A stretch of DNA of 27,939 bases from a virus, in the IMG/VR virus record IMGVR_UViG_3300028640_000036; one strand, given 5' to 3'. Positions 1-27,939 of this stretch are shown one piece after another. Each line of letters starts with the position of its first letter. The first letter of the stretch is position 1. Position numbers and translations under genes: made by a program. The notes under the pieces are model-generated. The model ran no database searches. It saw only the letters and a program-made list of their open reading frames with translations, and was not told where the DNA came from.

Positions 1-2
1 TT

Positions 3-1001
3 GATTTTGTTAAACGCCTGGGAATTGATACTTCAAAATTTCGTATTGAAAACGTAAACACTGTTGAAGAATTTGCCACATTAACTGCAAAATTAAATGA
101 ATCTATAAACGAAATTCGTAATCAAGGGAAAATTCCTCCTAAAATTATAGTTGTTCTTGATTCGCTTGGAAACTTATCTTCAATAAAGGAAAAAACTGAT
201 ACAACATCTGGCTCTGACAAAAGAGACATGACTAAACAACAATCTATTCGTAGAATGTTTAGAGTTATTGGAAATGATTTTGCTAAAAACGGAATCCCGT
301 TCATAATAGCGAATCACACGTATTCATCGATAGGCTCTTATATTCCTGGGCAAACCATATCTGGTGGAGGTGGTGCTCAATTTAATGCATCTATCATATT
401 TATGCTTACAAAATCAAAGTTAACTGATAAAGACTCTGAGGAACATGTTAAAAAACGCGGTATTGATGCCACAAGAATAGGTGTTGTTATTACAGTTACT
501 CCCTATAAACAAAGATTTGCTCGTCCTATTAAAGTTCAGATTCATATCCCATTCTATAAAAAACCAAACCCTTATGTGGGTCTTGAAAAATTTGTTAACT
601 GGGAAACCTGTGGCATTATACGCGGTAACATGATATCTGAAAAAGATTACGCAAAACTTTCAGATGTGGATAAGAAAAAATGTTATGAATTTGAAACTGA
701 AGATGGAAAAATTGCATATGCAATGCCTAAAGACACTGCCAGAAAACTTGTATGCAAACATCTTAAGGGTGAAATTCCTATCTCAGAACTTTATACTGAT
801 AAAGTCTTTACACCTGAAATTCTTAAACAACTTGATGACAATATTATAAAGAAAACATTCATGCTTCCAAGCATAGAATCTCTTGAGGACTTAGCAGAGG
901 TATCTGGAGATCTTTTAGACGGGGCTGAAATGGGAGATCCTAACATTGATAATGAAGTTGATATTTCTGAACTTGATAATTTCGAAGTTCCGGAGATATA
1001 A
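3..1001 (+). CDS. uvsX: UvsX/RecA-like recombinase, 5'-truncated by the window edge
   Basis: Frame is open from position 3 (DFVKRLGIDTSKFRIENVNTVEE...). Walker B IIVVLDSLGNL, then KRDMTKQQSIRRMFR, FIIANHTY and SGGGGAQFNASIIFML match T4 UvsX-type motifs. The ORF-track start at 228 is internal. Confidence 0.9.
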   Translation, partial: DFVKRLGIDTSKFRIENVNTVEEFATLTAKLNESINEIRNQGKIPPKIIVVLDSLGNLSSIKEKTDTTSGSDKRDMTKQQSIRRMFRVIGNDFAKNGIPFIIANHTYSSIGSYIPGQTISGGGGAQFNASIIFMLTKSKLTDKDSEEHVKKRGIDATRIGVVITVTPYKQRFARPIKVQIHIPFYKKPNPYVGLEKFVNWETCGIIRGNMISEKDYAKLSDVDKKKCYEFETEDGKIAYAMPKDTARKLVCKHLKGEIPISELYTDKVFTPEILKQLDDNIIKKTFMLPSIESLEDLAEVSGDLLDGAEMGDPNIDNEVDISELDNFEVPEI

Positions 1002-1027
1002 ACATCTTCTATTTAACAGTTATTTAA

Positions 1028-1056
1028 GGTCTGGAATAAAACTTCAGACCCTTTTT
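1028..1056 (+). terminator. Intrinsic terminator-like hairpin after uvsX
   Basis: GGTCTGGA (1028-1035) pairs with TTCAGACC (1043-1050), one G-U, followed by C-TTTTT. Confidence 0.65.
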
Positions 1057-1066
1057 GATTTATAAA
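1038..1066 (+). promoter_or_regulatory. Putative bipartite promoter AAAACTT-N16-TATAAA
   Basis: AAAACTT 1038-1044 and TATAAA 1061-1066. The same spacing (starts 22-23 nt apart) recurs at 7 other intergenic sites. Confidence 0.6.
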
Positions 1067-1082
1067 AATAAACCATTTTTAT

Positions 1083-1373
1083 ATGAAGCCCCTTGATATA
1101 TCAAATGTAAAAATTAAAAATCTTATGGGAATTATCGAAGAACCAACCCACGAAGATCTTTTATTTGAAATTGTTTATTTTTTAGACGAAGAACGAAGAT
1201 ATGATCCAGAAACATCACAATTTAAGCCCAAGGAAGCATATTTTAAAACACGAACAAGAATTTTAAAATCCCTTTCAGATGATTTGGATAGGTTGGTTGA
1301 AATGGGATACTTAGAACGAGTAAAGTACTCAAATTATCGTGTAGTAAAACATTTATGGGAAAAAGAGATATAA
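1083..1373 (+). CDS. Hypothetical protein, possible winged-helix fold
   Basis: 96-aa ORF. C-terminal LSDDLDRLVEMGYLERVKYSNYRV resembles a wHTH recognition helix plus wing. Confidence 0.6.
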   Translation: MKPLDISNVKIKNLMGIIEEPTHEDLLFEIVYFLDEERRYDPETSQFKPKEAYFKTRTRILKSLSDDLDRLVEMGYLERVKYSNYRVVKHLWEKEI

Positions 1374-1392
1374 AACAAAATTATTTTAAACA

Positions 1393-2883
1393 ATGAGTGT
1401 TACTTCATTTCAGGAACAAGTTTTTTATCATTATATCTTAGGCAATCAAATTTTTCTTAATACGACAAAGCCGGAGTTCTTTATGAATGCAAACATTAGA
1501 GAACTTTTTAAAATTGCTAAAACACATGCCTTAAGATATAAAGAAGCTCCTTCAAAGGAACAAATGATTCAATTGGTTCAGTTACAAGGACTAAGTGAAA
1601 AATATCCTGATGACCTTATATCATCATTATACAATGCAAAACAACTTTTAACACAATACGGAGATGAATGGTTAGAAGATAACGTAGGTCCCTGGATCCA
1701 GGTTCGTAACTTGGATAACGTTATGCGTAAAGCAATTGCGTATATGAAGACAACTGCAGTTACAGCTGATAATGCCGGTGAAGTTGTTGAGAAAATACGT
1801 CATATGCTTTCGACAGAAACTGCTATTGACTTTTCGTTTAATCTCGGAACAAGTTTCTTTGACCCAACATCTCACTTACAAACTCGATTGGCAAGGACAA
1901 CTTCGGGATATAATTACATTGATATATGTACTAAAGGCGGATATTGGAAAGGAATGCTGATGGTCCTTTTTGGGATGCCAAAAGCTGGAAAATCGATGTG
2001 GTTGTGTAACTTAGCCGCAAAATCAGTGTTAAATGGGTATAATACAGCATATATAACATTAGAACTTCAAGAAGAATTGGTTCATATGCGTATTGGTGCA
2101 AATCTTTTAAACGTGCAATTAGATAATTATGAGAACTTTACAAAAGATCAGGCATTATTAAAACAGAAACTGGGAACACTTAAACAACGCCATTATTTAC
2201 AACCATTAGGTGAATTGCATGTTAAAGAATTCCCAACAGCATCTGCTTCAGCCAATGATATTTCAGCATACTTGAAAAAAGCCCAAGAAACTTTAGGACT
2301 TAAGTTTGATAATGTTTATATTGATTACATTAATATCATGAGAAATTGGAGAAATCCTAATTCAGAAAATACGTATCTTAAGATAAAACAAATTTCTGAA
2401 GATATACGTGCAATGGGTCAAGAAAATGATTGGGCGATTATAACCGTGACCCAGACGAATCGGTCAGGCTGGGAAAATGACGATTTGGGATTAGGCTCAA
2501 TTGCTGAATCTGCAGGACTATTACATACAACAGATATTCTTTTTGGAATTATTACAACTGCTGAAATGAAAGCGGCCGGTGAATATTATCTTAAATGTTT
2601 AGCAAATCGTGTCGCAGGATATGAAAATACACGAAAAAAGTTTATAATGGAATGGCCGTATGCTCGAATTGAAGAAGATAGTAATGCACGTATTGAAGAT
2701 TTGGAATTTTTTATAAATAACTTTCGCTCAGGACAAAAACAACCAAGAGGTCAAGAACAAAACAAAGAACGATCTATAGACATTCATTCTGCTATAAATG
2801 CCAATATATCAGCACTTGAACCTCAGGCTTCAGAAAATCCCGATTTTAAAAATATAAACGTTACAGGATCTAATTTATTTTAA
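1393..2883 (+). CDS. Replicative DnaB-family helicase (T4 gp41-like)
   Basis: Walker A GMPKAGKS, YITLELQEE, Walker B VYIDYINIM, TVTQTNRSG, and AESAGLLHTTD; 496 aa. Confidence 0.92.
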   Translation: MSVTSFQEQVFYHYILGNQIFLNTTKPEFFMNANIRELFKIAKTHALRYKEAPSKEQMIQLVQLQGLSEKYPDDLISSLYNAKQLLTQYGDEWLEDNVGPWIQVRNLDNVMRKAIAYMKTTAVTADNAGEVVEKIRHMLSTETAIDFSFNLGTSFFDPTSHLQTRLARTTSGYNYIDICTKGGYWKGMLMVLFGMPKAGKSMWLCNLAAKSVLNGYNTAYITLELQEELVHMRIGANLLNVQLDNYENFTKDQALLKQKLGTLKQRHYLQPLGELHVKEFPTASASANDISAYLKKAQETLGLKFDNVYIDYINIMRNWRNPNSENTYLKIKQISEDIRAMGQENDWAIITVTQTNRSGWENDDLGLGSIAESAGLLHTTDILFGIITTAEMKAAGEYYLKCLANRVAGYENTRKKFIMEWPYARIEEDSNARIEDLEFFINNFRSGQKQPRGQEQNKERSIDIHSAINANISALEPQASENPDFKNINVTGSNLF

Positions 2884-2894
2884 ATATATAAAAC

Positions 2895-3347
2895 ATGAAA
2901 AAGGAAGGAACTAAAGCCGAAATGTCGTTTATTGAAGATGAACACGTAGGAGAAGATTTTGGCTCAACGATTAAAGTAGAAGGCAGTGTTTTTCATTTAT
3001 ACGAAGATCAATTAGGAGATAACATTGTTGAAAATAGGATCATAAAAATGTTAGACAATGAAATGTTTGACATTTTTAAATCGTCTATCTATTATGAAAA
3101 ATATCGTAAACGTAAAAAAGCTGATAGTAATGACAGAGTAAAAATGTATTACTACTTTAAGGAAGAACTTTTAAAGAGACGGCAATTTACAAACATGGAA
3201 ATTTTTATTGCCTTTGCCGAATTTTTTGATATTAATTACACACAATTGTATTCTGAGATTGGAGTTTTAGATAAAGAAGGTTTGCTTCGTGAATTAAACG
3301 ATAAATACGGATTGGCAAATAAAATTAAAACAAAAAGATTATTTTAA
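2895..3347 (+). CDS. Hypothetical protein
   Basis: 150-aa ORF in operon context, preceded by ATATATAAA. Confidence 0.7.
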   Translation: MKKEGTKAEMSFIEDEHVGEDFGSTIKVEGSVFHLYEDQLGDNIVENRIIKMLDNEMFDIFKSSIYYEKYRKRKKADSNDRVKMYYYFKEELLKRRQFTNMEIFIAFAEFFDINYTQLYSEIGVLDKEGLLRELNDKYGLANKIKTKRLF

Positions 3348-3362
3348 AAATAAAATATTTTT

Positions 3363-4475
3363 ATGAGTAATTTAAAACAATATAAACTTGATACAGAATA
3401 CATACCATACAACCGAATATTTTTATTATCAGACTTACACTTTGGCGTTCGTGCAAATTCACTAGAGTGGCTTCAAAATCAAAAATCATTTTTTCAAGAT
3501 TTTTATATTCCCTATCTTAAGAAAAATTATAAAGAAGGGGACATACTTTTTATTCTTGGTGACTGGTTCGATAATAGGCAATTGCTGGATATTTACGTAA
3601 TGAATACATCCATAGATATTGTTATCGAATTATCGGAGATATTGCCAGTGTATTTTTTAACAGGGAATCATGATATTTATAAAAAATATAACACAGATGT
3701 TAACTCGATAGTGGCATTTCGTCATATTCCTAACGTAAGTATTTATCAAAAACCTACTATTCTTACAAACAATAACAACAAAATATTAATATTGCCTTGG
3801 ATAGGAAATAAAGAATCTGAAGAAAACTATGCTCGGGCAAACAAATTTGATTATATATTTGCACATTCTGAAATAATGGGTTTTAAATATGATAATGGAC
3901 GTGAAATTAAATCAACTTCAGTAGACTTTAGAAAATTTCGAAACATTAAAAGAGTTTTTTCAGGACATATACATAAAAGACAAGAATTAGCCAATATCGT
4001 GTATATAGGATCTCCGTATCATATGAAACGCAGTGATATTGGAAATACTAAGGGCATATATATTTTTAACCCAAATGAAAATACTTTTGAATTTATTGAA
4101 AATAATTATTCTCCCTTATTTCAACGTGTTACTCTTGAGTATATTTTAGATCTTTCTTTAAATAATACTGTAAAACTACTAAACAATAATTACACTGATA
4201 TTATAGTTCCTGATAAATATGTTCATACATTTAATCTTACTCGATTCTTAGATATAATAAAAGAATGTAAATATAAGAAAATTGAAGCTGCAACTGAAAG
4301 AAAAAAGTTTGAAGATGAAATTACTGAACTTGCAGAAGGAGTAGACATAAGAGACATACTTTCATTGCTTGAATTAAGCATTGAAGATTTGGGACATCAA
4401 GCTGAGATTCTTGTTAAATTGAAATTAATGAATAGACGCTATTATGAAAGAGCCAGTCGTGAAGATGTCGAATAA
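3363..4475 (+). CDS. Mre11/SbcD-like recombination nuclease (T4 gp47-like)
   Basis: Metallophosphoesterase motifs SDLHFG, GDWFD, GNHD, AHSE, SGHIH and YIGSP; a gp46 partner lies downstream. Confidence 0.92.
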   Translation: MSNLKQYKLDTEYIPYNRIFLLSDLHFGVRANSLEWLQNQKSFFQDFYIPYLKKNYKEGDILFILGDWFDNRQLLDIYVMNTSIDIVIELSEILPVYFLTGNHDIYKKYNTDVNSIVAFRHIPNVSIYQKPTILTNNNNKILILPWIGNKESEENYARANKFDYIFAHSEIMGFKYDNGREIKSTSVDFRKFRNIKRVFSGHIHKRQELANIVYIGSPYHMKRSDIGNTKGIYIFNPNENTFEFIENNYSPLFQRVTLEYILDLSLNNTVKLLNNNYTDIIVPDKYVHTFNLTRFLDIIKECKYKKIEAATERKKFEDEITELAEGVDIRDILSLLELSIEDLGHQAEILVKLKLMNRRYYERASREDVE

Positions 4476-4485
4476 CAAGATCGAT

Positions 4486-4514
4486 AAAACTGGGGTTTAA
4501 ATTAATTATATAAA
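4486..4514 (+). promoter_or_regulatory. Putative bipartite promoter AAAACTG-N16-TATAAA
   Basis: AAAACTG 4486-4492 and TATAAA 4509-4514. Confidence 0.5.
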
Positions 4515-4531
4515 ATAAAAAGGATATTGTA

Positions 4532-4963
4532 ATGAAGAAAAAGAAAATAAATGAACCTGTTGGTCGTCCAGTCTTTCCTTCTGAATTTGAATCTGACCCA
4601 GATTGTTATGTAATATTTGCAACTAATGGGTTAATGTTAGGAAGAATGATTGCAGCTTCTAAAGGGCAATATTGCGTAGAACATCAAGGAGATCTTGTTA
4701 TATTTAATGCAAATGTTATAACTAAAACTCATGGGAAGGTTTGGTATGGCGACTTAAATGTAAATTTAGATTTTGATAACTTAAAAAATGTAGCAGATAC
4801 TATAGGAGAGGATTTATATATTTTAATGGAAGGCGATGCTCGATTTGGTTATGAAAATGCACCTATAGATGAATTAATTGCTAAAGCTAAGGCTGTTATT
4901 CGCTGTAAGGTTAAAACAGAAGAAGACAATAAAAACTCTAAAAAGAAAACAAAAAAATCGTAA
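4532..4963 (+). CDS. Hypothetical protein
   Basis: 143-aa ORF with N-terminus MKKKKINE and a basic C-terminus. Confidence 0.7.
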   Translation: MKKKKINEPVGRPVFPSEFESDPDCYVIFATNGLMLGRMIAASKGQYCVEHQGDLVIFNANVITKTHGKVWYGDLNVNLDFDNLKNVADTIGEDLYILMEGDARFGYENAPIDELIAKAKAVIRCKVKTEEDNKNSKKKTKKS

Positions 4964-4967
4964 AAGT

Positions 4968-5459
4968 ATGGCACTAATAATTACTGCTCCCGAAGAAATA
5001 TATTCGGTGCAAAATAACAAAAATGTTAAAATGTTTTTGGCCGGCGGGATAACAAATTGCCCAGATTGGCAAAGTTATGTTGTCAATGAACTAAAAGACA
5101 TAGAAAATCTTACGGTTTATACGCCTCGAAGAAAGAATTTTCCTATAAATGATCCTAATGCTGCTGAAGAACAAATTGCGTGGGAATTTCAGCACCTAAA
5201 AGAGGCAGATATTCTTTTCTTTTGGTTTTCTAGAGGTTCATTGAATCCCATTGTTTTATATGAATTGGGAATGTGGTGTAATTCAGGTAAAAAACTTGCT
5301 TTAATAGGAATTGATCCTGAATATGAAAGAAAACAAGACGTTATCATTCAAACAAAACTTGCAAGACCTCGTGCAGTATTTTTCGATTCATTAGAAAAAA
5401 TGATCGAAGAAGTAACTTATCTTTTTACAAATATTTTTACAGAGGAGGAAGAAGAGTGA
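4968..5459 (+). CDS. Nucleoside 2-deoxyribosyltransferase-like protein
   Basis: MFLAGGITNCPDWQ, QIAWEFQHLKEADILFFWF and LYELG (putative catalytic Glu) fit the NDT-like fold. ATG 4968 directly after the upstream stop is preferred over 4878. Confidence 0.75.
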   Translation: MALIITAPEEIYSVQNNKNVKMFLAGGITNCPDWQSYVVNELKDIENLTVYTPRRKNFPINDPNAAEEQIAWEFQHLKEADILFFWFSRGSLNPIVLYELGMWCNSGKKLALIGIDPEYERKQDVIIQTKLARPRAVFFDSLEKMIEEVTYLFTNIFTEEEEE

Positions 5460-5617
5460 GACAAAGAAAATCAATGAAAATAACATCTAAAAAATATGTA
5501 ATTTTTCACGATGAAGATTTAGCACAATTCGGAGGTCTTTATATTCCTGAAGAAATTAAAAAGAAAAAGAAAACTTCTTCAATAAAATTGTCTAAAATTT
5601 TTCAAAAAAGAAGTTAA
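5456..5617 (+). CDS. Small basic hypothetical protein (53 aa), not in the ORF track
   Basis: GTG start overlaps the upstream TGA (GTGA) and the ORF fills the 5460-5634 gap: MRQRKSMKITSKKYVIFHDEDLAQFGGLYIPEEIKKKKKTSSIKLSKIFQKRS. Confidence 0.55.
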   Translation: MRQRKSMKITSKKYVIFHDEDLAQFGGLYIPEEIKKKKKTSSIKLSKIFQKRS

Positions 5618-5634
5618 AATAAAAATTGTAAAAT

Positions 5635-7335
5635 ATGCGTTTGCATAAAATTTCTTGGAGAAATATCGGGCCATTCGGTAATAAACTTCAGACACTTGAA
5701 CTTCCAGATGAAGGTGGGCTCTGGATGGTGTTAGGGAAGAATGGAAATGGGAAATCATTTTTCGTTAACCTCCCAAAAATTCTTTATTATGGAAAACTAG
5801 ACAAATTCAAGAAAGATGAAATTGCAAATCGCTTAAATAAACATGGATACATTAAAGGGCTTAATGAAACATCGCCCGGAACTTATGTTACAATTGAACG
5901 AAATTTATCACCTTCAAGCCTTACTGTGTGGAAACATACAGAAGACGAGGAACCCAATGATAATAATGATATTGGAAAAGCTGGCATTGTAGATTACCAG
6001 ACATATATAGACACAGAGGTCACTGGATTGCCCTATCATATCTTCTCGAACATCATATCATTAAGTATTAATGATTTTAAATCTTTTATTTCAATGACCC
6101 CTAATGATAAGAGAATCATTATAGATAAATTGTTCGCAATGGATATTATTAACAAGATGAATCAGCTTGTTAAATCCGATTTAAGAGATATGAAATTTAA
6201 TATGGATGCTTTTGACAGAGATATTATTACAATAAAAAATAATATAGACGTTGCTGTTAAAGAACTTCAAAAACTTCAAGTTAAATTAAACGAAGATAAC
6301 AGTTCAAAGATTTTAGAATTAGCGGCAAAACTTGAAGAATACAAGCCTAAACTTCAAGAAGGTTATGATAAAAAGAAAGAATGGGAATCAAAGAAAGCAG
6401 ACATATTAAAATCTCAAACTGTGTTTGTTAGGCAAAAGGCAAAAGTTTCTCAAGAACTACAGCATCTTCGAAATCAAATAAATCTTTATAACCAAGATAA
6501 GTGCCCAACTTGTGCTACTCCTTTTGATGATGCAAGATTCGATTTAATTAAAGAACAACTTCAAGAAAATATTAAAACCGAGGAAAAAGAAATCGAATTA
6601 ATAAAAGAAAATGAACAGAAATACAACATGGCTCTTGAAAATGTTAATCAAGGACTTGTTAAAATAGATAATTTTATTATTCAAATTCAAACATCATATA
6701 AACTTGTTGAGGCTGAGTTAACAAAATTAAAATTAAATAAATCTGCAGAATTTGAAAGCATACAAAATATTATATCTGAAAATAAAGAATCATTAATCAA
6801 AAAATCAGATGACAAATTAAAATACGATGAAGAATACAAGTATCTTACAGTGTTAGAACAATTGTACTCTGATGCCGGTGTTAAAAAGAAAATTCTTGAA
6901 AGTTATTTGCCAACATTGAATAAAGAAATAGAATATACTCTTAATGAACTTCATTTCCCATATCGTCTAATATTTGATTCAGATTTTGAGCCTAATATGT
7001 CACATTTAGGAGTTGATATTAGTGTTGATACATTGAGTACGGGTGAAAAGAAAAGAGTAGATCTTGCAGTTTTAATTTCAATCATTAGAATGCTTAAACA
7101 TAAATATCCTGGACTAAATATATTTATGTTAGACGAGGTTCTTTCCTCTATTGATGGTGATGGCATATATGATATTATAGGATTACTTCAAAAACTTTCG
7201 AGAGAAATGGCCATGAACATATTTGTTATTAATTTTAGCCCACTCCCGATTGAACAATTTGACTATAAAATTGAAATACATAAAAATGCAGGATTTAGCG
7301 ACTTAACAATTGAAAAATTAAACGAAGGAGATTAA
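5635..7335 (+). CDS. Rad50/SbcC-like ATPase (T4 gp46-like)
   Basis: Walker A GKNGNGKS, zinc hook CPTC between coiled coils, signature LSTGEKKR, Walker B FMLDE, D-loop SSID. Confidence 0.92.
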   Translation: MRLHKISWRNIGPFGNKLQTLELPDEGGLWMVLGKNGNGKSFFVNLPKILYYGKLDKFKKDEIANRLNKHGYIKGLNETSPGTYVTIERNLSPSSLTVWKHTEDEEPNDNNDIGKAGIVDYQTYIDTEVTGLPYHIFSNIISLSINDFKSFISMTPNDKRIIIDKLFAMDIINKMNQLVKSDLRDMKFNMDAFDRDIITIKNNIDVAVKELQKLQVKLNEDNSSKILELAAKLEEYKPKLQEGYDKKKEWESKKADILKSQTVFVRQKAKVSQELQHLRNQINLYNQDKCPTCATPFDDARFDLIKEQLQENIKTEEKEIELIKENEQKYNMALENVNQGLVKIDNFIIQIQTSYKLVEAELTKLKLNKSAEFESIQNIISENKESLIKKSDDKLKYDEEYKYLTVLEQLYSDAGVKKKILESYLPTLNKEIEYTLNELHFPYRLIFDSDFEPNMSHLGVDISVDTLSTGEKKRVDLAVLISIIRMLKHKYPGLNIFMLDEVLSSIDGDGIYDIIGLLQKLSREMAMNIFVINFSPLPIEQFDYKIEIHKNAGFSDLTIEKLNEGD

Positions 7336-7346
7336 TTCTCCTTTTT
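7325..7346 (+). terminator. Intrinsic terminator-like hairpin overlapping the gp46 stop
   Basis: AAGGAGA (7325-7331), loop TTAAT, TCTCCTT (7337-7343), then TTT. Confidence 0.6.
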
Positions 7347-7354
7347 CATTTTTG

Positions 7355-7369
7355 ATATATAAAATAAAA
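7355..7369 (+). promoter_or_regulatory. Putative late-type promoter ATATATAAAATAAAA
   Basis: ATATATAAA recurs at 2884, 7355, 12290, 17442, 21033, 21365 and 27085, all intergenic. It resembles the T4 late promoter TATAAATA. Confidence 0.5.
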
Positions 7370-7375
7370 TAGTTA

Positions 7376-7675
7376 ATGAGAGCTAAATTCGTAGATAGAA
7401 ATAACGATACACCATTTGCAACTCATAGCGATCTTAGAAATAATGAAAGAACAGCGCATTATCCGCTAAGTCGTATCCAATACGAAAATTCAGATGATTG
7501 GGATTGGGATATACCAATGCCTTGTCCAGCATGTGGAAGAGATACTCATGGAGAATACGAAAGAGGTGTTTGTTATAAATGTGCAGAACAAGGATTTTGG
7601 CTTGATAAATTCGGAAGAGTTCATAACTATAGAAGCAGAATTAGACCTGTTAAACAATATGAATCTAAAAAATAA
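7376..7675 (+). CDS. Hypothetical protein with putative zinc ribbon
   Basis: CPAC...CYKC in a 99-aa ORF; N-terminus MRAKFVD. Confidence 0.65.
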   Translation: MRAKFVDRNNDTPFATHSDLRNNERTAHYPLSRIQYENSDDWDWDIPMPCPACGRDTHGEYERGVCYKCAEQGFWLDKFGRVHNYRSRIRPVKQYESKK

Positions 7676-7683
7676 AAGAATAT

Positions 7684-8304
7684 ATGAAAAGAATAATGAT
7701 TGAAGAATCTTTATATGAATTCGCTAAACGTGGAAGACCCAGAAAAAATGCAAAGGGACCTATAAGAAAATCTTATGGTATTGATACAACTGATGCATGG
7801 GACGATATTGAAGACGATGAAACAATTGACATGGATGATATAGATGTTGATACATCTGATATGGAAAATGCAGAGGAAATAGCAGTTGAAGATGAAGATG
7901 CATTTGATAATAATTTATTTAGAGCATTGAGTAATGAGATTAAAGCGCCTGAATTTTCAAGAAGAACTCTTGTATTTAGGCTAAAAGGAGATCTTTCAAA
8001 AATTCAAAATGGTGTTCCTATGGCAAAAATTGGAGATAATGCATTTTTATTTAAGCTTAAAGATGGCAAATTAAAAAAGATCTTTCTTAAAGACATTATT
8101 CTTGAAAACAAAAATATTTCTAATAGAGCTCGTATGGTATTTGAAGATTATGATGATACAGACGTAAAAGAATCTCGTAGGTTTGATCCTCAAACAGATG
8201 AAGAAATTCCTGAACATGACTGTTCAAGATACATAAATAGACATGGGCAATGTATGTACTGTGGAAAATGGGTTGAATCTGAGGATGAAGATTTTGAAAT
8301 TTAA
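7684..8304 (+). CDS. Acidic hypothetical protein with N-terminal AT-hook-like motif and C-terminal Cys/His motif
   Basis: KRGRPRK at aa 15-21, a D/E-rich tract, and HDC...CMYC near the C-terminus. Confidence 0.7.
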   Translation: MKRIMIEESLYEFAKRGRPRKNAKGPIRKSYGIDTTDAWDDIEDDETIDMDDIDVDTSDMENAEEIAVEDEDAFDNNLFRALSNEIKAPEFSRRTLVFRLKGDLSKIQNGVPMAKIGDNAFLFKLKDGKLKKIFLKDIILENKNISNRARMVFEDYDDTDVKESRRFDPQTDEEIPEHDCSRYINRHGQCMYCGKWVESEDEDFEI

Positions 8305-8319
8305 AATAAAAATATAAGC

Positions 8320-8589
8320 ATGAATCACTACTTAAAACATTTTATTGCTGGAGCAATTATATCTTTAATTACTCTTGTATTTTTTGTATTATTTGTTCAT
8401 GTTCCTGTCTATGGATGGGATGCTGGAGTAGCTGCAATACTTACTGTTGCTGCAGGTGCAGGAAAGGAAGTTATATGGGATAAATGGCTTAAAAGAGGAA
8501 CTCCCGATTACTATGATTTTTTCTACACTATATGTGGGGGTTGGGCCACGATATTTCTTTGGAAAATTATTGAATTATTTTTCATATGA
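8320..8589 (+). CDS. Small multi-pass membrane protein (YfiM/VanZ-like pattern)
   Basis: KHFIAGAIIS, AAGAGKEVIWD and DYYDFFYTICGG, with about 3 hydrophobic segments. Confidence 0.6.
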   Translation: MNHYLKHFIAGAIISLITLVFFVLFVHVPVYGWDAGVAAILTVAAGAGKEVIWDKWLKRGTPDYYDFFYTICGGWATIFLWKIIELFFI

Positions 8590-8795
8590 AATTAGTCAGA
8601 GAACATTTGAATGAAAAGAAACAAGAATCATATACGATGGATGATCTTTCGTATGAATTCATTACCGATATTCTTAAATTAGGAACAATGGATAATCTTT
8701 TCATTAAATTTCTCGAAAAGAAAAAAATAAATCAAAATTATTTAACGGATCTTATGAAAGCTGTAATTAAACGAATTGAAAATAAATGGATATAA
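8586..8795 (+). CDS. Hypothetical protein
   Basis: 69 aa; ATGA overlap with the upstream gene; N-terminus MKLVREHLNE. Confidence 0.65.
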   Translation: MKLVREHLNEKKQESYTMDDLSYEFITDILKLGTMDNLFIKFLEKKKINQNYLTDLMKAVIKRIENKWI

Positions 8796-8796
8796 A

Positions 8797-9075
8797 ATGA
8801 AAGCAAAATTTGTAAATGAGAATTCTTATGATAGAATGACGCCTGCCGATTATGGATTTGAAGCAGCAAGAAAAGAAGGATATGATGATCAAGTGTATGC
8901 ACTTTTAAAAATACAAGATTATAGTACTGGAAATAAACCTAAAGTTTCTATAGAAGCAATGGGTTCAAGAGAAGATATTGTAAATTTTAAAAAAGAATTA
9001 GAAAACAGAAACAAAAGACGTAATTATTCAGTACAATACTATTACTCAATCCAAAGAGTCCCAAAAATACTTTAA
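8797..9075 (+). CDS. Hypothetical protein
   Basis: ATG 8797 directly after the upstream stop is preferred; N-terminus MKAKFVNE; 92 aa. Confidence 0.65.
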   Translation: MKAKFVNENSYDRMTPADYGFEAARKEGYDDQVYALLKIQDYSTGNKPKVSIEAMGSREDIVNFKKELENRNKRRNYSVQYYYSIQRVPKIL

Positions 9076-9089
9076 AGAATATGAAATTA

Positions 9090-9117
9090 AAAAGGCTTAA
9101 GAAAACTTAAGCCTTTT
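9090..9117 (+). terminator. Perfect 12-bp hairpin, terminator-like
   Basis: AAAAGGCTTAAG (9090-9101), loop AAAA, CTTAAGCCTTTT (9106-9117). Confidence 0.7.
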
Positions 9118-9146
9118 GTTGTCATAAAATTTAAAATAAAATATAA

Positions 9147-10868
9147 ATGACAATTGAACAAATTAAGCTAAAACTTGAAGAATTTCGAACAATTTTTCTT
9201 GGTAAAAATTTTGTTTGGCGAAAAGGACAACAAGATGTAATAATAGAAGTTATTAAGACTTACTTTGATAAATCCAAGAATGTTGTAATAATAGATGCCC
9301 CAGTGGGTAGTGGTAAATCATTAATTGGTATGGCTGTTGCTTGGATTCTTAACGAACAAAAGCTTAAAGGATACATTCTTGCATCTGATTTATCTCTTCA
9401 AGAACAATATGAAAAAGATTTTGATCGTTTTAATTTACACTGGGGTTCAATAAAAGGTGTGGATAATTATCTCTGCATTGACAATATGGAAAAAAATTCC
9501 TTAGGAACTTGTAGAATTCGAAATAAACCCCCACGCACTATGCCTTGTTATGATTCATGTCCCTATTTTGTGGTTAGAGATTTAGCCTCAAAATCGCCTA
9601 CAGCATTATTAAATTATGCATATTGGTTGATCATGCAAAATTATGTTAATAAAACTATTGATGAGCCTTTATTTCCGCCAAGACATTTTACGATATGTGA
9701 TGAAGGGCATAAAATTCTTGACATAATTCAAAACCATTATTCCCCAAGATTTGATCCTAAAACAACTGAAAAACTTGAGAAATTAACCGAATTTTTTGCA
9801 GTTTTTAAAGTTAAAGATCATTATATAGATTATAGAAATATTCAACGATGTATTGAAAAATTATTTAAAACAGAAAATCAAGATAAACTTCACGAGATAC
9901 TTTTAGAAATAGAAGAATCATTTGAAGAATATCTTCCATCCATAGAAACATTAAAGACAAAGGTTAATGATGATTATCCTGATACTGATCCTCCAAAGGA
10001 ATGGAGAGAAGCCCTTTGGTTATCAGACTGGTTAAAAGATTTGCATTGTAAAGTTGAAGACTTTAATGAAATTATAGACAAAACTTCAGTAAGAAATATT
10101 GTTAAAAACCCTACAGGTGAAAATGAATTAACATTTAATTGTCTTCAGGAATCTTATATGATGCATAAGTATTTTCACCAATGGACGGGTTTTACAATTT
10201 TAATGAGTGCTACATTTGCAGACCCTACAAAATATTTAAAAAGCATTGCGCTTAAAGATGCTAAGTATATAAAAATGGAATCGACTTTTGACTTCTCAAA
10301 ATCACCAATATATTTTTATAATCAAAGAAGAATGACTTATAATCAAATAGACGAAAATCTTCCTTGGTTATTCAGTAAAATAAATGAAATTCTTGAACAT
10401 CATCATAATCAAAATGGTGTTATACATACTGCATCTTATGACTTAGCGCTTAAAATATTTGTAGGACTCAGTAATAAAAATAAGAAAAGAATACTTGTGT
10501 ATAATGGTTCTGAAGAAAAAAGGCAAGTACTTGAAATATTAAAAAGAAATAAAAATAAAGTAATAATGGGTCCATCATTACTTGAGGGATTAGATTTAAA
10601 AGATGATTGGTCTCGTTTTCAAATATTTGCTAAAGTTCCTTATTTATCTTTAAGCGATAAATTTGTTGCTACAAAACTTAAAATTGATCCCGATTGGTAC
10701 CGGTGGAAAGCGATAATTAACGTACTCCAGGGCAGCGGTCGTTCTGTAAGAAGTGAAACAGATTGGGCTATTACATATATGCTTGATGGTGCATTAGCAG
10801 ATTTAATTCATAATAATAGAAAAGCCTTTCCTCCCGAATTCATGAAAAGAATAGTGGTTGTTGAATAG
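9147..10868 (+). CDS. DinG/Rad3(XPD)-family SF2 helicase with putative 4Fe-4S cluster
   Basis: Q motif WRKGQ, Walker A APVGSGKS, four Cys (YLC, GTC, MPC, DSC), DEGH, MSAT, LEGLDL and QGSGRSVRSETD. Confidence 0.9.
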   Translation: MTIEQIKLKLEEFRTIFLGKNFVWRKGQQDVIIEVIKTYFDKSKNVVIIDAPVGSGKSLIGMAVAWILNEQKLKGYILASDLSLQEQYEKDFDRFNLHWGSIKGVDNYLCIDNMEKNSLGTCRIRNKPPRTMPCYDSCPYFVVRDLASKSPTALLNYAYWLIMQNYVNKTIDEPLFPPRHFTICDEGHKILDIIQNHYSPRFDPKTTEKLEKLTEFFAVFKVKDHYIDYRNIQRCIEKLFKTENQDKLHEILLEIEESFEEYLPSIETLKTKVNDDYPDTDPPKEWREALWLSDWLKDLHCKVEDFNEIIDKTSVRNIVKNPTGENELTFNCLQESYMMHKYFHQWTGFTILMSATFADPTKYLKSIALKDAKYIKMESTFDFSKSPIYFYNQRRMTYNQIDENLPWLFSKINEILEHHHNQNGVIHTASYDLALKIFVGLSNKNKKRILVYNGSEEKRQVLEILKRNKNKVIMGPSLLEGLDLKDDWSRFQIFAKVPYLSLSDKFVATKLKIDPDWYRWKAIINVLQGSGRSVRSETDWAITYMLDGALADLIHNNRKAFPPEFMKRIVVVE

Positions 10869-10903
10869 TAATGAATAAATAAAATAAACGCTAAAATAAA
10901 TTC

Positions 10904-12259
10904 ATGGCATTACATAACAGATATAATAACGAAAATATACTTGTTCGTGCAGTTATTGCCGGATTGCTTAATATTCTTAATAACAAGATTACATATGAAC
11001 AAGTGTGGTCTAATGAAGATATTGAAACAGTAGAAGTTCCATGGTATTATAACATGTCAGGCGATGAAAGATTCATGCAAGATTTTTATACACATTATGG
11101 AGATTGTATAGCCCCTAAACCCGCAGATGGAAATTTTGACATGATACCTCGAGGTGTAATCACTTATACTGGTTCTGAGATTGATTCTGCTCGAACAACT
11201 TCTCGTTATGTTCAGGCAAATTTCCTTAAAGAAGTTAATGGACAATTACAATCTTTTAGGGCATTTCTTTATCTTATCCCTCTTAACGTAAATTTTGATT
11301 GTGAGATTTGGCTAGATACGCAAATAACCGGATTAAAAGTCGAACAAATGATAAGAGAGGTTTTCTACAAAACTATCACATTTTATATTTTCTATAAAGG
11401 ACTAAGAATGGGTTGTTCAGTAGGATTCCCAGAAAGTGTTACACTTGAGAAAAATATTAATTATTCGTTTGAACAAGATAACAAAATAAAACTTACATTT
11501 AATTTACAAGTTGAAGCCTATCAACCGGTGTTTGACAACACAACTGAAGTTGAAGCAGATTCTTACATGAAAGGAATTGGATACAGATTAGTAGATAAAA
11601 AAGACTTAGATAATGATGGCGAAATAATTATTACTACAGATTACAACAATAAGATTGTTCCTAAAGGCATACCACTTGTAATTGAATGGGACTATAAACA
11701 AGAGAATGCTGTCATTAATAGAGTAGATGTTGCATGGACTTTAACAACGGACAATGTAAAAACCAATATCGAAAAGGGTGTAATTAATCATGAATATTAT
11801 GTCTGGAATATCCCTGATACATTTACAAGTTTTAAGCCTCCTCAAATAATATGGGACACGGAATCAGCAGTTAAAGCATATAGAGAACCTGTAATTAGAA
11901 TAGCGCCTAATATATCTACAGGAGAAATTGATACTTTATCATTTTATGTTGTTGATAGTGGCTATTTTGTATCTCCAATGGCAGATACTTCTATAAATGC
12001 TATATTAGAAATGAGAGACACGAATAACAGAGTTGTGTATTCAGGAGATGCATCATTATATTTTAATATTGTTGATTACCAGATAGATGAAAATGATCCT
12101 GTTACGTTACCTTATGGGAACATTATTTATCCGGGGAATATTGATTACAAGACAATTAACTTATATGTAATTAATTCAGTAGTGGGGCATAGCGTATCAT
12201 TATCCCCTTCTGATAATACGCAACCTTACGGGGTTATAACGAATTTAACTATTGTATAA
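10904..12259 (+). CDS. T4 gp15-like tail terminator/sheath stabilizer with C-terminal extension
   Basis: N-terminal ~215 aa recalls the gp15 pattern (VEVPWYYNMSGDERFM, MIPRGVI, IPLNVNFDCEIWLD, VEQMIREVF). About 230 extra beta-rich residues follow. Confidence 0.6.
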   Translation: MALHNRYNNENILVRAVIAGLLNILNNKITYEQVWSNEDIETVEVPWYYNMSGDERFMQDFYTHYGDCIAPKPADGNFDMIPRGVITYTGSEIDSARTTSRYVQANFLKEVNGQLQSFRAFLYLIPLNVNFDCEIWLDTQITGLKVEQMIREVFYKTITFYIFYKGLRMGCSVGFPESVTLEKNINYSFEQDNKIKLTFNLQVEAYQPVFDNTTEVEADSYMKGIGYRLVDKKDLDNDGEIIITTDYNNKIVPKGIPLVIEWDYKQENAVINRVDVAWTLTTDNVKTNIEKGVINHEYYVWNIPDTFTSFKPPQIIWDTESAVKAYREPVIRIAPNISTGEIDTLSFYVVDSGYFVSPMADTSINAILEMRDTNNRVVYSGDASLYFNIVDYQIDENDPVTLPYGNIIYPGNIDYKTINLYVINSVVGHSVSLSPSDNTQPYGVITNLTIV

Positions 12260-12335
12260 GATTTGGATAAAATTTTCGAAAATATTAAAATATATAAATA
12301 AAATTAATATCATTAAATCAAATAATTATGTGGCT

Positions 12336-14411
12336 ATGATAGCAAAAATTAATGAATTAAAGACAAAAACGTCTATAAATGAAGTTAAAACATTATGCGA
12401 AACAGCAATTAGCGCAATTAGTTCCGCAATTTATAATGGAGTTACATTTGACGCTCAACATGAAATTGAAAGAGTTGCATTATATAACCTATTTGAAGGA
12501 TTAAATAAATATGCTTCCAATTCTTATATTAAAGAATGGGTTGATAACCAAAAACGAATATATAGTGTTAAAAATTTAGGCGTTAGAACTGCAGTAAATA
12601 GATTAATCGAAAATGAATCTCGTTTTGACCCAACATTATCAATAGTTCTTGAAAATTTTCGAAATAAGGTTGAACAAAATATACCGGAAGTTCTTCTTTA
12701 TGAAGAATTTATTTCTGCATTATCGGGCTTTAATTACTTACCAGCAGTTAACACAGAATTAAATGCTGTTGCTAGCCGTGTTGATCAGTATAAGAATGAT
12801 GTTGATATTTCAAAGATAATTGCTACTATGGCAGAAACAAGAAGCAGTTATTTACTTCCTGTTATTGAGGATGTAGTTGAAAACTATCTTAATAAGAAAA
12901 CTGAACAAAATAAGAGTTCTCTTAAAGAAACTCTTATTAAATTTAGTTATGATCCTTTTATTAGAGACATTTTAAACATTGTAACTCTTGATGCTACACA
13001 GCTACAATTAGAATATAATAACGCACAGTGTGATATTGATGATAAACTTTTTTCACCTATTCTTTATTTAGGTGAAAATGAAGCTCTTTTTAATGTTCGT
13101 GGTTCTTACTATGTTAAAAAAGGAAACAATGTGCACAAGATTAAAAACGCTGATGTAAATAAACTTGATGAATCTTTCAGAGCACTTTGTGATATTATTA
13201 ATCTTCCAAACGTAGAAATTTCTAAAAAAGACATTAAAGTTTATATTGGCAATAGAGAAGCAGAATTAACTGAGAATAAAACTATAATCGACGGGCAAGA
13301 ATTTTCAGCTAAACAAATAAATGAATCTGTTAAAGTTGCCGAATGGACAGGCGATGTTGAATTCTTTAAGATGATAAATTTACTTAGAGAAAATTTTGAT
13401 GAAATTGCAGAACTTGATTTTGTTAAAAGAGTTTATCTTAAAGAAAATGCAAATCATGCTGCTGACATATTCAAATTAAGAGATAACATTTTTATCACCA
13501 CATTTGATCCTGTTAATGATAAGACAACATTCTATCGTAATATTAATCCTATTCAGGCTGAAAAGATCATGATGGAACATATGAGATATGATGTTTCTAA
13601 GACGTTTGAAGATATTCTTCCTAACAAAGAAAAAATATTGAATGAAATCAATGAAACCAAACAAGAATACAATAATTATATTTCTGAGTTACGAGGAAAG
13701 ATAGATTTATTTTCAACGTATGGTCCTGAACATTTTGTTGCATCAGAAGTAATTAAATCACTTCAAGAAGAATTAACAGAAGTTAAAGAAGAATATAAAA
13801 AATATCTTAATGAAATAGAATCATTTACAAGCGTAACTGAAAATTTAAACATAACTGTTCAAGATGACCAAACAGGAAAATCATATACAGTTGTAGTTCC
13901 TACAGGTGCTATGGCAGCTAAAGGTTCTGGAACTCAAAATGAACCTGGAACTGATGCTGAAGGGGATGAATTCGGGACTACAGTAGGAAAATCAAGTATA
14001 ACTGATCCTGTTGCAGGAGGTCCAGCTTCTACGGTTACATTTGATGATGATCAAACTGAATTACTAAGTGACATGCCTTCATCCGAAGAAGACAAAGTAG
14101 ATCTTGATGCAGATGAATTGGAGGCTTATGCTGATAAAGTTGATGCTGAAGCTGAACTTGAAAAACCCGAAATGCCTAAAGGTGAGGAAGAATTCGGAGA
14201 TGAAGAAGGAACTACAGAATTAGAACTTGATAATGAAACTGAAGAAGAAATTCCAGCTGAAGATGAAGAAGATAAGAAAGAAGAAACTGTAGGCGCACCT
14301 AATAAAAACTTAGAAAGAACAGCTTTTGATAAAGACAAGAATCCTAATGATTTAAATGAGCCTAAAAAAGTTAAAAAAGTATTTCTTAAGAGACCCAAAC
14401 AAACAAAATAA
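12336..14411 (+). CDS. Large acidic putative structural/scaffold-like protein
   Basis: 691 aa from ATG 12336 (GTG 12330 possible), downstream of ATATATAAATAAAA at 12290. It has many (I/L)-X-E motifs, coiled coil, and a very acidic disordered C-terminus. Function is inferred only. Confidence 0.6.
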   Translation: MIAKINELKTKTSINEVKTLCETAISAISSAIYNGVTFDAQHEIERVALYNLFEGLNKYASNSYIKEWVDNQKRIYSVKNLGVRTAVNRLIENESRFDPTLSIVLENFRNKVEQNIPEVLLYEEFISALSGFNYLPAVNTELNAVASRVDQYKNDVDISKIIATMAETRSSYLLPVIEDVVENYLNKKTEQNKSSLKETLIKFSYDPFIRDILNIVTLDATQLQLEYNNAQCDIDDKLFSPILYLGENEALFNVRGSYYVKKGNNVHKIKNADVNKLDESFRALCDIINLPNVEISKKDIKVYIGNREAELTENKTIIDGQEFSAKQINESVKVAEWTGDVEFFKMINLLRENFDEIAELDFVKRVYLKENANHAADIFKLRDNIFITTFDPVNDKTTFYRNINPIQAEKIMMEHMRYDVSKTFEDILPNKEKILNEINETKQEYNNYISELRGKIDLFSTYGPEHFVASEVIKSLQEELTEVKEEYKKYLNEIESFTSVTENLNITVQDDQTGKSYTVVVPTGAMAAKGSGTQNEPGTDAEGDEFGTTVGKSSITDPVAGGPASTVTFDDDQTELLSDMPSSEEDKVDLDADELEAYADKVDAEAELEKPEMPKGEEEFGDEEGTTELELDNETEEEIPAEDEEDKKEETVGAPNKNLERTAFDKDKNPNDLNEPKKVKKVFLKRPKQTK

Positions 14412-14430
14412 AAACTAAATCTTTACCGTT

Positions 14431-15192
14431 ATGTTAAAATTTAATAAACAAGAAATATACCTTATATTTGAAGGACTTAAGTGTTTAATGAATACTAAAA
14501 AATATTCACATAAAGATATAATGCCTCTAGTAAATAAAATGCTTGAAACCGGAAAAATTGATACTTCTCGACAAGATGCATTCAAAATTCCCGAATCAGT
14601 TAATGAAGAGCTACAATTACATGACAAAGTTAAATATGATAAGCAAACCGGGTTTATTACAGGAGAAATAAACGGAAAATTTATTGTAATGATTCAGGGA
14701 AGAACCTACCTCGTAGATCCCAAAGAACTTAAGGAATATTCACCTAAGCCCGAAATAACAACTAAACCTCATATGAAATTTGATGAAGAAACACAAAAAC
14801 TTCTCTTTGAACAGTATGTTAAATGCGGAATTCATCAGGGCAACATTCCAGTAAAAACAAACAGATGCTTTGTTAGATATGATCAATGGGAAAATGCAAG
14901 AGAAGATCAGCAAGTAAGAGTAAGCGTTGAAGGCATAGTTACATACGTGCCTAAAAATAAAATCGTAATATATGAAAATGTTAACGATTTTGCTAATCCT
15001 GAAAATTATGTTCCTGGGGTATTGATTGATCAAGTTACAGAAGAAGCTACACAAAATATTTTAGTTAATGTTATTGACTATACATCTGCGTTAGGTGATG
15101 CTGATAGTATAAGAATAATCATACAAAATGATATGGGAGAGCAAGAATTTCAAACTGCTCCTAAATCAATGGTAAGAACGTTATCAATTTAA
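14431..15192 (+). CDS. Hypothetical protein
   Basis: 253-aa ORF in the morphogenesis region. Confidence 0.7.
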   Translation: MLKFNKQEIYLIFEGLKCLMNTKKYSHKDIMPLVNKMLETGKIDTSRQDAFKIPESVNEELQLHDKVKYDKQTGFITGEINGKFIVMIQGRTYLVDPKELKEYSPKPEITTKPHMKFDEETQKLLFEQYVKCGIHQGNIPVKTNRCFVRYDQWENAREDQQVRVSVEGIVTYVPKNKIVIYENVNDFANPENYVPGVLIDQVTEEATQNILVNVIDYTSALGDADSIRIIIQNDMGEQEFQTAPKSMVRTLSI

Positions 15193-15196
15193 AATT

Positions 15197-15679
15197 ATGG
15201 CAACAAAGAAAAATATCACACCTACGTCATCGCCAGGGTTTTTAAAACCTATAAAATCGCTTTTAGATAATATTAAAAACGTATGGGGATATTTTATGAC
15301 TGTTGTTGCAATAGGAACATTTGTTTGGACATTAGGAGTTAAATCTGAAAGAAAAAGCGTAGATACTGCTAATCTTAAAAATGCTGTAGAATCATTAAAA
15401 GAAAACAGCAAAAAAATAGATACGTTAATTATTATAATTAATGATATTAAAAGTTCTCAGGCAAATTTAGTTGAAGGACAAAATTCTTTACGGGATTCAT
15501 ATGTAAAATATTTGGTTAATGATCCAAAATTAACTAAAAAAGATTTTATGGAATACATGCAAGGGCTTGAATTTCAAATTGAGATGCCAAATATTCCCGA
15601 GATTACAAAATCGACTAACGATACAATAGAATATAAGCCAAAGATTACAGTTAAAAAGGCTGGTTCTAATATAAAATAA
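15197..15679 (+). CDS. Membrane-anchored coiled-coil hypothetical protein
   Basis: Hydrophobic segment VWGYFMTVVAIGTFVWTLGV followed by a heptad-rich region. Confidence 0.65.
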   Translation: MATKKNITPTSSPGFLKPIKSLLDNIKNVWGYFMTVVAIGTFVWTLGVKSERKSVDTANLKNAVESLKENSKKIDTLIIIINDIKSSQANLVEGQNSLRDSYVKYLVNDPKLTKKDFMEYMQGLEFQIEMPNIPEITKSTNDTIEYKPKITVKKAGSNIK

Positions 15680-15700
15680 TCAGTTAAGTTCACAAAAATT

Positions 15701-15739
15701 AAAAGCGTGTTAAAACTTATCACGCTTTTGTTATATAAA
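15701..15739 (+). promoter_or_regulatory. Terminator-like hairpin with embedded AAAACTT, plus downstream TATAAA
   Basis: AAAAGCGTG (15701-15709) pairs with CACGCTTTT (15721-15729). AAAACTT 15712-15718 lies in the loop; TATAAA is at 15734-15739. Confidence 0.6.
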
Positions 15740-15765
15740 TTAAAAATTATATAAATTTTAACTTT

Positions 15766-16119
15766 ATGGCAACAAATCATTATGTTAAAAACTCTGAATT
15801 ACGGGAAGAAATAATACGATGTAAAAAGAATGATGTTTTATCAGAAGAAGCTATTAACATGTTTATAATCCTTGCTAAAAAATACTCCAATAAATATCAA
15901 TATATGTATGAAGAAGATAGAGAAGATTGCATTTCATTTGCAGTTATGGACTGTTATCTTTATTGGAGAGGTTATGATCCTGAAAGATCACAAAATGCAT
16001 TTGCCTATTACACTCAAATAGTCAAAAATGGATTCGCTAAAGGTTGGCGTAGATTATACGGGAATTTACCTAAATCACGTAAAATATCTCTTTCAACTAA
16101 CAATATATATAACATATAA
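15766..16119 (+). CDS. T4 gp55-like late-transcription sigma factor (compact)
   Basis: HYVKNSELREEI, YMYEEDREDCISFAVMDC, YDPERSQNAFAYYTQIVKNGF match the gp55 family pattern (NxFAYxTQI). Confidence 0.82.
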   Translation: MATNHYVKNSELREEIIRCKKNDVLSEEAINMFIILAKKYSNKYQYMYEEDREDCISFAVMDCYLYWRGYDPERSQNAFAYYTQIVKNGFAKGWRRLYGNLPKSRKISLSTNNIYNI

Positions 16120-16710
16120 ATGGCTTTTAATGAATCATATAAGCATTGGCATAAACCGGATATGTCTCCTAATGCTAAAACACAACAAGGATATTATAAG
16201 CTTCAAAACCCGCAAAAATATCTGGGCAATCCATCTCTTGTAATATATCGTTCTTCTTGGGAACATTCGTTTTGCCGTTGGTGTGATTTTTCTCCTTCTG
16301 TTTTACGTTGGAGTTCAGAACCCATAAGAATTCCATATTATGATAGAATCTCCAAACTTGAGGAATGTAAAAAACAAGGCTTAGATCCTAACAATCCAAA
16401 AAATTGGGTTGTTAAATATTATAATACAGATTATTGGATTGAAGTTGATAAAGGCGATGGTGAAATACAGAGAATGTTTATTGAAATAAAACCTTCAGGA
16501 AAATTAAAAAAACCTATCCCACCAAATGCAAATGCACCTCTTAAAGAAATTAGAAAATTTAACAACGATGCTAAAGAATACTTGATAAATGAAGCTAAAT
16601 GGGCTGCAATGAATGCATGGGCAGAAAAAAGTAATGCTAAATTTTATGTCTTTACAGAGCATACGTTAGAAAAACTTATAGGTCGATTTTGGCCAGCGAA
16701 TAACAGATAA
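16120..16710 (+). CDS. T4 gp4-like head completion nuclease (TnsA-like PD-(D/E)XK)
   Basis: NPQKYLGNPSLVIYRSSWE, WSSEPIRIPY, YNTDYW, FIEIKP, NEAKWAAM and FYVFTE. Confidence 0.88.
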   Translation: MAFNESYKHWHKPDMSPNAKTQQGYYKLQNPQKYLGNPSLVIYRSSWEHSFCRWCDFSPSVLRWSSEPIRIPYYDRISKLEECKKQGLDPNNPKNWVVKYYNTDYWIEVDKGDGEIQRMFIEIKPSGKLKKPIPPNANAPLKEIRKFNNDAKEYLINEAKWAAMNAWAEKSNAKFYVFTEHTLEKLIGRFWPANNR

Positions 16711-17414
16711 TGAAATCGCCTAAAGAATTACATGAAATATATAAGCGAATCGATGATATCGAAAAAGTTGCTTATGAAAGATTAATAGAAAATTACTTAC
16801 GACTTGAATTAAAGGGTGATCATAAATTAATTGATATAGACTCAACTGATCAAGAATCTTTAATAGCTCGTGCTAATCGTGGGTTGCCTATCCCAGGAAT
16901 GATTTATATTTTTATCAATGTTGATGAAAATAATCTAGTTGAATTAGAAAATTTTAAAACAGGAAAACAAGTTACTTTTCATGATTTTACTCCAATAGTT
17001 TTTTGCACTTCTTTTAACCCGACAACAAAGTTAATTAAAGGCATTAACATGAATATTTTGCCACCTTCAGAAAGATTAAAGTTTCTTCAAGTGTATTATG
17101 AATATTATAAAAACTTTTTTCAAAAAATAGAAGAAAAAACTCAAAACAATAAATTAGCTGTTAATTATACATATATTATGGCTACAATACTTGGTAAGAA
17201 TCCTCAACTTTTTGAGATATTTAATAAAAAATATAACACTTTATTCGAGTTTGGTTATCGATCATACTATTTAAGAAATGTAAGAAAATTTAGAATGATT
17301 GAATACGAGGAATGGAAATATATCCCGTTCTTAACACCTTCTTATGCGTTTAAAAGAATTAATTTAGAAATACTTTATCAAATGTATTGGGACAATCGAA
17401 ATAACAAAGAATAA
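16710..17414 (+). CDS. Probable T4 gp2-like DNA end-protector protein
   Basis: PIPGMIYIF, HDFTPIVFC, KGINMNILPP and YRSY recall gp2-family motifs; lies between gp4 and the portal. Confidence 0.55.
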   Translation: MKSPKELHEIYKRIDDIEKVAYERLIENYLRLELKGDHKLIDIDSTDQESLIARANRGLPIPGMIYIFINVDENNLVELENFKTGKQVTFHDFTPIVFCTSFNPTTKLIKGINMNILPPSERLKFLQVYYEYYKNFFQKIEEKTQNNKLAVNYTYIMATILGKNPQLFEIFNKKYNTLFEFGYRSYYLRNVRKFRMIEYEEWKYIPFLTPSYAFKRINLEILYQMYWDNRNNKE

Positions 17415-17459
17415 AAACCATAATTATATTGTTAAATATAAATATATAAATAAATAAAA
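17414..17459 (+). promoter_or_regulatory. Stacked promoter-like motifs upstream of the portal
   Basis: AAAACCA 17414-17420 with TATAAA 17437-17442 (23-nt offset), plus ATATATAAATAAATAAAA 17442-17459. Confidence 0.45.
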
Positions 17460-17468
17460 GTAATTATT

Positions 17469-19232
17469 GTGGCTGGAATATTTTCATTACGCAATTTAGA
17501 TAGAGGCTCCCGAGGATTTTTAGATAATTTACAAAGAAATATTCGTTATCTTTCTGTGCTAGGAATGAAATGGGATCAAAATCTCATTAAACAATCCAAG
17601 TCTATCGGAATATCTGAAATTCAAGAAGATTCAATGTATAGCCTATATGGTCAACCTCAAATGGCCGCAGGCAGAGATATTGGACAAACAGAATTTATTG
17701 CTTTTTATGACAAAGAATATCCGACAAGAAGAGACTTCTTAAGAAGATTTGCAATGAATGGTGAAATAGAATACGTTTTAGATGTTATTGCCGATGAAAC
17801 TATTATCCAAGATGATGCTAACTTTTTTGCATATCCAAATACGCAAAAGCTTAAATCTGTTTTAAAAGCTGAAAAGGCTAAAGAAATTGTAGATGATTTA
17901 AATGAATCATTTAAAAGAGTTTATTATGCATTTGGATTTAATCAAGGACATGCTGCTTGGCACTATTGTAAAAAATTTCTTATTGACGGATTTCTTGCCT
18001 TTGAAATAATTTATGACGGAGAAGGAGATGAAGATGCAAAAAACATTTTAGGATTTAAAGAATTAGATCCCGTTACATTAGAACCTGAATTACGAATAGA
18101 TGAAGAAGAAAATGAATATCGGGTTTGGGTTCAATTCAGAGGAGACGCAAAAAGACAAAGAGAATTAGTTGATGGTAATGTAATTTATATCTCATGGGCA
18201 CGAAATAATTTTATTTCAAGATTATCTTACGTAGAAAGATTGGTTAGATCTTTTAACATGCTAAGAACAATGGAAAATTCCCGTATTATATGGAACATTA
18301 TTAATTCACAACACAGAATGAAAATAGTTGTTCCTATAGGTACACAATCTGAAGTTAAAGCTCGTACAAGATTATCAGAACTTAGAGGAATATATAAAGA
18401 AGATGTTAACATCGATTATGATAGCGGTGAAATAACTATAAATGGACAACCTAACTTTTCATTTGCAAAACAATATATTATTCCTTCTAAAGAAGGAAGC
18501 CAAACTGAAATAGATTCTTTTGCCCCAGCGGGATATGATCTTTCAGATACAAATGCGTTGGGGTATTTCTGGAAACGGTTTATCATTGAAACGAAAATTC
18601 CAAAGGATAGGTTTTCTTCTATAAGTGGTGAAGATGCAACATCAGCATGGAATTCCGGAGGAGATAGTATTGCAAGAGAGGAAATACGTTTCAATTATTT
18701 TATTAATAGAATTCGTACAATTTTACAGGAAATATTACACAAACCGATGTGGATTCAATTTTGTTTGAAACATCCCGAATTTGCAAAAGATAAAGCCTTG
18801 AAAGGCGCAATAGGCATTCAATTTATTGAAGAAAACTTATTTACTGAAGCTAAGAAAAGAGATATAATTTCAAAAGGCGCAGATATAGTTGAAAAGCTTA
18901 TGAACATTAGACAGCCTGAAGTAGATGATGAAGGAAAAATTACAATGGATGGAATGTACTTTGATCCAAAATTCTTAGTTGAGAAATATATGAACTTTAC
19001 AGAAGAAGATCTTAAACTTAATGCAAAATACAAAAAGGAAAGAAGAGAACAACTTTCTCGTATTGCAGATGCAGTTAAAAGATTAAATAAAAGCGATGAA
19101 GGCGAAAGTGGTGGTGGCTTTGGAGGAGGTTCTGATTTTGGAGGAGGCCCAGACATGGATCTTGGAGGAGGAGCTCCTGAAGAACCAGGAATGGAAGAAA
19201 TGCCTGATGCAGATAGCGACTTAGGAATTTAA
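17469..19232 (+). CDS. Portal protein (T4 gp20-like)
   Basis: GTG start. EIEYVLDVIADETI, FLIDGFLAFEII, GFKELDP, LSYVERLVRSFNMLRTME, YFWKRFIIETKIP and IAREEIRFNYFINRIR; Gly/acidic C-terminal tail. Confidence 0.92.
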   Translation: MAGIFSLRNLDRGSRGFLDNLQRNIRYLSVLGMKWDQNLIKQSKSIGISEIQEDSMYSLYGQPQMAAGRDIGQTEFIAFYDKEYPTRRDFLRRFAMNGEIEYVLDVIADETIIQDDANFFAYPNTQKLKSVLKAEKAKEIVDDLNESFKRVYYAFGFNQGHAAWHYCKKFLIDGFLAFEIIYDGEGDEDAKNILGFKELDPVTLEPELRIDEEENEYRVWVQFRGDAKRQRELVDGNVIYISWARNNFISRLSYVERLVRSFNMLRTMENSRIIWNIINSQHRMKIVVPIGTQSEVKARTRLSELRGIYKEDVNIDYDSGEITINGQPNFSFAKQYIIPSKEGSQTEIDSFAPAGYDLSDTNALGYFWKRFIIETKIPKDRFSSISGEDATSAWNSGGDSIAREEIRFNYFINRIRTILQEILHKPMWIQFCLKHPEFAKDKALKGAIGIQFIEENLFTEAKKRDIISKGADIVEKLMNIRQPEVDDEGKITMDGMYFDPKFLVEKYMNFTEEDLKLNAKYKKERREQLSRIADAVKRLNKSDEGESGGGFGGGSDFGGGPDMDLGGGAPEEPGMEEMPDADSDLGI

Positions 19233-19268
19233 TTTTATGTTTAACTTAAATAAATCAAAACAAACACT

Positions 19269-19709
19269 ATGAAAACAGTACTATTTATTACGTTAGGAGT
19301 AATAGCATTAATTCTTATTATTGGGTTAATTCAGCGTAGTCGTAGAAAAAGAATCGTTATACCTGAACCAATAAATGATAAGCAAATTTTAGATCCTACT
19401 AATTTTGGAGGTTCACAAATCAGTAATGAACCTACGCAAAATGAATTTCCAGTTACTCCCGAGAAACCGGAAGAAGAACAAGTATCTATGAAAATTAAAG
19501 AAGAACCTCATATTGAAAAAGAAGATTTAAAAACTGATGAAAGTCTTCCTAAGGAAAAGCCTGCACCTAAGAAAAAGGCTCCGGCGAAAAAAACGTCAAC
19601 AGAAAAAGTGCCAGCAAAAAAAGCTCCAGTGAAGAAAACTACACCTAAGAAGCCTTCTACTGAAAAGAAAGCAACTACTGCAAAAAAGACGCAAACAAAA
19701 CAAAAATAA
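19269..19709 (+). CDS. Membrane-anchored protein with Pro/Lys/Ala-rich (histone H1-like) tail
   Basis: N-terminal hydrophobic helix; C-terminal PKKKAPAKK, PAKKAPVKK and PKKPSTEKK repeats. Confidence 0.7.
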   Translation: MKTVLFITLGVIALILIIGLIQRSRRKRIVIPEPINDKQILDPTNFGGSQISNEPTQNEFPVTPEKPEEEQVSMKIKEEPHIEKEDLKTDESLPKEKPAPKKKAPAKKTSTEKVPAKKAPVKKTTPKKPSTEKKATTAKKTQTKQK

Positions 19710-19722
19710 AATTCTATTAATT

Positions 19723-19998
19723 ATGAAAGATTTTTTTAAAAAACTTTGGACTAAAATTAAAAATTGGGCCATTGAAACAGCATGGCCATGGTTAAAGAAG
19801 GGTTGGATGCATTTAGTTAACATTATTATTGTGGCTATAGCATATGGAAAACTGTATGATACATTGCCTGCTGTTGCAGCGCTTGTAGGATTTTGGTTAT
19901 TTATTCTTTTAGCTTATTACATTTTCTGGAAATTTTTTGGCTTTGATAAAGTATGGAAAAATTTTATTGAAGAAAAAAGAAAAAAGAATAAAATTTAA
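19723..19998 (+). CDS. Small two-TM membrane protein (holin-like shape)
   Basis: 91 aa, two hydrophobic segments, and a basic C-terminus EEKRKKNKI. Confidence 0.6.
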   Translation: MKDFFKKLWTKIKNWAIETAWPWLKKGWMHLVNIIIVAIAYGKLYDTLPAVAALVGFWLFILLAYYIFWKFFGFDKVWKNFIEEKRKKNKI

Positions 19999-20005
19999 CT
20001 ATAAA

Positions 20006-20050
20006 TTAACAAAGTTAAAGTATCAAAATTGATTTTTGGTATTATATTTA
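20006..20050 (+). promoter_or_regulatory. Tripartite promoter-like motif upstream of the tmRNA
   Basis: TTAACA-N5-AAAGTATCAAAA-N13-TTATATTTA, with identical boxes and spacing at 23184-23228. Confidence 0.6.
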
Positions 20051-20055
20051 AGATA

Positions 20056-20312
20056 TTGAGACACTCCGAAAGGATAGTTAGAGAGTAGGTATGTAAGACG
20101 CGGGTTCGATTCCCGCCATCTCCACGATTCTTTTCCGTTGGAAAGGAACTTATAAAGGCTTTGATGATTGAGCCAGCTAATCAATCATAAATGGGGATGA
20201 CTTGGCTTTGATTGCATACTAAGGGTAATAGCGAACATCTCAAGACGCAATTAAACGGCGAACAGTTTAAAGAGTATCGTATGGCAGCTTAAGAAGTTTG
20301 TATACGACAAAT
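20056..20312 (+). ncRNA. ssrA: Circularly permuted (two-piece) tmRNA; 5' and 3' limits approximate
   Basis: The tRNA-like 3' half comes first: GAC, T-arm GCGGG-TTCGATT-CCCGC (20100-20116), CATCTCC (20117-20123), discriminator A20124. The 5' half follows: GGGGATG (20193-20199) pairs with CATCTCC including the G3-U70 Ala wobble. Helix 2 is TTGCATAC (20212-20219) with GTATGTAA (20089-20096). TTAAAC precedes tag ORF 20257-20292 (GEQFKEYRMAA*). Confidence 0.92.
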
Positions 20313-20316
20313 GAAA

Positions 20317-20344
20317 AAAAGGGTGGAATTAATTCCACCCTTTT
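20317..20344 (+). terminator. Perfect 28-bp palindrome, terminator of the tmRNA transcript
   Basis: AAAAGGGTGGAATT/AATTCCACCCTTTT; the A-tract upstream means it could act bidirectionally. Confidence 0.8.
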
Positions 20345-20364
20345 AAATTAAACATAATTTATGT

Positions 20365-20994
20365 ATGTCTAAGCATTATTATAATTATTTCTATCGAGTA
20401 GTAAATTTAATTACAGAAAACTTTTATTATGGGGTACATAAAACTTCGAACTTAAACGACATGTATATGGGTTCGGGCAAATACATTAAAAATGCAATTA
20501 AAAAATATGGAAAAGAAAATTTTAAAAGAGAAATTTTAAAATTTTTTAATACATTTGAAGAAGCATTGGATTATGAAGCAAAAATTGTAAATGATAATGT
20601 TTTAAACGACCCCAAATGTTATAATTTAAAAATAGGAGGCAAAGGCGGCTCAGCAAAGGGCAGGATTTCTCCTATGAAAAATAAACATCATTCTGAAATT
20701 ACTCGAAAAAAAATTAGTAATAGCGAAAAAGGAATATCAAAAAATAAGGGTATGCGCATGTCAGACATTACTAAAAGAAAGATTAGTCTTAATAATGGTA
20801 TGCGTAATAATGGCTATTTAGTTTCAGGAAATAAAAATGGCATGTTTAATAAAACTAAGGAAAAAAATCCGAATTATAATACAATTTGGATATACAATAA
20901 AGATTTAAACTATACAAAAAGAATAGATAAAACTTTATTAGATGAATATCTTTTAAAGGGATGGGTAAAAGGGAGAAAAACTAAAGCTACCTAA
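20365..20994 (+). CDS. Free-standing Seg-like GIY-YIG homing endonuclease with NUMOD3-type repeats
   Basis: YFYRVVNLITENFYYGVH, YMGSG, KKYGKENFKREIL, LDYE and CYNLKIGG; NUMOD3-like KHHSEITRKKIS and RMSDITKRKIS; C-terminal KGWVKGR. Confidence 0.88.
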   Translation: MSKHYYNYFYRVVNLITENFYYGVHKTSNLNDMYMGSGKYIKNAIKKYGKENFKREILKFFNTFEEALDYEAKIVNDNVLNDPKCYNLKIGGKGGSAKGRISPMKNKHHSEITRKKISNSEKGISKNKGMRMSDITKRKISLNNGMRNNGYLVSGNKNGMFNKTKEKNPNYNTIWIYNKDLNYTKRIDKTLLDEYLLKGWVKGRKTKAT

Positions 20995-21060
20995 GTGCCG
21001 GCTTTTTTTATCTTTTTTCATAGAAGTAAAGAATATATAAATAAAATAAATGTTAAAGAT

Positions 21061-21342
21061 ATGAAGGCTAGAACAATCAATGAACACGACTGGGACGATG
21101 AAAGATATGAAGGCGAAGACGGCCCTTTTATCAAAGATGATGGCTGGGATGAAGATGCTCTTGAAGAAGTAGGATTAATAGATTGGATGGAAAATGTGCA
21201 GCGCCTTCAATACGAAATTCTTAATGCTAGAAGAGGTTCTTACGGCATTAGCGGAACAACAGCAGAATATCTTGTTGGTGATCTAGAGGAATTAAAACGA
21301 AGTCTAGAAGCTATAATAGAAAATATACAAGACGAACTTTAA
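21061..21342 (+). CDS. Acidic hypothetical protein
   Basis: ATG 21061 after ATATATAAATAAAA (21033) is preferred over 20995; N-terminus MKARTINE; 93 aa. Confidence 0.65.
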   Translation: MKARTINEHDWDDERYEGEDGPFIKDDGWDEDALEEVGLIDWMENVQRLQYEILNARRGSYGISGTTAEYLVGDLEELKRSLEAIIENIQDEL

Positions 21343-21387
21343 ATATTAATATTAAAGCATAAGAATATATAAAATAAAACCATACTT

Positions 21388-21927
21388 ATGAAAGCAGGTA
21401 ATTTCAACATTAATGATTATTTAGAAAAACTTTATGAAGATGCACTTCCTATGATGGATGGGGGAGAAGGATTAACAAATGCCGATGGTCTTATTATTCC
21501 AGATGAAAATAAGAAATCTTATGATTGGCTTAAAAAAGAATATCAAAAGAGCCAAACAGAAATTAAAGTTGAAATTAAAATGGGTGATGCCAAGTTTGAT
21601 CCAAGATATGACCTACAAACGGACCTTGATTCCGTAAAAGAATTTAAACCTGGAATGTATGGGGAAATTAAAACTAAAGACACACCTGATACAAAAGATC
21701 AAAATTCTACGGGAAAATCAAGTCTTGACCCAAAGAAAAATAGCGCATCATTTACAAAGGAAGAAGGCGAAAAAGATAAATCTGATGAAACTGTTGAAAA
21801 TAAATCTAATATAAATAAAAAATCATCTGTATCATTAGATAAGAATAAAGACGAAAAAGAAGAAAAGAAACAACCTTTGGATGATAATACTAAAGTTAAG
21901 AAGATTGATCTTAAAACCAAAAAATAA
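21388..21927 (+). CDS. Charged hypothetical protein
   Basis: 179 aa, preceded by ATATATAAAATAAAA (21365); K/D/E-rich disordered C-terminus. Confidence 0.7.
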   Translation: MKAGNFNINDYLEKLYEDALPMMDGGEGLTNADGLIIPDENKKSYDWLKKEYQKSQTEIKVEIKMGDAKFDPRYDLQTDLDSVKEFKPGMYGEIKTKDTPDTKDQNSTGKSSLDPKKNSASFTKEEGEKDKSDETVENKSNINKKSSVSLDKNKDEKEEKKQPLDDNTKVKKIDLKTKK

Positions 21928-22208
21928 TGAAGAAAGATAATCTATTAGCAGATTATTTGAATAACGCTAAGGAAAATTCATTGCCTGAAGAAGACATAGC
22001 TCAAATGTCAGAAAAAACGTGGCCTGAACTTTTAACATTAAATTTAACATCATTTTTATTGCTTGTTACTCGTTCAGTCGTGTTTGGTTATTCATTAAAA
22101 ATATTATTTGGCACAAACTGGGCTTTTATTGAAACGATATGTATAGGTTTAGGAATTGTATTTATATTTTCTTATTTAACAAATATTTTATCAATCTTTA
22201 AAAAATAA
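21927..22208 (+). CDS. Two-TM membrane protein
   Basis: 1-nt stop/start overlap with the upstream gene; two hydrophobic segments in the C-terminal half. Confidence 0.6.
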   Translation: MKKDNLLADYLNNAKENSLPEEDIAQMSEKTWPELLTLNLTSFLLLVTRSVVFGYSLKILFGTNWAFIETICIGLGIVFIFSYLTNILSIFKK

Positions 22209-22212
22209 ACAA

Positions 22213-22887
22213 ATGTCGGCAAAAATAATCTGTCTAGAAGGACTTGACTCTAGCGGAAAATCTACGCAAGTTATTTTATTGACTAATTATTTAGATAAAC
22301 ATAGATTATCATATAGGTTTATTCATTTTCCTACATATGATAAAACCGTTGCAGGAAAAGTCATATCATCTTTTCTTTGTGGTGATCTCGGCGATATAAA
22401 CGAAGTTGACCCAGTATTTGTGGCTAATATTTATGCAATGGACAGATATCTTTATCTTTCAAAAATAAATGACATACTTGATAAATATGATGTTTTAATT
22501 TTAGATAGATACGTATTTTCAAATATGGCATATCAAGGAGCGAAAGCAAAAACTGATTCACATACAAAAGAATTAAGAGATTGGATATATAATTTTGAGT
22601 TTAATTTTTTAAAACTTCCTTATCCCGATTTAACTATCTTTTTTGATGTTCCTATTAAAATTATCAAACAAAGATTAGAAACTCGGCGAACCGGAACTGA
22701 TAGAGAATATCTTAAAGGAAAGGAAGACATTCATGAAAAAGACATAAAATTTCAATCAAAGGTTAGAGATAACTATTTAGCATTAAAGGGCTACAGTAAG
22801 TATGTGATAATACCGACAAAGACGCTGTCTCCTGATAAAATTTTTAATAAGTATGAAAATTATTTATCATTTGTTTTAAATGTTTAA
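22213..22887 (+). CDS. tmk: Thymidylate (dTMP) kinase
   Basis: P-loop EGLDSSGKSTQ, ILDRYVFSNMAYQ and YPDLTIFFDVP. Confidence 0.92.
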   Translation: MSAKIICLEGLDSSGKSTQVILLTNYLDKHRLSYRFIHFPTYDKTVAGKVISSFLCGDLGDINEVDPVFVANIYAMDRYLYLSKINDILDKYDVLILDRYVFSNMAYQGAKAKTDSHTKELRDWIYNFEFNFLKLPYPDLTIFFDVPIKIIKQRLETRRTGTDREYLKGKEDIHEKDIKFQSKVRDNYLALKGYSKYVIIPTKTLSPDKIFNKYENYLSFVLNV

Positions 22888-23176
22888 AAATAAGAGTATG
22901 GCATACACGTACCCGAATAAACCGAACTCCGAAAAAAATAAAATCAATGAATATATTTCTGATTATGCAGAAAATAAAGTTCTGTATGATTTAATGAAAA
23001 AACATTCGCCGTATCATGTAAAAATAATAGAAGACATTTCTGACAATTGGTTTATTCAAATTTTATTCTATAAACGAGGAACAGGGGTTATTGTAGATAA
23101 GCATTCTATTATTCGACCGGATTTAAAGACATGGATAAGCTATTTAGAATCTTTGGGATATAAAATTGTTAATTAA
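22880..23176 (+). CDS. Hypothetical protein
   Basis: 98 aa; alternative start ATG 22898. Confidence 0.6.
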   Translation: MFKNKSMAYTYPNKPNSEKNKINEYISDYAENKVLYDLMKKHSPYHVKIIEDISDNWFIQILFYKRGTGVIVDKHSIIRPDLKTWISYLESLGYKIVN

Positions 23177-23183
23177 TTTTTAT

Positions 23184-23261
23184 TTAACAGATAAAAAGTA
23201 TCAAAAACGTCTTTTTGGTTTATATTTATATAAAAACTTTTGAATATTCAATAAATATAAT
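23184..23261 (+). promoter_or_regulatory. Tandem promoter region: tripartite motif then AAAACTT-N16-TATAAT
   Basis: TTAACA 23184, AAAGTATCAAAA 23195, TTATATTTA 23220-23228; then AAAACTT 23233-23239 and TATAAT 23256-23261. Confidence 0.6.
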
Positions 23262-23294
23262 TAAATAATTTTTTAAACTAAAATAAGTTAATTT

Positions 23295-23603
23295 ATGGCA
23301 AATAACGTTACAAATCCTATGGATCAAGCACTTACAGTTGATTCAACGCAAAAAATTGAAACTAAAGCATACGTTCCAACGTATCGAATTAAACCCGAAT
23401 TTAGAAAAGCTATCCTACAAGCTATTGGGGATATGCCCTTTAACCAGATTGCAGGCCTTATTAATGCAATTGATGTTGAAACAATAGATCATCAGACATT
23501 GACTCAAATTGTTAACGCACTTGGGCAATTTCCCTTTGTAAGAGTAGAAAATCTTATGAAAAACATCAGTTCGTACGTACAACAGGTTATTGATGACGAT
23601 TAA
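23295..23603 (+). CDS. Hypothetical protein with internal duplication
   Basis: AILQAIGDMPFNQIAGLINAI and QIVNALGQFPFVRVENLMKNI share the same pattern. Confidence 0.7.
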   Translation: MANNVTNPMDQALTVDSTQKIETKAYVPTYRIKPEFRKAILQAIGDMPFNQIAGLINAIDVETIDHQTLTQIVNALGQFPFVRVENLMKNISSYVQQVIDDD

Positions 23604-23636
23604 AAACACATATAAACATTAAAACACGTATAAACA
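23600..23636 (+). repeat. Imperfect tandem repeat upstream of the ECF sigma gene
   Basis: TTAAAAACACATATAAACA (23600-23618) followed by TTAAAACACGTATAAACA (23619-23636). Confidence 0.55.
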
Positions 23637-23665
23637 AAAATAAACATTTTTTACATTTTTTATTT

Positions 23666-24289
23666 ATGGCTAAAGACACAAGTATTCAAACGTTAGCATT
23701 GAATTTTATAAAAAACAAAAATAACGAAAATTTTTCAAATCTTATTAAACGTCTTAAGCCCGGTCTTTTTTCTTTTGTGTACAATTTTGTAAAAGATAAA
23801 GATCTTGCAAATGATGTTGTTTCGCAAACTATCATTTTGATGTGGCAAAAAATTGATCAATACAATCATAAGTACAATTTTTCAACATGGGTTTATGCAA
23901 TTGCAAAAAATGAATCGTTAGGTGCTATAAGACAAAAGAATAAAGTTTTGTCTTATGATAAGTACATGAATAATCATTCTCGTTTACTTCAGTTATATAA
24001 TCCCGTTTTTAACATGAATACTGAAGTAATAGGCCCGGTTGGAGAAGAACTTACACGAAAATTATTTGACGCCTCATTAGCTGTCATTAATGAATTAAAA
24101 GAGCCATATCGTACAGTTATGTTAGAAAGAGAAATTAAGCAAAAACAACTTAATGACATAGCAAATGATTTAGGATGGAATTTATCAACTGTTAAAACAA
24201 GATTACGTAAAGGACGAAAGGATGTAGCAGAAGTTTTATATAAAAAATATCCTGATTTAGTGGATTCGTATCTTGGAAATGAAACTTAA
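23666..24289 (+). CDS. ECF-type sigma-70 family factor
   Basis: Region 2: DLANDVVSQTIILMWQKIDQY and FSTWVYAIAKN. Region 4 HTH: LKEPYRTVMLERE and LNDIANDLGWNLSTVKTRLRKGR. 207 aa with no region 3. Confidence 0.88.
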   Translation: MAKDTSIQTLALNFIKNKNNENFSNLIKRLKPGLFSFVYNFVKDKDLANDVVSQTIILMWQKIDQYNHKYNFSTWVYAIAKNESLGAIRQKNKVLSYDKYMNNHSRLLQLYNPVFNMNTEVIGPVGEELTRKLFDASLAVINELKEPYRTVMLEREIKQKQLNDIANDLGWNLSTVKTRLRKGRKDVAEVLYKKYPDLVDSYLGNET

Positions 24290-24782
24290 AACTGATATGT
24301 TTAATTTTTTAAAACCAAAAAACTGGGGTATCGTTAAAGTATATCGAGATCTTGAGAATTTTGCTGATTGGAAAAGAACTGTTCGTAGAGAAGAGGCTAA
24401 TCCTAATTCAAAATTTTCTAAATGGAATATGCAACGAACAGCCTTCTATGACATTTATGTGATCATTAATCTTGAGGAAGAAGATTATAATTTACCAGAA
24501 GTTGTTAAACGAACAAAAATTCTTGAATCATTATCTCCGATTAATAGATATTTAGATGAAGATTTAGGATTTGCTGAATGCTTAGACATTGAATTTAACC
24601 AATTTGAAGACGAAAAGGGTGTATTAACGTTATCTTATCTTATTTTATATAGATTTAGATTTGAAAAATTTTCTTTAAAATGGATTATTAAATCATTAAT
24701 TATTTTAGGCGTTATAATTTTCTTCATTGTAAGATTTGATCTGATACAACAATTTATATCTTGGGTCGTAAGTATTTTTTAA
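24279..24782 (+). CDS. Hypothetical protein with C-terminal TM helix
   Basis: ATG 24279 (or 24297) overlaps the sigma stop; hydrophobic segment WIIKSLIILGVIIFFIV. Confidence 0.65.
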   Translation: MKLKTDMFNFLKPKNWGIVKVYRDLENFADWKRTVRREEANPNSKFSKWNMQRTAFYDIYVIINLEEEDYNLPEVVKRTKILESLSPINRYLDEDLGFAECLDIEFNQFEDEKGVLTLSYLILYRFRFEKFSLKWIIKSLIILGVIIFFIVRFDLIQQFISWVVSIF

Positions 24783-24785
24783 ATA

Positions 24786-25565
24786 ATGTTTCAGTTTGAT
24801 AAAGAAAATATACGTTGGATAAAAGATGAACGTGGATTACCATCTTGCTATTATAGAATAAAAATCCCAAGTGTTAGCACTATTTTATCAGAAATGGTTC
24901 CTGATCCAGACTTTGAACAATGGGTTCTACGTATAGGAAAAGAAAAGGCCGAACAGATAATGACCGTAGCGGCCAATCGGGGTTCATCCATGCATCTTTT
25001 TATTGAAAACTTTATAATCCATTACCATCAAACTAAAGATGTTTCTAAGGCCCTAAAATACACACAGGAGGAAAGCCCTAAAAATCTTATAACTGAAAAC
25101 ATTCCTGCTGTAAAAATTGAAGAAGGGCGTGATTTATTTTACAAGTTTTATTATTCAGATTATGCCCAACAATTTTCTGAGATGATAGCAGTAGAAATGG
25201 GAATATTTTCAGCATCATTATTTTATCGAGGAAAATTAGATATTTTATATAAAGATAGAAATTTTGGATTGTCTCTCACAGACTTTAAATCATCTAATGG
25301 GAAAATTAAAAAAGGAAGCGTTAAAGAACTTAAATATAAACTTCAACTTGGAGGTTATGCTTTAGCTCTTGATGAAATGTATAAAGAAAAGAACATTATA
25401 ATTAACAGGGCATCAATACTTTGTGTTGATAAACAAAGCGATATTTTGCAAGAAATAGAATCTGTAGGCAAAGAATTAGCCGAGTATAAAGAAAAATTTA
25501 AAGAATTAGTAGTTCAGTATCATATTAAAAATAACACAGAGTATTTAATTAATGATAGAGAATAA
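24786..25565 (+). CDS. PD-(D/E)XK exonuclease (Cas4/RecB-like, no FeS motif seen)
   Basis: IPSVSTILS, ANRGSSMH, VEMGI, YRGKLDILY, LTDFKSS and YKLQLGGY. Confidence 0.82.
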   Translation: MFQFDKENIRWIKDERGLPSCYYRIKIPSVSTILSEMVPDPDFEQWVLRIGKEKAEQIMTVAANRGSSMHLFIENFIIHYHQTKDVSKALKYTQEESPKNLITENIPAVKIEEGRDLFYKFYYSDYAQQFSEMIAVEMGIFSASLFYRGKLDILYKDRNFGLSLTDFKSSNGKIKKGSVKELKYKLQLGGYALALDEMYKEKNIIINRASILCVDKQSDILQEIESVGKELAEYKEKFKELVVQYHIKNNTEYLINDRE

Positions 25566-26322
25566 AGATAAATTACATAATTTTCCGACTGTTAATTGGA
25601 TAACGTTAGAAAAATCTGTGGATCGTAAAGAATACATGATTTCACAACTAGATTCTTTAGGCTTAAAACATAATATGATAGAAGGTTATGATGGCTTAAC
25701 TACAGATTACACGAATAGCCCTATTGTAAGCGGAGACTTTTTTTATCAAATGAATTCTCCTCAAATTGCTATCTCGATAAGTCATGTAAAAAATATAAAG
25801 AACTGGTTTGAAAATACTGATGAAAATTATGGCGTTTTCTGTGAAGATGATGTTTTATTTGAAACAGTTAATTATTGGAATTTTACATGGGATGATATTA
25901 TTAATAGATTACCTGAAAATTGGCAAGTTGTTCAGCTTTCTCTTATTAAAGACAATATATCTGAAGAAGATATGAAATTGAACAAACGTTATAACATAAA
26001 TTGGAGTGCAGCTTGTTATATTCTTACTCGAGAATATGCTAAATATTTTTTATCTAAATATGTTGAAGACAATGGGCATTATAGCTTAAGAGTTCCTGAT
26101 GGGTTTGTTCCTTATTCAGAAAACATTATTTTTTTCAATGAGCATCATCCATTAAGACTAAGCTTGCCGCTTTTTACTACTGCTAATTTTCAAAGTGTTT
26201 TCACCCCATTGTTTTTTGACGATTCATATACAAATGTGCATTTAAAAAGTTCAAGCTTTATTCTTAATTGGTGGAAAACACAGGCTGATAATAAAAATCA
26301 ATTAGATATATTGTTTCCTTAA
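25552..26322 (+). CDS. Glycosyltransferase family 25-like protein
   Basis: WITLEKSVDRKEYM, IEGYDG, ISISHVKNI, VFCEDD and AACYILTREYA. Confidence 0.8.
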   Translation: MIENKDKLHNFPTVNWITLEKSVDRKEYMISQLDSLGLKHNMIEGYDGLTTDYTNSPIVSGDFFYQMNSPQIAISISHVKNIKNWFENTDENYGVFCEDDVLFETVNYWNFTWDDIINRLPENWQVVQLSLIKDNISEEDMKLNKRYNINWSAACYILTREYAKYFLSKYVEDNGHYSLRVPDGFVPYSENIIFFNEHHPLRLSLPLFTTANFQSVFTPLFFDDSYTNVHLKSSSFILNWWKTQADNKNQLDILFP

Positions 26323-26349
26323 AACTTGAAAACTTGTTTTTTATATAAA
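26321..26349 (+). promoter_or_regulatory. Putative bipartite promoter AAAACTT-N16-TATAAA
   Basis: AAAACTT 26321-26327 (repeated at 26329) and TATAAA 26344-26349. Confidence 0.55.
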
Positions 26350-26374
26350 AAATAATTAAAATAAATTAAAAATA

Positions 26375-27007
26375 ATGACAAAAAAAGAAACTAAACTGAA
26401 AGTCGTCAAAGCTGAAGAAAATATCGGAAATATGGCAGATGAAGAAAATACAAATAAACCTACTCCTGAAGAAATAGAACAATATAAGAATGAATTTCAA
26501 GAGGCTCTTAAAGCTTTTTCAGAAGAGAAATGGGCCATTAGCGATAAAGGAAATTTTGCTGCAAACGATGTTGGCTTATTCATTGAAGATTTCATGAATA
26601 GATTTGCGTTTTGGTCAAAAAACGGGTGGATGGGAATGATAAAAATGTCAGAAGTTCTTCGACAAGCTATGTTATCTGCAGATGAAGAAACTCCTCTTTT
26701 GCTTGATTATCAGGCTCTTGAATTTTGCGCTTATATGTTATCTAATCCGGGTGGAATAGGTCTTGAATTAGCACTAGAATTTGAGAAAATTGCCGATAAG
26801 TTCTCAAAAATTGGAATTGTTGTTGGAGAAAAACTTGAAGACGCAAGAAAAAAACTTAAGCATGTTCAATATCTTCAAGAAAAATGGGCAGCAAGTGAAC
26901 AAGGCTTTTATCTTGCAGATTTAGAGAAAAATGCAGATAAAGAAAATGAGAATGTTTCTATTGATGGAAACACAGTAGAAATAGATTTAACAAAGGAAGA
27001 TAATTAA
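26375..27007 (+). CDS. Acidic hypothetical protein
   Basis: 210-aa ORF with no recognised motif. Confidence 0.7.
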   Translation: MTKKETKLKVVKAEENIGNMADEENTNKPTPEEIEQYKNEFQEALKAFSEEKWAISDKGNFAANDVGLFIEDFMNRFAFWSKNGWMGMIKMSEVLRQAMLSADEETPLLLDYQALEFCAYMLSNPGGIGLELALEFEKIADKFSKIGIVVGEKLEDARKKLKHVQYLQEKWAASEQGFYLADLEKNADKENENVSIDGNTVEIDLTKEDN

Positions 27008-27029
27008 AATTTATTTATAGATATGTGCT

Positions 27030-27068
27030 AAGACTCAAGAAAACTTGAGTCTTTTTTTAACATATAAA
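27030..27068 (+). promoter_or_regulatory. Terminator-like hairpin with AAAACTT at the apex, plus downstream TATAAA
   Basis: AAGACTCAAG (27030-27039), loop AAAAA, CTTGAGTCTT (27045-27054), T-tract. AAAACTT 27041-27047; TATAAA 27063-27068. Confidence 0.6.
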
Positions 27069-27109
27069 TTTAGGCATAAATAAAATATATAAAACAAAAA
27101 AACGTACAC

Positions 27110-27466
27110 ATGGCTACAACACCACAACAATTCTTTTCAAAAAACATGAAATGGTTTGCTTTAGCTTTATTGTTTTTACTTATGATTAAGAGTGTGCAAA
27201 GCTGCAACAGAAAAACTCTTTTGAATATGGGATCAAAACAATACATTGAGCAAATAGATTCTCTAAAAACTCTTTACAATAATTATTACAGGGATTCCCA
27301 GGACAGTATAAAGAAATTGAATTTCGAACTTAAACTTGCAAACGAACAGGTAAATGCTGCTAACAAAAGAGCTGAAGCTGTTCAATCTGCCGTTGAAAAA
27401 GTTCGTTCAAATACAACCATTACTGTTAAAGGCGCTGAAGAAGTTAAAGACACCTCTAAAAAATAA
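27110..27466 (+). CDS. Exported/membrane coiled-coil protein, possible lipoprotein or spanin-like
   Basis: K-WFALALLFLLMI hydrophobic segment, lipobox-like VQSC, then coiled coil. Confidence 0.6.
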   Translation: MATTPQQFFSKNMKWFALALLFLLMIKSVQSCNRKTLLNMGSKQYIEQIDSLKTLYNNYYRDSQDSIKKLNFELKLANEQVNAANKRAEAVQSAVEKVRSNTTITVKGAEEVKDTSKK

Positions 27467-27471
27467 ATACA

Positions 27472-27753
27472 ATGAACGAAATTACTCCTGAATTAAGAGA
27501 AAAAATTGCGCTATATTCAAAACATTTGCATGAAATTATTCATACAGATATTAGCGATGAAATGCTAAATGCTGTCAATATCAAAAGTGTAAGTATGATT
27601 AATGAAGTCATGACTGAATACCCAGCTGAACCACTTTTAATTGTTAAAAAATTAGATGGAACAGAAGAGCGCATCTGGGGATTTGTAAAAATCCCAGAAT
27701 ACTTGAATAATCTCATAGATCAAATTGAAAATTCAGGATACGTTAAAATATAA
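27472..27753 (+). CDS. Hypothetical protein
   Basis: 93-aa ORF in operon context. Confidence 0.6.
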   Translation: MNEITPELREKIALYSKHLHEIIHTDISDEMLNAVNIKSVSMINEVMTEYPAEPLLIVKKLDGTEERIWGFVKIPEYLNNLIDQIENSGYVKI

Positions 27754-27763
27754 AAATCATTAT

Positions 27764-27939
27764 ATGAATTTAAAAAATTTTAAAATTACAAACAAAGGTC
27801 TTTATTGGGGGCTTATTGTTACATTTGCCCTCCTATATTTGTGTGTAGGATTTGTATCAACTTTACACTCAATTACATTTTTCAACTTAGCGAATACTGT
27901 TGGCCTTGCAGTACTTCTTGGTATTACTTATGAAATTGG
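27764..27939 (+). CDS. Membrane protein, 3'-truncated by the window edge
   Basis: MNLKNFKITNKGLYWGLIVTFALLYLCVGFVSTLHSITFFNLANTVGLAVLLGITYEI... is open to the end of the window. Confidence 0.65.
   Translation, partial: MNLKNFKITNKGLYWGLIVTFALLYLCVGFVSTLHSITFFNLANTVGLAVLLGITYEI

Follow-up and report, generated by a model that had tools for sequence, protein, structure and literature searches.

Does the short RNA locus that lies between the portal gene and a homing endonuclease gene of a large-phage contig encode a working tmRNA whose two parts stand in permuted order, and where would such a gene fit among the tmRNAs already described from phages and bacteria? The window considered here, which is the whole 27,939-nucleotide stretch of DNA that was analysed, represents bases 418–28356 of a 37-kb IMG/VR viral contig. 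Since the completeness of this contig is 9% by CheckV, the genome is expected to be approximately 400 kb. The window has a G+C content of 30%, plus-strand ORFs account for 93% of it under the standard code, and TAA serves as the stop codon in 34 of the 37 ORFs. A first-pass annotation made from the letters alone had placed a circularly permuted tmRNA in a "T4-like" phage. A large phage with a portal gene is indeed present; however, "T4-like" is a loose description since the portal is closest to those of the Lak megaphages. Its best named matches are from Prevotella Lak megaphages (~43% identity) and the huge phage LR756500 (38%), with portal identities of 39–44% quoted for the Lak phages and LR756500 together. 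It is considered highly probable that the locus is a functional two-piece tmRNA gene in a ~400-kb phage whose clade has the Lak megaphages as relatives, with the function being read from sequence features.

The gene occupies positions 20056–20345 of the plus strand in the order acceptor piece, spacer and coding piece (Table 1). All elements named in the first-pass annotation were found at the coordinates it gave or a few bases away. As had been proposed, the T-arm and the acceptor 3' strand (20100–20124) lie 5' of the GGGGATG strand that starts at 20193, which reverses the gene order of the standard one-piece form (RF00023). The two acceptor strands make the proposed 7-bp stem with G3-U70, the alanine identity pair, as belongs to the tRNA-like domain of a tmRNA along with a discriminator A and a T-loop of the TTCGAnT type, and helix 2 joins the two pieces by 8 bp, one of which is a G-U pair. 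One correction concerns the 3' end of the acceptor piece, where no CCA is encoded, as A20124 is followed directly by CGA. The RNA would thus consist of pieces of ~72 and 153 nt, or ~225 nt in total. The spacer contains two hairpins (20128–20148 and 20160–20191), the second of which stops one base before G1.

Table 1. Features of the tmRNA locus and of the surrounding phage genes (window coordinates).
Feature	Position	Strand	Remarks
Head closure gene	16120–16710		phage structural
gp2-like DNA end protector gene	16710–17414		
Portal gene	17469–19232		5' of the tmRNA locus
Promoter-like motif	20006–20050	+	AGTATCAAAA at 20019–20028, ~10 nt, then TTTTTGGTATTATATTT
Acceptor piece (3' part of tRNA-like domain)	20056–20124	+	~69 nt before CCA addition
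Helix X, 5' strand	20056–20061	+	TTGAGA; acceptor piece
Hairpin	20065–20074	+	TCC-GAAA-GGA; acceptor piece
Helix 2, 3' strand	20089–20096	+	GTATGTAA; acceptor piece
T-arm	20100–20104, 20112–20116	+	GCGGG, loop TTCGATT, CCCGC; acceptor piece
Acceptor stem, 3' strand	20117–20123	+	CATCTCC
Discriminator	20124	+	A
Intervening spacer	20125–20192	+	68 nt; between the two pieces
Coding piece	20193–20345	+	~153 nt
Acceptor stem, 5' strand	20193–20199	+	GGGGATG; coding piece
Helix 2, 5' strand	20212–20219	+	TTGCATAC; coding piece
Helix X, 3' strand	20238–20243	+	TCTCAA; coding piece, just 5' of the resume region
Tag frame	20257–20289	+	GEQFKEYRMAA; resume codon GGC at 20257; stop codon TAA at 20290–20292
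Helix 5	20286–20298	+	stop codon in loop; outer stem 20277–20282/20302–20307
Terminator-like hairpin	20321–20340	+	followed by TTTT (T-run to 20344)
GIY-YIG homing endonuclease ORF	20365–20994		3' of the tmRNA locus
Sigma-factor-like gene	23666–24289		inside the next operon after the tmRNA

The message part of the coding piece has the makings of a tag frame. There is no start codon, the resume codon is preceded by UAA at −5 to −3 and by C at −1, the frame ends in two alanine codons and the stop codon falls within helix 5, all of which are expected of a tmRNA. The spacing of this UAA is that of the UAG in E. coli, and the U-A at −5/−4 together with the C at −1 match the E. coli U85-A86 context. 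The tag ORF with its AA-stop ending (20257–20292) had been recognized correctly in the first-pass annotation, and its description of the tag as Bacteroidota-style agrees with the GE start, which is shared with the native Bacteroides tag GETNYALAA (bioRxiv 10.1101/2025.03.18.644028).

When the native sequence was compared to tmRNA models, a check that the first-pass annotation had called for, the Rfam 15 model RF04321 (tmRNA_permuted) matched with 61.2 bits, which is above its gathering score of 47 (E = 9e-10, whole window). The match spans all 213 model positions, and among the control genomes, the cut-off was exceeded by Caulobacter only. RF04321 originates in a 2025 tmRNA database paper with 79 phage sequences, and the older models RF01849, RF01850 and RF01851 are merged in it (PMC11915505). 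An annotation based on Rfam 15 labels the locus automatically. Of the lineage-specific models, the best for the window is beta_tmRNA (RF01850) with 37.4 bits against a cut-off of 84; RF01849 (alpha) and RF01851 (cyanobacterial) are absent among the matches listed at E up to 10, where lower-scoring clan members are possibly hidden. Among the matches listed, no alpha-, beta- or cyanobacterial model reaches its cut-off.

ARAGORN, which had also been suggested as a check, gave a divided answer. At default settings, there was no call in the window or in the related contigs L033 and L060. With the relaxed threshold (-ps), a permuted tmRNA was called in the window with the same frame, GEQFKEYRMAA, and a one-piece tmRNA was called when the pieces were de-permuted in silico. 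In two other relatives, L027 (tag GENVYDYQMAA) and L009, a permuted tmRNA was called at default settings. A blastn search of the locus and of the group B genes described below against 50,697 GenBank phage records found no full-length relative; the matches were limited to a stretch of 30–35 nt, the T-arm of one-piece phage tmRNAs that are unrelated.

Relatives were gathered by pattern scans of IMG/VR and metagenomes, which yielded many permuted tmRNA genes starting with GGGGATGACTTGG. Two groups share the reduced architecture of the window gene. Group A is made up of the window, L033, L027, L060, L081/83, L088 and L090–94, while group B has more than 10 contigs, several of which are from Tara Oceans samples. 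RF04321 scored the relatives at 52–78 bits with one at 37, so that all but one are above the cut-off of 47. The contigs of group A show synteny with the window, their portals being 64–84% identical, and the tmRNA gene was found 3' of the portal gene in 12/12 related contigs with enough downstream sequence. One contig of the clade is 260 kb in length and 64% complete, which again leads to a genome of ~400 kb.

These contigs bear on the possibility that a one-piece tmRNA was mis-joined during assembly or that a piece of bacterial DNA was sorted among the viral contigs. The window does come from a metagenome assembly, with an estimated completeness of 9% for its contig. An artefact of this kind had been named in the first-pass annotation as grounds for giving up the proposal; it is not what the relatives show, since the permuted order recurs on >20 independent contigs from different samples and with different spacers of 16–135 nt, an arrangement that excludes mis-assembly. 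Phage genes (portal, head closure, homing endonuclease) flank the tmRNA on both sides. When 185,579 bacterial species genomes were scanned with an exact pattern, there were two chance matches in GC-rich coding DNA and no true match, which is weak evidence of absence. The probability that remains for an artefact or a bacterial fragment is negligible.

Across the relatives, the spacer between the pieces is conserved neither in sequence nor in length, and this variability fits a segment that is discarded. The shortest spacer belongs to L088 (positions 4040–4060), where G1 follows only 16 nt after the last encoded base of the acceptor piece, compared to up to 135 nt in the others.

The two-piece fold itself was examined by covariation. 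Six helices (X, 2, inner 5, the acceptor and T stems and the hairpin of the acceptor piece) were placed in an alignment of 11 sequences. Paired cells amount to 96.2% in this alignment, and pairing falls to 36–56% if the partners are slid by 1–3 columns. Compensatory changes on both sides were observed in 11 of 34 pairs, G3-U70 is invariant (11/11), and none of 500 shuffles was as high as the observed covariation values. Taken with the synteny, these figures for pairing, compensation and the G3-U70 pair rule out chance as well as faulty assembly. Both the acceptor stem and the T stem carry compensatory changes, the latter having four forms across groups A and B. The cross-piece helix 2 of the first-pass annotation is maintained in four forms in the two groups (TTGCATAC/GTATGTAA, ATTGAG/CTCAAT, ACAATG/CATTGT and AAAGAG/CTCTTT), as is helix X (TTGAGA/TCTCAA, TGAAC/GTTCA, TGACC/GGTCA and TGATC/GATCA). 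Helix 5 covaries also, with the stop-codon hairpin being AGCTT-AAG-AAGTT in the window, AGCAT-AAG-ATGCT in L027 and TGCGT-AAC-ACGCA in L060.

Pairing between the pieces is thus made up of the acceptor stem, helix 2 and helix X, and it is supported by covariation. Since the two ends of helix X come from the start of the acceptor piece and from just before the resume region, the pieces form one long interrupted helix with the message as a 3' tail. The outer helix in the RF04321 alignment (GAUAG at 20073) contained mismatches and was replaced by the covarying helix X. A helix Y that was predicted by cofolding for group B was dropped, as a local 7-bp tetraloop hairpin with compensatory changes fits better. 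Between helix 2 and helix X there is a small hairpin that L027 and L060 have in a stronger form than the window and L033, and this weakness counts, as does the unencoded CCA, against the reading as a functional gene.

A pseudoknot ring (PK1–PK4) is absent from the window RNA, and cofolds of the locus gave simple hairpins only. With 37 nt from helix 2 to the resume codon and ~28 nt from the stop codon to the terminator hairpin, group A leaves no space in which pseudoknots could form. PK1 matters in E. coli. Pseudoknots are reduced in the known two-piece forms too, and for this reason their absence is not disqualifying. Group B retains a structured 60-nt domain 3' of the tag, which is possibly a pseudoknot.

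The tags of group A are always 11 codons in length with a GE start, an [MI]AA end and a variable middle. The sequences are GEQFKEYRMAA, GEQFNEYRIAA, GEQFNEMKMAA, GENVYEMKMAA, GENVYDYQMAA, GENVYKMQMAA and GEKQTQFAMAA, and group B has either GEHVEMAMAA or GEQVEMAMAA. The conserved ends and variable middle, when read from the sequences, suggest that the degradation signal used during infection is one of the phage's own.

This pattern also bears on whether the gene is a decaying or non-functional remnant, or else a tRNA-like decoy that titrates SmpB and does not tag, in the manner of the RNA from mycobacteriophage DS6A. The DS6A tmRNA consists of the tRNA-like domain only, lacks a tag frame and is considered inhibitory to the host tmRNA (PMC4131195, PMC11915505), so there is an inhibitory phage form on record, and the lack of pseudoknots, the modest RF04321 score, the need for a relaxed ARAGORN threshold and the T-loop changes in L033 would all suit such a role. 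A remnant or decoy would not, however, be expected to hold on in every member to the 11-codon frame, the resume context and the stop-in-hairpin arrangement, with only the middle of the tag varying, nor to keep every helix by compensatory changes, and the gene has been retained despite portal divergence down to 64% identity. The window gene resembles the DS6A RNA as a reduced phage tmRNA derivative and differs from it by its conserved tag frame. A remnant or decoy is thus judged to be improbable, and the model scores, the covariation, the retention of the tag frame and the synteny over this range of portal divergence argue for a genuine gene under selection.

Individual copies show further changes. 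In L033 (positions 11130–11150), the T-loop is ATCGTAC compared to TTCGATT in the window, and RF04321 still assigns 53 bits. The conserved T54 and A58 are jointly swapped to A and T, and from the sequence, this double swap might keep the reverse-Hoogsteen pair. Given the altered T-loop, some copies may be drifting. The window and L033 are 98–100% identical at the nucleotide level across ~20201–21000 with flanks at ~78–80%, and the homing endonuclease protein is 100% identical between them while adjacent genes are at 37–88%. To judge by these identities, this looks like recent homing with co-conversion that extends into the tmRNA coding piece. In L081-type relatives, a GIY-YIG gene is directly 3' of the tmRNA terminator, whereas L027 is without one there. 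L092 is a mosaic with a 3' half like the window and a 5' half like L081.

A promoter-like motif ends ~6 bases 5' of helix X. A second copy of the motif is found at 23173–23228, 5' of the next operon, and both sites consist of AGTATCAAAA, ~10 nt and then TTTTTGGT-TTATATTT. AGTATCAAAA occurs at these two sites only, with 0.24 expected. A similar motif (GTA[TC]CAAAA, ~10 nt, TATTATA-type box) lies 5' of the tmRNA in L033, L027 and L060. From these recurrences, AGTATCAAAA/TTTTTGGTATTATATTT is probably a phage promoter, and the 5' end of the acceptor piece at 20056 was placed from the motif position and helix X. The terminator of the first-pass annotation is present as a plus-strand hairpin with a T-run (20321–20344); the scan tool, however, called it on the minus strand only. 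Canonical plus-strand terminators are found at the corresponding place in L027 and L081. In group B (L009, L025, L028 and others), the spacer has two promoter-like copies, ACTATATTCA...TATAAT, the last of which stops exactly at G1, and directly before the acceptor piece comes a third copy of reduced length (ACTATATT-TATAAT). The two pieces of group B may be transcribed separately.

For the window gene, a single transcript would start at ~20053–20056 from the phage promoter and end at the hairpin (~20345). RNase P would cleave before G20193, a processing enzyme such as RNase Z would trim the 3' side after A20124, and a CCA-adding enzyme would complete that end, with the spacer being removed on maturation. 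It is the missing CCA that leads to the combination of RNase P cleavage, 3' trimming and CCA addition. In the 260-kb relative, a gene of 426 codons encodes a nucleotidyltransferase of the PolyA_pol family and the CCA-adding type (L095, G003:157331–157720), which fits a tmRNA without an encoded CCA. The assembled RNA would have no pseudoknot ring in its body, and the message part would be a free 3' tail behind the extended helix 2. Once charged by alanyl-tRNA synthetase, it would enter stalled ribosomes with host SmpB and append A-GEQFKEYRMAA to the unfinished proteins so that the ribosome is released and the protein is marked for proteolysis. A search of contigs G000, G001, G003 and G004, which include the 260-kb relative, found no smpB. 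Use of the host SmpB is thus a working assumption, and a plausible one.

The Lak megaphages provide the nearest named comparison for the origin of the gene. Lak-A1, Lak-B4, Lak-C1 and LR756500 each carry a tmRNA gene of the one-piece form (47–95 bits with RF00023), and RF04321 finds no match in these four. In Lak-A1 (L074), Lak-C1 (L075) and Lak-B4 (L076), the one-piece tmRNA is ~400 nt in length and immediately 5' of the portal gene, with RF00023 scores of 47–54 bits. The tags are DDEIDFRMAA or DDEIEFRMAA in Lak and GNNAEMRMAA in LR756500, and no CCA is encoded. Lak-A2 and LR756500 are entered as 'linear' in a published survey of phage tmRNAs (Table S1 of PMC9004378). With Lak and LR756500, the window shares a related portal, the RMAA tag end and the absence of an encoded CCA, and the Lak gene adjoins the portal. 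The Lak gene differs in its one-piece form, its length, its RF00023 match, its position 5' of the portal, its divergent tRNA-like domain and its DD tag start. The last 15 nt of the tag (CGTATGGCAGCTTAA) are identical between the window and three Lak phages. From the GE tag, the lack of an encoded CCA, the relatedness to Lak and the RMAA end, a Bacteroidota-type host would fit.

The permutation may then have arisen in this megaphage lineage, or in phages of Bacteroidota, from a Lak-like one-piece gene and independently of the alpha-, beta- and cyanobacterial events. Such an origin would account for one-piece genes without an RF04321 match in the four huge phages, for a tmRNA beside the portal in Lak as well, for the shared RMAA end and CGTATGGCAGCTTAA, for the unencoded CCA as in Lak, for the GE start as in Bacteroides and for the failure of any lineage-specific model to reach its cut-off for the window among the matches listed. 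It would also suit an IMG/VR contig of 23 kb (L034/L080) with a one-piece phage tmRNA whose tRNA-like domain is identical to that of the permuted group B genes L059 and L068. The resume region of that one-piece gene, GGCGAAAAT, is like those of L027 and L060, but its tag is long at 33 residues; such a gene may connect the two forms.

Other observations point away from a separate origin. The tRNA-like core of the window is 84–88% identical to those of the permuted phage genes L063, L052 and L011 and is much less like that of Lak; the core is too short and conserved for a tree, and the comparison of core identities does not separate the origins. L052 and L011, with cores close to that of the window, pass the beta_tmRNA model, which is also the best lineage model for the window even if it falls below its cut-off. 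The tmRNA is upstream of the portal in Lak and downstream in the window, and the tags of the closest relatives, L027 and L060, end with QMAA and not RMAA. A separate permutation within this lineage is accordingly regarded as rather unlikely. The joint proposition, that there was a further independent two-piece origin in phages with Bacteroidota hosts and that these RNAs are among the smallest tag-encoding tmRNAs (~225 nt, no pseudoknots), is held with similar doubt. If it were true, trans-translation would work with no more than the tRNA-like domain, a lengthened helix 2 and a message tail left free.

With the locus taken as a functional gene, the window serves as a clean example of a strongly reduced two-piece tmRNA that has support from comparison with relatives and is fixed in a clade of ~400-kb phages. 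As the Lak relatives keep the one-piece form, the clade constitutes a natural test set for the switching of gene form and also for how little tmRNA suffices for ribosome rescue. Should it be true that the phage sets the degradation signal, this would bear on how huge phages take over the quality control of host translation.

Among bacteria, Caulobacter crescentus is reportedly the type case of the two-piece tmRNA, from the work of Keiler, Shapiro and Williams in 2000. The topology of this type is the same as that of the window gene: the acceptor piece is first, its 5' part is paired to the coding piece beyond helix 2 and the tag follows. In contrast to the bacterial two-piece forms, the window gene is phage-borne, much smaller and without the lineage-specific pseudoknots and helices.

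Among phages, the view in the first-pass annotation that tmRNAs are one-piece, and with it the novelty of the locus, does not stand. In 18,146 phage genomes, Buchholz et al. (2022) catalogued 133 unique tmRNAs, 53 of which were two-piece by ARAGORN (PMC9004378), and tmRNAs and SmpB were noted in huge phages by Al-Shayeb et al. (2020). The two-piece entries of Table S1 in the former study include Melnitz, a phage of OM43 whose ssrA grouped phylogenetically with alphaproteobacterial forms, the pelagimyophages HTVC008M and Mosig, Synechococcus phages S-CAM1, S-SSM7 and S-CRM01, and phiCbK-like Caulobacter phages; the hosts in the table include Caulobacter, Synechococcus, Pelagibacter, Stenotrophomonas and Citrobacter (PMC9004378). 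Cellulophaga phage phi4:1, a 'permuted' entry of the same table, was considered as a precedent from Bacteroidota phages. It gave 15.6 bits with RF04321 and no ARAGORN call at that place, and it is thus not a confirmed precedent.

Phages of the Melnitz, HTVC008M and S-CAM1 type are like the window in having the permuted order, a large lytic-type phage genome and a match to the permuted model, and presumably also in relying on host tRNA enzymes for maturation and on host SmpB. Among the viral and metagenome contigs examined, the permuted genes above the cut-off of the alpha or beta model have ANDx-type tags, and those checked encode CCA; the permuted phage genes examined with a tag that starts with G do not encode it. 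Four features set the window gene apart from the alpha- and beta-type phage forms: no lineage cut-off is reached among the matches listed, CCA is not encoded, the tag is of the GE...MAA kind and space for pseudoknots is lacking. Two-piece tmRNA in phages is thus already known, and the window provides an unusually small example of it and not a new category.
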